Assembly: GCA_043738505.1 (NCBI GenBank)
Contig: JAYUFU010000045.1
Coordinates: 1-53,651 of the forward strand
Direction: 5' to 3'
DNA length: 53,651 nt
From: Fimbriiglobus sp.
GTDB taxonomy: Bacteria; Planctomycetota; Planctomycetia; Gemmatales; Gemmataceae
Shown here: positions 1 through 53,651 of the stretch, in pieces
Position numbering within the stretch: position 1 is the first letter of the stretch
Layout: every line of letters starts with the position of its first letter
Translations under genes and position numbers: made by a program
The notes under the pieces: model-generated
Told to the model about the DNA's origin: nothing
The model's input: the letters and a program-made list of their open reading frames with translations, nothing else
The model's database searches: none

Positions 1-1
1 G

Positions 2-352
2 GTCACGCGGACGCCGGAGGGCGAGTACCTGTTCCAGGTGGCGGAGGGCACGGAGCTGCCCGGCGGCACCCGCCCCCGCGCCGAGGCTCGCGTCCTGCCG
101 CCGCCCGGCGAGCGCGACCGCGTGGAGATGAACCGGCCGGAGCTGGAGCGGGCGGCGAACGAGTCGCGGGGCAAGTTCTACACCCTGGCGGACGCCGACA
201 AACTGATCGGCGACCTGCCCGACGTGACGCGGTTGCCGCTGAACCAGCCGGTCCCGCCGCTGGGGGTGTGGAACCACGCCGCCCTGTTCGGGCTGCTGGT
301 GCTACTGCTGGCCGTCGAGTGGTGGGTCCGCCGCCGCGAACGGCTGGTGTGA
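2..352 (+). CDS. C-terminal fragment of a larger membrane-anchored protein (5' end outside window)
   Basis: The frame is open from nt 2 (VTRTPEGEYLFQ...). The listed ORF 38..352 is only its Met-bounded tail. GC3 bias is present, and the C-terminal hydrophobic helix AALFGLLVLLLAVEWW is followed by RRRER. Confidence 0.6.
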   Translation, partial: VTRTPEGEYLFQVAEGTELPGGTRPRAEARVLPPPGERDRVEMNRPELERAANESRGKFYTLADADKLIGDLPDVTRLPLNQPVPPLGVWNHAALFGLLVLLLAVEWWVRRRERLV

Positions 353-423
353 AATCGCCGTCCGTTCCTCGCGGGAGCTTTGCGAGTGAACCCGCTCGCC
401 CGGCCGGGTGTCCCGGTGGCATC

Positions 424-966
424 ATGGCCCGCTCGCCCGCCTTCGCCCGCTGCGTGTTCGTGCCGTCGTACCACCGCGACAACCTGCCCGACGGCAGCGC
501 GGTGTTCGACGCGAGCAGCTACGCCGACCCGCCGTACTGCGCGCTCAGCCCGATGTGCGTCCACGGCGACATCCCGGTAACCGGACTGCCCTGCACCGTG
601 TCGGACACCGTCGAAGGCGTGTGGCAGGGGTTGAAGGTGATCCGCGGCAAGACCGCGCCGCGGTACTTCCGCGGGCCGGGGGCGAAGCGCGGCGGGAAGC
701 CGTCCGGCCACCAGTTCGGCACGAAGCTGCTCGGCATCGTCGAGGCGCGGCGGAAGATCTACGTCCCGACCTACGAGTGGATGCTGGACCACTGCATCAC
801 GTACCAGTTCCTCGAACACTTCATCGAGGCCGCGTTCGCCGGCGTCCCGCAGCACTTCCACGATTTGGCCGACAACGGCGACATCAACGACGCCGGCCAG
901 CCGCTCGCCCACGCCGCCGTGCTGGCGCAGTACCTGAACCGCCTGTGTGCCGAACGGGCGGGGTGA
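424..966 (+). CDS. hypothetical protein (180 aa)
   Basis: ATG at 424 lies inside listed ORF 268..966. The frame is GC3-biased with non-repetitive composition. I do not recognise a family (motifs TVEGVWQGLKVI, YVPTYEWMLDH). Confidence 0.5.
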   Translation: MARSPAFARCVFVPSYHRDNLPDGSAVFDASSYADPPYCALSPMCVHGDIPVTGLPCTVSDTVEGVWQGLKVIRGKTAPRYFRGPGAKRGGKPSGHQFGTKLLGIVEARRKIYVPTYEWMLDHCITYQFLEHFIEAAFAGVPQHFHDLADNGDINDAGQPLAHAAVLAQYLNRLCAERAG

Positions 967-1078
967 GAGATGCGCCGAACAACCCAGCTCAGCAGCGGCG
1001 GAGGCCGAGAGAGCTACACGTCTCGGAAAGCCGTCATGCCCCGCCGTCTGCTACAGCGCCTTGTTCGGCGTGCCTTTG

Positions 1079-1558
1079 CTACCGTGGCGGAAAGAGATCA
1101 ATTTGGCCTGTTCTGGTCGCAATCTCGATCGCGGATTCGCCGCCGTCGTGCTTCGCATCGGGATCGGCCCCGTGTTCGATGAGAGTTTCAATCAGATCCT
1201 TCTTCGGGTTGAAGGCCCACAGCACCTTGCTCAGGGCTGTTTCCCCGGCCTCGTTGGCGGCGTTCGGGTCGCACCCGGCACAGAGCAGAGCGAATGCGAG
1301 ATCTTTCCGCAGAAGATGGGAGGCGAAGTGGAGGAGTGTCCCCCCCTCCCGGAGCCGAACGGTCGCATCTGCCCCGCGCTTCAGGAGCATACGCACCATC
1401 CCCATGCTCAGGTTGGTGGCCGTCGCTGCCTGGACCAAGAGCGTGTACCCGTCAGCGTCCACGAGGTTGATGTTATCGGCATCGACGTACCGCTCAACGG
1501 CACGCACGTCACCCTCGTAGAGGGCGTCGATCACCTTCTCGGGATGTCCCTTGCTCAC
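1079..1558 (-). CDS. ankyrin-repeat protein
   Basis: Ankyrin-type repeats are visible (DGYTLLVQAA..MVRMLLKRGADATV; GGTLLHFAS..ALLCAGCDPNA; GETALS..LIEHGADPDA). GTG at 1558 with GAGGG 9 nt upstream is favoured. The alternative ATG at 1756 adds a Cys-rich extension that abuts the divergent gene start. Confidence 0.7.
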   Translation of the reverse strand: MSKGHPEKVIDALYEGDVRAVERYVDADNINLVDADGYTLLVQAATATNLSMGMVRMLLKRGADATVRLREGGTLLHFASHLLRKDLAFALLCAGCDPNAANEAGETALSKVLWAFNPKKDLIETLIEHGADPDAKHDGGESAIEIATRTGQIDLFPPR

Positions 1559-1761
1559 GCTGCCGCCCTCACCACCGAGACACTCGTTCGCCGCCGAACA
1601 GATACTTATCCCAACGCATGAACTGGGATCATACACGCGAGGGAAACGCGGCGTCAAGCAGCATCTCCCCGCCGTGCCGTTGCATCGCAAACAGGTGCCG
1701 CAGAATCGCACCTCGATATCCTGCTCGTAACCCGCCCTTCCCCATCCCAGAGTCACCCGCC

Positions 1762-3945
1762 ATGCGTGCCCTTCTCGCCGTGCTGTTGCTGCCCGCCGCC
1801 GCGTCCGCCCAGGGGACGAAGGCCGACTACGAACGGTCCCTGTCGCTGAACCAGCGGTTCGGCGGCAAGGTGTTCCGCGACCGCGTCGAGCCGACGTGGG
1901 CCGAGGACGGCAAGCGGCTGTGGTACACCGTGGCGCTGCCCGAAGGGAAGAAGGAGTTCGTCCTGGTGGACATCGAGAAGGGCACCCGCGAGGTGGTGGC
2001 GGAGGACAAGCTGCCGAAGGGCGGCATCAAGCCAAAGGAGCCGAAGAAGAAGGGCCTGGAATCCGCGCCCGAAAGCCCGTTCGCGGAGCATGAAGGGGGT
2101 TCGGAGTTCGACTCCGATTCCCCCTCACCCCTAACCCCTCTCCCCCAGGGGAGAGGGGGACCAGAACTGGCCGTCCTCCAGCGGCAGCCGCGCGGCAGCG
2201 GCACGTCGCCCGACGGCAAGTGGGTGGCCAGCATCAAGGACTACAACGTCGTGCTGCGGGCGGCGGACGGCAAGGACGAGACGGCGCTGTCCACCGACGG
2301 GAAGGCCGACGACCGGTACGGCCGACTGTTCTGGTCGCCGGATTCGACCCGGCTGGTCGCCTTGAAAACCAAGGCCGGCGGCGACCGCAAGGTGACGCTG
2401 GTGGAGACTTCGCCGAAAGACCAACTTCAGCCGAAGACCAGCACCTACGACTACCTGAAGCCCGGCGACCCGATCCCGCTGAGCAAGCCGAAGCTGTTCG
2501 ACATCGCCGCGAAGAAGCCGATCCCGGTGTCGGACGACCTGTTCTCGACCCCGTGGGCGATCACCGACGAACACTGGTCGAAGGACGGCACGCGGTTCCT
2601 GTTCGCGTACAACCAGCGCGGCCACACCGTCATGCGAGTGCTGAGCCTGGACGTGGAGAGCGGCGAGGTGACGGCGGTCGTCAACGAGGAGTGCAAGACG
2701 TTCTTCGACTACGCCGGCAAGCAGTTCCTGCGGTATCTGGACGACGCGGACGAGTTGATTTGGATGAGCGAGCGGGACGGCTGGAACCACCTGTACCGCA
2801 TCGACGCCAAGACCGGCGAGGTGAAGAAGCGCATCACGAAAGGCGAATGGGTGGTGCGGCGGGTGTTGAAGGTGGATATTGAGAAGCAGGTGATGGATAT
2901 CGAAGTGATGGGATACGATCCGAAGCAAGACCCGTATCATTCGCACTTCGCGCGGGTGACGTTCGACGGCAAACTGACGATGTTGACCGACGGCGACGGC
3001 ACCCACACCGCGCCCAAGTATTCCCCCGACGGCAAGCACTACGTCGTGAGTTACTCCCGCGCTGACCTGCCGCCGGTGACGGAATTACGGGGAAGTGCCG
3101 ACGGGAAGAAGGTTCTCGAACTCGAACGCGCCGACGTGACGGCCCTGGAAAAAGCCGGGTGGAAGCCGCCGGAGCGGTTCGTGGCGAAGGGCCGCGACGG
3201 GACCACCGACATCCACGGCATCCTTCACCGGCCGACCAACTTCGACCCGAAGCGGAAGTACCCGGTCATCGAATCCATCTACGCCGGGCCGCACGACTTC
3301 CACGTCCCGAAGGCGTTCCGCCCGATCCACCGGCCGGTGGCGATGGCCGAGTTGGGGTTCGTCGTCGTGCAGATCGACGGCATGGGCACCAACTGGCGGA
3401 GCAAGGCGTTCCACGACGTGTGCTGGAAGAACCTGGGCGACGGCGGGTTCCCGGATCGCATCCCGTGGATCAAGACCGCCGCCGCGAAGCACCCGGAAAT
3501 GGACCTGACCAAAGGCGTCGGCATCTACGGCGGCAGCGCCGGCGGGCAGAGCAGCACGCGGGCGGTGTTCGCCCACCCGGACTTCTACAGCGTCGCCGTG
3601 TCCGACTGCGGCTGCCACGACAACCGCATGGACAAGATTTGGTGGAACGAGTTGTGGATGAGCTGGCCCGTCGGCAAGCACTACGCCGAGCAGTCGAACA
3701 CCAACCCGGACGCGGTCAAGCAGTTCGCGGGCAAGTTGATGCTGGTGGTCGGCGAACTGGATAAAAACGTGGACCCGGCCAGCACCATGCAGGTGGCGGC
3801 CGCGCTCGTCAAGGCGAACAAGGACTTCGACCTGCTGGTGGTGCCGGGGGCCGGGCACGGGGCGTGCGAGTCGCCCTACGGCCAGCGGCGACGGGCCGAC
3901 TTCTTCGTCCGCCACTTGCTGGGCGTCGAACCGCGGGCGAAGTGA
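1762..3945 (+). CDS. secreted S9B-family serine peptidase (dipeptidyl-peptidase IV-like: beta-propeller + alpha/beta hydrolase)
   Basis: ATG at 1762 opens the signal peptide MRALLAVLLLPAAASAQG. The N-terminal region is DPP-IV-like. Catalytic motifs are GIYGGSAGG (Ser), VVGELDKNVD (Asp) and PGAGHG (His). Confidence 0.85.
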   Translation: MRALLAVLLLPAAASAQGTKADYERSLSLNQRFGGKVFRDRVEPTWAEDGKRLWYTVALPEGKKEFVLVDIEKGTREVVAEDKLPKGGIKPKEPKKKGLESAPESPFAEHEGGSEFDSDSPSPLTPLPQGRGGPELAVLQRQPRGSGTSPDGKWVASIKDYNVVLRAADGKDETALSTDGKADDRYGRLFWSPDSTRLVALKTKAGGDRKVTLVETSPKDQLQPKTSTYDYLKPGDPIPLSKPKLFDIAAKKPIPVSDDLFSTPWAITDEHWSKDGTRFLFAYNQRGHTVMRVLSLDVESGEVTAVVNEECKTFFDYAGKQFLRYLDDADELIWMSERDGWNHLYRIDAKTGEVKKRITKGEWVVRRVLKVDIEKQVMDIEVMGYDPKQDPYHSHFARVTFDGKLTMLTDGDGTHTAPKYSPDGKHYVVSYSRADLPPVTELRGSADGKKVLELERADVTALEKAGWKPPERFVAKGRDGTTDIHGILHRPTNFDPKRKYPVIESIYAGPHDFHVPKAFRPIHRPVAMAELGFVVVQIDGMGTNWRSKAFHDVCWKNLGDGGFPDRIPWIKTAAAKHPEMDLTKGVGIYGGSAGGQSSTRAVFAHPDFYSVAVSDCGCHDNRMDKIWWNELWMSWPVGKHYAEQSNTNPDAVKQFAGKLMLVVGELDKNVDPASTMQVAAALVKANKDFDLLVVPGAGHGACESPYGQRRRADFFVRHLLGVEPRAK

Positions 3946-4109
3946 TTTCCGGTCTTGCGAGCCGCGACCGCGAGGGAGTGGCACAGCGGCCGCCGGGATG
4001 CTCGCCGCGAAGAAACACGCCCGGCAATCGGCACATTCCCCGTGTCTTCACATTCCGCCGCTTCGTAAATTGTTGCCACCACTCGCTCCCACCTCGGAGG
4101 TTCTCCGTC

Positions 4110-7091
4110 ATGCGCACCCGTTCTCGTTCCCTCCTCGTTCTCGCCACCTTCGCCGGCCTGTTCGCCGTCGCGGCGGCCGCCGAGCGGGAGAAGGTCGTCG
4201 GGGCCAACTGGTCCCAGGCGAAGAAGTTCACCAGCCAGTTCGTGGACCAGCACGTCCAGACGGCCGGGTTCGTGCCGAAGTTCGTCGGGAAGACGGACCT
4301 GTTCTGGTACCAGATCCGCACCCCAGAGGGCATGAAGTACTGGAAGGTGGACCCGGCCAAGAAGACCAAGACGGCGCTGTTCGACCACGCCAAGCTGCTG
4401 GCCCAGTTGTCCGAACAGGCGCAGAAGCCCTTGGACGCGGCTTCATTCGCGCTGACCAACGCGGCCGTCACGGAGGACGGGGCGAAGATGACGTTCGTCT
4501 TCGAGCGGACGCGGTACGAGTACGACCTGGCGACGAACGTCATCAAGAAGCTCGGCGCGGCCGCCGCCGAGGTGCCGCCCATCCCCCAGGAAATCCTCGA
4601 CCGCATGACGGACGAGGAGCGGCAGGAGTACTTCACCCGCCTCCGCGAGCGGCAGGAGCAGCAGAAGAAGGACGACGAGAAGAAGGAGGACAAGAAAGAG
4701 AATGACATGAAGGACACGAAGAAGGACGACATGACCGAGGTCAAGAAGGACGAGAAGAAGGAGGACATCAAGAAGGTGGAGAAGACCGACGTTAAGAAGG
4801 ATGAGAAGAAAGAGGACACCAAGAAGATCGACGGCAAGAAAGGCGGGTTCGGCAAGGGCGGCGTCAACCCGCTGGACTACAAGGCGTACTCGCCGGACAA
4901 GAAGAAGTACCTGTACGCCTACAAGTTCAACCTGTACCTGGCGGACGAGGGCAAGGAGGCGGACGCCAAGCAGCTCTCGACCGATGGCGAGGAGGACTAC
5001 GGATACGGCGTTGGCGGGCAGACCCGGCGGAGCGACGGCACCGTCGAGAAGCCGCAGCCGCCGGTCGAGCGGAAGACCCGCCCGCAGGTGACGTGGTCGA
5101 AGGACTCGAAGCGGTTCACCGTCACCCGCACCGACCGCCGCGGGACGAAGGAGCTGTTCCTCGTCGATTCCATCGCCCAGCCGCGGCCGGCGCTGGAACG
5201 CTACCGGTACTCGATGCCCGGCGAGGAGGCCATCGTCAAGGGCGAGGTGTACGTCGGCGACGCCGATGCCAAGACGATGACCAAGCTGAAGGCGAAGTGG
5301 AAGGACGAGACGTTCACCGACATCAAATTCGGCAAGTCCTCGGACGAGGTCGAGTTCATCCGCCGCGACCGCCTCCGCCGGCACCACGAGTACTGCCGCG
5401 TGAACGTCAAGACGGGCGACGAGAAGTGCCTGATCGCCGAGGGGTTCGAGGCCGCGTACCTGGAAGTGGCCACGCCCCGCGTCGTCGAGGAGACGGACGA
5501 GGTGATCTGGTGGTCCGAGCGCTCCGGCTGGGGGCACTTCTACCTGTACGACCGCGACGGCAAGCTGAAGAACCCGATCACGGCCGGCGACTGGCGGGCC
5601 GCCCGCGTCGTGGAGGTGGACGCCAAGAACCGGCTGCTCTACTTCACCGGCAACGCCCGCGAGCCGGGCGAGAACGTCTATTACACGCACCTGTATCGCG
5701 TCCGCTTCGACGGCAGCGACCTGACCAACTTGACCCCCGGCGACGCCAACCACCGGTTCGTCCTGTCGCCGTCCAAGCAGTTCGTGGTGGACACGTTCAG
5801 CCGAGTGGACCTGCCGCAGGCCGTCGTCATCCGGGACGACAAAGGCACCGTCGTGATGGCACTGGAGAAGACGGACACGGCGCGGCTGGAGAAGACCGGC
5901 TGGAAGACGCCGGAGTGCTTCAGCGTGAAGGCCGCCGACGGCATGACCGACCTGTACGGCAACATGTGGAAGCCGTTCGACTTCGATGCCAACAAGAAGT
6001 ACCCGATCATCGTGTACGTCTACCCCGGCCCGCAGCAGGAAGGGGTGACGCACACCTTCACCGCGTGGTCCACCTACCAGCAACTGGCGCAATTGGGGTT
6101 CGTCGTCATCCAGGTCGGGCACCGCGGCGGCACCCCGGAGCGGAGCAAGGCGTACCACAGCTTCGGCTACTTCAACCTCCGCGACTACGGGCTGGTGGAC
6201 AAGAAGGCGGCCATCGAAGCCCTGGCCGCCCGGCACGCCTACATCGACATCGACCGCGTCGGCATCTACGGGCACTCCGGCGGCGGGTTCATGTCCGGCG
6301 CGGCCATGCTCCAGACGCCGTACAACGAGTTCTTCAAGGCCGCCGTCGCCAGCGCCGGCAACCACGACAACAACATTTACAACAACTTCTGGTCCGAGAC
6401 GTACCACGGGCTGAAGGAAGTGCCGTTCGACGCCAAGAAGGACGGCGCGACCGAGGGCAAGGGCACCAACACCGGCAAGGGCGGGTTCGGCGGCAAGCGG
6501 AAGAACCCGCCGGAGGCCGACGAGGAGACGGAGGTGCTGCCCCCGCCGCGCACCGCCGAGACCCCCTGGCAGGACAAGATCGACGACCTCCAGAAGAAAC
6601 TCGACGAGTTGAAGAAGCGACTGGCCGACGCCACGGGAAAGGGCACCACGAAGAAGGAGGAGATCGACGCGCTGACGGCGAAGATGACGGAGTTGCTCAA
6701 GCAGTTCGACGAGACCAAGAAGAGCCTCGACAAGACCGAGGTGAAGAAGGTGGACGAGAAGAAGGACGCCAAGTTGGAAACGCCCAAGACGCGGTTCGAC
6801 ATCAAGATTCCGACGAACGCGGAACTGGCGGCCAACCTGAAGGGACACCTGCTGCTCGTCCACGGCGAGATCGACAACAACGTCCACCCGGCGAACACCA
6901 TGCGGCTGGTGGACGCGCTCATCAAGGCGAACAAGCGGTTCGACCTGCTCATCATCCCCGGCGCGCGGCACGGGTTCGGCCCGGCCCAGCCGTACTTCAC
7001 CGACCGCATGTGGGACTTCTTCGCCGAACACCTGCTCGACGACCGCCAGACCCAGGCGGACATCAAGGTGCGGGAGCCGAAGAAGAAGTGA
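4110..7091 (+). CDS. secreted S9B-family peptidase paralog with two large K/E/D-rich insertions
   Basis: ATG at 4110 follows GGAGG and opens the signal peptide MRTRSRSLLVLATFAGLFAVAAAA. Catalytic motifs are GIYGHSGGG, LLVHGEIDNNV and IIPGARHG. Propeller and catalytic regions are colinear with the upstream paralog. Confidence 0.85.
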   Translation: MRTRSRSLLVLATFAGLFAVAAAAEREKVVGANWSQAKKFTSQFVDQHVQTAGFVPKFVGKTDLFWYQIRTPEGMKYWKVDPAKKTKTALFDHAKLLAQLSEQAQKPLDAASFALTNAAVTEDGAKMTFVFERTRYEYDLATNVIKKLGAAAAEVPPIPQEILDRMTDEERQEYFTRLRERQEQQKKDDEKKEDKKENDMKDTKKDDMTEVKKDEKKEDIKKVEKTDVKKDEKKEDTKKIDGKKGGFGKGGVNPLDYKAYSPDKKKYLYAYKFNLYLADEGKEADAKQLSTDGEEDYGYGVGGQTRRSDGTVEKPQPPVERKTRPQVTWSKDSKRFTVTRTDRRGTKELFLVDSIAQPRPALERYRYSMPGEEAIVKGEVYVGDADAKTMTKLKAKWKDETFTDIKFGKSSDEVEFIRRDRLRRHHEYCRVNVKTGDEKCLIAEGFEAAYLEVATPRVVEETDEVIWWSERSGWGHFYLYDRDGKLKNPITAGDWRAARVVEVDAKNRLLYFTGNAREPGENVYYTHLYRVRFDGSDLTNLTPGDANHRFVLSPSKQFVVDTFSRVDLPQAVVIRDDKGTVVMALEKTDTARLEKTGWKTPECFSVKAADGMTDLYGNMWKPFDFDANKKYPIIVYVYPGPQQEGVTHTFTAWSTYQQLAQLGFVVIQVGHRGGTPERSKAYHSFGYFNLRDYGLVDKKAAIEALAARHAYIDIDRVGIYGHSGGGFMSGAAMLQTPYNEFFKAAVASAGNHDNNIYNNFWSETYHGLKEVPFDAKKDGATEGKGTNTGKGGFGGKRKNPPEADEETEVLPPPRTAETPWQDKIDDLQKKLDELKKRLADATGKGTTKKEEIDALTAKMTELLKQFDETKKSLDKTEVKKVDEKKDAKLETPKTRFDIKIPTNAELAANLKGHLLLVHGEIDNNVHPANTMRLVDALIKANKRFDLLIIPGARHGFGPAQPYFTDRMWDFFAEHLLDDRQTQADIKVREPKKK

Positions 7092-7444
7092 CGGCTCGCG
7101 CGCCACCCCGATTCGTAGGCACGGAACGCCGAAAGGCGCGGCACGCGGAGCGGGTCCGGCACCGGAACCGGAGCGGCCCGCGAAGAATTTCTCGGCGTGG
7201 AAACGCTAGAAATCCCAGCGTTTTCGGCGAATCTCGCGGCCGTGGCCGGACGCCCGGCCCCGTTTGGCACGGCCGCTGCTTTTACTCATTCCAGTGAGAT
7301 GGAAACCGGGCGAATCGGCTGAGCCGTTGGGAGAGGCGGCCTCAATCGACCGACCGGTTCCGGATCACCAAATACCACTCGGGTCACTCAGAGGAGGGGA
7401 GAGGCCTCTGGGTACCCGAGTGGTTGTTTTCATCCATCCAGACC

Positions 7445-7510
7445 GTTTCGGGCCGGAAGACTCGCACCGGCCCGAAACAAAAGCACCGGCCTCACGGCCG
7501 GTGCTTTTTT
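7445..7510. terminator. tandem GC-rich hairpins forming a probable bidirectional intrinsic terminator between convergent genes
   Basis: Hairpin 1 is a perfect 12-bp inverted repeat, 7445-7456 / 7467-7478. Hairpin 2 is GCACCGGCC-tcac-GGCCGGTGC (7483-7504), followed by TTTTTT on the plus strand and TTTTGTTT on the minus strand. It lies 29 nt beyond the stop of the minus-strand gene at 7539. Confidence 0.7.
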
Positions 7511-7538
7511 CGTCCGACTGCTCTCCGCCTTCCCAACC

Positions 7539-8774
7539 TCACTTCCACTTCCACGCCGTCAAGCCGTTCAAGTCGCGGACGAAGAGTTCGTCCCCGCATA
7601 CCGCCAGGTGCGCCCACGATTCGGCGTCGGCCACCTTCCGCTCGTCGAGAATTTCCAGCTCCTTGGTGTTCGCCTTCAGCAGGTACAGCATCCCCTTTTG
7701 GTCGAGGGCCAGCAGCTTGTCGCCGTTGGCAACGAGGCTCCAGTACTCGCCGTACCGCTTGTCGGACCGCCACGCCTCCTTGCCGTCCTTGATGTTGACG
7801 CAGGCGACAGTCTTGTCGCGGCCGAGGAAGTAGGCGTGCCCGTCGATCACCACCGGCGTGGACATGTACCCTTGGTACTTGAAGGCGAACGCCTCCTCGG
7901 TGCGGAATCCGTCCTCCGACTTCAACACCTTGACGCCCCGCGTGCCGCCGCCATAGCTGCTGGTGAAGACGGTGTCGCCCAGCACGGTCGGGGTGAGGAT
8001 GTTCATGCCCCGGTCGGCCGGGATCGGCGTCTTCCACAGCTCCTTGCCGGTGCCGCGGTCGATGCCGGCCAGGGTGGTGCGGGTCTGGACGAGAATTTGG
8101 TCGCGGCCGGCCACTGCGGCGAACACCGGGCACGAGAAGGCGCTGTCGTTCATCGCCACGCCGGTGCCCTTCAGGCTCTTCCACAGTTCCTTGCCGGTCT
8201 TCTTATCCAGCTTCACGAACGCGCCGCCGGCCTGCACGTACACGCCGGTGTCATCCACCAGCGGCGAACAGACGAAGCCGAACGTCGGGGCCTCGCTCTT
8301 GTACTCGGCCACGAAGTCGAACTTCCACAGTTCCTTGCCGGTCTTGGCGTCGAGGCAGACCAGCACGTCCTTGATGCCGGCGACGTACAGCCGGTCGCCG
8401 TCGAGGGCCGGCGTCGAGCGAATCCAACTGCCGGTCTTGGCGGCGAAGAACGGGACTGTGATGCTGCCTTCCCACGAAGCGTCCCACTTCTTCTTGCCGG
8501 TCGTGCGGTCGAACGCCGTCACCCACTCGGTCTTCTTGTCGCGGGTCTCGGTGGTGAACACGGTGTCGGCGGACACGACCGGCCCGGAGTAGCTCGGTCC
8601 CAAATCCTTCGCGTCCCAGGTTTTCGTCAGCGCCTCGCCGGCCAGTTTGACCGGCCACTTGGTGCCGGGCGGGACGATCCCGTCGCGGGTCGGGCCGCGC
8701 CACTGCGGCCAGGTCGGCACGTCGGCGGCGAAAGCGGGCGTGGCGAAGAGCAGGACGGCAAGGGCGGAGCGCAT
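7539..8774 (-). CDS. secreted PQQ-like (BamB/YVTN-type) beta-propeller repeat protein
   Basis: Signal peptide MRSALAVLLFATPAFAADVP is followed by WPQWRGPTRDG and repeated ...G..LW... blades typical of PQQ-like propellers. Confidence 0.85.
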   Translation of the reverse strand: MRSALAVLLFATPAFAADVPTWPQWRGPTRDGIVPPGTKWPVKLAGEALTKTWDAKDLGPSYSGPVVSADTVFTTETRDKKTEWVTAFDRTTGKKKWDASWEGSITVPFFAAKTGSWIRSTPALDGDRLYVAGIKDVLVCLDAKTGKELWKFDFVAEYKSEAPTFGFVCSPLVDDTGVYVQAGGAFVKLDKKTGKELWKSLKGTGVAMNDSAFSCPVFAAVAGRDQILVQTRTTLAGIDRGTGKELWKTPIPADRGMNILTPTVLGDTVFTSSYGGGTRGVKVLKSEDGFRTEEAFAFKYQGYMSTPVVIDGHAYFLGRDKTVACVNIKDGKEAWRSDKRYGEYWSLVANGDKLLALDQKGMLYLLKANTKELEILDERKVADAESWAHLAVCGDELFVRDLNGLTAWKWK

Positions 8775-8801
8775 GGGCGAACCTGCGGCAGTGTAACGAC
8801 A

Positions 8802-8826
8802 AACACCGGCTTTCCGGGCCGGTGTT
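8802..8826 (-). terminator. hairpin downstream of the sigma-factor gene
   Basis: Stem AACACCGGC-tttccgg-GCCGGTGTT (9 bp) begins 10 nt after the stop at 8836. The U-tract is weak. Confidence 0.4.
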
Positions 8827-8835
8827 CTTGCATTG

Positions 8836-9642
8836 TCAGTCGGCCCCGGTCGGATTCAGCGCCCGGCGGAGTTTGTCCAGGGCCGTCGCCTGCACCTGTC
8901 GCACCCGCTCCTTCGACAGTCCGAGCGCCTTGCCCACCTGTTCCAGGGTTCGGGTGGTTGGGCTTTCGTGGAGCGTGAAGCGGTGCGTGAGGATCTGCTT
9001 CTCGCGGTCGGACAGCAGCGGGTGGTCGTGCTTCAGGAACTCCTCGATGGGGATCTGGAGCGCGGCCCCGGTGTCGGACGGGTTGGAAATGCGGCCGCGC
9101 GGCTCGCCGTCCGGCAGCGCGTCCAGCGACGTGGACCGGGTGAGCCAGTCGGAGTTCATCCGCTGCGACAGCCGGGACAGGGCGCGGACGAGGCAGGTGT
9201 AGGCGTAGGTGCTGAAGCGGATGCCGAGCCACGGGTTGAACGCGGCCACGGCCTGGATCAGCACGATGTGGCAGTCGCCGATGAGGTCGTCGGCCCGGTT
9301 CGGCAAGGCCATCCGCCGGCGGACGGCGCGGTAGATCAGCTTGCGGTTGCCGAGGACGATGCGGTCGCGGAGGCCGATGTACGTCGCCTTCCAGCGGGCC
9401 ACGTCGGCCGGCGTGCGGGCGACGTGCATCCGGTAAGCGGCGTAGTGCATCCGCCGGGCGTGGTCGCGGGTCACGTCGTCGGGCATGTAGCGGTCGGAAT
9501 AGTCGATCGGATTCTCGATGAGGCCGGCCGCGTCGAACTCGTGCCGGGCCTTGCGATCCGCGAAGGACTCGTGGTGGACGTACCCCGGAAGGGCGGCCGT
9601 TCGCTGGGCCCGGTGCGTGGGTTGGCCGGGAGTATTCAGCAT
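8836..9642 (-). CDS. RNA polymerase sigma factor, sigma-70 family
   Basis: Region 2-like LIGDCHIVLIQAVAAFNPWLGIRFSTYAYTCLVRAL and region 4 HTH TLEQVGKALGLSKERVRQVQATALDKLR. ATG at 9642 has GGAGG 8 nt upstream, preferred over the listed 9708 start. Confidence 0.85.
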   Translation of the reverse strand: MLNTPGQPTHRAQRTAALPGYVHHESFADRKARHEFDAAGLIENPIDYSDRYMPDDVTRDHARRMHYAAYRMHVARTPADVARWKATYIGLRDRIVLGNRKLIYRAVRRRMALPNRADDLIGDCHIVLIQAVAAFNPWLGIRFSTYAYTCLVRALSRLSQRMNSDWLTRSTSLDALPDGEPRGRISNPSDTGAALQIPIEEFLKHDHPLLSDREKQILTHRFTLHESPTTRTLEQVGKALGLSKERVRQVQATALDKLRRALNPTGAD

Positions 9643-9781
9643 GGACGACACCTCCGTGAAGGGGACAGCGCGGCGGACCGGGGGTATATCCTCCAAACCG
9701 GCCCACACTTACGCGAATCGGCGGGGAGCGTTGAGGCGTCCGTCGGGTTTTCCGTCGCCCAGACGAACCCGAAAGACGACC

Positions 9782-10960
9782 CTACCCCACCCGCTTTCCC
9801 CTGCGGCGGATGGTCTCATCGACGATGGCACCGGCGAGCAGGATCAGGCCGATCAGCCACGGCTCCCACTCGCTCGGGCACTTTGTGAAGTTCATCACCG
9901 GCTTCACCACCGGCAGCACCAGCGCGCCGCACACCAGCCCGACGGCCGTGCCTTCGCCACCCCGCAAGCTGACCCCGCCCAGCACCGCCGCCGTGATCGC
10001 GTACAGCTCGTAGCTGTCGCCTTCCACGCTCGGCGTCACCGACCCGGCGCTGAGAAAGCGGATCACCCCGGCCAGCGCCGCCAAGCCGGAGCAGATGGCG
10101 AACACCGCTACCTTGTGCTTCCAGACCGTCACCCCGGCATACTTGGCCGCCTGCTCGTTGTTGCCGATGGCGTACCAGTACCGGCCGAACGACGAGCGGT
10201 GCAGGAACACGGCCGCTATCGCTGCTAGAAGCAAGAACAGGACCAACAGCGCCGGAAATACCAATCGCTCGTCCGCGTTCTGCCCCGTCAGCCAATACCG
10301 CAGGTCGAGGAACTGGCTCTCGAACGCCGCGCTGCCGCCCTCCCCGACCGTTTTCTCCAACTCGTTCTTCACCGATCCGCGGCCGATTTGCCCCGGCTGG
10401 ATCGACCGCGCCACGCCCCGGTAAATGAACATGCCGCACAACGTCACCAGGAACGCCTGCAATCCGAGCTGCGTGACGAGTAGGCCGTGCCCGATGCCGA
10501 GGATCACCCCGCCGAGCAGGACCACGACCGCCGCCGCCGCCGGGGGGACGCACCGCTCCGCGAGCAACCCGAACGACACGGCCGAAAGTGCGACCAGCGA
10601 ACCGACGGACAGGTCGATGCCGCCTGTCAGGATGAGCAGCCCGGCACCCAACGTCACGATGCCGAGTTCCCCGTGGCGGTTGAGGATGCTGAGAACGCTG
10701 CCCCGCGCGAACGCGGCGTCGCTGCTCCGGCCGAGGACGATGAACAGCCCGACGAGCAGCAGCACGACGCCGGCCGTCCGCTGGAGGTTGCGGCGAGACA
10801 CCTCGAACGTGTGGGCTAGCACTGCCAGCGCCAGCGCACTGACGACGAACCAGACCGGGTACGGGCCGGCGAACGGGAGCGCGGCGGCCGTCCAGACCCC
10901 ACCGGTGACGGCAACCCCGGCCGCGAGACACGCGGCGAATTTGGCCTTCTCGTTCAACAT
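9782..10960 (-). CDS. sugar ABC transporter permease (RbsC/AraH-type)
   Basis: Multi-TM protein with GGIDLSVGSLVAL and the typical RbsC-family layout. The ATG at 10960 (MLNEKAKF...) is preferred. Confidence 0.85.
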   Translation of the reverse strand: MLNEKAKFAACLAAGVAVTGGVWTAAALPFAGPYPVWFVVSALALAVLAHTFEVSRRNLQRTAGVVLLLVGLFIVLGRSSDAAFARGSVLSILNRHGELGIVTLGAGLLILTGGIDLSVGSLVALSAVSFGLLAERCVPPAAAAVVVLLGGVILGIGHGLLVTQLGLQAFLVTLCGMFIYRGVARSIQPGQIGRGSVKNELEKTVGEGGSAAFESQFLDLRYWLTGQNADERLVFPALLVLFLLLAAIAAVFLHRSSFGRYWYAIGNNEQAAKYAGVTVWKHKVAVFAICSGLAALAGVIRFLSAGSVTPSVEGDSYELYAITAAVLGGVSLRGGEGTAVGLVCGALVLPVVKPVMNFTKCPSEWEPWLIGLILLAGAIVDETIRRRGKRVG

Positions 10961-10993
10961 CGCGTGCCGTCCCCGTGGTCCGCTCGGTCTTGC

Positions 10994-11059
10994 TAGCCCG
11001 CCGCGCAAGCGAGGGCCAGATCCCGTCAGCGGTTTGGCCCTTGCTTGCGCGGCGGGCTA
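10994..11059. repeat. intercistronic 24-bp inverted repeat (REP-like hairpin) between the ATPase and permease cistrons
   Basis: Arms 10994-11017 and 11036-11059 are reverse complements with 1 mismatch and an 18-nt loop. The right arm overlaps the TAG stop of the ATPase gene. Confidence 0.7.
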
Positions 11060-12556
11060 ACTAGTCACCCCCGTGGCCAGCCGCATGACGGCTTCCTCGG
11101 TCAGTTCGGATCGGCTCAGTTCGCCGGCCAGTCGCCCCTCGTGCAGGACGACCGCGCGGTCAGACACGCCGAGCAGCTCTTCCAGGTCGCTGGTGATCAT
11201 CCAGACGGCCACGCCCCGGCCGGCCAGTTCGTCGATGAGCGCGTAGATTTCCGTCTTCGCACCCACGTCCACGCCGCGGGTCGGTTCGTCGAGGATGAGT
11301 ACCCTCGGCCCCCGCGCCAACCATTTGCCAAAGACCACTTTCTGCTGGTTGCCGCCGGACAGCAACCCGACCGTCTGTTCGGCGGTCGGCGTCCGCACCC
11401 GTAGCTTCCGGATGCTGTCGGTGTGCATCGCCCGCTCGGCGGTGCGATCCACGAGGCCGGCCGAACGCAGGCGATCCAGGTTCGGCAGACTCAAATTGAA
11501 CCCGACGCCCTCTTCCAGCACCAGCCCGTTGCGCCGTCGGTCTTCGGGGACCAGCAGCACCCCGGCGGCCACCGCGTCGGCGGGTTTCGACACCCGGAGC
11601 GGCTTCCCAGATAGCAACACTTCGCCGCCGGTGACGGTTCGGATTCCGAAAACCGCCTCGCTCAGTTCGGTTCGCCCGGCTCCGACCAGCCCGGCCATCC
11701 CAAGCACTTCGCCGGCCCGGACTTCCAGCGACACCGGGTGCGCCGGCCCGCCGGCATACGTCAGGTTCCGCAGTTCCAGCACCGGCTTGCCGCCGACTGC
11801 CCGATGCGCGCGCGGGAAAAACGTCTTCAGGTCGCGGCCGACCATGAGCCGCACGAGGTTGTCGTGGGTGATGTCGGCCTTGGCCAGCTCGCCGGCGTTG
11901 CGGCCGTCGCGCAGCACCACCGCCCGGTCGCAACACCGCTTGATCTCGGCCAGCCGGTGCGAGATGTACATGACCCCGACGCCGGCCGCCTTCAGCGCGG
12001 CGATGACCTCGTAGAGGCGGTCGGTTTCCGGTTGCGTCAGACTGGACGTGGGTTCGTCCATGATGAGCAGCTTCGCGTTCAACCCCAGCGCGCGGGCGAT
12101 CTCGACGAGTTGCTTCTGACCCGGCGGCAGTTCGCCGACCGGCTTCCCCAGGTACGCCACCGGCAGCCCGACCCGCGTCAGCAGTTTCGCCCCGGCGTCC
12201 GCCATCGCGCGGCGGTTCAGAATCCGGAGCGGCCCGCCGACCGTGACCTCGCGTCCGAGGAACAGGTTGTCCTGGACGCTCAAGTTGTCGGCGAGGTTCA
12301 ACTCCTGGTGGATCAGGCTGACGCCCGCCGCCATCGCCGCCTGCGGGGTGGGGAACCGCACCGCCGCGCCGTTCAGCGCGACGGTGCCGCCGTCCGGCTG
12401 GTAGACGCCGGCGATCACCTTCATCAGCGTGGACTTGCCGGCCCCGTTCTCGCCGACGACGGCCAGCACCTCGCCGGCCGCGACCGAACACGACACCCCG
12501 TCCAGCGCCAGCACGCCGGGGAACTGCTTGCGGATGCCGGTGGCGGAGAGGAGCAT
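11057..12556 (-). CDS. sugar ABC transporter ATP-binding protein (tandem ATPase, RbsA-type)
   Basis: Two ABC cassettes: GENGAGKST ... LIMDEPTSSL, and a second half with LSGGNQQKV ... LILDEPTRGVD. ATG at 12556 is used; the listed start at 12583 is a TTG. Confidence 0.9.
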   Translation of the reverse strand: MLLSATGIRKQFPGVLALDGVSCSVAAGEVLAVVGENGAGKSTLMKVIAGVYQPDGGTVALNGAAVRFPTPQAAMAAGVSLIHQELNLADNLSVQDNLFLGREVTVGGPLRILNRRAMADAGAKLLTRVGLPVAYLGKPVGELPPGQKQLVEIARALGLNAKLLIMDEPTSSLTQPETDRLYEVIAALKAAGVGVMYISHRLAEIKRCCDRAVVLRDGRNAGELAKADITHDNLVRLMVGRDLKTFFPRAHRAVGGKPVLELRNLTYAGGPAHPVSLEVRAGEVLGMAGLVGAGRTELSEAVFGIRTVTGGEVLLSGKPLRVSKPADAVAAGVLLVPEDRRRNGLVLEEGVGFNLSLPNLDRLRSAGLVDRTAERAMHTDSIRKLRVRTPTAEQTVGLLSGGNQQKVVFGKWLARGPRVLILDEPTRGVDVGAKTEIYALIDELAGRGVAVWMITSDLEELLGVSDRAVVLHEGRLAGELSRSELTEEAVMRLATGVTS

Positions 12557-12581
12557 CTGGGGAATCGCTTGGAAAGAAAAC

Positions 12582-12692
12582 AAGACTCACCACAGAGACA
12601 CAGAGAAGAAAAGACAAGAGAAGAAGGAGAGTGTTCGAGAACTCTTCTCTCTCCTGTCTTCTCCGTGCCTCTGTGTCTCTGTGGTGAGTCTT
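12582..12692. repeat. long palindromic element (perfect 24-bp arms) in the SBP-ATPase intercistronic gap
   Basis: AAGACTCACCACAGAGACACAGAG (12582-12605) is the exact reverse complement of 12669-12692. The 63-nt interior is itself partly self-complementary. Confidence 0.8.
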
Positions 12693-12703
12693 CTGCTCCG
12701 GCT

Positions 12704-13780
12704 TCACTTCTTGATCGCGTCCGCCACCGTCTTGTAGTAGTCCTCGGCCTTCTTCGCCTGAATCCCCGGCGTGGTGTTCGGCAGCGGCTTGCCGTCCTTC
12801 GTGACGATGCTGTACTTGGTCGCCGTCTGCGGCAGCTCCTTCTTGTCCTTGCCGTCGATGACGTGCTTCAGCCACTTCACCGTCTCGTACCCGTATCCAT
12901 AAGGGTCTTGCGATACGCTGCCGACGATCTCGCCCTTCTGGATGCCTTCGAGCGTGACCAAGTCCTCGTCGAACCCGACGATGTGGACCTTGCCGACCAG
13001 CCCTTTCTTGCGGGCCTGCTCCAGTGCCTTAGCCGGGTTGTAGGCGTACAAGCCGACGAAGCAGACATCCGCCTTGGTCGCGTACTCGTCCATGAACGCG
13101 CCGGCGTTCTGCTCGGCCTTGTCCTTTTTCCCCTCGTCGGTGACCGGCTGGCCGGCGTGCAGCATGTAGTTGCCGTACTTCGGCTGGAACACCCGCTTCG
13201 CCACGTCGTCCCGCACGTCCTTGCCGCCCAGTTCGGTCAGCACCCCGGCGAGGCGGGCCTTGGCGTTCGCCGAGTCGGTGGTGCCGATGAACAGGCCGAT
13301 GGTGCCGCCGTTGGGCAGGGCGTACTTGACCATCTTCCCGGCCTCTTTCCCGGCTTCGAAGTTGTCCACCCCGACGTAGCACAGGCGGCCCGACTTGTCC
13401 GCGTCGTTGTCGATGGTGATGAAGTTGTTGTTCGGCAGGTCCTGGGCGATGACCGCCATTTTCTTCGTCTGCTCGGCCGGGTCCACCACGCTCACGGCCA
13501 GCCCCTTCAGCCCCAGCCGCACCACGTCGTCCACGGTCTTGGTCTGCTCGTCCACGCTCAGTTGGATCGGCTGCCGGAAGATGACCTCGACGCCGAAGTC
13601 GGTGCCGGCCTTCTTCGCGCCGGCGGCGCAGATGTCCCAGAACGGGTCGGCGCAGTTGGTGACGATGGCCACCTGCGGTTTGCCGTCCGCCGGGACGCTC
13701 GTCCCGCCGCCGGTGTTGCCGCACGCGGGGAGGACCACCGCCACGCCGAGGATCGCCACCAGCCGAAGGAATCGTGTCAC
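12704..13780 (-). CDS. sugar ABC transporter substrate-binding lipoprotein (periplasmic binding protein type I)
   Basis: Lipoprotein-like leader (V)TRFLRLVAILGVAVVLPACG and an RbsB-like fold signature (VAIVTN.. GLKGLAVSVVDP.. VGFDE). The GTG at 13780 is inferred; the listed ORF extends to 13858. Confidence 0.8.
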   Translation of the reverse strand: MTRFLRLVAILGVAVVLPACGNTGGGTSVPADGKPQVAIVTNCADPFWDICAAGAKKAGTDFGVEVIFRQPIQLSVDEQTKTVDDVVRLGLKGLAVSVVDPAEQTKKMAVIAQDLPNNNFITIDNDADKSGRLCYVGVDNFEAGKEAGKMVKYALPNGGTIGLFIGTTDSANAKARLAGVLTELGGKDVRDDVAKRVFQPKYGNYMLHAGQPVTDEGKKDKAEQNAGAFMDEYATKADVCFVGLYAYNPAKALEQARKKGLVGKVHIVGFDEDLVTLEGIQKGEIVGSVSQDPYGYGYETVKWLKHVIDGKDKKELPQTATKYSIVTKDGKPLPNTTPGIQAKKAEDYYKTVADAIKK

Positions 13781-13895
13781 GTCGCACCTGCTTCTGGAAG
13801 GGGAAAGAGGACTTCCTAAAGGTGCTTTACAAACTACCGAAGCGGCCGGCCGAAGCAAGGGAGTGGGTGCCGCAGTTCCACCGCCGGCGAACGCA

Positions 13896-14510
13896 TCACT
13901 TCACGACCTGTTTCCCGCCGTCGTAGCAGATGGCGAGTTGCCGCCGGGCCACGAAGTCCCAGTCGAGGCGGTGCGGCGGCTCCAGGAAGTGGCGGTACGC
14001 GACGGCCATCTGTCGGGCGGCCTCGTCGAACGCCACCCCGCCGAAGCCGGTGCCCATCGCCGGCATCGCCACGACCTCGATCCGCTGCGCCGGAGTCTGG
14101 TTGTGGGCGTGAATGGCCAGCAGCGCCGCCCACGTCGCCGCGTACACCTTGTCCGTCCCGTCGATGTTGCCGGGCACCCGCATCGTCGGCGCGTGGCACA
14201 GGAACGGCAGCGTGGCGTCGTCGGTCGGGACGAGGAACGCCGTGCCGACCGGCTGCTCGCCGAGGTACCGGTCCATGACGGCGTGCTGCACCCGGTTCAT
14301 CAGACCTTGTCCGAACCGGCGTGTTACGGCGGCGTCGATGCCGGCGGTCATGATCCCGAAGGCGTTGCCGGCGGTGACGAAGCAGTCGTGGGGTTCCAAG
14401 TCCTCGAACCGCCCCCGGATGACGCGAACATTCGGCAGCCCGGCGAACCGGCCACGGAACGCTTCGCCCATCGCCTCGTCGGGGTGAACCAGCCAGAGAC
14501 TTTCGAGCAT
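13896..14510 (-). CDS. macro-domain (ADP-ribose binding/processing) protein
   Basis: Macro-like motifs FVTAGNAFGIMTAGID and AMPAMGTGFGGV in a 204-aa stand-alone protein. Confidence 0.6.
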   Translation of the reverse strand: MLESLWLVHPDEAMGEAFRGRFAGLPNVRVIRGRFEDLEPHDCFVTAGNAFGIMTAGIDAAVTRRFGQGLMNRVQHAVMDRYLGEQPVGTAFLVPTDDATLPFLCHAPTMRVPGNIDGTDKVYAATWAALLAIHAHNQTPAQRIEVVAMPAMGTGFGGVAFDEAARQMAVAYRHFLEPPHRLDWDFVARRQLAICYDGGKQVVK

Positions 14511-14606
14511 GGGGGCACTCCGTTCGGTGATAACACTTTACAGTCCCCCGCCCCCTCCTGCCACGCGACATAGACTGAAGACACCCCTACTGCCGAGGCT
14601 TGCCCC

Positions 14607-15005
14607 GTGCTTTCCGGCCCGACGATTATCCTGACGCTGAAAGTCCTGGTGTCCGCCGTGACGGTGCTGTTCGTCGCGGCGGTGGTGGCCATCGGCACCG
14701 GCCGGCGGAAGCTGCACGGCCGCATCAACACCGCCTTCTTTATCTTGACCATGACGACCGTCGTCGGGTTCGAGTTGCTCCTCCGCCTGGGCACCGACGT
14801 GACCGCCACGTTCACCGAACCGGCCCTGAAGGCGCTGTACGTCCACCTCTACTTCGCCGTGCCGTCGGCGGTGCTGCTGCCGCTCATGTTCCTCTCCGGG
14901 AAGATGCACTGGAAGGCGATTCACGTCGCTACGGGCTGCCTGTTCACCGTCCTGTGGATCGGCACGTTCGTGACCGGGGTTTTCTTCCTGCCGCACGACG
15001 GGTAA
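14607..15005 (+). CDS. small integral membrane protein (about 4 TM helices)
   Basis: GTG start. Four hydrophobic segments and good GC3 bias. A possible DUF420-like topology is not verifiable here. Confidence 0.6.
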   Translation: MLSGPTIILTLKVLVSAVTVLFVAAVVAIGTGRRKLHGRINTAFFILTMTTVVGFELLLRLGTDVTATFTEPALKALYVHLYFAVPSAVLLPLMFLSGKMHWKAIHVATGCLFTVLWIGTFVTGVFFLPHDG

Positions 15006-15014
15006 GGTCGGGGC

Positions 15015-15728
15015 ATGGCCGTCGCCCCGCCCGAACCGTCGCCGCTCGAACTCGGTCAAGCCGCCGCCGCCCGCCTGGGAGGCGTGGACTGGTCGGTGGA
15101 TGTGGACGAAGCGCCGGCGCTGGAAGCCGAAGCGGTATCGCCCACCGCCGTCGCCAGGCTGCCGGAAGTCAAAGCCGAGGCGCGGCCGGCGGTGCTGTTC
15201 CCGTCGTCGGTGCAATCGCCCGCCGAATCGCCGCCGTCACCGTTGCAAATCGTCGAAGCCATGCTGTTCGTCGGCGGCCCGCCGCTGACGGCTGAGAAGG
15301 TCTGCTCGGCCGTGCGCGGGCTGACGCCGGAGCGGGTCCGCGAGTTGATCGACGAACTGGGCCGCAACTACCGTCGGCAGAACCGGCCGTACACGGTGCA
15401 GCCGCAGGGCGACGGGTTCGCGGTGATGGTGAAGCCGCAGTACCGCGCCATCCGCGAGAAGCTGTACGGCGGGCCGAAGGAGGCGCGGCTGAGCCAGCCG
15501 TCGCTGGACGTGCTGAGCCTGATCGCCTACCGCCAACCGCTGACGACGACCGAGGTGGATTCGCTCCGCGGAGCGGATTCGACCGGCGTTGTCCGCCAGT
15601 TGGTGCGCCTGGGCCTGATCGTCGCGGCCCGCGGTGGCGAACGCGGCACCGAGTACGGCACCACGCCGCGGTTCCTGGAACTGTTCGGCCTGAGTTCGCT
15701 CGACGACCTGCCCCGGCTGGGGGAGTGA
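15015..15728 (+). CDS. scpB: segregation and condensation protein B
   Basis: LQIVEAMLFVGGPPLT ... SQPSLDVLSLIAYRQPLTTTEVDSLRGADSTGVVRQLVRLGLI ... YGTTPRFLELFGL are typical ScpB winged-helix repeats. Confidence 0.85.
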   Translation: MAVAPPEPSPLELGQAAAARLGGVDWSVDVDEAPALEAEAVSPTAVARLPEVKAEARPAVLFPSSVQSPAESPPSPLQIVEAMLFVGGPPLTAEKVCSAVRGLTPERVRELIDELGRNYRRQNRPYTVQPQGDGFAVMVKPQYRAIREKLYGGPKEARLSQPSLDVLSLIAYRQPLTTTEVDSLRGADSTGVVRQLVRLGLIVAARGGERGTEYGTTPRFLELFGLSSLDDLPRLGE

Positions 15729-15733
15729 GCGGA

Positions 15734-16108
15734 CTACGCCACCGCCGCCGGCTTCGGCACGAACCGTTTCCGCCAGTACTCCGGGTCGTGGCGGATCTCG
15801 CCGATCAGCCGTCGGGCAACACCGGACGGCGGCTTCGTCCCCTGTTCCCACGCCCGCACCGACTGCACCGACGCGCCCAGAATCTTGGCGAAGATCGGCT
15901 GGCTGACGCCGAGCGCCTTCCGCGCGGCGGCCACATCGCCGCCGGCGACAACGGGCAAGTCGTAGGCGAGGGCGGGAGTCACCCGCGAGGCGTACTTCCG
16001 CTTCACCGCCGCCAACCCGCCGGCCTTCGCGGTGGCAATCAACTCCTCCATCCCGGCGATGAACTCGGCACCGACTTGGTCCGCGAACTGCTGCCGCTCG
16101 GTCGCCAT
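15734..16108 (-). CDS. HTH (XRE-type) antitoxin, HigA-2-like
   Basis: 124-aa product with HTH ARKALGVSQPIFAKILGASVQSVRAWEQGTKPPSG. Its ATG overlaps the upstream toxin stop as TAATG. It is only the C-terminal part of listed ORF 15734..16993. Confidence 0.8.
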   Translation of the reverse strand: MATERQQFADQVGAEFIAGMEELIATAKAGGLAAVKRKYASRVTPALAYDLPVVAGGDVAAARKALGVSQPIFAKILGASVQSVRAWEQGTKPPSGVARRLIGEIRHDPEYWRKRFVPKPAAVA

Positions 16109-16473
16109 TACGAACCTCCTTGGAAGAGTCGTCGATACACGGCGAGCAACCCGCCGAGCGCTTTCTTGTCCTTCGCCGGCAGGTCGGTCATCTGGGACTT
16201 GGAGAACGCCGTGCCGAGCAGCATCAGCCCGAACTCGGGCAGGTCGGCGTAGTACACGCGAACCGCGCCGGACTTCCCGATTCCCCAAGACGGCGGGGCG
16301 AACCGCGCCTTCCGCCACCCGCCGGTTGCGGGCACCAGCGGCCACCCGGTCGGATCGGCGAGAAGGTCGAGTTGGAGTCGGCTCAGGTCGGCATCGGTGC
16401 AGCCCATCCCCTCCCAGCGGGAAGTGAAGCCGCGCAGTTCGATGAACGACGACCAGTCGAACGCGATGCCCAT
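16108..16473 (-). CDS. RelE/ParE-superfamily toxin, HigB-2-like
   Basis: GGWRKARFAPPSWGIGKSGAVRVYYADLPEFGLMLLGTAFSKSQMTDL matches the GGxRKxRf..GKSGGxRviY...llxxyxKxxxxdL pattern of HigB-2 toxins. Gene order is toxin first. Confidence 0.75.
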   Translation of the reverse strand: MGIAFDWSSFIELRGFTSRWEGMGCTDADLSRLQLDLLADPTGWPLVPATGGWRKARFAPPSWGIGKSGAVRVYYADLPEFGLMLLGTAFSKSQMTDLPAKDKKALGGLLAVYRRLFQGGS

Positions 16474-16512
16474 CGGAAGAGTATACCACCAGAGAGTAGT
16501 CCTGACAGGAAG

Positions 16513-17376
16513 TTACCCGAACTTCCGCCGCACGTCCAGCGACACCAGTTCGTTCAGGCTGCCGGAGCGGAACCCTTCCAAATCCAAGGTCACGAACTTG
16601 AACCCGAGCTGCTTCAACTTCGCGGCGAGGGCGGTTCGCACCTCGTCCACCACGAACCGGCCGATCTCGTTCGCCGGCACCTCGACGCGGGCGAGGTCGC
16701 CTTCGTGGTACCGCACACGGCAGTCGCGGAGGCCGAGCGATTTCAGGTACGCCTCGGCTTCCTCCACGCGGCGGGTGCGTTCGGGCGTGACAGCTAAGCC
16801 GGGGGCCAGGCGGCTGGACAGGCACGGCGAGGCGGGCTTGTCCCACGCCGGCAGGCCCCACGCCTTCGCCACCGCCCGCACGTCGGCCTTCGTGAACCCG
16901 GCCTCCTGCAACGGGTGCCGCACCGCGTGTTCGGCAGCGGCGGTCAGCCCCGGCCGGTAGTCGCCGAGGTCGTCCAGGTTCGCCCCGCTGCACACCACCG
17001 ACAGGCCCAGGTCGGGCAGCAGCGTCTCAATCCGGGAGTACAGCTCGGACTTGCAGAAGTAGCAGCGGTCGCCGGCGTTGCGGAGGTAGTTCGGGTCGTC
17101 GAACTCGTGCGTGCCGACGACGGCGTGGCGGATGCCGATGAGGGCGGCCAGCTCCTTCGCGTCGGCGATCTCGGCGCGGGGGACGCTGGCGGAATCGGCG
17201 GTGACTGCCACGGCGGTGTCACCGAGGGCGAGGTGCGCGGCCTTCGCCACGACGGCCGAATCCACGCCGCCGCTGAACGCCACCGCCGCGCCGGGCATGG
17301 CGGCCAGCACGGCGAGCAAGCGGTCCCGCTTGGCGAGCAGATCGGGCGGAAGAGTGTCTTCGTGGGAAGCAGTCAT
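16513..17376 (-). CDS. larE: ATP-dependent sacrificial sulfur transferase LarE (PP-loop ATP pyrophosphatase, TIGR00268-like)
   Basis: PP-loop AFSGGVDSAVVA, motifs DRCYFCK and SPCLSSR, and 287-aa length match the LarE family. Confidence 0.8.
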   Translation of the reverse strand: MTASHEDTLPPDLLAKRDRLLAVLAAMPGAAVAFSGGVDSAVVAKAAHLALGDTAVAVTADSASVPRAEIADAKELAALIGIRHAVVGTHEFDDPNYLRNAGDRCYFCKSELYSRIETLLPDLGLSVVCSGANLDDLGDYRPGLTAAAEHAVRHPLQEAGFTKADVRAVAKAWGLPAWDKPASPCLSSRLAPGLAVTPERTRRVEEAEAYLKSLGLRDCRVRYHEGDLARVEVPANEIGRFVVDEVRTALAAKLKQLGFKFVTLDLEGFRSGSLNELVSLDVRRKFG

Positions 17377-17590
17377 ACCGCCAGTTTAGGCGTGCGACGC
17401 GACGATAGCGACCTGCCGGCGTCGGATCCGGCGAAGAATGGCGGGTTCCCCACGGAAACGCACGCGAGACCCTGTTGCGCGGCAGTCCCGTCGGGGATAC
17501 TTCAAGACAGCGGCACCACGCGAGAATGCGCCGGATGGCCGAATCACCTTCCGCCATCCGGCGGTGGCACGACCTACGGAGAGTCACCCC

Positions 17591-18931
17591 ATGAACCCCA
17601 CCCTCCTCGACTTCGACATCGCCTTTGCCGACGCCGACCTCGACCTCGACCGCGTGTTCGTGGTGTCGGACCCGCACTTCGGTCACGCCAACATCATCAA
17701 GTACTGCCGCCGCCCGTTCGCCGACGCGGACGAGATGGACCGCCAGTTGATCGCGCGGTGGAACGCCACCGTCCCGCCAGACGCCACCGTTTGGCTGCTC
17801 GGCGACGTGACCGTGAAGCCGGAAAAGCTCGGCCCGCTCCTCCGCCAGTTGAACGGGCGGAAACTCCTGGTGGCCGGCAACCACGACCAGCCACACCCGG
17901 TCAGCCTGAGCAACAAGGGCCGCCAACCGGAGGAGTTGGCCGGTTACGCCCGTGCCTACCGCGCCGCCGGGTTCGACGCCGTTCACCTTGGCGGGGCGTT
18001 CACGCTGCCCGACTTCGGCCGGGTGCTGGTCTGCCACTACCCGTACTCGAACGGACCCGACCACCTACGGGTGCGGTTCCCGGACGACGGCGAAACCCCG
18101 CTGCTGCACGGCCACGTCCACGACAAGTGGCGGTTCAAGGGGCGAATGCTGAACGTCGGCGTGGAGGTGCAGGACTACCGGCCGGTGTCGTTGCGGGACA
18201 TCCGCGACCTGTTCCGCGCCGAGCGCGCCGCCGGGTGGCCGACACTTGGGGAACCGGAAGACGAGAAGATGCCGAACGCGCCGGCGACGCCGGAACTGCC
18301 GCCGAACGAGCGGATGCACTTCCGTCGCTGGTTCGTGCTGGCGGACGGAGGTTTGCCACCGGACCTGCCCGGCGCGGGTCAGCGCACGACGACCGTGGAC
18401 GGCACCACGCTGCTCGAAGTCTGGATCGACGGCTCGAACCCGGACGCCGAGTTGCTCTGGCGGCGCTGCTACCTGTCGCCGGCGCTGACGCTCGCCGCAA
18501 TCCAGATGATCTCGCCGATTCCGTGGGGCGGCTCGGTGCGCCTGTCCGCCGAGGAGCGGGTGGCCCAATCCGCCGTGCCGTACTTCAACGAATCCTGCCA
18601 GATGATCGAGTTCCCCCCGTTCGAGACGCCGACCGTGCTGAAGTGGCTGGCGACCGCGTTCAGCCCCGCCGAACCAGAACCGCTGACCGACGGCGGGCGC
18701 GTGGGGACGCAGTGGCGGTTCGCGGGTGCCAACGGCCGAGAGGTGATCGTCCAGCGGCTCCACCGCCTCGACGCCGACGGGCGAAAGGTGGGGAATTCCG
18801 AACTGGCAACGCTGTACCCGTGGTTCCCGAAAGGGACACCACCAGACGCCGCGATGATCGAAACGATCCTGCTGCACCGCCGTTTGCCGTTCCGCGACCC
18901 GAAGTCGGTCACTCTGTACGAACCGGCATAG
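17591..18931 (+). CDS. metallophosphoesterase fused to an uncharacterised C-terminal domain of about 240 aa
   Basis: ATG at 17591 follows GGAGA. The N-terminal calcineurin-like motifs are VVSDPHFGH, LLGDV, VAGNHD and LLHGHVH. The C-terminal half (about residue 205 onward) is not recognisable. Confidence 0.75.
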   Translation: MNPTLLDFDIAFADADLDLDRVFVVSDPHFGHANIIKYCRRPFADADEMDRQLIARWNATVPPDATVWLLGDVTVKPEKLGPLLRQLNGRKLLVAGNHDQPHPVSLSNKGRQPEELAGYARAYRAAGFDAVHLGGAFTLPDFGRVLVCHYPYSNGPDHLRVRFPDDGETPLLHGHVHDKWRFKGRMLNVGVEVQDYRPVSLRDIRDLFRAERAAGWPTLGEPEDEKMPNAPATPELPPNERMHFRRWFVLADGGLPPDLPGAGQRTTTVDGTTLLEVWIDGSNPDAELLWRRCYLSPALTLAAIQMISPIPWGGSVRLSAEERVAQSAVPYFNESCQMIEFPPFETPTVLKWLATAFSPAEPEPLTDGGRVGTQWRFAGANGREVIVQRLHRLDADGRKVGNSELATLYPWFPKGTPPDAAMIETILLHRRLPFRDPKSVTLYEPA

Positions 18932-18988
18932 CGGCGTGTGCTACGGTGCAGGGGCAGTTGGCCGCGCCCGCCTCAGAGAGAACGACGG

Positions 18989-19756
18989 ATGACTCCGCGC
19001 TCCGGCCTCGTCCGCTTCGCCCTGCCGCTGCTGTTCGCGGCGACGGCGGTGTCGGTGAACTTCGCCGCCTTCCGCCGAGGTTCCCCCGACCCGTTCGCCG
19101 TGTGGCACCCGGCCGATTCCGTCACGCCCGTGCCCGGCCCGTTGCCGCCGGCCCCGTCCGCGTGGGATAGCCGCTATCAGGCGTTCGTCAGCCCGCAGTC
19201 GGCGGCGGAGCTGGTATTCCTCGGCGACTCGCTGACGCACGGCTGGTCGGCCGCCCCGGAGGCGTGGAAGGGGGTGACGGCGGGACGAACCGCGAAGCGG
19301 TTCGGCGTCCCCGGCGACACCACGAACATCCTGCTCTGGCGGATCGAGGAGGGTTTGCTCGACGGCCCGCCGGCGAAGGTGGTGGTGATCCTGATCGGCA
19401 CGAACAACAAGCGCCAGACGGCGGATCCGGCGGACATCGCGGCCGGCGTGGCGGCGGTGGCGAACGCGGTGCGGGCGAAGTGGCCGGCGGCGAAGGTGCT
19501 GCTCCTCGCGATCCCGCCCGAAGGCCGCTGGGCCGACGACTCCCGCCGCGCGCTGTCCGCCGAAGTGAACGCCCGAACACAAGCATTTGCAGCTGCCAAC
19601 GGGTTTGCCTTCCACGACTTCGGCGCGTGCCTGCTGACCCGCGACGGTGAGATGACCCCGGCCATCAGCGACGACGAAACGCACTTCACCAAGGCCGGTT
19701 ACGCCCGTATCGCCGCCGACCTGCGCCCGGTGATCGACCGCGCGTTCGGGAGGTGA
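18989..19756 (+). CDS. secreted SGNH/GDSL hydrolase
   Basis: Signal-like N-terminus, block I FLGDSLTHGW, block III ILIGTNN, and a C-terminal DxxH-like DDETHFT. Confidence 0.8.
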   Translation: MTPRSGLVRFALPLLFAATAVSVNFAAFRRGSPDPFAVWHPADSVTPVPGPLPPAPSAWDSRYQAFVSPQSAAELVFLGDSLTHGWSAAPEAWKGVTAGRTAKRFGVPGDTTNILLWRIEEGLLDGPPAKVVVILIGTNNKRQTADPADIAAGVAAVANAVRAKWPAAKVLLLAIPPEGRWADDSRRALSAEVNARTQAFAAANGFAFHDFGACLLTRDGEMTPAISDDETHFTKAGYARIAADLRPVIDRAFGR

Positions 19757-19765
19757 CCAACCACG

Positions 19766-19823
19766 TCGTCACCGCGAGCTTGCGAGCGGGACTGCTGACC
19801 CGCCCGCAAGCTCGCGGCGACGA
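19766..19823 (-). terminator. 25-bp hairpin between convergent genes
   Basis: Arms 19766-19790 and 19799-19823. The two mismatches become G-U pairs only in the minus-strand RNA, downstream of the gene ending at 19836. There is no clear U-tract. Confidence 0.45.
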
Positions 19824-19835
19824 TGTCGCTCGCCC

Positions 19836-20618
19836 TCACCCCATCGGCAGGTGGTCCTTGCCCGGCAGTTGCACCGGGGCCAGCGACCCCTTCCCGCCGA
19901 GGATCAGCTTCTGCAAGTCGTCGGTGCCGACCGGGTGCGGCAGCGCGAACAGCTCGCCGTACATGAACCCGCACCGCGCGCCCTGGTAGCCGTTCGCCGA
20001 GCTGATGAAGTGCTTCACCTTGTCGAACCGGGCCACGTCGAACTGCGACTCGTAGGCCCGGATCGCGGTCAGCTTCTGCTCCATCGTATCCGTGATATCC
20101 ACCACGAAGGTACTGTGCCACTGCCGCTGTTCCGCGTCACTCGGGAACGGCGCGTACACCAGGTGCGGCACACGGTACGGGCCGGTGTCGGCGAACCGCT
20201 CGTCCCACTTCGTCAGTTGCGAGTAGAACCGCGACGCCTCGATGATCATGTGCCCTTGGTGGTGGTCCGGGGACGCGGCGGGAGTGCGGCCGGCGGTGCA
20301 AATGACCGTCGTCGGCCGGTAGCGGCGGAACTCGGTCGCCAGGCGGTACCGCATCTCCGGCCCGTCCATCAGCACGCGGTTCGGCAGGTCGATGTTGATC
20401 CGCACCTGCACGCCGAGCGCGACCCGCGCGGCCTCGGCTTCCTTCTGGCGGGTCTCGACGCTGCCGCGGGGCGTCGGCTCGCCGCTGCACAGGTCGAAGA
20501 TGCCGACGCGGTAGCCCTGCGCCACCAGCTTGGCCAGCGTGCCGCCGCACAGGATTTCCAGGTCGTCCGGGTGCGGGGCGACGGCCACCACGTCCAGCCG
20601 TTCGGTCGCGTCGGTCAT
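19836..20618 (-). CDS. PIG-L/LmbE-family N-acetylglucosaminyl deacetylase (BshB1-like)
   Basis: VVAVAPHPDDLEILCGGTLAKL ... HQGH motifs are typical of the LmbE/PIG-L family. Confidence 0.85.
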   Translation of the reverse strand: MTDATERLDVVAVAPHPDDLEILCGGTLAKLVAQGYRVGIFDLCSGEPTPRGSVETRQKEAEAARVALGVQVRINIDLPNRVLMDGPEMRYRLATEFRRYRPTTVICTAGRTPAASPDHHQGHMIIEASRFYSQLTKWDERFADTGPYRVPHLVYAPFPSDAEQRQWHSTFVVDITDTMEQKLTAIRAYESQFDVARFDKVKHFISSANGYQGARCGFMYGELFALPHPVGTDDLQKLILGGKGSLAPVQLPGKDHLPMG

Positions 20619-20644
20619 ATCGGGGAGTCTCGCGGGTGTCGGGG

Positions 20645-22243
20645 CTAGTTCAGCTTCAATCGCGGCATCCGCACGCCGAGGTCGTCGCCGCGCGCGTCCG
20701 CCGGATTGAAGACGGGATCGGTGAGTAGTTTACCGCCGTCGTCGATGCCGTTTACACCGACGCTGTAGAAGAGGTAGCCGTCCTTCGCCGGCTTGTAGAC
20801 CAGCGGCTTCCCGCTGAACAGGTCGTCCGGCACCTTCGCCAGGTACTTCGGCGCGAGGTCGTCCAACTTCGCCGGGTACTGGCCGGTGTCGGCGAAGTGC
20901 CCAGCCAGCGCGACGGCGACGAGGAGGTTTTGGTGTTCCTGAGCCATTCGGTCTTGCAGAACGTGTACATACCTCGACACCACGAGGCCAAGGCACCGAA
21001 GCCGCGCTTCGATGGCCGACGTGACGGTCGTGCGTAACTTCTCGGCGTCCTTCTCCTCTAGCAGCGCCGCCACGTCCTCAAGCCTGTCAGGGATCGTGAA
21101 TTCGTGATCCTGGGGACTCGGGAAGTCCGCCAAGAGCGACACGAAAGCCGCGACCCTCTCTCCGTGAGTCGGCAGCCGGAGTGCGCTCGCCGCGCGATCC
21201 GAGGTGGCGTTCACCGAGCGAAGGAGGACTTCGAAATCCAACTTCCCGACACTCGCTTCACGTTTCGCCGCCGGCAGTTTCCGCCTCCGCTTGTCGGAGT
21301 GCGTGAGCGCCCGCAACCCCTCGCGCCGGAACACCCGCAGGAAGTCCAACCCGTGGAACCGCTCCCCCTCGGCGACGATATCGGCGAGAGGGGGCTTGGG
21401 CGGGAGGGAGCGGAGGTCATCGCCGTACCGCTCGGCTTGCGCCGCCGACGGGAGCGCGAGTTCGAGGACCGCCAGCGCCCGGCAGGTGGCGATATGCTCC
21501 ACGGCGCTGGCGACCAAGTCGTGGATCAAGAACCCACCACTCGCGTAGTGCCGGCCGAGGCGGTAGAGGGTGAGAACGTCTTGCCACGCCGCGGCGTAGG
21601 CTCTCTCCCCGCATCGGAGATTCGCCCTCGCCGCGAGGGCGGCGGTCAAATCGCGGACGGCGGTGTTCAAGTTCGAGCCGTGGCTCCGGGTCAATCCCGT
21701 CACGCCGTCCTTGCTCCGCCCCACGACCGGCAAGTAGAATGCCGCCAACTTCACGGCCGCCTCCACCTGCGCTAGCGGCCCCTTGTTTTTCCGTAGCCAC
21801 CGGGCGAACTTGGGGTCATCCGCCGCCGCCCACGGTTCGTTTTGCCGGCAGGTCAGCCGGTGGCCGAAACCGGTCAGTCCGTTGAAAGCGATCTCCCAAC
21901 GGAACTCCGCCTGGAGTGGCACATAGTATTCGCCTTTCTCCGCCGGCGGCTCGGTGCCCAGCCATTTGTAGAAGTCGGGGTGGAGTCGTTTGCCTTCCGG
22001 CTTCGGGCCGAGGGCTTCCAAAAGCCACGCTACTACATTCGTTTCCGGCCCGATATCGCCGCGCAGCCGTTCGTTCAGCGCCGTCTCGTAATCGACGAAC
22101 CCTTCGGCGTCGAGCGGCTCGGTGAGGAACGTCGTGTCCTTGTCGAGCTTGAAGTCGGACGTGAACTTGGGCCGTTGGTCCCGACCGACACCGTTGCCAA
22201 ACAAACGCCGGATGCGCTCCATCAGGCGACCGAGACCGAGCAT
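20645..22243 (-). CDS. hypothetical protein (532 aa)
   Basis: ATG at 22243 has GAGGG 8 nt upstream, and GC3 bias is consistent. No family is recognised. The C-terminus (GKPLVYKPAKDGYLFYSVGVNGIDDGG) resembles the C-terminal beta region of type II secretion pseudopilin-like proteins. Confidence 0.7.
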   Translation of the reverse strand: MLGLGRLMERIRRLFGNGVGRDQRPKFTSDFKLDKDTTFLTEPLDAEGFVDYETALNERLRGDIGPETNVVAWLLEALGPKPEGKRLHPDFYKWLGTEPPAEKGEYYVPLQAEFRWEIAFNGLTGFGHRLTCRQNEPWAAADDPKFARWLRKNKGPLAQVEAAVKLAAFYLPVVGRSKDGVTGLTRSHGSNLNTAVRDLTAALAARANLRCGERAYAAAWQDVLTLYRLGRHYASGGFLIHDLVASAVEHIATCRALAVLELALPSAAQAERYGDDLRSLPPKPPLADIVAEGERFHGLDFLRVFRREGLRALTHSDKRRRKLPAAKREASVGKLDFEVLLRSVNATSDRAASALRLPTHGERVAAFVSLLADFPSPQDHEFTIPDRLEDVAALLEEKDAEKLRTTVTSAIEARLRCLGLVVSRYVHVLQDRMAQEHQNLLVAVALAGHFADTGQYPAKLDDLAPKYLAKVPDDLFSGKPLVYKPAKDGYLFYSVGVNGIDDGGKLLTDPVFNPADARGDDLGVRMPRLKLN

Positions 22244-22285
22244 GGGCTGACCCTCGTGGCGGAAGTGGATACCAAACCGTCCGGT

Positions 22286-23425
22286 TCACGCGCAGACCGC
22301 GCCAGCGGCGCAGCACTCGCAGCAACTGCCGCCGCCCTCCATCGCACAGCAGCAGCTCGTCCCGCAGCAGTTGTTGTCGGCGTTCTTCGTCGAAGTCTTC
22401 CCGTCGCCGGGCGGCTTGTCTTTCGCCTCGTCGTCGTTCTTCCGTTTGCGTCGCCACGGCTTCTTGCCCTCGTCCTCCGGTGTCGGTTCGGCCGGCTGCA
22501 TCCCGTAGGGCGACTCGTCCGGGTTCGGCCCGGCCATCGCCAGCAGCGGCTTCGCCTTCAGGAACGCCAGCGTCTGCTTCCACGCCGGCACCGTCGGGCA
22601 CGCAACTGAGGCCAGTGGGTTGCGGGTGGCCAGCCGATCCGCGACGGCCGTGGCGGTGCGCGCCGCCGCGGACTGCGACCCGAACGTCAGTCGGCACCGC
22701 TCCGCCACGTCGTCCAGTTCGTTCACGCTGAACCGCATGGCGCTTCGCACCGCCGCTTCGTCCGGTAGCGGGTTGAACTCATTCCGCAGGCGGTCGCGTC
22801 GCCAGTCCACGGCGCAGTCGAACGCCAGCAGCGCGGCCCCGATGCCCTGGCCGATGGCGGTCAGCGGTTCGGCGAACGCCCCCATCCCCGGCAGCCGCGC
22901 GGCCAACCCGAAGACGTAGCCGAACGCGGCGGAAGTCGGTTCGACGTACTCCGTCAGCGGGATCGCGTCGGGTCGTGCTTCGAGCTTCGCATGGGCGGCG
23001 AGGAAGCCGTTCACGGTGGTGTCGAAGTTCGGGTCGAATTCGGCGAGGTGCGCCCGCGCCGCCCGGATGCGGCCCTTCAGCGCGAACCGCACGCCCCGCG
23101 CCAGCCACGAGCCGGAATCGCGGATGTCGTCGGTCAGTTTGATGTCGGCCAGCAGCAGCGCGAACGCCGCCGCGAATCGCCCGTGCGCGGCGTCGGCGGC
23201 CGCGCTCAGGTTGCCGGGCGACGCCAGTTTGCAGCACCGCACCGCCGGCATCACGGCCGCCGGGAACGCGCCGGCGTCGAGGGCGAGCTGGTAGGCGAAC
23301 ACCGCCTCGTAGCTGTGGAACGGCAGCGCCCGCACGCCGAACGCCCGCCGCAGGTGGACGCACACGCGGGCGTAGGCGTGGCGGTAACTGTCCGAATGCG
23401 GGCGCGGGCTGAGGAAGCCGAACAT
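22286..23425 (-). CDS. DUF5685-like protein with a C-terminal poly-cysteine tail
   Basis: The N-terminus MFGFLSPRPHSDSYRHAYARVCVHLRRAFG resembles the MFG...YR..C..C opening of DUF5685 proteins. The last 29 aa, NNCCGTSCCCAMEGGGSCCECCAAGAVCA, contain 10 Cys. Confidence 0.7.
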   Translation of the reverse strand: MFGFLSPRPHSDSYRHAYARVCVHLRRAFGVRALPFHSYEAVFAYQLALDAGAFPAAVMPAVRCCKLASPGNLSAAADAAHGRFAAAFALLLADIKLTDDIRDSGSWLARGVRFALKGRIRAARAHLAEFDPNFDTTVNGFLAAHAKLEARPDAIPLTEYVEPTSAAFGYVFGLAARLPGMGAFAEPLTAIGQGIGAALLAFDCAVDWRRDRLRNEFNPLPDEAAVRSAMRFSVNELDDVAERCRLTFGSQSAAARTATAVADRLATRNPLASVACPTVPAWKQTLAFLKAKPLLAMAGPNPDESPYGMQPAEPTPEDEGKKPWRRKRKNDDEAKDKPPGDGKTSTKNADNNCCGTSCCCAMEGGGSCCECCAAGAVCA

Positions 23426-23527
23426 GGGACGATCCGAAAGGGGACGGCGGGTCGTGAGGTGATGCTACCCGAACCCGGCGGCGGACGCCAACGGGACAAG
23501 TGTTGCGAGCCGCGACCGATTCACCCC

Positions 23528-23556
23528 TTGACGGCGTCCGACCCGCCGCTTAATAT
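23528..23556 (+). promoter_or_regulatory. sigma-70-type promoter candidate for the arsR operon
   Basis: TTGACG (23528-23533), 17-nt spacer, TAATAT (23551-23556), 35 nt upstream of the ATG. The short inverted repeat CAGTT-atgg-AACTG just downstream could be an operator. Confidence 0.5.
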
Positions 23557-23591
23557 CACCTTCCAGTTATGGAACTGATGGGTGATGCACC

Positions 23592-23927
23592 ATGCGACTT
23601 GCCAAGCGCCTCGACGCCACCTTCGCGGCCCTCGCCGACCCGACCCGGCGGGCCATCCTCGCCCGGCTGGCGACCGGCGCGGCGTCCGTCACCGACCTGG
23701 CCAAGCCGTTCAAAATCAGTCAACCTGCCATCTCGAAGCACTTGAAGGTGCTGGAGAAAGCCGGGCTGATCGCCACCGGCCAGGACGCCCAGCGACGGCC
23801 TCGGCGGATCGTCGCCAAGCCGCTCGCCGAGGCCAGCAAATGGCTGGAGGAATACCGCCAGTTGTGGCAAGCCAACTTCCAGCGACTCGACGACCTGCTC
23901 GACGAATTGAAGTCCCAACAGCCGTAA
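23592..23927 (+). CDS. ArsR/SmtB-family transcriptional regulator
   Basis: FAALADPTRRAILARL ... SVTDLAKPFKISQPAISKHLKVLEKAGLI is a classical ArsR winged HTH. No Cys/His metal-ligand motifs are present. Confidence 0.9.
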   Translation: MRLAKRLDATFAALADPTRRAILARLATGAASVTDLAKPFKISQPAISKHLKVLEKAGLIATGQDAQRRPRRIVAKPLAEASKWLEEYRQLWQANFQRLDDLLDELKSQQP

Positions 23928-23951
23928 CCCCTCACTCCCCGGAGTCCGCCC

Positions 23952-25193
23952 GTGAAGAAGAACGCGCTGTCGATCTCGACGCCGTCCGACCGGGAGATCG
24001 TCATCACCCGCGTCTTCCGCGCCGCGCGGCCCCTCGTCTGGGACTGCTGGACGAAGCCGGAACTGATGAAGAAGTGGCTGACCGGCCCGCCCGGTTGGAC
24101 GCTGGCCGAGTGCGCGGTCGATCTGCGGGTCGGCGGCAAGTACCGCTACGTCTGGCGAGACGCGGCCGGCACCGACATGGGCATGGGCGGCGTCCACCAG
24201 GAAGTCGCGGCCCCGGAGCGGCTCGTCAACACGCAGCTGTTCGACCAGGACTGGACCGGCGGCGAGGCGATCGACACGCTCGTCCTCACCGAGAAGGACG
24301 GAGTCACGACGGCGGTGAATACCGTCCTGTACGCCTCGAAGGAGGCCCGTGATGGCGCGCTGAAGTCCGGCATGGAAACGGGCATGGAGTACAGCTACCA
24401 GCAGATGGATGCGCTGCTGGCGGCGACGCGGGTGCGGCAACCGGGCGAGTTCTGCTGGATCAACATGCTCACCCCGCAGCCGGCGGAGGCGATGGCCTTC
24501 TTCGGCGAGCTGCTCGGCTGGACGTTCTTCGAGATGCCCGGCGTCGGCCACGGGGTGAAGGTCGGTGGCCGCGACTTCGGCGGCCTTTTCGACCTGAACG
24601 GCCCGAACACCCCGCCCGGCACGCCCGCGCACATCGGCGTCATGGTGAAGGTGGACAATGCCGACGCGATCGGCGCGAAGGTGACGGCCCTCGGCGGCAA
24701 GGCACTGCCGGCGTTCGACGTGTTCGACGCCGGGCGGATGGCCGTCTGCTTCGACCCGACCGGCGCGGCGTTCGACGTGTGGGAACCCAAGAAGATGCCC
24801 GGAACGGATGTCGATCCCACGCTGCCGGGCGCGCCGTGCTGGTTCGAGACGCTGACCACCGACGTGCCGCGCGCGACCGCGTTCTACACCGCCCTCTTCG
24901 GTTGGACGGCAACCGCCAAGCCTTCGGCGGTTCCCGGACATGGGTACACCGAGTTCGCCCTCGGCCCGATCCCCGTCGGCGGGATGATGCCGATCCTGCC
25001 GCACATGGGCGAGTTCCCGCCGCACTGGGCGGTCTACTTCACCGTGGCGGACGTGGACGCCACGGCGGCGCGGGCGGTCGAACTCGGCGGCTCCGTCCGC
25101 GTGCCGCCGATGGACATCCCGAACGTCGGCCGCTTCGCCGGCCTGCTGTCCCCGCACGGCGTGTCATTCAACGTCATCACGGTGGCGGGGTAG
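23952..25193 (+). CDS. SRPBCC (AHSA1-like) domain fused to two VOC/glyoxalase-like domains
   Basis: GTG start. The N-terminal part (REIVITRVFRAARPLVWDCWTKPELMKKW..GGKYRY) is AHSA1/SRPBCC-like. It is followed by two glyoxalase-like repeats (FFGELLGWTF.., FYTALFGWTA..). Confidence 0.8.
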   Translation: MKKNALSISTPSDREIVITRVFRAARPLVWDCWTKPELMKKWLTGPPGWTLAECAVDLRVGGKYRYVWRDAAGTDMGMGGVHQEVAAPERLVNTQLFDQDWTGGEAIDTLVLTEKDGVTTAVNTVLYASKEARDGALKSGMETGMEYSYQQMDALLAATRVRQPGEFCWINMLTPQPAEAMAFFGELLGWTFFEMPGVGHGVKVGGRDFGGLFDLNGPNTPPGTPAHIGVMVKVDNADAIGAKVTALGGKALPAFDVFDAGRMAVCFDPTGAAFDVWEPKKMPGTDVDPTLPGAPCWFETLTTDVPRATAFYTALFGWTATAKPSAVPGHGYTEFALGPIPVGGMMPILPHMGEFPPHWAVYFTVADVDATAARAVELGGSVRVPPMDIPNVGRFAGLLSPHGVSFNVITVAG

Positions 25194-25279
25194 GGACGGG
25201 TACGTTTTCTGGTGAACCGGTGGCGTGAGCCGCCTGGGCCGCGCCGCCGGTTCGCCGGAATCCCGGAATCCACTTGCGG

Positions 25280-25309
25280 TTGACGGCCGCGCGGCCGGCG
25301 GGCTAGATT
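25280..25309 (+). promoter_or_regulatory. sigma-70-type promoter candidate
   Basis: TTGACG (25280-25285), 18-nt spacer, TAGATT (25304-25309), 44 nt upstream of the ATG at 25353. Confidence 0.35.
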
Positions 25310-25352
25310 CTGCCACCCGCCGGTTCCACCCGGTCCGCGGAAGGACCGCCGC

Positions 25353-26327
25353 ATGACCCCGCGCACGCTCCCCGACCTGTTCCCCGACGCGACCGCCGAG
25401 GTCGCCGTCGAGTGGGACGACGCGCCGTGTCCGCTGTGCGGCCGGCACGACGAGGAGCCGCGGTTCGAGGCCGCCGACCCGACCCCCGAAGTGGACCGGC
25501 CGGGCCTGCGGTTCCTCGTCGTCCGCTGCCGGCTGTGCGGGCTGACGTACACCAACCCCCGCCCGTCCGCCGACACCATCGACCGCTTCTACCCGGCCGA
25601 CTACCAGCCGCACCGCCGGCCGTCGAAGGCCAGCATCGCCCGCCGCGCGCGGCCGTGGGCGGAGCGGCTGTTCGGCCGCCCGTGCCGGGAGCGGCGAGGC
25701 GTGCTGCCGTGGCCCGGCGTCGGCCGGCTGCTGGATTTCGGCTGCGGCGGCGGCAGTTACCTGAAGCGGATGGCCGCCCTCGGCTGGCGCGTCACCGGCA
25801 TGGACTCGTCGACCGAAATGGTGGACCGGGTGCGGGACGAACTCGGCCTGAACGCCATCGCCGGCACGCTGCCCCACCGCGACTTGCGGCCGTGTTCGTT
25901 CGACGTGGTGACGCTGTGGCACTCGCTGGAACACGTTCACGACCCGCTCGCCACCCTCCGCGAGGTGTACCGCCTGCTGGTGCCGGGGGGCAAGGTGGTG
26001 ATCGCCTGCCCGAACATCGACAGTTGGGCGTTCCGCCGGTTCGGGGCGAGCTGGTTCGGCCTGGACTTGCCCCGCCATTTGACGCACTTCACGCCGGTCA
26101 CGCTGGGTCACATGCTGCACGCCGCCGGACTGCGGCTCGAGGGCGTGCGGGGCATCCGCCACACCGACTGGCTGCGGAGCAGCGCCCGCCGGTCGGCCGC
26201 CTCGCGCCGCGGCTCGACGACCGACCACCTGCTGACGTGGAAGCCGGCCGCCAAGTTCGCCGGGTGGGTGGCGTACCTGATGGGCGGCAGCGACTGCCTG
26301 CTCGCCGTCGCCGAGCGGCCGGGCTGA
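25353..26327 (+). CDS. class I SAM-dependent methyltransferase with N-terminal Cys4 zinc-ribbon
   Basis: CPLCG...CRLCG ribbon, SAM motif I LLDFGCGGGSYL, and post-I GMDSS. Confidence 0.85.
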   Translation: MTPRTLPDLFPDATAEVAVEWDDAPCPLCGRHDEEPRFEAADPTPEVDRPGLRFLVVRCRLCGLTYTNPRPSADTIDRFYPADYQPHRRPSKASIARRARPWAERLFGRPCRERRGVLPWPGVGRLLDFGCGGGSYLKRMAALGWRVTGMDSSTEMVDRVRDELGLNAIAGTLPHRDLRPCSFDVVTLWHSLEHVHDPLATLREVYRLLVPGGKVVIACPNIDSWAFRRFGASWFGLDLPRHLTHFTPVTLGHMLHAAGLRLEGVRGIRHTDWLRSSARRSAASRRGSTTDHLLTWKPAAKFAGWVAYLMGGSDCLLAVAERPG

Positions 26328-26331
26328 AGCG

Positions 26332-27666
26332 TCACTTCTCCGTCACCGGCTGGCCGTCGGCCAGCTCGCCGAGCTTGCCGTTGACCACCTTCTCGGTTCC
26401 CGTCCACGGCGTCCAGTCGCCGCTGGTCAAGCCCGCCCGCCGGCGGTTCAGCACCTCGATGACGCCGGCCTGAGTGTGGCCCACTTGCACCCGCATTTTC
26501 ACCGCCTTGCCGTCCTCGACGAGGTAGCAGTAGGCCGTCTCGTCGGCGAACAGCACCGCCGCCGCCGGCACCGTCAGCGCGTCCTTCGTCGTCGCGGCGA
26601 TCTTCACCGTGACGTAAAAGCCGGGCCGGAGCAGACCCTCCCCGTTCGGCAGGTCGATCTCCACTTTCAGCGTCCGCGACTCGCCGTTCAGCACGCGGGC
26701 GGTGCGAGTGACGGCGGCGGCGAACTCGCGGTTCTTTAGCGCCGGCACCCGCACCACGCAGGCAGCCCCGACGGTCGCCACCCCCGCCGACGCCTCCGGC
26801 ACCTCGACGAACACGCGCACGGTGTCCAGCCGGGCGACGGTGAACAGCGCGTCCATCTTGCTGGCGTTCGGCTGGAGCAGGTGCCCGGTGTGGACGGCGC
26901 GGGCCGTCACCACGCCGGCGTAGGGGGCGCGGACCTGGGTGTACTTCAGCAACTCCGCCAGCCGGTTGACCTCGGCGTCGGCCACCGCCTGCTTCGCCCG
27001 CGCCGCCGCCACGTCCGCCTCGGCCCGCGCCTTCCGCGAAGTCGCCTCGCGCGCCAGCGCTTGGGCGGAAGTCACCTTCGCCTCACCCTCTCGTTTCGCC
27101 GCCCGCGCGGATTGCACCTGCTTGAGTGCCTCGTCGCCGATCTGCGCCTCGACGATGCGGCCGGACACCAGCCCCTGCACCCGCTTCAGTTCCGAGTCCC
27201 ACCGGTCGGTGTCGGCGTCCAGCCGGGCCAGCCCGGCCTTCGCCTCGGCCGTCATCGCGTCGGCCGAGGCCACCCGCGCGGCCGCCTCGTCCACCGCCCG
27301 TTCCGCCTGCGTCACCTCCGCCTTCGCCAGCGCCACCGTCGCTTCCTTCTGCTTCTTCTCCTGGGCCAGCTCCGGGATCGACACCTCGGCCAGCACCTGC
27401 CCGGCGGTCACGGCGTCGCCGAGATCGACGTTCACCGCCGTCACGTACCCCGACAGCTTGGCGACGACCGGCGTCACCTCGAACGGGTGGACGGTGCCCG
27501 GCTGATCGACGGTCCAGGTCAGCGTCTGCCGCTTCGGGGTGACGACCGCCACGCCGACGGCCGCGTCACTCGTCGGCGGCGCGGCGAGGGCGGGCTTGGG
27601 GGACGGCTCCGGGCCGCCGCAGCCAGCCACCAACAGGACGACCAACAGGGGCGAGACGCGGGTCAT
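26332..27666 (-). CDS. efflux transporter periplasmic adaptor (HlyD/membrane-fusion protein family) lipoprotein
   Basis: ATG at 27666 opens MTRVSPLLVVLLVAGCG (lipobox). A long Ala/Glu-rich coiled-coil hairpin is followed by YTQVRAPYAGVVT and beta-barrel segments. This is the C-terminal 444 aa of listed ORF 26332..29493. Confidence 0.85.
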   Translation of the reverse strand: MTRVSPLLVVLLVAGCGGPEPSPKPALAAPPTSDAAVGVAVVTPKRQTLTWTVDQPGTVHPFEVTPVVAKLSGYVTAVNVDLGDAVTAGQVLAEVSIPELAQEKKQKEATVALAKAEVTQAERAVDEAAARVASADAMTAEAKAGLARLDADTDRWDSELKRVQGLVSGRIVEAQIGDEALKQVQSARAAKREGEAKVTSAQALAREATSRKARAEADVAAARAKQAVADAEVNRLAELLKYTQVRAPYAGVVTARAVHTGHLLQPNASKMDALFTVARLDTVRVFVEVPEASAGVATVGAACVVRVPALKNREFAAAVTRTARVLNGESRTLKVEIDLPNGEGLLRPGFYVTVKIAATTKDALTVPAAAVLFADETAYCYLVEDGKAVKMRVQVGHTQAGVIEVLNRRRAGLTSGDWTPWTGTEKVVNGKLGELADGQPVTEK

Positions 27667-27788
27667 GGGCGGAGCCTCGGAGGGGGTGTTCGCGGCGTCC
27701 TCCTTGACGACACGCTGTCTTCGGGAGGGCGAGGCCCGTGCTGCCCACATCTTCGGCGTGTCGAATTCTTTCCGCGCGGGCTCGCGTT

Positions 27789-27949
27789 CTTCACGCCGGA
27801 GGCGTGCCGGATTGTAGCCAGGGGTGAAACCCCTGGTGCCACGTTCCGCCACCCCTCCGGGGTGGGGGCGATTGGTTCTGCCGACCAGGGGTGTCGCTCG
27901 CTCCGCTCGCTCACCCCTGGCTACAATCCGCCACGCCTCCGGCGTGAAG
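27789..27949. repeat. MITE-like structured palindromic element (36-bp terminal inverted repeats, 3 internal hairpins)
   Basis: CTTCACGCCGGAGGCGTGCCGGATTGTAGCCAGGGG (27789-27824) matches the reverse complement of 27914-27949 with 1 mismatch. Internal hairpins are CCAGGGG-tgaaa-CCCCTGG, CCACCCC-tccg-GGGGTGG and CCAGGGGTG...CACCCCTGG. Confidence 0.75.
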
Positions 27950-28034
27950 ACCGGGGAACAACCCGGGTGTTCCAAGCGTTTCGTCAGTACCAACAGGTGG
28001 ACAGCACGGGCCTCGCCCGCCCCTCCGTCGGACA

Positions 28035-29657
28035 TCACTTCGCGTCCAACTCGACCTGCGCGGCGGTCAGGATGTCGCCGCTGGCGTCGTCCTGGATGAA
28101 CGCGATCACCTTCAGGTTCTTCAGCGCCAGCGGGCGGGCCGGGGTAGGGAACGGGGCGAAGTCCTCGGCGAACTTGTCCAGGTACTTGCCCAGTCCGCCG
28201 CGCACGTCGTCCACGTTCACCGCGACCGTCTGGTCGAGCGCCTTCTTGGGCAGCGGGAACCCGGTCGCGCCGCCGGGCATGGCCCGCACCACGTTCTGGT
28301 GGAACCGCGCGCCGTTGCCGCCGACGTACCGCACCAGCGGCTCCACCACGGCGAACCGCAGCATCACCTTCTCGCCCGGCTTGTCCAGGTCGCTCACCGC
28401 CGCCTTCACCACCAGCCCCCTGTCGCCCTTCGTCACGGTCAGGGCCAGCTTCGCCTTCGCCGGCTCCTCCAGCCCCTTCTCGACGGCCGCGCGGAGGTCG
28501 TCGTACTTCCCCTTCGCCGCCGCCAGCGCCCCGCCGCCCTTCACCGCCTCCTTGCCGTTGACGAGCAGCCGCGGGGCGCTGATCTTCTCGCCGAAGGCGA
28601 CGGCCGCCCGGCCCATCGAGTCCTCGTTCGTCAGCGGGTCCGGCCCCGGCACGTGGATGTGGTATTGCAGGCAGACCACGTCGGCCGACTTGTACGTCTT
28701 CAGCAGGGCGTCGAACGCCGCGTCCGCCGCCACGCACGGCGGGCACTCGGCCCCGGTGAACACCTCCACCACCGCCACCCGGTCGGACTTCGCCGTCCGC
28801 CCGGCGAACGCCGGCGTGTCGAACGCGAGCGTCTCCTTGACGTAGGCGGCCAGGTCCTGCGCCTCCAGCTTGGCCAAGTCGGCCTCGTACTTCTTGGCGT
28901 CGGCCGCCTTGCCCGCCTTGGTCAGCACCCGCGCCACCGTGTCCAGCACCGCCATCTGGAGCGCCACCGGGGTGTCGTCGGTCAGCATCCGCTCGGCGCG
29001 GCGGGCCTGCGCGACGGCCACGTCGCCCAGCCCCTCCTGCCCGGCCAGGATGTCGGCCAGCTTCAGCGCCGTCGTCCGCTCCCACCGCGCGCCGTACCCG
29101 CCGGCCGCCTTGGTCAGCTTCTCGGCCACCCCCCGCGCCTCGTCGGCGGTCAGCTTCTTCTCGGCCGCCTTCCCCAGGATGGTGAACCCGGCGTCGAACA
29201 GCGGCTGCCCGCCGTCGATCTGCGCGAAGTCCTCGCGGGCCAGCTCGAACGGGTCGGTCACCTTCTTCAGCTTGGACGGGTACAGGTCGGTCAGCTCCAG
29301 CGGGCCGCCGAGCTTCGTCACCGAGCCGGACAGCTTCTTCCCGTCCTTCGCCAGCGCCCCGTCGAACTCGAACGCCGTCTCCCCCTTGCGGAACTCGATG
29401 TTGAACTTCACCGCGTCGCCGCTGACCGTCAGGCCCGTGACTTTCGGCTCGATCCGCAGCGGGGTGGAAGTGCCGATGAAGTCGCCCACCCACTTGCCGT
29501 CGGCGTCGGTGAACGCCAGCAGGAAGGTGATTTCGAGCGGCCCCTGCTGGGTGGGCAGGCTGGTGCGGAACTTCCAGTTGCCGGCCGGCGGCGCGGCGAC
29601 GGCGGCGGGGGCGGCGACGGCGAACAACGCCAGTGCGGCGCGGAGGAGGGGTGTCAT
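28035..29657 (-). CDS. secreted hypothetical protein with a thioredoxin-like CPPC motif
   Basis: Signal peptide MTPLLRAALALFAVAAPAAVAAP, a central VEVFTGAECPPCVAAD motif, and good coding statistics. Family not recognised. Confidence 0.7.
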   Translation of the reverse strand: MTPLLRAALALFAVAAPAAVAAPPAGNWKFRTSLPTQQGPLEITFLLAFTDADGKWVGDFIGTSTPLRIEPKVTGLTVSGDAVKFNIEFRKGETAFEFDGALAKDGKKLSGSVTKLGGPLELTDLYPSKLKKVTDPFELAREDFAQIDGGQPLFDAGFTILGKAAEKKLTADEARGVAEKLTKAAGGYGARWERTTALKLADILAGQEGLGDVAVAQARRAERMLTDDTPVALQMAVLDTVARVLTKAGKAADAKKYEADLAKLEAQDLAAYVKETLAFDTPAFAGRTAKSDRVAVVEVFTGAECPPCVAADAAFDALLKTYKSADVVCLQYHIHVPGPDPLTNEDSMGRAAVAFGEKISAPRLLVNGKEAVKGGGALAAAKGKYDDLRAAVEKGLEEPAKAKLALTVTKGDRGLVVKAAVSDLDKPGEKVMLRFAVVEPLVRYVGGNGARFHQNVVRAMPGGATGFPLPKKALDQTVAVNVDDVRGGLGKYLDKFAEDFAPFPTPARPLALKNLKVIAFIQDDASGDILTAAQVELDAK

Positions 29658-29742
29658 CGGAGGAGGTCCGAGGGGGAACGGGGCGGGAGTCCCGGTTACG
29701 GTACTGCCGGCGGCGAACCGTGGCGAGGGAATCGGCGGCGCG

Positions 29743-30327
29743 TCACTCGCTGTCGTCGCGCATGGCCAGGCGGTCGGGGTCGATCATCCAGTCGTCGTGG
29801 TGATCGTGGAAGTGGCCGTTGTGCAACGGGATCGGCCGCAGGGGTTTCGGCGGAACGGGTACGAGGGGAGGGGCGGTCTCCGGTTCGGTCCGAGCCGGAA
29901 GCGTGAGCGACGGTGGCGGGGATGAATCGTCGCTCACGCTTCCGACTCGGATCGGCGGAGCCGGCGGGGTGAGGGGTTCGTCCGTCGCTGACGCTTCCGG
30001 CTCCGATTTCTTCGGCTCGCGGCCACCGGGCACGCACTCCTCCATCGGGGGCAGCGGCGAGGAGTAGGCACTCACCTCCGTACCCGCGACCGGGGTCTTG
30101 TGCCGCAGGCGGGTTTTCTCCAGGTCCACGATCATCTGGAGCGCCTGGAACGACTTCTCGTCGCGCGTGCTGGCCAGTCGGCGGCGCAGTTCCGCCACCG
30201 CTTCGGCCACGGTATCTTCCCAATACTGCTTGCGTCCGGCCGCGTCGCGCGGCGGGTCGGGGACTTCCGACTCGCACCGAAAGCGGTCGGCTTGCTCGGT
30301 GACGGGCGTAGCGGTGGCAGTGTTCAC
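29743..30327 (-). CDS. hypothetical Pro-rich protein with a His/Asp-rich C-terminus
   Basis: GTG at 30327 has GGAGA 7 nt upstream, and a promoter-like TTGACA lies further upstream. The C-terminus is HNGHFHDHHDDW. The listed ORF begins at 30357. Confidence 0.5.
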   Translation of the reverse strand: MNTATATPVTEQADRFRCESEVPDPPRDAAGRKQYWEDTVAEAVAELRRRLASTRDEKSFQALQMIVDLEKTRLRHKTPVAGTEVSAYSSPLPPMEECVPGGREPKKSEPEASATDEPLTPPAPPIRVGSVSDDSSPPPSLTLPARTEPETAPPLVPVPPKPLRPIPLHNGHFHDHHDDWMIDPDRLAMRDDSE

Positions 30328-30362
30328 GGCAGGTCTCCGAAACGGGCAAGTGTACACCAGTG

Positions 30363-30391
30363 GTTATGAGTTCCGTTTTTGGGTTTGTCAA
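30363..30391 (-). promoter_or_regulatory. promoter candidate for the 29743..30327 gene
   Basis: On the minus strand: TTGACA (30391-30386), 17-nt spacer, CATAAC (30368-30363), within a locally AT-rich stretch. Confidence 0.35.
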
Positions 30392-30469
30392 ATGAAAGTG
30401 GAGAGATTGTGCCAAATCGACTGTCCGGATTTCGGACGCGCGGGTCGATGGGTGGAATACCGCCGGCTC

Positions 30470-31438
30470 TCACCGCTGGAACCGGAACGTGTCCTTGCCC
30501 ATCGACGAGGCGTAAAAGAGGTCGTGGACCGCGTCCCAGGCGTAGTTGCCGCCGACGCCGCCGGCCTTGAAGCCGTCCGGCAGCGGGGCCACGTTCTTCC
30601 ACGCCTTGCCGCCGTCGGTCGATTCGTGGAAGCCGTCTTTGCCGACCACCACCATGTGGTCGGCCGTCTTGCCGAAGTACGGGCCGAGGATCGCGTTCAC
30701 CGCCGCGCCCCGGATCGCCCACGTCTTGCCCTTGTCCGTGCTGACGAGCAGCCCCTTCGCGGTCGGCCAGTACCCGACGCCGTCGCGCACGGTCATGACG
30801 TACCCCGGCGGGGTCACGTCCGACACGTCCGCCCACTCCTTGCCGCCGTCCGCGCTGCGGACCAGCCCTTTCGCCTTGCCGCACACCAGCGTCTTCGCGT
30901 CGAACATCCCCACGCGGGTGTAGCCTTTGCCGAGGTCGGTCCACGACTTGCCCGCATCGGTGCTGAGGGTCAGCATGCCGCCGCTCTCGTGGCGAACGGA
31001 CAGCAGGCACTTGCCGGTGTCGGTCCAGTCCACCGCGCCGAAGTCGAGGTGGCTGACTTTGGAGGCGGTCCACGTCTTCCCGGCGTCGGCGGTGTACGCG
31101 CTGCCGCCGTAGATCATGAAGCACATGAGCCGCTGGCCGGCCGGGTCGAAGTTCAGGGCGAAGCCGGTCTCGCAGCGGCCGCCGACGGTCTTGTCGTCCA
31201 CCCGCGCGAACTTCTGGCCCTGGTCGGTGCTCTTCCAGAGGCCCTTGTCGGACAGGATCATGTACACGTCGCCGGTGGCCGGATCGACCGTCACGCCGGC
31301 CGTCTTGGCGAACGGGCCGGCCGTCATCTCGGCGGCGACGGAGGCGGTGATCGGCACCCACTTGCCCTTGTCGTCGTCGGCACCGACGGCCGACAGGGGG
31401 ACGAGGCAGGCGATGCCGAGGGCGAGAAGGCGATTCAC
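30470..31438 (-). CDS. secreted BNR/Asp-box repeat beta-propeller protein (Ycf48/sialidase-like fold)
   Basis: Repeated S-x-D-x-G-x-[ST]-W boxes (STDQGQKF, TADAGKTW, STDAGKSW, SADGGKEW, STDKGKTW, STDGGKAW). GTG at 31438 opens the signal peptide NRLLALGIACLVPLSAVGA and avoids overlap with the next gene. Confidence 0.8.
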   Translation of the reverse strand: MNRLLALGIACLVPLSAVGADDDKGKWVPITASVAAEMTAGPFAKTAGVTVDPATGDVYMILSDKGLWKSTDQGQKFARVDDKTVGGRCETGFALNFDPAGQRLMCFMIYGGSAYTADAGKTWTASKVSHLDFGAVDWTDTGKCLLSVRHESGGMLTLSTDAGKSWTDLGKGYTRVGMFDAKTLVCGKAKGLVRSADGGKEWADVSDVTPPGYVMTVRDGVGYWPTAKGLLVSTDKGKTWAIRGAAVNAILGPYFGKTADHMVVVGKDGFHESTDGGKAWKNVAPLPDGFKAGGVGGNYAWDAVHDLFYASSMGKDTFRFQR

Positions 31439-31515
31439 GGGAGAAACTCCGGGAGGGTGAGGAGGACGGTTCCGGGGGCGGTGCGCGAACGAGCACTTGC
31501 GCCGACGCCGCGCCG

Positions 31516-31914
31516 TCACTCCGCGTATCGGCCGTCGGCGTCCGGTGCGTAGGGCCGCTCCCATTGCAGCAGTTCGATGCGATTGCCGTCCGGGTCGCGG
31601 ACGAAGAAGCGATCCGCCGCCGCGATGCGAACCGTCTCCTGAATCGCCAGCCCGTTCGCCCGCAGCTCCGCCCGCGCGGCCGCCGCGTCCTCGACGTGCA
31701 GGCAGAAGTGGCGGGGGCTTTCGGTGTCCGGCTGCGGCTTCTTCAACAGGTGCAGGTACTGCCCGCCGAGGTCGTACCAGACCGCCACGAAGTCGAACTC
31801 CTTCGGCGGCGGAATCTCGGTCAGGCCCAACACGCCGCCGTAGAACGCCCGCGCGCGGGCCACGTCCGTGACCAGGACCGAGACGTGATCGATGTGCGTG
31901 ACGCGGAGGGGCAT
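31516..31914 (-). CDS. VOC/glyoxalase-family protein
   Basis: HIDHVSVLVTDVARARAFYGGVLGL ... FFVRDPDGNRIEL, with the ATG at 31914. Confidence 0.8.
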   Translation of the reverse strand: MPLRVTHIDHVSVLVTDVARARAFYGGVLGLTEIPPPKEFDFVAVWYDLGGQYLHLLKKPQPDTESPRHFCLHVEDAAAARAELRANGLAIQETVRIAAADRFFVRDPDGNRIELLQWERPYAPDADGRYAE

Positions 31915-31963
31915 GGCGGTCACTTCTCCGAAGGTATTCCGCACTCTTTCGAGTAGGTCGCGG

Positions 31964-32842
31964 TCAATCCGCCACCCGCTTGGTAATGCCGCCGTAGAAG
32001 TCGATCCGCCGGTCGCGGAAGAACGGCCAGTTCCGCCGAATCTCCTCCATCCACTTGCGCGAACAGGTGATGGTGACGATCTCCTCTTTCGCGGTGTCCG
32101 CCACCTTCAAGAGGCGTCCGAACGGGTCGGACACGAACGACCGGCCCCAGAACTCCAGCCCGTCGCCCGTCAGCTTCTCGTGCCCGACGCGATTGACTGC
32201 ACCGACGTACACGCCATTCGCAATCGCATGACCGCGCATCGAGGTCTCCCACGCCGAGTGCTGGGCGTCGCCGTACTCGGCCTTCTCCTTCGGGTGCCAG
32301 CCGATGGCCGTCGGGTAGAAGATGACCTCCGCCCCTTGCAGCGCCGTCAGCCGCGCCGCCTCCGGATACCACTGGTCCCAGCAGACCAGCGTGCCGACCT
32401 TGGCGTACCTGGTGTCGAACACCTTCCAGCCGGTGTCGCCGGGGGTGAAGTAGTACTTCTCCAGGAACATCGGGTCGTCGGGGATGTGCATCTTGCGGTA
32501 GAGGCCGAGGAAGGTGCCGTCGGCGTCGTGGACGGTGGCGGTGTTGTGGTAGACGCCGGGCATCCGCTTCTCGAACAGCGAGCCGACGACGACGACGCCG
32601 TGCAACTTCGCGGCCCGGCCCAGCCGGTCGCTGCTCGGCCCCGGCACCGGTTCGGCCAAGTCGAACAGGTGGTAGTCTTCGGTCTGGCAGAAGTACGGGC
32701 CGGTGAACAGCTCCGGCAGGCAGACGATCTGCGCGCCGCGCTTGGCGGCCTCGCCGATGGCGGCTTCCGCTTTGGCCAGGTTCGTCTCGCGGTCGGCGTC
32801 GCACCCCATCTGCACGAGGGCGACGGTGAACGTGTCGGACAT
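31964..32842 (-). CDS. aguB: N-carbamoylputrescine amidase (carbon-nitrogen hydrolase)
   Basis: LPELF..YFCQ, YRKMHIPDDP.F.EKYYFTPGDTG, CWDQWYPEAAR, YPTAIGW and FFRDRR match AguB-type nitrilase-superfamily signatures. Confidence 0.85.
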   Translation of the reverse strand: MSDTFTVALVQMGCDADRETNLAKAEAAIGEAAKRGAQIVCLPELFTGPYFCQTEDYHLFDLAEPVPGPSSDRLGRAAKLHGVVVVGSLFEKRMPGVYHNTATVHDADGTFLGLYRKMHIPDDPMFLEKYYFTPGDTGWKVFDTRYAKVGTLVCWDQWYPEAARLTALQGAEVIFYPTAIGWHPKEKAEYGDAQHSAWETSMRGHAIANGVYVGAVNRVGHEKLTGDGLEFWGRSFVSDPFGRLLKVADTAKEEIVTITCSRKWMEEIRRNWPFFRDRRIDFYGGITKRVAD

Positions 32843-32866
32843 GGGAATGGCCTCCGTGTGCCGTGG

Positions 32867-33553
32867 TCATGCGTCTTGGGAATGAAGGCGGTTCTGGCGA
32901 CGAAGTTCCTTCGCAACGAACGGAGACTCCGTGACAAGGGAGCGGTAGGAGATGTCTCGTTGCCAGTATCGCTCCGCGTCGCGCTCGCGTGCCCGCCGGA
33001 AATCGTTGAGTCCCAAAGCGGTCACGGTGGTATCGATCTGCTGGCGGAGGGTCAGGTCGAGTGTGGGATTGGGGATGATCTGAAACGCGACCAATTCCAA
33101 GTGGAACCACCCGTCTTCGATTGCGAACGGGTCGAGGAACTTGGAGAAGTCCTTTTTCCGGGCATTCACCAGTCCGCACGCCAGCCGATAGTTGTCCCAC
33201 TCGTACACCCTGTCCCAGTGCTTGGACTTGGGCGCGAAATGATCCGCCGTTCGCCATCCCGTGACCTCGTGGATGCGAAAGCAGGTGAACGCACAGACTT
33301 GGTGGTACGCGGCCATCAGGTCGTCGAGCGATTCCCTCCAGTACGGCGGGAATTTGTCGCCGGGGATGTCTTCGCGCTTGGTGGCGATTTTGGCGAACCG
33401 GTTGCCGGCCGAGCGTCTCGGCCGCCGGCCGATCATTTCGGCAATGGCACGCACGCCGGGGACACGTACCATTTTGTGGAAATCGTCCGGCTCCTCGGCT
33501 GGCTCGACACGTATCACTTGCCACCCCGAAGTTTGTCGCGGTAATCCGACCAC
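32867..33553 (-). CDS. HNH-type nuclease of the TIGR02646 / Septu PtuB-like family
   Basis: CAFTCFRI...TADHFAPKSKHWDRVYEWDNYRLACGLVNARK matches the C.YCE...DHF.PKS....W.NL.LAC..CN..K pattern. FLDPFAIEDGWFHLE...TALGLNDFRRARER matches the family C-terminal lidP...LN...L..R block. The start is uncertain: GTG at 33553 or GTG at 33517. Confidence 0.6.
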   Translation of the reverse strand: MVGLPRQTSGWQVIRVEPAEEPDDFHKMVRVPGVRAIAEMIGRRPRRSAGNRFAKIATKREDIPGDKFPPYWRESLDDLMAAYHQVCAFTCFRIHEVTGWRTADHFAPKSKHWDRVYEWDNYRLACGLVNARKKDFSKFLDPFAIEDGWFHLELVAFQIIPNPTLDLTLRQQIDTTVTALGLNDFRRARERDAERYWQRDISYRSLVTESPFVAKELRRQNRLHSQDA

Positions 33554-33636
33554 CGGACCCAGAATCGATCCGTCTCACCAAGAGAGGCGCGGAGAAGGAG
33601 ATCGACTTCCTCAATCTCTTTCGCGGCCGGAGCAGG

Positions 33637-34809
33637 TTAGCGAAGCAACGCCATCGCCCGGAGAATCGCTTGTTCGGCCTCCAGCGACCGCGGTTCCTTC
33701 AGGTCGAACGCATCACTCGTTAACCAGTTTGAAATGTCACCGAGCCGGACGTAGTCGCGCTTTTTCAGTTCGACTTTGTGTCCCACGAGGTCGAGATCAA
33801 ACCAAGCGTCGAGCTTGGCATCGAAATTCGGTTCGGCGGACGCCAAAATCAACGGTGAGTGAGTCGCCGCGATCAATTGTGTTTTCGCAGACGGGTGCAG
33901 TCGCTTCATCAACTTCAGGACTGATGTGAGGATTGTCCTCTGCCACCGAGGGTGCAGGTGGCTTTCGATTTCGTCGATTAGAATCACTACTTGATTCGTG
34001 AAGTCAGCGCCGATCTGCTTTGCGGCAATTCGATGTTCTTGCCATGTCCACAGGATCATGTAAGCCAGCGCGACGATTCGGCGGACACCGGACGAGGCGT
34101 GGAGAATCGGCACGGCCGGCGCATAATCCGTGGCGAGTGAGGGAACGTCCTTTCCAGAGTTCAACGACATGCGTACGAGCGGGCCGGGATTGAGTTGGTC
34201 GTGAGGGTCGGACGACGGCGACAGCGCGGTAAGCACCGCCGCCATGTTTTTGGCGGGGATGCCATTCTCGCGGATCCAAATCGCCCAATCCATCAGCAAG
34301 CCGTTGCAGACCTTTTCGGGGCCGACATCCAGTCCGTCCCACACCTGTTTCTGGGAGAACACATACCCCGGCAGCCGATCTTGTTGAACGTCGATGTTCC
34401 CTTTCTTTTTCCAGTAATTCCGTGCGGGATCCCAGACCGAGAACCCGCCGTCGGCGTGAGCGTAGACGACCAGCCCTGGGTTCCACGGTCGTCCGGGTTT
34501 CCCACTCCACGCTTGATCCAGGAGTGCGTAAGTGCTTGTGTAACTGACTTCCTTCGCTTTCGTTTTGGAAGTCAATCGGAACTCGATGGTCGCCGGTTTC
34601 TTGACATCCGTGGGACGGGCGGGGTAACCGGAGGTGAGGTTCGGGTTGACTTCTTGCGGCCAGCGGCGGGTCAGTGCCCACCACGCGACATCGAGGAGGA
34701 AACTCTTGCCTAGCCCGTTGTCGCCCGTGATGAGGTTGAGACGATCCGCCAGCTCCATCGTCATCTCGGGAGCTGGACCGACGTTTTTGAGGTGAAGAAA
34801 CTTCAGCAT
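33637..34809 (-). CDS. AAA/ABC-like ATPase, Septu PtuA-like
   Basis: Walker [15 protein letters not shown], Walker B plus D-loop [14 protein letters not shown], and downstream [12 protein letters not shown]. It lies immediately upstream of the HNH gene on the same strand, in a visibly AT-richer segment. Confidence 0.65.
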
Positions 34810-34933
34810 GGCAAGGTCCGCGACTTCCGAAAGGTTGAGCGGAGTTCCCGTTGTTCAACGGCACTTCGTCGTTTATACCAACAGCGTTCGACGAAATCCA
34901 CTGCCCTCTCCTGGCCCTTCGGCGACCACTCCC

Positions 34934-36889
<1,956 letters not shown>

Positions 36890-36935
36890 GCGGGGCGGTG
36901 TAGAATCGAAGCGTCACGACCCGAAGGAGCCGAAC

Positions 36936-37328
36936 ATGGCCACGCTGACCGAACAACTCGACCTGATGCTGACCCTGAAGCCGAACTGGGACGGCTACAA
37001 CGCCGACCCGATCCAGCCGCGGCTGGTCGAACTGGCGCGGGATTTCGTCGAATTCTTCCAAGTGATGGAAAAGGTGACGGGACAGGATTTGCGGCTGTTC
37101 GTGCATCCGACCCGCGTGGGCGGGGTGCAGATCGAATGGCAAGATGCGACACAGGAACACGAGTTGGAGATCGATCCGGACGGCTCGCTCGGATTCCTCC
37201 ACATCGACCGCGCGACCGGAGCCATGACGGAGAAGAAGTTCTCCCCCCCCGCCGAGGGCTTGGCGTTCGCGTCGGGCTGGCTGCCCCTCCTCGCCCAGTG
37301 CGGCGGCGGCCCGCGGCTGGCAGCGTGA
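36936..37328 (+). CDS. hypothetical protein (130 aa)
   Basis: ATG at 36936 is preceded by GAAGGAG. The LKPNWDGYNADPI motif and the later GGVQIEW are seen by me in small phage/accessory proteins, but I cannot name the family. Confidence 0.6.
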   Translation: MATLTEQLDLMLTLKPNWDGYNADPIQPRLVELARDFVEFFQVMEKVTGQDLRLFVHPTRVGGVQIEWQDATQEHELEIDPDGSLGFLHIDRATGAMTEKKFSPPAEGLAFASGWLPLLAQCGGGPRLAA

Positions 37329-37418
37329 ACCCGGCAGGGTGGCGGGCCGGGCAACCCGGATGGGAGAATGCCGGCATGTCGCGGGTCCGTCCCGCGGCAT
37401 TCACTCCGGAGACTGGCC

Positions 37419-37790
37419 GTGACACCCACCGATCCCATCGCCGATGACGAGTTGATCCTCCGCCACATCCCCGGCGGCACCATGTGGCAGAAGGCCGACG
37501 GGAGCATCGCCAGCCCCAACTTCCGCCTCCGCCCCGGCGAGGACGGCATCTCCGTGAGCCGTCTGGCGGTCACCTCAACCGAAGCGTTCATGACGCGGCT
37601 CGGCGACCCGGCCACCGGTTCCCGGATCGCCGTTGCCCGAGTCGCCGACATCCGGGCGCTGGGCTTCGAGGTTGTGCCAGTCCCGCGAGACTACGACTTG
37701 GGGCACGCGGAACTCCGCCCCACGACAGCCGACGCGACGGCCAAGCAAACGCCGAAGGCACTGGCAATGGCGTTCCGGTATGTGGCCTGA
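37419..37790 (+). CDS. hypothetical protein (123 aa)
   Basis: GTG at 37419 has GGAGA 8 nt upstream, inside listed ORF 37368..37790. Coding bias is good. Family not recognised. Confidence 0.55.
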   Translation: MTPTDPIADDELILRHIPGGTMWQKADGSIASPNFRLRPGEDGISVSRLAVTSTEAFMTRLGDPATGSRIAVARVADIRALGFEVVPVPRDYDLGHAELRPTTADATAKQTPKALAMAFRYVA

Positions 37791-37805
37791 CACCGAAGGG
37801 CATCC

Positions 37806-38327
37806 ATGACCACCCCGACTCCGACCATCCGCCCGGCGACACCGGCCGACGCGGTGCAGCTGGCGGCGTTCGTCGAGCGGGTGTTCCGCGAGACGTTCGC
37901 GGCCGACAACCGGTCGGCGGACATGGCTGCGTACTGTGCCGAAGCGTTCGGCCCCGCCCACCAGTTGGCTGATATCGAAGCGGCCGGGGTCCACACGCTG
38001 CTCGTCGAGTGCGGCGGACTGGCCGGCTGCGCGCAGGTGCAGGCCGGCACCCCGCCGCCGTGCGTGACCGCCGACCGCGCCATCGAACTGCGGCGGTTCT
38101 ACATCGACACGCCCTGGCACGGCCGGGGGATCGCGCAACAGTTGATGCGCGCCGTGATGGAAGTCGCCGCGGCGACCGGTGCCGGGTCGGTGTGGCTGGG
38201 CGTGTGGGAGCGGAACGCGCGGGCCATCGCCTTCTACGCCAAGTGCGGGTTCGCGGATGTCGGCGCGCACGACTTCCGGCTGGGGGACGACCTTCAAACC
38301 GACCGCGTGATGGTCGTCGGCCTCTGA
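37806..38327 (+). CDS. GNAT-family N-acetyltransferase
   Basis: IRPATPADA..., acetyl-CoA motif A WHGRGIAQQLM, and RNARAIAFYAKCGF. Confidence 0.85.
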   Translation: MTTPTPTIRPATPADAVQLAAFVERVFRETFAADNRSADMAAYCAEAFGPAHQLADIEAAGVHTLLVECGGLAGCAQVQAGTPPPCVTADRAIELRRFYIDTPWHGRGIAQQLMRAVMEVAAATGAGSVWLGVWERNARAIAFYAKCGFADVGAHDFRLGDDLQTDRVMVVGL

Positions 38328-38466
38328 TCCCAATCCCCTCCAAAAATCCTCCGCCCGTCGCGGCGAATGCTACCTTTGAACCACTCGTCGCGGGCGGTGC
38401 CGGTCGGCACCTCATCCCTCCGCGGCGGGCACAACTTTGCCACCAAGAACACACAAGGGGTGCGTC

Positions 38467-38742
38467 GTGCGTCGATTCCTTTACGTCGGGTTGCTCGGCC
38501 TTTGCGCCGCGTCGGGGTCGGGTCAGTCGGCGCGGGCGGGCCGCTGAGGGCCGGTCCCCTGCGCGGTCAAGGAAGACCCGGCGGCGGTCGCCGCCAGAAC
38601 GGAACGCGAGTTCCAGTTGGCCATCGGGTTGGCGGTCGGGATGGGCGTCGCGGTGATCGGGTACGGCGTCAAGTTCGTCCTCGACACCAAGGCCGCGCTC
38701 GCCCTCCGCGACCGGCCGCGACAGCCGTGGGACGTGGCGTGA
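38467..38742 (+). pseudogene. small secreted/membrane-anchored ORF interrupted by one in-frame TGA
   Basis: GTG at 38467 follows AAGGGG. The frame encodes VRRFLYVGLLGLCAASGSGQSARAGR, then TGA (38545-38547), then 64 more strongly GC3-biased codons ending in a TM helix (LAIGLAVGMGVAVIGYGV). This frame is absent from the ORF track because each half is under 60 aa. Confidence 0.3.
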
Positions 38743-38752
38743 CAGCGGGGTG

Positions 38753-39655
38753 TCACCCGCGCGGGTGGAACTTCTTGTGCATGGCCTTCAAGCGGTCGCG
38801 GTCGATGTGCGTGTAGAGCTGGGTGGTGGCGATGCTGGCGTGGCCGAGGAGTTCCTGCACGGTGCGCAGGTCGGCCCCGCCGGCCAAAACGTGCGTGGCG
38901 AAACTGTGGCGCAGCGTGTGCGGCGACACCTTCGTCGGCAGCCCGGCCCGCTTGCAGTACTTCTTGACGATCTTCCACAACATGAGCCGACCGAGCGGCC
39001 GGCCGGACTTGCTGACGAACACGTCCGCCGGGTGCGGCGGCGGGGCGGTGAACGCCGGCCGCCCTTCGCCCAGGTACGTTCGCAGCGCGGCCACCGCCGG
39101 CCGGCCGAGCGGCACCACCCGCTGCTTGTTCCCCTTGCCGGTGCAGCGCAGGAACGCCGCGTCCAGGTACACGTCCTCCACCTTCAGGCCGACCACTTCG
39201 GACGCCCGGCAGCCGGTGGCGTACAGCGTTTCCAGAATCGCCTTGTCGCGCAGGTGGAAGCGGTCGCCGGGTCGCGGCCCGGCCAGCAGTTGATCGACCT
39301 GCACGGCGTTCAGCACGGTCGGGATGCGCTGCCACAGCTTCGGCGAGGCGAGCAGTTCCACCGCCGACCGGCTCACTTTCTCTTCGAGTTTGAGGAACTT
39401 GTAGAACATCCGCAGCGCGACGATGTGCCGGGCGACCGACGGCGCGGCCAGGTTGGCGTCCAGCAGGTAGCCCAGGTAGCGGGCCAGTTCCTTCAGCGTC
39501 GGCGTCAGGTGATCCGCCAGCCGGATCGTCTCCGTCCACTCGGCGAACCGCTTCAAGTCCCGCCCGTAGGCCATGACGGTGTTCTCGGACAACCCCCGCT
39601 CGGCGCGGAGGTAGTTGCGGAACGCCAGGATGTCCGAGTGCAGTTCAGCCGACAT
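38753..39655 (-). CDS. site-specific tyrosine recombinase XerC/XerD
   Basis: N-terminal SAM-like domain FRNYLRAERGLSENTVMAYGRDL. Catalytic residues are ATGCRASE, HTLRHSFATH and LLGHASIATTQLYTH. Confidence 0.9.
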   Translation of the reverse strand: MSAELHSDILAFRNYLRAERGLSENTVMAYGRDLKRFAEWTETIRLADHLTPTLKELARYLGYLLDANLAAPSVARHIVALRMFYKFLKLEEKVSRSAVELLASPKLWQRIPTVLNAVQVDQLLAGPRPGDRFHLRDKAILETLYATGCRASEVVGLKVEDVYLDAAFLRCTGKGNKQRVVPLGRPAVAALRTYLGEGRPAFTAPPPHPADVFVSKSGRPLGRLMLWKIVKKYCKRAGLPTKVSPHTLRHSFATHVLAGGADLRTVQELLGHASIATTQLYTHIDRDRLKAMHKKFHPRG

Positions 39656-39677
39656 GAGGCAGGCTCCCGAGAAGGGT

Positions 39678-40103
39678 TCACGCGACGGTCCAGTCTTCCG
39701 CCTTCAAGCCCGGCACGCGGCGGAAGTCGGACACGTTCGCGGTGACGACGGTGGCGTCGCGTGCCAGGGCGATGCTGGCGATCCGCAGGTCCATCGTGCC
39801 GATCCGCACCTTCGCCGCCTTCAGCTTCTTGAACTCGGCCGCCGCCGGGTCGTCGAAGTCGAGGACGGTGCGCGGGCGGTAATCCTCCACGGTTCGTCGG
39901 AGCCAGCCGAGTCGGGTCACATATTCTTCCGGAGTGCGAGCGGCGGCGCACGCCGCCAAACGCCCTTTGACCTGCTCGGCCAAGCTGACCATCGTGACCG
40001 CCACCGGTTGCCCGCAACTCCCCATCCGAATCACAACCCGACGGCGGACTGCGTTGTCGGGGCCTTGGAGATGCGATAGGGTGTCGGTGTCGAGGATGAA
40101 CAT
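39678..40103 (-). CDS. vapC: PIN-domain ribonuclease toxin VapC
   Basis: MFILDTDTLSHL... and C-terminal DLRIASIALARDATVVTANVSDF give typical PIN acidic residues. The start directly follows the antitoxin stop (TAAATG). Confidence 0.85.
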   Translation of the reverse strand: MFILDTDTLSHLQGPDNAVRRRVVIRMGSCGQPVAVTMVSLAEQVKGRLAACAAARTPEEYVTRLGWLRRTVEDYRPRTVLDFDDPAAAEFKKLKAAKVRIGTMDLRIASIALARDATVVTANVSDFRRVPGLKAEDWTVA

Positions 40104-40394
40104 TTAACGCCTCACGGTTTTCGCCGCCTTTTTCGGCCGCCTCTTCTTCGCCTTGGCCTGCCGCTCAGTCTCCCGCTCGCGGTCGAACTCTTCCAGCGAT
40201 TCGCGGTTCACCCGTTCCCGCTCTTCTCGGACGAGCCGACAGAAGTCGGCGAAATCGGGATCACCCGCGAACGTACCGACCGGCCCGAAGCCGGGGATGT
40301 ATTGCTCGCCGGTCAGGGCGGCGACGTGCCCCTTCAACTCGCGCAGTTCGGCGTCCAGCGCGGCCACCCGCACCTGCAATTGTGCCAGCGTCAT
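40104..40394 (-). CDS. putative VapB-type antitoxin (96 aa)
   Basis: ATG at 40394 has GGAGGG 7 nt upstream. The small protein has a coiled-coil N-terminus and a basic tail. Its position and stop-start abutment with vapC support the call; no recognisable DNA-binding fold. Confidence 0.6.
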   Translation of the reverse strand: MTLAQLQVRVAALDAELRELKGHVAALTGEQYIPGFGPVGTFAGDPDFADFCRLVREERERVNRESLEEFDRERETERQAKAKKRRPKKAAKTVRR

Positions 40395-40429
40395 AACGTG
40401 CCCTCCAAGAGTTGCGACGATTTTACCCC

Positions 40430-42016
40430 TCACAACGTCATGTTCTTCAGGAAGTCGGCGTTCGTCTTGTGCTTGCCGACGTGCTTGAGCAGCAGCTCCA
40501 CCGCCTCCACCGGGTGCATGTCGGACAGCACCTTGTGCAGCACGTGGACCATGCGGAGTTCCTCGTCGGTGCGGAGCAACTCCTCCTTGCGGGTGCCGGA
40601 CTCGTTCACGTTGATCGACGGGTAGACGCGGCGCTCGACCAGCCGCCGGTCCAAATGCACCTCCATGTTGCCGGTGCCCTTGAACTCCTCGAAGATCACG
40701 TCGTCCAGCTTCGACCCGGTGTCCACCAGCGCGGTGGCCAGGATGGTCAGCGACCCGCCCTCGACCAAGTTCCGCGCGGCCCCGAAGAACCGCTTCGGCT
40801 TCTGCAAGGCCGTCGCGTCTAGGCCGCCCGACAGCAGCTTGCCGTTGCCCGGCAGCTCGTTGTTATACGCCCGTGCCAGGCGAGTGATGCTGTCCAGGAA
40901 GATGACGACATCCGTACCGTATTCGACCAGCCGGCGGGCCTTCTCGATGACCATCTCGGCGACGGTGATGTGCCGGGATGCCGGCTCGTCGAACGTGCTG
41001 CTGACCACCTCCACCCGCGGCCCCTTCACGCTCCGGCTCATCTCCGTCACCTCCTCCGGCCGCTCGTCGATGAGCAGCACGATGACGTAGGTCTCGGGGT
41101 GGTTGTGGATGACGGCGTTGGCCATCTTCTGGAGCAGCACCGTCTTGCCGGTGCGGGGCGGCGCTACGATCAGCCCGCGCTGCCCCTTGCCGATGGGCGT
41201 GATCAGGTCGATGATCCGCGTGGACATGTCGGCGGGGTCGTGCTCCAGCCGCAGCCGGGCGTTCGGGTGCAGCGGCGTCAAGTCCTCGAACACCACCGTC
41301 TGGTGCTGCAACTCCGGGTCTTGCAGGTTGATCGCCTCGACCCGCAGCAGGGCGAAGTACCGCTCGTTCTCCTTCGGCGGGCGGATCTGACCCATCACCA
41401 CCGACCCGGTGCGCAGCCCGAAGCGGCGGATCTGCGACGGGCTGATGTAGATGTCGTCCGGGCACGGCAGGTAGTTGTAGTCCGGGCTGCGGAGGAACCC
41501 GAAGCCGTCGGGCAGCACCTCCAGCGTGCCCTCCCCCACCATCAGCCCGTTCTGCTTCACCCGCTCCTTCAGGATGCGGAAGATGATGTCCTGCTTCTTC
41601 ATCCCCTGCCACTCGGCCGGCGGAATGCCGTCGCCCTTCGCCGCGTCCTGGAGCTGCGCCAGGCTCATCTGCTGGAGTTCGGTGATGAACGTGGTGCCGC
41701 GCTTGATCTCCTCGTACCGGGAGTTCGTCTCGGCGTCGAACCCGCGCTCGTTCGGGTCGATGACCACCGGCTTCGGCGGCGGGGCGGGTTTCGGCGGTTC
41801 GGGCGGCAGTGGCGGAGGTGTCTCGGCGACTGGTGGCGGGTCCGCCACGTCCGCCACGTCCGCGGGGTCGTCGGCGACTTCGGCTACCGGCACCGGATCG
41901 ACGGCCGAATCCGCGGCGTCCCCGACGACCACCTCCACGGCAGCGGCGCGGGGCTTCCGGGGGCGCGGCTTGCGAACCGGTTCGGTATCGGGAGTGGCGA
42001 TGTCGGTGTCGGCCAT
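40430..42016 (-). CDS. rho: transcription termination factor Rho with an acidic/Pro-rich N-terminal extension of about 100 aa
   Basis: Rho N-terminal domain ([10 protein letters not shown]..), CSD-like GFGFLR, Walker [17 protein letters not shown] and the C-terminal ATPase are all recognisable. Confidence 0.95.
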
Positions 42017-42037
42017 CGGTCGGTCCTCGGTCGGCGG

Positions 42038-42643
42038 TCAGGGCGTCAGGTGCCAGTCCTTCAAGACGTGATCGATCTTCGCTCGCAACGCGGCCTCGGT
42101 GCCGTCGTTGGTAATCGCGGCGTCGGCGTGACTCTTCTTCGCGTCGGCGTCCCACTGGGCGGCTTCGCGGGCGGTCAGGTCGGCGGGCGTCCAGTGGCTC
42201 CGCGCGAACACCCGCTGCTCCCGCAGTTCGCGCGGCGCGGCGATGTACAGGATGCGGTCGCAGCGGCCCTTCCACCCGGCTTCGAGCAGCACCGCCGCGT
42301 CCAGCACGACGAACCGCGCCGTCGGGTCGCCGCCGGCAAGGTCGATCCGCGCGTCCGCCATTCGGCCGATGACCGGGAACACGACCGATTCCAGCCACGC
42401 CCGTTCGGCCGGATTGTCGAACACGAGGCCGGCGATGGCCCGCCGGTTCGCGGAGCCATCGGAGTTCCGCACCCCGTCGCCCCACCGCGCCACGAGTTGC
42501 CGCATCGCGGCCGGCGTCTCCAGCGCGTCGTGGCCGAGCTGGTCGCAGTCGATGACGACCCCGCCCCGCGCGGCGAGGCACCGCCCGGCGGTACTCTTGC
42601 CGGCCCCGATGCCGCCGATCAGCCCGACCACGGGGAGGGTCAT
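42038..42643 (-). CDS. coaE: dephospho-CoA kinase
   Basis: VVGLIGGIGAGKST P-loop, DCDQLGH, and typical CoaE length. Confidence 0.9.
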   Translation of the reverse strand: MTLPVVGLIGGIGAGKSTAGRCLAARGGVVIDCDQLGHDALETPAAMRQLVARWGDGVRNSDGSANRRAIAGLVFDNPAERAWLESVVFPVIGRMADARIDLAGGDPTARFVVLDAAVLLEAGWKGRCDRILYIAAPRELREQRVFARSHWTPADLTAREAAQWDADAKKSHADAAITNDGTEAALRAKIDHVLKDWHLTP

Positions 42644-43314
42644 GAGCCGTTCCCGCTCGGGATGTTGTGCTTCTGAAGGAGTGCCTGGAGTCGGGCCACT
42701 TTCGCTTCAAGAGAGTCGGCCCGCTGCCGCTCGGCCTCCGCCCGCTCCGCGCGGGTGAGGATTCGCTGGCCGGTCGTGGCGTCGTAGAGGCGAAGTATGA
42801 TCCCTTCGGGCCTCATCTTGAACCCGAGGCGGCTTTCGAGCATGCCGCTGGCCCTCCGGATCGGGCGGTACGTCCCGGCGCGGAGACGATACCCCTGGAA
42901 CGGCGGCGTCAGGTGGATCCCTTGCGGGTCGAACAGGAAGTACTCCGGGATGCCGAGCGCCGCGTAGTCGCGGAACTTGCCGTTCAGGTCGACATCGACG
43001 GTGGCGGCCGACGAGAACTCGAACACCGCCGCCGGAATCACGTCGTCGTGTTCCCAGGGGCAATAGCGGTCCACCGGGGCGCGACCCACGCCAGGCACGA
43101 TCATCACGTCCGGGGCGCGGCGGCGCTCGGTCCCTTCCTGCAAGTAGAGGAACTGATCGGAGGCCACCAGCACGTCCGATTCGTCGCCGAAGAAGTCCCG
43201 CACCGCCTGATGCAGGAGGATAATCGACTCGACGTGCGTGCCAGTCTCGGCCATCGGTTCTCCGTCGCTGCTCGGGTACTCGATCACCGGCGGTCGGGGC
43301 GCGGTGGCGATCAT
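42640..43314 (-). CDS. Uma2-family (DUF820) restriction-endonuclease-like protein
   Basis: YPSSDGEPMAET..H, APDVMIV, PAAVFEFSS and IPEYFLFDP are hallmarks of the Uma2 PD-(D/E)xK family. ATGA overlaps occur at both ends. Confidence 0.85.
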   Translation of the reverse strand: MIATAPRPPVIEYPSSDGEPMAETGTHVESIILLHQAVRDFFGDESDVLVASDQFLYLQEGTERRRAPDVMIVPGVGRAPVDRYCPWEHDDVIPAAVFEFSSAATVDVDLNGKFRDYAALGIPEYFLFDPQGIHLTPPFQGYRLRAGTYRPIRRASGMLESRLGFKMRPEGIILRLYDATTGQRILTRAERAEAERQRADSLEAKVARLQALLQKHNIPSGNGS

Positions 43315-46300
43315 GTCACGTCCTCCACATCGAGCCAGTTGGGGCCGGCGGCCACGTCCACCTTCAGCGGCACGCGGAAGGTCAGGGCCGTCGTCATCTC
43401 GTGCCGCACCAGCGCGGCGAGTGTCGCCAGTTCCGCCGGGGGGACTTCAAACACCAGTTCGTCGTGTACCGTCAGCAGCATCTTCGCTGCCAACGTCTCG
43501 GCATTCATCCGGCGGTACAGGTTCAGCATCGCGACCTTCAGCAGGTCGGCGGCGGACCCTTGAATCTCCATGTTGATGGCTTCGCGCTCGGCCGCATTGC
43601 GCTGCTCGTAGCCGGACTTCGGCCGGATGGCACTGGGGTCGAACCGCCGCTGGCGGCCGAGGATCGTGGCCGCATACCCGTTCGCCCGCACCTTGGCCAA
43701 AAGCTCGTTCTGGTACGCCAGCACCTTCGGGTACTTGGCAAAGTACTCGTCGATGAACTTGGCCGCCTCCTTCTTCGGGATGCCGAGTTGGACCGACAGC
43801 CCGACGGCGCTGATGCCGTAGATGACGCCGAAGTTGACGGTTTTCGCCGCACCCCGCTGGTCCTTCGTCACCTCGGCTTCCGGCACGCCGAACACCTGCG
43901 CGGCGACGGCCGCGTGAACGTCCCGGTCCTCGGCGAACGCCCGGCCGAGGTTCTCGTCTTCGCTGAAGTGCGCGAGCAGCCGCAACTCGATCTGCGAGTA
44001 GTCGGCGGTCAACAACTGCCAGCCGTCGCGGGGCAGAAAAGCTTGGCGAATCTGTCGACCCTGTTCGGTGCGGGCGGGGATGTTCTGGAGGTTCGGGTCG
44101 GACGAACTGAGCCGCCCGGTGCTGGTCACGGCTTGATTGAAGGACGTGTGCAGCCGCCCGGTGTCCGGGTTCACCAGCGCCGGCAGGGCATCGACGTAAG
44201 TGCCCTTCAGCTTGGCCACCTGCCGGTGGCCGATGAGCGTCTTCGGCAACTCGTGGCCGAGCGCGGCGAGACGTTCCAGCGACTCGTGATCGGTACTCGG
44301 CTCGCCGGTGGTGCCCGTCCGCTTCTGCACGGGCAGCTTCATCTGGTCGAACAGGACTTCCCGGAGCTGCTTCGGCGAGGCCAGGTTGAACCCCTTGCCG
44401 GCGAGCTTGTGGGCTTCCTGTTCGAGCGCGATGAGCTGAACGTCCATCTCCTTCGACAGCTTCGCCAGGAACGGCACGTCCAGCCGGATGCCGTTGAACT
44501 CCAGTTCCGCCAGGACTTCGATGAGGGGGATTTCGAGGGCGTCGTAGAGGGTTCTCAAGTGTTCTGCTCGCTCCGCGAGCGGTCTTCCGTCTTGATCTCT
44601 GGTGGCACCGGCCTCCGAGCCGGTGCCACCAGAAGAAAGAGCCGCTCGCGGAGCGAGCAGAACACTTCCCGACAACTCCCCCTCGAACTTCTCCGTCAGC
44701 CGCCACGCGGCGTCGGCATCTTCCGCCGCATACGCGCACGCCTTCGCCACCGGCACCTCGGCCATCGTGACCTGCTTCTTGCCGGTGCCGATCAACGACT
44801 TGATCGGGACGTTCTCGTGCTGGAAGAACTCCCGCGTCAGGTCGTCCAAGTTGTGCGTGCGGGCACCGGCGTCGAGCAGGTAGTGCGCCACCATCGAGTC
44901 GCCGGCGATGCCGCGCAATGTGATGCCGTTGGCGCGCAACACCAGCAGATCGTACTTGATGTTCTGATTCACCTTCCGAATCGCCGCGTCTTCCAGGAGC
45001 GGCTTGAGTGCCGCGAGCGTGGCGGCGGGGTCGAGGACGGCGTCCGCCTTCGGCCCGCGCACGGGCAGGTAGTACGCCTTCTCCGCTTGCCAGCAGAAGG
45101 CGTAGCCGACGATCTGGCACCGCAGCGGGTCCAGGGCCGTCGTTTCCAGGTCGAACGCGAAGCGGCGCTGCGTCTTCAACTCCGCGAGGAAGTCGGCGAA
45201 TTTCTCGGCGGTGTCGATGCACTGGTAGTCGGTCTTCCAGCCGTCATCGACGGGCGCATTCAGCCCGAAGTCGAAGGAGGCGTCGCCGTCGATCACGTCG
45301 AACAGCGACGGCTGCGTCGGGCGGGGCAGTTTCGGCTTCTTCTTCGGGTCGGGGGGCGGTTCCGGTGCGCGCTCGCCTTCGTCTCGCGGCAACCCGGCGG
45401 TTTCCAGCAACTCCGCGTTCTTCTTCGCCCCACTTGTCGCCAGCGTCTTCCGCACCCGCTCGGCGTACCCGCGAAAGCCGAACTCCTGGAACAGTTCGAG
45501 CAGCCGCTGGCCGTCCCAGTCGCGGCGACGCCAGCCGTCCCAGTCCAGTGCCATCGGCACGTCGGCGCGGAGCTTCACCAACTGCTTGCACAGCGCGAGG
45601 GTGCCGTCGGCAATGGCGGCTTTCAGGGAATCGCGCAACTTCGGCTTGGCGATCTTGTCGGCGTTGGCGATCAGGTTGTCGAGGGTGTCGTACTCCTTCA
45701 GCCAGGCCGTGGCGGTCTTCGGCCCGCACCCCCTCACCCCCGGCACGTTGTCCACGCTGTCGCCGACGAGCGCCTGGAAGTCGACGACTTGATCCGGCCG
45801 CACGCCCCAGTCCTCCATCAGCCCGGCCGCGTCCAGGATCACCCCTTTGCGGAGGTTCTGCATCTTCACCGTCGGCGACAGCAACTGCCGGCAGTCCTTG
45901 TCGGACGTGCAGAGGTAGACTTCCAGCCCGCGCCCGCTGGCCTCGTGCGCGACCGTCGCCATCACGTCGTCGGCCTCGAACCCCGGCACCCGCAGCACCG
46001 GGATGCGCATGGCGTCCAGCACCTGGTCGATGAGCGGTTCCTGCGCGATCAAGTCCTCCGGCGCGGGGTCGCGGTGGCCCTTGTACTCGGCGAACAGCTC
46101 GTCGCGGAACGTCGGCTCCGGGCAGTCGAAGGTGGCGATCAGGTAGTCCGCGCCCTTGTCGTACAGGTCCATGATGGCCCGCGTGACGCCGAACACGGCG
46201 TTCGTCGGCCGGCCGTCCGGCGCGGTCATCGGCGGGATGCCGTGGAACATCTGGAACACCATGCCGTGGGCGTCCAGGAGGTACACGCGGCCGGGACCGG

Positions 46301-46331
46301 GTGCGGGCGGATTCGGGTTGGCGGCGGTCAC
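43311..46331 (-). CDS. polA: DNA polymerase I
   Basis: GTG start. The 5'-nuclease domain (LLDAHGMVFQMFH), 3'-5' exo domain and polymerase motifs (DYSQIELR, RRxAKxxNFGxxYG-type RGAAKTVNFGVIYG, VHDELVFE) are all present. It contains a palindrome-encoded insert of about 37 aa. Confidence 0.97.
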   Translation of the reverse strand: MTAANPNPPAPGPGRVYLLDAHGMVFQMFHGIPPMTAPDGRPTNAVFGVTRAIMDLYDKGADYLIATFDCPEPTFRDELFAEYKGHRDPAPEDLIAQEPLIDQVLDAMRIPVLRVPGFEADDVMATVAHEASGRGLEVYLCTSDKDCRQLLSPTVKMQNLRKGVILDAAGLMEDWGVRPDQVVDFQALVGDSVDNVPGVRGCGPKTATAWLKEYDTLDNLIANADKIAKPKLRDSLKAAIADGTLALCKQLVKLRADVPMALDWDGWRRRDWDGQRLLELFQEFGFRGYAERVRKTLATSGAKKNAELLETAGLPRDEGERAPEPPPDPKKKPKLPRPTQPSLFDVIDGDASFDFGLNAPVDDGWKTDYQCIDTAEKFADFLAELKTQRRFAFDLETTALDPLRCQIVGYAFCWQAEKAYYLPVRGPKADAVLDPAATLAALKPLLEDAAIRKVNQNIKYDLLVLRANGITLRGIAGDSMVAHYLLDAGARTHNLDDLTREFFQHENVPIKSLIGTGKKQVTMAEVPVAKACAYAAEDADAAWRLTEKFEGELSGSVLLAPRAALSSGGTGSEAGATRDQDGRPLAERAEHLRTLYDALEIPLIEVLAELEFNGIRLDVPFLAKLSKEMDVQLIALEQEAHKLAGKGFNLASPKQLREVLFDQMKLPVQKRTGTTGEPSTDHESLERLAALGHELPKTLIGHRQVAKLKGTYVDALPALVNPDTGRLHTSFNQAVTSTGRLSSSDPNLQNIPARTEQGRQIRQAFLPRDGWQLLTADYSQIELRLLAHFSEDENLGRAFAEDRDVHAAVAAQVFGVPEAEVTKDQRGAAKTVNFGVIYGISAVGLSVQLGIPKKEAAKFIDEYFAKYPKVLAYQNELLAKVRANGYAATILGRQRRFDPSAIRPKSGYEQRNAAEREAINMEIQGSAADLLKVAMLNLYRRMNAETLAAKMLLTVHDELVFEVPPAELATLAALVRHEMTTALTFRVPLKVDVAAGPNWLDVEDVT
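44557..44667. repeat. 111-nt nested palindromic element lying in frame inside polA
   Basis: Outer arms AAGTGTTCTGCTCGCTCCGCGAGCGG (44557-44582) and 44642-44667 are exact reverse complements. Inner arms CTGGTGGCACCGG (44599-44611) and 44620-44632 are also exact. The core GCTCGCTCCGCGAGCGGTCTTC recurs at 53577-53645. Confidence 0.85.
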
Positions 46332-46566
46332 GGGCGGCCTGCCGGGGGATACCGGGTGACGGTGAGCTGGGCGGAGCCGTTGGGCGGGTCGCCGGGTGGC
46401 GAGACGGCGGCCGGGTTGTGGCGTTCCGCGAGAACCGTGGCGGGATCGATCAGCCGGCCGTGGCCCCAGGACAAGTCGGTGACGTGGCGGGGGTCGCGGT
46501 CGGAGGCGGTTCAGGCGGACGTTTGATAATGATTGAAGGAAGTGTACGGGTGCGCGGGTGGGTTTG

Positions 46567-47505
46567 TCAAGGGCGCGATGTCCCGTCCTTCTTCTTCCGG
46601 GGCTGCGGCCGGGTCTTCCAGCGGCGGTGCAGCCAGAAGTACTGCTCCGGGTGGCGGCGGATGAGCCGAGCCAGGGCGTCGTGGTACCGCTGGGTGATGG
46701 CCCTCACCGCGTCCGGCCGGGCGGCGTACTCGCGGGGGTCGATGAGGTCCTCGCAGTGGATGTGGAAGTAAAAGCGGTCGCCGATGCGGGGCACGCCGAT
46801 GACGATCATGAGCGCGTCGAACTCCATCGCCATGAGGGCGACGGCCTTGTGCGCCGACGCCGGACGGCCGAAGAAGTCCACGAACACCCCGCGCGGGCCG
46901 GCGTCCTGGTCGCCCAGCGTGGCCACCTTGCCGCCCGCCCGCAGCACGCCCGACAGCCGGTCGAAGTCGTCCTTCTTGGCGATGATCGTCTGGCCGGTGC
47001 GCTCGCGGAACTTCTTCAGGAACCACTCCAAGTGCGGGTTGTCCAGCACCCGCGCGATGGCGTAACTGTGGAACCCGAACACCCCCATCGCGAAGCCGGC
47101 CAGCTCCCAGTTGCCGAAGTGGGCGGTCACGACCAGCACCGGCCGGGGGGACAGCATGGCCGTCAGGATGTGTTCCCCGCCGACCGTCCGGCCGTAACTC
47201 CGCCACGTCTCGACGCGGAACTTCCGCGGCAGCAGCACCATCTCGACGACCTGCCGCAGGCAGTGGCGGTAACACGCGCGGACAATGGCGTCGATCTCGG
47301 CCGGCGTCTTCTCCGGGAAGGCGAACGTCAGGTTCTCGGCCGCCACCGTGCGGTGCCGCTTGTCGATGCGGTACGCCAGCTTCGCCAGCGCGTCGGCGAG
47401 GGCGAACGCGATCCGCATGGGCAGCGCCTGGATGACGCAGACCGCCACCCGCACGGCCAAGTAGACCGCCCAATCCGCCGCCGCGCTCCGCCGCTTGGTG
47501 CCCAT
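46567..47505 (-). CDS. lysophospholipid/lipid A late acyltransferase (LpxL/HtrB family)
   Basis: N-terminal membrane anchor, catalytic HFGNWE (HX4E/D) motif, and Kdo2-lipid A acyltransferase-like length. Confidence 0.8.
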   Translation of the reverse strand: MGTKRRSAAADWAVYLAVRVAVCVIQALPMRIAFALADALAKLAYRIDKRHRTVAAENLTFAFPEKTPAEIDAIVRACYRHCLRQVVEMVLLPRKFRVETWRSYGRTVGGEHILTAMLSPRPVLVVTAHFGNWELAGFAMGVFGFHSYAIARVLDNPHLEWFLKKFRERTGQTIIAKKDDFDRLSGVLRAGGKVATLGDQDAGPRGVFVDFFGRPASAHKAVALMAMEFDALMIVIGVPRIGDRFYFHIHCEDLIDPREYAARPDAVRAITQRYHDALARLIRRHPEQYFWLHRRWKTRPQPRKKKDGTSRP

Positions 47506-47573
47506 GTCGGCGATGATACGGGCGACCCCGCGCGGTACAATGCGGGGGTCGGATCACCTCCAGGGGAACCATC

Positions 47574-47822
47574 ATGGTCGCGCTGTTCGTGAACGGGACG
47601 AAGGTGGGCACGCTGGGCGACATCGAGCGGCTGATGCCGCAGTTCCTGAACGACCGGCAGACCGTCGATTTTCGCGACGACGACGGCCGCAAGTTGGGGG
47701 AGTTCTCGCCGGAGCCGCTCGTGCCCTGGAACCCGACCATCACCCGCGAGGAGTTGGACCGACGCGCGGACACGCCCGGAGGGATGACCCTCGCCGAGTT
47801 CCACATCGTTCAGAACGGCTGA
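47574..47822 (+). CDS. small hypothetical protein (82 aa)
   Basis: ATG follows GGGGA. Composition is reasonable and GC3-biased. No family recognised. Confidence 0.5.
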   Translation: MVALFVNGTKVGTLGDIERLMPQFLNDRQTVDFRDDDGRKLGEFSPEPLVPWNPTITREELDRRADTPGGMTLAEFHIVQNG

Positions 47823-47853
47823 AATGGTGAACCGCCGGATCAGTGCAACGAGT

Positions 47854-48007
47854 CTTCAGCCCGAAGGGCTGTCTCCTCCAGCCCAGGGCTTCGCCCTGGG
47901 ATGCGAAGTGTTCCCCACGAGCGAGCCTTTCAGGCTCGAAGGCATTTCGATCCTGAAAACCCAGGCCGGAGGCCTGGGCTGGAGGAGACAGCCCTTCGGG
48001 CTGGAAG
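47854..48007. repeat. MITE-like structured palindromic element (34/35-nt terminal inverted repeats, 3 internal hairpins)
   Basis: CTTCAGCCCGAAGGGCTGTCTCCTCCAGCCCAGG (47854-47887) matches the reverse complement of 47973-48007 apart from a 1-nt bulge. Internal hairpins are CCCAGGG-cttcg-CCCTGGG, CGAGCC-tttca-GGCTCG and CCCAGGCC-gga-GGCCTGGG. Confidence 0.75.
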
Positions 48008-48113
48008 AAAACGTCACCCCCGACATGACAACAGTCGCGGCTGACCCGTTACAATCCGCGTTCGTATACTCCCTTCACACCCCCGGCCGGATCGTTTCGC
48101 ACGAGGTGCCTCC

Positions 48114-51100
48114 ATGACCCGCTTCGCCGTCGCCCTTCTCGCCCTCGCGTTCGCCGCCGCGGTCGGGACCGCCCAGCCGCCCACCGCCGAGTCGCTGAAG
48201 CCGCTGTTCGACAAGTACAAGGCCGAGCGCGAGGAAGCCGGGAAGGCGTTCAGCAAGGACGAACTGGCCGGCGCGGACGAGCTGGCGGCGAAGGCGGCCG
48301 ACGCGCTGAAGGCGGACAACTTCGTCGCCGCCGAGCGGCTCGTCCGCGACGCCCGCTGGCAGGTGCCGTTCGTCCCGGCCGGTTTGCCGGACCACGTCAG
48401 CCGCGTCCTCGGCGTCGGCCGCTTGCGGCACGGCGACAAGGTGAACTCGCTGGCGTACAGCCCGGACGGCGGGCGGCTGGCGTCGGCGTCGAAGGACGGC
48501 ACCGTGCGAGTGTGGGACGTGGGCAACGGCCGCGAGGTGCTGGCGTACCGCGGGCACGAGGGCGACAAGCCGGCGGCGGACGCGAAGGAGAAGGTGGTCC
48601 CGAATTCGCCGGTGGCGGTGGCGTACAGCCCGGACGGCGGCTGGATCGCCTCGGCCGGCCTGACCGAAATCCACGTCTGGGACGCGACCACCGGCAAGAA
48701 GCTGTACACCCTGCTGCCCAAGGACAAGGACAAGCGGCCGCTCCGCGCCATCGCCTTCGGCAAGGACAGGAACACGCTGGCGTCCGGCGGGGACGACAAG
48801 CGGGTGGTGCTGTGGGACGTGACCAAGGAGAAGATCGCGGCCACCGCCGACGAGCAGGCCGGGGTGGTGAACGCCGTCGCCTTCAGTTCGGACGGCGGCC
48901 TGCTGGCGGCGGTGAACGGCGGCGGCACCGCCACCGTGTATGCGCTCTCGGATGGTGCGTTGAAACTGAAGTACGGCGGGAGCGTGTCCGCCAACAAAGG
49001 GACGAACGCCGTCGCCTTCGCCCGCCAGGGCACTGCCCTGCTGTCCGCCGGCGAGGACAAGATCCTGACCCTGACCGGCGGCATCGACGGCACCGGCAGC
49101 GGCACCACCTTGAAGAAGTACGAGGGGCACGACCAGGCGGTCAAGGCCGTCGCCGTGTCGCGGGACGGCAAGCTGTTCGTGTCCGGCTCGGCGGACAAGT
49201 CGGTGGTGGTGTGGGACGCCGAGACGGGCAAGCAGTTGCGGGCCTTCCTCGGCCACCCGAAGGAGGTGGCGGCGGTGGCCGTCCGGCCGGACGGCAAGCA
49301 GGTCGCCTCGGCCAGCGACGACGGCAGCATCAAGCTGTGGCCGCTCACCACCGCCGACGAACACCGGGAAGTGGCCGACGCCACCGACCGCGTCTGGGCG
49401 GTGGCGTACAGCCCGGACGGGAAGACGTTCGCCGCCGCCGGGGCCGACCGCACCGTCCGGTTGTACGACGCCGTCACCGGCAAGCTGCTCAAGCCGCTGG
49501 TCGGGCACAAGGGGTCGGTCACCACCGTCGTCTTCCTGGACAACGCCACCCTGCTGACGGCCGCCGGGGACAAGGTGGCCAAGATTTGGGACCTCGCCGC
49601 CGGCACCGCCGCCGACCTGACCGGGCACGCCTCGGCGGTGCTGTGCGGGGCCGCCTCCGGGGACGGCAAGCTGGCCGTCACCGGTGGGGCCGACAAGTCG
49701 GTCATCGGCTGGGTCGGCGGCAAGTCGGCGTGGACGTGGGCCGGCAAGTCGGCCGTCTGCGGGGTGGCCGTGCGGAAGGACGGCAAGCGGGTGGCGGTCG
49801 GCACCGCCGACGGGCAACTGACGATCCTGTCCCTCGACGCCGCCCAGCCGGCGGTGATCGCCGCCGTCGCCGTGGCCCTGTCCGGCGGGGTGGCCGCCGT
49901 CACCTACTCGCCGGACGGCGACCGGCTGGCCACCGCCGGCGGCGACGGGAGCGCGAAGATCTGGCTGGTCCGCGGCGACGTGGCCCCGGCCCAGCAGCAG
50001 ATTTTCGGCTCGCCGCTCAAGTCCGGGCTGAACGCCCAGTCCCCGCCGCTCACGTCGGTGGCGTTCTCGGCCGACGGCCGGTTCCTCGTCGGCGGCGGGG
50101 CCGAGGGCGTCGTCCGCCTGTGGGACGCGGCCACCGCCGCCGAGGTCCGCGGGCTGCGCGGGCACGGCGGCTGGGTGACCAGCGTGGCCTACGCGCCGGA
50201 CGGCCGGAGCGTGCTGTCCGGGTCGGTGGACAAGACGGCCCGCCAGTTCGAGCTGCCCCGCGCCGACACCGCCGCCGCCGGCCACACCCTGACGGCCCGG
50301 TGCGTGGCCGTCTCCCGCGACGGCAAGCTGGCCGCCACCGGCTCGACCGACGGCACGGCCAAGGTGTGGAACCTGGCCACCGGCCGCGAAGTCCTCACCC
50401 TGGCCGTCACGGCCTTCGACAGCGGCGTCACCTCCGTCGTGTTCGTCGGCAACAACCAACTGGTGTGCGGCAGCGGCGACAAGACGCTCAAGTGGTACGA
50501 CCTGGCCACCGGCAAGCAGACCCAGTCGGTCGCCACCAACCAGGTGTTCTACGTCGCCGCCGACCCGGACGGGAAGAAGGTCGGGCTGGCGTGGTCGGAA
50601 GGCGACAACGCCGGGTTCGACGTGTTCGCCACCGGCAGCACCGCCCCCATCCGCACCGTCCCCATCCTGCCCGAGAAGGACAAGACGGCGAAGGAGAAGG
50701 TGACCGCCGCCGCGCTGTCGCCGGACGCCGGCTGGGGGGTCATCGGCACCGACGGCGGGATCATCCAGATCTGGGACCTGGTGAAGAAGGAGCGGATCAA
50801 GGGCGACTGGCCGATCCTGAAGGACGCCGTGGCCGACATCGGCCTCACCCCGGACCGCAAGACGGTGGTCGTCATCGACGGGGCCGGCACGGTGAAGGTG
50901 GGCGACGTCGACAAGCGGGAGGTGACGGCGTCCTTCAAGGCCATCCCGGACGGGATCGAGGTGAAGGGGCTGGTGGTCGCCCCGACCGCCGACAAGTTCG
51001 CCACCCTCGCCCTGACCGGCGAAATCAAGGTGTGGGACATGACGGGCAAGGAGCTGCGGACGTGGAAGCTGCCGCACGCGGCGGAGGCAGCCGTGTTCAC

Positions 51101-51167
51101 CGTGGACGGCAAGCGGCTGCTCACCGCCAACGCCGACGGCACCGCCTTCGTCCTCGACCTGCCGTGA
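48114..51167 (+). CDS. secreted multi-WD40-repeat protein (1017 aa)
   Basis: Signal peptide MTRFAVALLALAFAAAVGTAQP. More than 15 WD40-like units follow (..SPDG..LAS.S.DGTV[RK][VL]WD..). Confidence 0.9.
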   Translation: MTRFAVALLALAFAAAVGTAQPPTAESLKPLFDKYKAEREEAGKAFSKDELAGADELAAKAADALKADNFVAAERLVRDARWQVPFVPAGLPDHVSRVLGVGRLRHGDKVNSLAYSPDGGRLASASKDGTVRVWDVGNGREVLAYRGHEGDKPAADAKEKVVPNSPVAVAYSPDGGWIASAGLTEIHVWDATTGKKLYTLLPKDKDKRPLRAIAFGKDRNTLASGGDDKRVVLWDVTKEKIAATADEQAGVVNAVAFSSDGGLLAAVNGGGTATVYALSDGALKLKYGGSVSANKGTNAVAFARQGTALLSAGEDKILTLTGGIDGTGSGTTLKKYEGHDQAVKAVAVSRDGKLFVSGSADKSVVVWDAETGKQLRAFLGHPKEVAAVAVRPDGKQVASASDDGSIKLWPLTTADEHREVADATDRVWAVAYSPDGKTFAAAGADRTVRLYDAVTGKLLKPLVGHKGSVTTVVFLDNATLLTAAGDKVAKIWDLAAGTAADLTGHASAVLCGAASGDGKLAVTGGADKSVIGWVGGKSAWTWAGKSAVCGVAVRKDGKRVAVGTADGQLTILSLDAAQPAVIAAVAVALSGGVAAVTYSPDGDRLATAGGDGSAKIWLVRGDVAPAQQQIFGSPLKSGLNAQSPPLTSVAFSADGRFLVGGGAEGVVRLWDAATAAEVRGLRGHGGWVTSVAYAPDGRSVLSGSVDKTARQFELPRADTAAAGHTLTARCVAVSRDGKLAATGSTDGTAKVWNLATGREVLTLAVTAFDSGVTSVVFVGNNQLVCGSGDKTLKWYDLATGKQTQSVATNQVFYVAADPDGKKVGLAWSEGDNAGFDVFATGSTAPIRTVPILPEKDKTAKEKVTAAALSPDAGWGVIGTDGGIIQIWDLVKKERIKGDWPILKDAVADIGLTPDRKTVVVIDGAGTVKVGDVDKREVTASFKAIPDGIEVKGLVVAPTADKFATLALTGEIKVWDMTGKELRTWKLPHAAEAAVFTVDGKRLLTANADGTAFVLDLP

Positions 51168-51204
51168 GGCCCTCCCCCGCGGCCCGCCCACCCGGACCCC
51201 CGAC

Positions 51205-51693
51205 ATGATGACGCAGACCGTGGAGTACGCCCTCCGCGCGGTGACCGCCCTGGCCTACCGCGCGGGCGAGCCGGCCACCACCGAGAGCGTCGCCGCGAGC
51301 ACCAAGGTGCCGGTCGCGTACCTGGCCAAGATCCTCCGCCGGCTGGCCGAGGCCGGCGTCGTCCGCACCCGGCGGGGCGTCGGCGGCGGGGTGACTCTGG
51401 CCAAGTCGGCGGCCGAGTTGTCCATCCTGGACGTGGTGAACGCCGTCGAGCCGATCCGCCGGTACGAGACCTGCCCGCTCGGCCTGCCGTCGCACGGCAC
51501 CCGCCTGTGCCCGCTGCACGCCCGCCTGGACGCCGCCCTGGCCGCCCTGGAGGACGCCTTCCGCGGCGTCACCCTGGCCGACATCATCGCCGAGCCGACC
51601 GCGAGCAAACCGCTGTGCGACGTGCCGGACGCCCCCGCCACCGCCCGCGTCCCCCTCGGCACGAGGGCGAAGAAGGTCGCCCCGCGGGCGTGA
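51205..51693 (+). CDS. Rrf2-family transcriptional regulator
   Basis: TQTVEYALRAVTALA...YLAKILRRLAEAGVVRTRRGVGGGVTLA winged HTH, plus a Cys cluster (C-x11-C ... C) consistent with an Fe-S-binding Rrf2 member. Confidence 0.85.
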   Translation: MMTQTVEYALRAVTALAYRAGEPATTESVAASTKVPVAYLAKILRRLAEAGVVRTRRGVGGGVTLAKSAAELSILDVVNAVEPIRRYETCPLGLPSHGTRLCPLHARLDAALAALEDAFRGVTLADIIAEPTASKPLCDVPDAPATARVPLGTRAKKVAPRA

Positions 51694-51815
51694 CCCGACG
51701 CGCGCGGCGGGGTCGTCGGGAACGACCGGCAGGGGTTCCGCCGCGCCGGGAAGGTGCTACAGTTGCGGCGGTCGGCGTAAGAAAACCGCTCGCCCGTTCC
51801 GTCACTGGTGTCGTC

Positions 51816-53399
51816 ATGCTGCGTCCGCTCCGCCGCGCCTTGCTGTCTGTGTCCGACAAGACCGGCCTCGTCGAACTCGCCACCGATCTGGTCGCCAAGT
51901 ACCGCGTCGAACTGGTCGCCACCGGCGGCACCCGGCAGGCGCTGGCCGACGCCGGACTGCCGGTGACGGACGTGTCCGAGGTCACGCGGTTCCCGGAGGT
52001 CCTCGACGGCCGGGTGAAGACGCTGCACCCCGGCGTGCTGGCCGGGCTGCTGGCCAAGCGGGACAAGCCGGACCACCTGGCCACCCTCGCCCGGCTCGGC
52101 TTCCCCGAGATCGACCTCGTCGTCTGCAACCTGTACCCGTTCGAGAAGACGGCGTCCAAGCCGGGCATCACCGAGGCCGAGATGGTCGAGCAGATCGACA
52201 TCGGCGGGCCGACGATGATCCGCGCGGCGGCCAAGAACTTCGCCGGCGTCGCCGTGCTGGTCGAGCCGAACGACTACTGGCAGGTGTTGCAGGAGCTGCA
52301 CGAGTGCAAGGGGCAGACGCGGCAGGAGGCCCGCCGGCGATGGGCGGCGGCGGCGTTCTCCCGCATCGCCAAGTACGACAAGGCCATCGACCAGTACTTC
52401 AACCCGGACGCCGGCGACGACGAGGAGGACGGCAGCGGCACCCTGTCCGCCACCTTCATGCCCATGTTCGAGCGGATCGGCTCGCTCCGGCACGGCGAGA
52501 ACCCGCACCAGTCGGCCATGTACTACCGCGAGATGCCCCGGCCGACGCACGCCTGCGTGGTCACCGCCCAGAAGCTGCACGGCAAGGAGCTGAGCTACAA
52601 CAACATCCTCGACATGGACGCCGCGCTGACGCTGGTCCGCGAGTTCCCGCAGGCGGCGGCGGTGGTGGTCAAGCACAGCAACCCGTGCGGCGTCGGCGAA
52701 GGGCCGTCGCCGGCCGACGCCTTCAAGCTGGCGTGGGACGGCGACCCGCTGTCCGCGTTCGGCGGCATCGTCGCCTTCAACCGCATCGTGGACGTGGCGA
52801 CGGCGGCGGCCCTCATGGACGGCGACAAGTTCGTCGAGTGCGTCATCGCCCCGGACTACGACCCGGCCGCGCTGTCGCAGCTCTCCGGCTGGAAGAAGAA
52901 CGTGCGGCTGCTCAAAACCGGCCCGCTGGTCGGCCCGCCGCAGGGGCTGGACTACCGCCGGGTGGACGGCGGTCTGCTGGTGCAGGCCCGCGACCACGGG
53001 GCCGACAGCCCGACGAGCTGGCAGGCGGTGACGGCCAAGAAGCCGACCGCCGAGCAGTGGGAGGCGCTGTGGTTCGCGTGGATCGTGTGCAAGCACGTCA
53101 AGAGCAACGCCATCGTGCTGGCGCGGGGCACGCAGGCGGTCGGCGTCGGGGCCGGCCAGATGTCGCGGGTGGAGTCGATGAAGATCGCCATCGGCAAGGC
53201 CGGCGACCGGGCGAAAGGGAGCGTGCTGGCGTCGGACGCCTTCTTCCCGTTCCCGGACAACGTGGAGCTGGCCGCCGCCGCCGGGGTTGCGGCCATCGTG
53301 CAGCCGGGCGGCAGCGTGAAGGACGCCGACAGCATCGCCGCCTGCGACGCCCACGGCATCGCCATGCTGTTCACGGGCGTCCGCCACTTCCGGCACTGA
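51816..53399 (+). CDS. purH: bifunctional AICAR transformylase / IMP cyclohydrolase
   Basis: ATG at 51816. RALLSVSDKTGL, GGTR, LDGRVKTLHP, DLVVCNLYPF, VKHSNPCG, and the C-terminal FFPFPD...GVRHFRH. Confidence 0.95.
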   Translation: MLRPLRRALLSVSDKTGLVELATDLVAKYRVELVATGGTRQALADAGLPVTDVSEVTRFPEVLDGRVKTLHPGVLAGLLAKRDKPDHLATLARLGFPEIDLVVCNLYPFEKTASKPGITEAEMVEQIDIGGPTMIRAAAKNFAGVAVLVEPNDYWQVLQELHECKGQTRQEARRRWAAAAFSRIAKYDKAIDQYFNPDAGDDEEDGSGTLSATFMPMFERIGSLRHGENPHQSAMYYREMPRPTHACVVTAQKLHGKELSYNNILDMDAALTLVREFPQAAAVVVKHSNPCGVGEGPSPADAFKLAWDGDPLSAFGGIVAFNRIVDVATAAALMDGDKFVECVIAPDYDPAALSQLSGWKKNVRLLKTGPLVGPPQGLDYRRVDGGLLVQARDHGADSPTSWQAVTAKKPTAEQWEALWFAWIVCKHVKSNAIVLARGTQAVGVGAGQMSRVESMKIAIGKAGDRAKGSVLASDAFFPFPDNVELAAAAGVAAIVQPGGSVKDADSIAACDAHGIAMLFTGVRHFRH

Positions 53400-53571
53400 C
53401 GGAGGCTTGCCGTCCGGCGGTAGGACATGCAGCCGGACGCGGTGGAACTGCGGGTCGGGGCAGACTCCCGGTCCGCCGTCGCGCGGACGGCTGGGCGCAG
53501 GCGTTCCGAAGGCGGACGCCGTGACGGGGAAGTAGTGGCATCCCACCTCCCTTCGCCGAGGGTTCGCTTGC

Positions 53572-53651
53572 GTGCTCTGCTCGCTCCGCGAGCGGTCTTC
53601 GTTCGGGCTGGTGGAAGTGCTCGGCTCGCTCCGCGAGCGGTCTTCGGTTTG
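53572..53651. repeat. direct tandem copies (45-nt period, cut by window end) of the repeat family found inside polA
   Basis: GTGCTCTGCTCGCTCCGCGAGCGGTCTTC (53572-53600) and GTGCTCGGCTCGCTCCGCGAGCGGTCTTC (53617-53645). Unit 1 also carries the CTGGTGG block seen in the polA element. Confidence 0.75.

Follow-up and report, generated by a model that had tools for sequence, protein, structure and literature searches.

The stretch of DNA analyzed here (the window; 53,651 nt of contig JAYUFU010000045.1 from Fimbriiglobus sp., Gemmataceae) carries a short ATPase gene and a nuclease-like gene between acs and aguB, and raises the question of whether the pair represents a divergent anti-phage system with an intrinsically short ATPase or an ordinary system that has been damaged. 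In a first-pass annotation made from the letters alone, the pair was described as a Septu-like module that could be a divergent sub-type, given its short ATPase and the loss of zinc-knuckle cysteines from its HNH protein. The two co-directional minus-strand genes are real, and both open reading frames are present as described (33637-34809, minus strand, 390 aa; 32867-33553, minus strand, 228 aa). As to the neighbors, acs is a bona fide acetate-CoA ligase; aguB holds as the best match of the other flank, a CN-hydrolase, at a score (311 bits) that falls under the equivalog cut-off of 410. Coordinates are collected in Table 1. The analysis presented below indicates that the locus is a horizontally acquired type I Septu cassette, most probably inactivated recently by a nonsense codon in ptuA.

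Table 1. Features of the ptuAB locus and its flanks (positions are those of the window).
Feature	Position	Strand	Details
Ancestral ptuA frame	33514..34809	(-)	431 codons + TGA, interrupted at codon 391
ptuA ORF in its present, truncated form	33637..34809	(-)	390 aa; ABC/AAA_15-AAA_21 ATPase
Premature TAA, codon 391	33637..33639	(-)	CAG (Gln) in closest relative L001
Orphaned 40 in-frame codons, ptuA C-terminal remnant	33517..33636	(-)	includes conserved DRFWVRWS motif
GTGA junction	33514..33517	(-)	ancestral ptuA stop TGA overlaps ptuB start GTG
ptuB	32867..33517	(-)	216 aa; remote HNH-type nuclease domain + helical C-terminal domain (~residues 155-207)
ptuB-stop to aguB-start spacer	32843..32866	(-)	24 nt; GGAGG Shine-Dalgarno-like sequence
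Divergent intergenic region, ptuA start to probable acs start (ATG 34934)	34810..34933		124 nt
Flanking CN-hydrolase, aguB-like N-carbamoylputrescine amidase	31964..32842	(-)	GC3 0.93, native
Flanking acetate-CoA ligase acs	34934..36889	(+)	GC3 0.93, native

The pairing of PtuA with PtuB proposed earlier is upheld by profile and fold comparisons. The ATPase matches PADLOC profile PDLC00307 (PtuA1) with E=1.7e-158 over profile positions 1-379 of 424, and its partner matches PDLC00348 (PtuB1) with E=1.2e-61 over positions 2-195 of 198; no experimentally tested members of these two sub-profiles were found. In Pfam the ATPase is matched by AAA_21 (2.3e-20) and AAA_15 (6.8e-15). Walker A (GDNGLGKS), the signature SSGVRR, Walker B and the H-loop are all intact and THSPLI is present, bearing out the motifs that had been picked out by eye; the ATPase motifs are invariant in a 54-sequence alignment, whose invariant columns the window protein keeps. 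When PtuA is compared with the PDB by sequence, the Walker B/H-loop segment alone aligns; in a fold search, for which the query was a model of homolog P0121 (83% identical to window PtuA), the PDB chain that ranks first is E. coli Septu PtuA (8eea_D, E=1.6e-15). For PtuB, a PDB search with the single sequence returned nothing significant and a profile search gave 8EE7 PtuB as its best match (E=0.14), while the top 10 PDB matches of the predicted model are all PtuB chains. In this AF2 model the C-terminal helices (155-207) have pLDDT 85-96 and the nuclease core is of low confidence, pLDDT dropping under 50 over residues 72-92 and 115-122. The genes lie adjacent and co-directional in the order ptuA then ptuB, with no reverse transcriptase (RT) ORF among the window ORFs and only sub-threshold chance matches to retron or other RNAs in an Rfam scan of 30-38 kb. 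Judged by profiles and models, the locus is assigned to the stand-alone type I Septu cassettes, a known two-gene anti-phage system. Its subfamily is compact and poor in cysteines, and occurs widely in Planctomycetota and Myxococcota and occasionally on plasmids; plasmid-borne homologs exist, and no phage-borne copies were found.

Two features of PtuB needed revision. Its start is set at GTG 33517 by the homologs (M/V-IRV) and by a 216-aa Logan gene call, with a Shine-Dalgarno-like GGGGTGG just upstream; the protein is thus 216 aa long, and the 228-aa ORF is over-extended. At this start the ancestral ptuA stop and the ptuB start overlap, as they do by 4 nt in 46 of the 51 family pairs that are complete (ATGA in the closest relative, L001), and GTGA is a translational-coupling junction. 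The second revision concerns the nuclease domain, to which a TIGR02646-type HNH pattern had been ascribed: the order of motifs is indeed that of TIGR02646, and membership in that subfamily fails, the window protein scoring 15.3 bits (E=0.015) against a cut-off of 52.15 bits. Retron PtuB model NF041761 likewise gives 18 bits where 150 are required, and Pfam HNH models do not match window PtuB, with HNH_4 weakly matching 11 and HNH 7 of 60 relatives. Across the 60-homolog alignment C75, C79, H83, D92-H93, N109, N118 and K121 are invariant, among them the candidate catalytic residues D92-H93, N109 and N118, and C114 is variable. The cysteine-poor HNH domain is therefore a family-wide trait, conserved across these homologs, rather than a special deviation of this copy as had been supposed; E. 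coli Septu PtuB (8EE7), which has been characterised by experiment, is likewise without CxxC...CxxC.

That the pair is foreign to its surroundings, as suggested at first from base composition judged by eye, is confirmed by comparison with windows of the same size: the GC content of 32867-34809 is 0.586 versus 0.683±0.024 (z=-4.1), the lowest such stretch in 53.6 kb, and GC3 is 0.69 for ptuA and 0.77 for ptuB, below that of both flanking genes. In related Gemmataceae, Fimbriiglobus L003 and Gemmata L004, acs and aguB are directly adjacent, 126-133 bp apart, and the pair is therefore an insertion. It is not private to this genome, since the acs/aguB site of L001 is occupied as well, by a cassette that is intact. 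The cassette was acquired horizontally into the short divergent acs-aguB intergenic region, presumably in a common ancestor of this Gemmataceae genome and L001, its nearest relative among those sequenced. The earlier report of no integrase or flanking direct repeat is also borne out: only short chance direct or inverted repeats surround the cassette, no tRNA gene was found near it, and the sole recombinase, at a distance of 4 kb, is XerD of the housekeeping type. Alignment to the empty sites gave no exact insertion boundaries because the intergenic regions are too diverged. The acs/aguB site was also considered as a general insertion hotspot and gained no support as such, the synteny in L002 (Limnoglobus) being different, with PQQ-propeller genes upstream. 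A promoter/terminator scan gave nothing on the coding strand, and aguB is probably co-transcribed with the cassette, because the 24-nt spacer is too small for a terminator or promoter.

The length of the ATPase is accounted for by what follows its stop codon. The 390-aa ptuA ORF ends at an in-frame TAA (33639-33637), after which the frame stays open for 40 codons to a TGA at the ptuB start. The 120 closest PtuA homologs are 418-459 aa long and intact metagenomic ptuA copies 424-446 aa (n=51), and at the position of the TAA the homologs carry a sense codon. Translated through the stop, the tail agrees with the family consensus at all 7 of the 7 columns that are conserved at 85% or more; no in-frame restart codon is present in it. 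Together, the lengths of the homologs, the conserved in-frame tail and the GTGA overlap show that the "84-nt gap" of the first-pass annotation (83 nt as listed) is not a spacer; it is therefore orphaned coding sequence, a remnant of the 3' end of ptuA. From its reading frame, then, the short ATPase is recognized as an ordinary 431-codon family member cut by a premature stop, and no divergent sub-type is called for to explain its length. Both the ptuA and the ptuB frames are otherwise free of damage.

What is lost beyond the stop is best seen in the AF2 model of full-length P0121, which has C-terminal helices at 376-390, 397-410 and 416-431. The latter two fall after the stop, and positions 380-424 of the PtuA profile are unmatched; the sequence needed for a complete C-terminal helical domain is still present in frame, beyond the point where translation ends. 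In solved complexes a three-helix C-terminal domain of PtuA sandwiches PtuB's C-terminal domain (PMC12819146; PMC12673091; PMC13376987), and in Ec78 PtuA the deletion delta524-550 abolishes both immunity and toxicity (PMC12819146). By analogy with these PtuAB systems, ATP-bound PtuA oligomers of the intact system would hold PtuB through the three-helix domain, and infection would release or activate the PtuB nuclease, leading to DNA nicking, cleavage of tRNA-Tyr and cell arrest. The TAA deletes two of the three helical elements of this putative docking domain, and ends translation 120 nt before the junction that normally couples ptuB to ptuA. The lost helices are likely to dock PtuB in this subfamily as well, and their loss would be expected to abolish defence, by homology to reference proteins that are only 13-17% identical. 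The system is probably dead because the stop removes the part of PtuA that holds the nuclease, and the native allele is predicted not to protect against phage. Against inactivation it can be said that the first C-terminal helix (376-390) is still there and might bind PtuB weakly, that ptuB, with a Shine-Dalgarno-like sequence of its own, may still be translated alone, and that undamaged frames and an allele found in several samples fit a recent lesion but also a tolerated or useful truncated form.

The last point leads to the best-surviving alternative, namely a functional divergent Septu sub-type with an intrinsically short ATPase, or a truncated PtuA that still defends through its retained helix or through PtuB alone. 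The intact ATPase motifs and invariant PtuB residues, the occurrence of the allele in several samples and the Shine-Dalgarno-like sequence of ptuB are all compatible with such a form; it is nevertheless improbable, as none of the 120 closest homologs or 51 complete metagenomic copies is so short, the frame past the stop still codes for the missing residues, and the C-terminal deletion in Ec78 PtuA kills immunity and toxicity. Low-level read-through of the TAA, giving enough full-length PtuA for reduced or tunable defence, is more doubtful still than a functional short form. The tail is undamaged and the stop context is TAAC, UAA-C being a comparatively weak tetranucleotide termination context in E. 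coli, but bacterial read-through of UAA normally stays far under 1%. Furthermore, no recoding signal was found, homologs have a sense codon at this position, and an oligomeric PtuA needs a pair of tails per PtuB (PMC12819146).

Very improbable is the reading of the stop codon as a sequencing or assembly artefact in an intact ptuA, an explanation that would draw on the apparently metagenomic origin of the contig and on the ease with which a single-base error could create a TAA. The same TAA is found in ENA assembly ERZ27314313. It recurs in the Logan assemblies built from each of three SRA runs (SRR23617226, SRR22198289 and SRR23617241), amounting to at least 4 independent datasets, and one of these re-assemblies (L085) differs at 6 other positions, which lie in acs and not in ptuA. 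The TAA is a genuine nonsense mutation, present in several datasets; the exact-protein look-up used for strain variants of the truncated gene is a biased sample of them.

PtuA's C-terminal region is also distinctive in its variation. The cassettes of this genome and L001, which occupy one and the same site, share 85% identity in the ATPase body and only ~45% in the last ~60 residues of PtuA and in PtuB. Over 51 pairs, the divergence of PtuB is better matched by that of the PtuA tail (Mantel r=0.80; partial r=0.70 with the body controlled for, p=0.001) than by that of the ATPase body, a covariation confounded by the physical adjacency of tail and ptuB on the DNA. It is conceivable, and no more than tentatively suggested, that Septu loci gain diversity when the PtuA docking domain and PtuB are swapped together as one unit. 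If this is true recombination, nuclease and adaptor would form an effector cassette that can be exchanged while the sensor/ATPase chassis stays conserved. The apparent co-exchange of tail and PtuB gives modest independent support to the docking interface known from cryo-EM of homologs that are very distant. A less likely addition to this reading is that the nonsense allele common to several samples represents a tolerated "uncoupled" state, kept as aguB is now driven by transcription through the cassette.

The value of the locus lies mainly in annotation, the system being known and this copy a new, probably inactivated member. A profile-based defence finder would call it an intact type I Septu despite the lost nuclease-docking helices, and counting such loci as functional would inflate the defence inventories of uncultured Planctomycetota. 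The locus appears to offer a clean natural example of early defence decay, with a single nonsense codon, the rest intact, occurrence in several samples and an undamaged ortholog of the locus in a sister genome.

Comparison with known systems places the cassette firmly within Septu. Membership in a different ATPase-nuclease family (PARIS AriAB, Gabija, OLD, AbiEii or a type I-A retron effector module) is scarcely credible: AAA_21 is annotated "AbiEii", AriA profiles match window PtuA at 3e-27 and retron PtuA NF041760 at 1.4e-14, but the PtuA profile is better by ~130 orders of magnitude, the partner is PtuB with no AriB or Toprim match, there is no RT ORF or retron RNA, and the N-terminal extension of retron PtuA is absent (431 aa versus 550 aa). 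The nuclease is remotely related to TIGR02646 but falls outside it; all 60 family members match that model weakly (best E=1.2e-8), with the same motif order C...C, DH, N, N..K. Retron-Eco7/Ec78 (type I-A) has a homologous ATPase-nuclease pair, in which the PtuA three-helix C-terminus binds the PtuB C-terminal domain and C-terminal deletion abolishes function, together with an RT, an ncRNA and a PtuA N-terminal extension that the window cassette lacks. The C4 zinc finger of Eco7 PtuB (C43/C46/C78/C90; PMC12673091) is essential, whereas two Cys and one His (C75, C79, H83) are all that the window family conserves in the corresponding region. The closest structural counterpart, and the best structural match for both window proteins, is the stand-alone Septu of E. 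coli (PDB 8EE4/8EE7/8EEA; Li et al. 2024, NSMB 31:413, as relayed in PMC13096335 and PMC12819146), which shares the order ptuA then ptuB without RT, an ABC-type ATPase with a C-terminal helical domain, and a PtuB made of a nuclease domain and a helical C-terminal domain without CxxC...CxxC knuckles. The two differ in sequence (13-17% identity only), in PtuA length (431 aa for the ancestral form versus 465 aa), in the C-x3-C-x3-H motif of the window family PtuB, and in the cut at codon 391 that leaves the docking domain of window PtuA incomplete. PADLOC septu type I (PDLC00307/PDLC00348) is the cassette's own family, to which both proteins show very strong, near full-length matches, that of PtuA being cut short by the nonsense codon at profile position 379 of 424.

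In the PADLOC-DB profile search the larger of the two minus-strand ORFs between aguB and acs matches the PtuA profile PDLC00307 (E=1.7e-158) and the smaller the PtuB profile PDLC00348 (E=1.2e-61, profile positions 2-195 of 198); both matches are very strong and nearly full-length. The pair thus belongs to an already known system, classed by PADLOC as Septu type I; the first-pass annotation had proposed Septu. Both ORFs are present as described there (the 228-aa length being that of a maximal ORF), and the ATPase motifs quoted are found in the 390-aa ORF, on which Pfam places AAA_21, AAA_15 and AAA_23. Pfam gives no match on PtuB, and the NCBIfam models of retron PtuA and PtuB are matched below threshold only. 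The proposed assignment of PtuB to TIGR02646 fails, the score being 15.3 bits against a cut-off of 52.15 bits; nevertheless all 60 aligned PtuB homologs match TIGR02646 and NF041761 under the cut-offs (best E ~1e-8), and Pfam HNH_4 and HNH match 11 and 7 of the 60, suggesting a consistent but remote kinship. For PtuA, the fold query was the AF2 model (pLDDT 87) of P0121, a full-length homolog that is 83% identical; its best PDB match is E. coli Septu PtuA (8eea_D, E=1.6e-15), with retron PtuA chains next. The PtuB model (pLDDT 77, with low confidence in the catalytic core) has PtuB chains as all of its best ten PDB matches, though weak (E ~1e-2, TM ~0.45). The predicted structures thus lend support to the Septu assignment of both proteins. 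An effector module of a type I-A retron is rejected, as neither an RT ORF nor retron RNA was found near the pair, which argues for a stand-alone Septu.

Coordinates of the cassette and of associated features in the window
Feature	Position	Strand	Remarks
Truncated ptuA ORF	33637-34809	-	390 aa, ORF scan
ptuB maximal ORF	32867-33553	-	228 aa, ORF scan
Tyrosine recombinase XerD	38753-39655	-	341.5 bits vs XerD equivalog cut-off 329.6; 4 kb from cassette
Segment compared with closest relative (L001)	32867-33700		ptuA codons ~370-431 + ptuB; L001 7100-7946
First small ORF between acs and GNAT acetyltransferase	36879-37328	+	
Second small ORF between acs and GNAT acetyltransferase	37368-37790	+	

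The short ATPase, initially read as the sign of a divergent sub-type, is instead the product of a nonsense allele. The 120 closest PtuA homologs have 418-459 aa (with one exception of 556 aa), and the PDLC00307 match on the 390-aa ORF ends at profile position 379 of 424. When the TAA at 33639-33637 is read through in frame, 40 further codons (PAPAAKEIEEVDLLLRASLGETDRFWVRWSDYRDKLRGGK) precede a TGA at 33516-33514. This tail fits the family at 7/7 columns of at least 85% conservation, and its mean identity to the homologs is 0.48, compared with 0.42 among homologs in the same region; being as conserved as the homologs' own tails, it shows no sign of decay. A GTG at 33517-33515 overlaps the TGA of the ptuA frame and opens VIRVEPAEEP, the N-terminus common to all PtuB homologs (M/V-IRV..., 216-220 aa), and the exact 4-nt stop/start overlap occurs in 46 of 51 complete metagenomic ptuA-ptuB pairs, whose PtuA has 424-446 aa. 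Homolog lengths, the conserved in-frame tail and the GTGA overlap together indicate that the ancestral layout is a ptuA of 431 codons coupled via GTGA to a ptuB of 216 codons; the 84-nt gap between the ORFs is thus orphaned ptuA coding sequence, the 228-aa ptuB ORF is over-extended, and the 201-aa database gene call is too short. Public start calls for ptuB vary (201 aa in NCBI/ENA, 216 aa in Logan), and homology and the GTGA junction favour 216 aa.

A sequencing or assembly artefact is rejected, since an ENA assembly and the Logan re-assemblies from three distinct SRA runs all carry the exact 390-aa product with its TAA; in one of these re-assemblies six further positions depart from the window. 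The stop is genuine, and the closest relative's locus (L001; GCA_038247725.1) has CAG (Gln) at its position. The metagenomic locus L085 (SRR23617241) comes from a strain that is otherwise identical, but six substitutions cluster within its acs at positions 80-116 (window 35140-35176), close to the end of a contig; they may reflect variation between strains or assembly-end noise. In-frame stops or truncations also occur in L095, L120 and L165 (also L157), or ~4-5 of 80 metagenomic loci of the ptuA subfamily, so that decay of the cassette is not rare.

Solved PtuAB complexes show a C-terminal PtuA domain of three helices, two copies of which clasp the likewise three-helical C-terminal domain of PtuB between them, and loss of residues 524-550 from retron Ec78 PtuA abolishes both immunity and toxicity (PMC12819146, PMC12673091, PMC13376987). 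The P0121 model ends in helices 376-390, 397-401/404-410 and 416-431, and the stop falls directly after the first of these; the window PtuB model places the counterpart, a helical C-terminal domain, at residues 155-207 with high confidence. Across 51 pairs PtuB divergence correlates with that of the PtuA tail at Mantel r=0.80 versus r=0.72 for the ATPase body, and with the body controlled for the partial correlation of the tail is 0.70 (p=0.001), independent evidence within the subfamily for a docking role of the tail, albeit confounded by linkage, which contributes because the tail adjoins ptuB on the DNA. The tail has no restart codon in its frame, although a Shine-Dalgarno-like GGGGTGG lies upstream of ptuB. 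The truncated PtuA would be unable to hold PtuB properly, translational coupling of ptuB to ptuA would be lost, and the system is most likely inactivated. The lesion is probably recent, because all else in the locus is intact.

The low GC suspected by eye is borne out: 32867-34809 has a GC of 0.586 versus 0.683±0.024 over all non-overlapping windows of equal size (z=-4.1) and is the lowest-GC stretch of its size in the 53.6-kb window, a real and strong anomaly. GC3 is 0.69 in ptuA and 0.77 in ptuB, versus 0.93 in both flanking genes; of these, the acetate-CoA ligase (acs) exceeds its cut-off, and the top NCBIfam match of the CN-hydrolase is N-carbamoylputrescine amidase (aguB; 311 bits vs the 410-bit equivalog cut-off). 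When reference genomes were searched with AguB, acs and aguB were found as divergent neighbours in two MAGs, one of Fimbriiglobus (L003) and one of Gemmata (L004), with 126-133 bp and no cassette between them, so that the inferred insertion stands. In L001 (AguB 94%, Acs 90% identical) the same site reads acs, ptuA (432 aa, intact), ptuB (216 aa, ATGA overlap), aguB, with similarly low GC3 (0.71 and 0.66). Empty sites and shared site together indicate that the cassette predates the split of the two lineages and has not been ameliorated.

The insert amounts to approximately the two genes alone, with 124 nt remaining towards acs and 24 nt towards aguB; the latter gene is thus probably now co-transcribed with the cassette. 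The mechanical acs ORF begins at 34808, overlapping the ptuA start codon; homolog alignments start at ATG 34934 (MSTTSPN...), probably the true start, which leaves a 124-nt divergent intergenic region (window 34808-34933). Flanking repeats, tRNA and an adjacent integrase were searched for around the cassette and none was found, the first reading having likewise seen no integrase or flanking direct repeat; the nearby recombinase, considered as an insertion-linked integrase, is a canonical XerD above its equivalog cut-off and most likely a housekeeping one. Homologs at 35-53% identity reside on conjugative or mobilizable plasmids of Azotobacter, Azospirillum and cyanobacteria, and none was found in phage records. 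The two small ORFs downstream of acs have no Pfam match and are missing at the matching position in L001; the first has weak partial matches to PDC-M32A, a candidate family in PADLOC (E=2.6e-6). The neighbourhood differs by another small gene as well: between aguB and the glyoxalase-family gene, L001 has a DUF433 gene (L001 8866-9087) that the window (31944-31964) lacks.

Compared with L001, PtuA is 85% identical over residues 1-370, only 45% over 371-431, and PtuB 45%; compared with the homolog P0124, PtuA is 76% and 72% identical over the same residues. Against the 60 PtuB sequences of the window's clade, L001 PtuB has identities of 41-52% throughout. The fall from body to tail and PtuB in L001, with a tail of 72% in P0124, suggests that docking domain and PtuB were swapped as one unit, the breakpoint lying close to ptuA codon 370-380.

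The locus is a new, probably defunct Septu type I member from an uncultured Gemmataceae bacterium; it chiefly serves as a warning for annotation and as a neat case of a defence system in early decay. Of the initial reading, Septu identity and insertion survive; the divergent sub-type does not. The seemingly lost PtuB cysteines are no better a sign of it than the short ATPase: C75, C79, H83, D92-H93, N109, N118 and K121 are invariant across the 60 homologs (the 'LAC' cysteine C114 is variable), so that C-x3-C-x3-H characterises the family and does not reflect decay in this genome. CxxC...CxxC is likewise absent from the E. coli Septu PtuB of known structure (8EE7), which aligns as LCCYSEIR...IEHVENKS...N--LAAS, whereas retron-Eco7 PtuB has an essential C4 zinc finger, unlike the putative C-x3-C-x3-H metal site of this family.

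Follow-up and report, generated by a model that had tools for sequence, protein, structure and literature searches.

In Rickettsia, palindromic elements (RPE) are said to have been described by Ogata et al. in 2000; they reportedly lie in frame in genes which stay functional, and add surface peptide segments to the proteins. Many RPEs are situated in frame within ORFs, as stated by Di Nocera et al. 2013 (PMC3733652), who likewise list in-frame intragenic REPs from several phyla, including in DNA polymerase I. Examples of such "REP-decorated" proteins are DNA polymerase I of R. palustris (RPE_4821, residues 338–367) and the uvrA and dnaE2 products of Opitutus terrae; the REP dimers involved, which belong to families CGTC-3 and GTAG-17/19, lie in replication and repair genes and encode 20–40 extra residues, for which a location in linkers or loops was proposed. 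REPs of the GTAG super-family and their paired forms, the REPINs (Nunvar 2010; Bertels & Rainey 2011, PMC3116915; PMC3733652), are short GC-rich stem-loops with a 5' GT[AG]N tag. Mobilisation by RAYT enzymes is the model given in the literature (PMC3733652; PMC3116915). GTAG REPs have been recorded in Planctomycetes (PMC3733652); the surveys consulted name Planctomyces spp., and the Gemmataceae are absent from them. The palindrome described here, which is in frame in polA of a member of the Gemmataceae, is a new example of a phenomenon already documented in other bacteria, and the repeat family to which its arms belong is REP/REPIN-like, consisting of short stem-loops with GT[AG]N heads that are arranged as inverted doublets.

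The window analysed is an entire contig of 53,651 nt from one MAG. The host gene, polA (43311–46331, minus strand), is an ORF of 1006 aa which was assigned to DNA polymerase I from its Pfam domains and orthologues. Within it, at 44557–44667, inverted repeats, fold and translation define a composite palindromic element of 111 nt, to which no strand was assigned; it is a doublet of REPIN-like type that encloses a further hairpin. The left REP unit (44557–44582, plus strand; exact core matches) consists of AA, the head GTGTTCT (44559–44565), the mini-hairpin GCTCGC-TCC-GCGAGC (44566–44580) and GG. Its exact reverse complement, recognised by inverted-repeat and core matches, is the right REP unit (44642–44667, minus strand), and the 26-nt outer arms thus formed are 100% complementary. 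The same degree of complementarity was found for the 15-nt arms of the inner hairpin (44598–44633, likewise without strand), which are TCTGGTGGCACCGGC (44598–44612) and GCCGGTGCCACCAGA (44619–44633), separated by the 6-nt loop CTCCGA. A previous sequence-only reading of this DNA had proposed a nested palindrome with exact arms at these positions; its outer arms and the exactness of all arms hold, but the inner arms are 15 nt long and not 13 nt. Its description of the element as perfectly symmetrical has to be abandoned, since the spacers between outer and inner arms measure 15 nt on the left versus 8 nt on the right. The gene-strand RNA of the element has a predicted folding energy of -103.6 kcal/mol, compared to -51.7 +/- 4.1 for shuffled sequences (z = -12.5), and none of 200 shuffles folded as well.

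The inner hairpin occupies the place of the loop of about 10 nt in canonical doublets. With a spacer of 59 nt between its REP units and a nested hairpin inside, the polA copy fits the definition of a REPIN only loosely; it is an atypical composite, the usual family member being 57–65 nt long. Neither the inner hairpin nor the complete 111-nt composite recurred in the repeat-bearing loci searched for them, and a metagenome scan with the inner hairpin produced only four matches, which were unrelated terminator-like hairpins with an equal stem. Thus, the composite may be unique, and only the arms of the polA element are demonstrably repeated. A search of the window against Rfam gave no match at gathering level, merely long-hairpin miRNA models far below the threshold, and a search of viral contigs was negative as well.

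The element corresponds to 37 codons and is in frame within the 1006-aa ORF, as had been suspected from the letters alone, where it accounts for PolA residues 555–591. The translation agrees with the peptide read earlier, its context being ...SG-SVLLAPRAALSSGGTGSEAGATRDQDGRPLAERAEH-LRTLYD..., and is rich in Ala, Gly, Ser and Arg; tryptic peptides predicted from the insert-bearing PolA would include AALSSGGTGSEAGATR and DQDGRPLAER. On either side of the element, the polA coding sequence continues collinearly and in the same frame. Five of the six reading frames of the polA element are open, and all six in a canonical doublet. The insertion site follows the helix which closes the 3'-5' exonuclease domain (528–554) and precedes the helix with which the polymerase domain begins (585–613), and the HMMER alignment to the Klenow fragment breaks exactly there (chain residues 188/201, approximately 511–524 of E. 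coli Pol I). The claim that other Pol I proteins have no such segment at the exo/pol junction was borne out by the orthologues: the linker comprises 3–4 residues, with no insert, in 114 of 119 Gemmataceae PolA orthologues, and the site is empty in an orthologue with 83% identity (BLASTP). Modelling of PolA had been suggested with a loop in mind; in the AlphaFold model (mean pLDDT 85.8) the insert has pLDDT values of about 40–59, compared to > 90 for the flanking helices, and the 37 residues are therefore probably a floppy, disordered loop. The source polA resembles the REP-decorated proteins in host function, in the number of extra residues and in a linker position, which for those proteins is a proposal; the insert in the R. 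palustris enzyme lies far upstream of the junction which is hit here.

Further copies are present on the same contig. Exact matches to the 22-mer core GCTCGCTCCGCGAGCGGTCTTC lie at 44566, 53579 and 53624 (in none of 100 shuffles), and a 17-mer core is found additionally in the right arm of the polA element (44642, minus strand); four REP units are therefore visible for the source genome, of which this one contig was covered. The latter two 22-mers belong to direct copies of the unit in non-coding DNA at 53572–53651 (plus strand), recognised by exact core matches (cores 53579–53600 and 53624–53645, period 45 nt); this array runs into the contig end. It had also been held that a CTGGTGG block recurs there together with the core. 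The recurrence of the core is real, in two exact copies, but the block is only a 7-mer shared with the array and was rejected as evidence of a repeat. The block resembles the Chi site of E. coli at 53607–53614, probably by chance.

A genome scan extended the dispersed family, which had been presumed from the contig, to at least 85 loci with family units, nearly all of them in MAGs of Fimbriiglobus, Gemmataceae and Planctomycetia; individual MAGs supply many loci apiece among the matches listed. The unit can be written as GT[AG]NTC[TC]-GCTCGC-TCC-GCGAGC-GG, with the core form GT[AG]N-GCTCGCTCCGCGAGCGG, and a consensus derived from 53 doublets of other genomes is identical to the left unit of the polA element. 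None of 53 copies departs from G and T at the beginning of the head. Variants of the head are genome-specific, as in GTAG REPs: two Fimbriiglobus MAGs have GTAG, while GTGT, GTGC or GTGG is found in the remaining genomes, including the source contig. This is a difference from the GTAG REPs proper, which are stem-loops of 20–40 nt with an unpaired tag; the family shares with them a short stem-loop that is rich in GC and bears a 5' tag of the GT[AG]G type, apart from the fourth head base, which in the copy of the source contig departs from the strict consensus.

The contig and the listed loci together contain 165 core occurrences, about 140 of which are accounted for by 70 inverted doublets. Pairs of inverted units which have a short spacer and fold into a single hairpin, with few singlets beside them, are what characterises REPINs; here the modal length of the doublets is 57–65 nt, and the spacer is 13–16 nt in 57 of the 70 among the matches listed. 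Head positions co-vary between the arms, being paired to 98.9%; for three of the pairs, both partners were altered in 15, 25 and 18 sequences, respectively, out of 51. Like REPs, which are mainly extragenic and near the 3' ends of ORFs, 49 of 70 doublets in the matches listed are situated up to 60 nt, mostly up to 10 nt, downstream of the stop of a coding-like ORF, as called with a GC3 heuristic. Single units and direct tandem arrays also occur, e.g., at 53579/53624 of the source contig and in locus L009, similar to the occasional tandem clusters of REPs. No target-site duplications beyond chance were detected, since direct repeats flanking the 52 copies compared had maximum lengths of 0–3 nt, as in a shuffled control; this, too, is in accordance with REP/REPIN elements.

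Intragenic positions are rare (2–3 of 70 doublets among the matches listed). A second in-frame case is a doublet in L084 within a FAD_binding_3 protein, where the Pfam match spans the insert. L041 was considered as a third case and was left uncertain, being without Pfam support. The comparison with the RPEs of Rickettsia, which the sequence-only reading had drawn, is a fair analogy with respect to in-frame insertion; the likeness is one of behaviour alone, the host lineage is different, and, unlike the many RPEs in frame within ORFs, the Gemmataceae family is mainly extragenic (about 3 of 70 intragenic among the matches listed). The supposition that the phenomenon had not been described for this lineage can be upheld in part: the literature search revealed no report of a Gemmataceae case or of a REP/REPIN-like family in Gemmataceae, but in-frame REPs as such and GTAG REPs of Planctomycetes are known (PMC3733652).

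Taken together, the 111-nt element is probably one copy of a REP/REPIN-type palindromic repeat, selfish and non-coding, which landed in frame in the polA linker. The repeat populates Fimbriiglobus-like Gemmataceae genomes, and two inverted units GTGTTCT-GCTCGC-TCC-GCGAGC-GG form a hairpin doublet, normally placed just 3' of stop codons; one doublet with an extra nested hairpin would then have landed in the four-codon exo/pol linker. The insert would have survived because its net length preserves the reading frame, because the frame used is without a stop codon, and because the linker is solvent-exposed and interdomain, so that 37 additional residues disturb neither domain. The insert is presumably translated, and the mRNA hairpin of about -104 kcal/mol might have an effect on expression. 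Most likely, the insert was acquired recently and is carried along as a near-neutral passenger rather than as a functional module.

Mobilisation could have proceeded via single-stranded hairpin DNA and a HUH/Y1 (RAYT-like) transposase acting in trans. The enzyme can only be inferred, since tblastn with E. coli YafM (an approximate query), two HUH...Y motif regexes and Pfam on 30 ORFs of the window revealed no HUH/Y1 (RAYT) gene, either in the source contig or in the repeat-bearing loci, which together cover about 0.55 Mb; unlike REPtrons, where a cognate RAYT gene is flanked by the REP units themselves, the family is linked to no such gene there. A gene between two elements in L074 was considered as a candidate and rejected; its 510-aa ORF is SelO/YdiU-like by eye and not a Y1 transposase. 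Most reported class 3 HUH/Y1 enzymes come from Planctomycetes, Acidobacteria and Proteobacteria (PMC6006769).

The chance of survival in a tolerant linker has to be weighed against the possibility that the exo/pol linker is a site which is actively preferred or positively selected, with inserts or mRNA hairpins modulating the activity or expression of Pol I, e.g., in a mutator-type or regulatory manner. Palindromic DNA of three different families was found in this linker in four other orthologues; counting the source polA, 5 of 120 orthologues carry palindromic inserts, from four families, in one linker of four codons. P0025, P0026 and P0098 each have closer relatives with an empty site, and the source polA (P0001) and its sister sequence P0002 contain inserts of different families. 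Inserts of at least 12 aa are not found elsewhere in folded PolA among the 120 orthologues, and the clustering exceeds what is predicted by naive random landing; Di Nocera et al. noted that REPs are overrepresented in genes for replication and repair, and speculated about mutator effects (PMC3733652). They do not report that several families had repeatedly entered a single linker. The long disordered linker between 5'-nuclease and exonuclease shows only variable segments of 12–19 aa, as seen at protein level.

However, the insertion points of different lineages lie a few codons apart, and the peptides which they add show no relationship to each other; this argues against a common protein function. 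The 114 of 119 orthologues do without an insert, and the 100% identity of the arms of the source element points to a recent event rather than long-term maintenance. Also, if insertions into a highly conserved gene are strongly filtered for tolerance, this alone could concentrate the survivors in one linker. A true hotspot of integration or retention of palindromic repeats in Gemmataceae, with up to five independent gains from four unrelated families, is unlikely. If it were true, there would be a mechanistic link between the transposition of hairpin repeats and the polA locus, or selection on the expression or activity of Pol I; the latter recalls the unproven idea that REPs in repair genes give rise to mutator variants.

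A classical MITE, i.e., a deletion derivative of an IS with terminal inverted repeats, a DDE transposase and target-site duplications, is a very unlikely origin. The family shares with the bacterial MITEs (Correia/NEMIS, RUP, ERIC, Nezha) that it is small, non-coding, hairpin-forming and dispersed in many copies, and may be situated in transcripts; its long terminal inverted repeats and the RAYT searches without result in the contig and about 0.55 Mb of loci would be compatible with such an element. But neither IS-derived terminal inverted repeats nor target-site duplications were seen in the Gemmataceae family, since in 52 copies the boundary direct repeats did not exceed chance; each of the arms forms a short stem-loop of its own, headed by GT[AG]N, and the single units and direct tandem arrays represent the behaviour of REPs and not of terminal inverted repeats. 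The notion of no insertion at all, i.e., of a native, lineage-specific linker expansion, palindromic by chance, or of an assembly artefact, for which a single MAG contig ending in the same repeat and slight variations of linker length among orthologues could be quoted, is effectively refuted by the exact 22-mer copies elsewhere in the contig and in dozens of other genomes, by the uninterrupted frame of the polA halves, by the synteny conserved as in L086 (acyltransferase, polA, Uma2, coaE, rho) and by analogous inserts at the same site in independent assemblies of related organisms.

The probable insertion of a selfish REP/REPIN-like repeat in polA has several implications. Repeats of this family inflate or extend predicted proteins, for example by a spurious N-terminal ORF extension in L074, and break MAG assemblies at contig ends. 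The case documents a REP/REPIN-like family in Gemmataceae, of which the literature search revealed no description, with a clean and datable selfish palindrome in a core replication and repair enzyme. One Pol I linker with four repeat families offers a natural experiment, if a small one, for deciding whether REPs within genes are merely tolerated or, rather, targeted or selected, a question which was left unsettled by Di Nocera et al. 2013 (PMC3733652).

The 111-nt nested palindrome at 44557–44667 is situated in an open reading frame of the minus strand (43311–46331, 1006 aa) with all DNA polymerase I domains; the frame continues across the element, giving SVLLAPRAALSSGGTGSEAGATRDQDGRPLAERAEH within residues 555–591 of PolA. 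Its in-frame position had been claimed from the sequence alone. The accompanying statement that known Pol I proteins are devoid of such a segment held for nearly all of the best 119 PolA relatives, all Gemmataceae-like, with identities of 62–89%. The linker between the 3'-5' exonuclease and polymerase domains consisted of 3–4 residues in 114 of them (e.g., E-PAG between ...LEPEL and LRKLYDxLExPL) and contained four extra residues in one; in an orthologue of 83% identity (P0003, locus L087) the site was empty. Compared to the orthologues, the net gain was 34–37 codons, with the ancestral junction placed only approximately. Alignment to the Klenow fragment (HMMER) was split at the insert, with fragment residues to 181 corresponding to the chain to 188, and restarted at 227/201. 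The Klenow fragment starts at residue 324 of E. coli Pol I, which places the break at about residues 511–524, where the 3'-5' exonuclease domain meets the polymerase domain. The AlphaFold model (58 sequences; mean pLDDT 85.8) showed a helix at 528–554, followed by coil at 557–576 with pLDDT below 50, and a helix from residue 585 on, where pLDDT was again above 90; block means across the insert were 66, 40, 46 and 59. Since these low values lie between confident helices, the prediction for the insert is that of a disordered loop at the interdomain hinge.

At the DNA level, the element is composed, in this order, of AAGTGTTCTGCTCGCTCCGCGAGCGG, TCTTCCGTCTTGATC, TCTGGTGGCACCGGC, CTCCGA, GCCGGTGCCACCAGA, AGAAAGAG and CCGCTCGCGGAGCGAGCAGAACACTT. 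A repeat finder returned outer arms of 26 nt and inner arms of 15 nt, each pair 100% complementary; the length given for the outer arms in the sequence-only reading was correct, that for the inner ones (13 bp) too short. The perfect symmetry also claimed there was not found, since the spacers between outer and inner arms differ (15 vs. 8 nt). The gene-strand RNA folded with –103.6 kcal/mol, compared to –51.7 ± 4.1 for shuffled sequences (z = –12.5), and the hairpin stem in the mRNA is near-continuous over roughly 45–50 bp (perfect blocks of 26 bp and 15 bp). Such a predicted hairpin could hinder ribosomes in translation or become a target of RNases specific for double strands. Of the element's six reading frames, five are open; all six are open in the canonical doublet of the family.

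Exact further copies of the 22-nt core, of which none were expected by chance, were present at 53579 and 53624, within the non-coding region named earlier for a recurrence (53572–53651). They are two direct repeats, 45 nt apart, and the array is cut off at the contig end because the window is the entire 53651-nt contig. An E. coli Chi octamer (GCTGGTGG, 53607–53614) between these two direct units is probably a coincidence. A scan with GCTCGCTCCGCGAGCGGYYYTY as query, one genome per species, yielded at least 85 loci carrying the core, which agrees with the proposal of a dispersed repeat family rather than native polA sequence. Among the matches listed, nearly all loci were from MAGs of Fimbriiglobus, Gemmataceae or "Planctomycetia"; four were from elsewhere (Bradyrhizobium and one MAG each from Actinomycetota, Propionibacteriales and Phycisphaeraceae), all with one partnerless arm, which is about the chance number estimated in advance.

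The usual family member is a palindrome of 57–65 nt, nnnGT[GA]nTC[TC]-GCTCGCTCCGCGAGCGG-TCTTCnnnAAC-CCGCTCGCGGAGCGAGC-[AG]GAnCAC, in which one unit occurs twice, inverted, with a loop of about 10 nt between the two; the unit itself carries a GT[AG]N head and a separate stem of 6 bp with a 3-nt loop. Of the 165 core occurrences among the matches listed, about 140 fell in 70 inverted doublets, and 49 of the 70 were located 3' of a coding-like ORF, at most 60 nt, usually at most 10 nt, from its stop codon. Heads varied by genome (GTAGTCC, GTGTTCT, GTGCTCT, GTGGTCT) and co-varied between arms: 98.9% of cells were paired, with both-side changes at three positions in 15, 25 and 18 of 51 sequences. 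Target-site duplications above chance were not found at element boundaries. Anatomy and habit of the family match those of REP sequences arranged as REPINs (PMC3116915, PMC3733652). The distance of 59 nt between the outer arms of the polA element, which includes the second perfect hairpin, is unusual for the family, and the inner hairpin had no other occurrence in the loci examined and the metagenome scan; other long-spacer copies (L008, L019, L030, L055, L070) hold more repeat units or unrelated DNA. Single units occur also in tandem arrays, at the window end and in locus L009 (2677–2836); the array in the latter and those at the contig ends of L068 and L069 are made up of 29-nt units. Copies were often located at contig ends; such repeats apparently cause breaks in MAG assemblies.

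Frame analysis of the 70 doublets, based on GC3, gave two in-frame candidates besides the polA case. One is a canonical 65-nt doublet in a different MAG (L084, 3132–3196), read as NVVRSLRERSSPNRSRSERTKF (22 residues) in an FAD-dependent oxidoreductase, whose FAD_binding_3 Pfam match covers the insert; the other (L041) was without domain support. In-frame copies of the family are rare, yet there is more than one. In locus L074 (736–2268, minus strand) a gene was assigned by eye as SelO/YdiU-like; its longest ORF begins within a REP doublet (MLCSLRERSSHPLAERAEH...), an example of a spurious, repeat-derived N-terminal extension in ORF calls.

The in-frame palindrome in polA is confirmed, and the first reading was essentially right; the element is a fresh example of an already documented phenomenon. 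Rickettsia palindromic elements, to which it had been likened, are an older case of the same in-frame behaviour. Di Nocera et al. (2013; PMC3733652) described REPs with GTAG and CGTC tags from over 80 species, Planctomyces brasiliensis and P. limnophilus among them, suggested that intragenic inserts occupy linkers or loops, and named DNA polymerase I of R. palustris (RPE_4821, residues 338–367, a CGTC-3 dimer), the same protein as in our case. For the lineage itself, no paper linking Gemmata or Gemmataceae with such repeats was found, and the repeat had no match in Rfam. Following the REPIN proposal (PMC3116915), the repeat would move as a single-stranded hairpin by means of a HUH/Y1 (RAYT-like) enzyme; the insertion may have survived because it keeps the reading frame, brings no stop codon and lies in a permissive loop, and would be translated as part of PolA. 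HUH/Y1 proteins with REPtron-like flanks are on record for Planctomycetes (PMC6006769); a gene for such an enzyme was not found in the window and about 0.55 Mb of loci.

Several hairpin-repeat families are abundant on the contig. A second 111-nt palindrome (12582–12692; perfect 24-nt arms, AAGACTCACCACAGAGACACAGAG, A/G-rich interior) lies between genes for an ABC-transporter ATPase and a periplasmic binding protein and had no copy in 97 loci examined. Large, apparently intergenic palindromic elements are present at 27785–27953 (43-nt arms, containing TTGTAGCC), 47857–48003 (44-nt arms) and 29886–30006 (25–27-nt arms). Among other loci, 32870–34809 (minus strand) contains no ORF passing the high-GC3 coding test; an AAA_21/AAA_15/AAA_23 ATPase (33640–34809, minus strand) and the adjoining 228-aa ORF, which has no Pfam match, may form a defence-type gene pair of horizontal origin. 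A coding tandem repeat with many Lys, Glu and Asp codons (4663–4826; periods of 24–51 nt) is located N-terminally in a DPP-IV/prolyl-oligopeptidase-like ORF (3765–7088).

Four other PolA orthologues possess an enlarged linker, in each case from hairpin-forming DNA, belonging to three other families: GTCCCCCTCTCCCCTGGGGG...CCCCCAGGGGAGAGGGGGAC in P0002 (locus L086; 89% identity to the query by BLASTP), GGGTAG-GCCGGCG...-type units in P0025 and P0026 (L088 and L094; 64% each), and a palindrome, GCCCGCCGCACAAGC...GCTTGCGC..., in P0098 (L093; 63%). The filled segments folded with –63 to –133 kcal/mol, vs. –29 for the empty site of L087. Members of two of these families occur also in the window, that of P0098 at 10989–11064 (GCCCGCCGCGCAAGC...) and that of P0002 at 2136–2157 (CCCTCTCCCC..GGGGAGAGGG). 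P0025, P0026 and P0098 have closer relatives with empty sites (89%, 91% and 80% identity, respectively, over shared alignment columns), and no insert of at least 12 aa was found elsewhere in folded PolA in 120 sequences. The different families in the linker, the empty closer relatives and the lack of large inserts elsewhere suggest up to five independent gains at this single hinge. The clustering may be the product of a strict tolerance filter alone, or of a site preference; the point of added interest is that one Pol I hinge has been used repeatedly by different repeat families.
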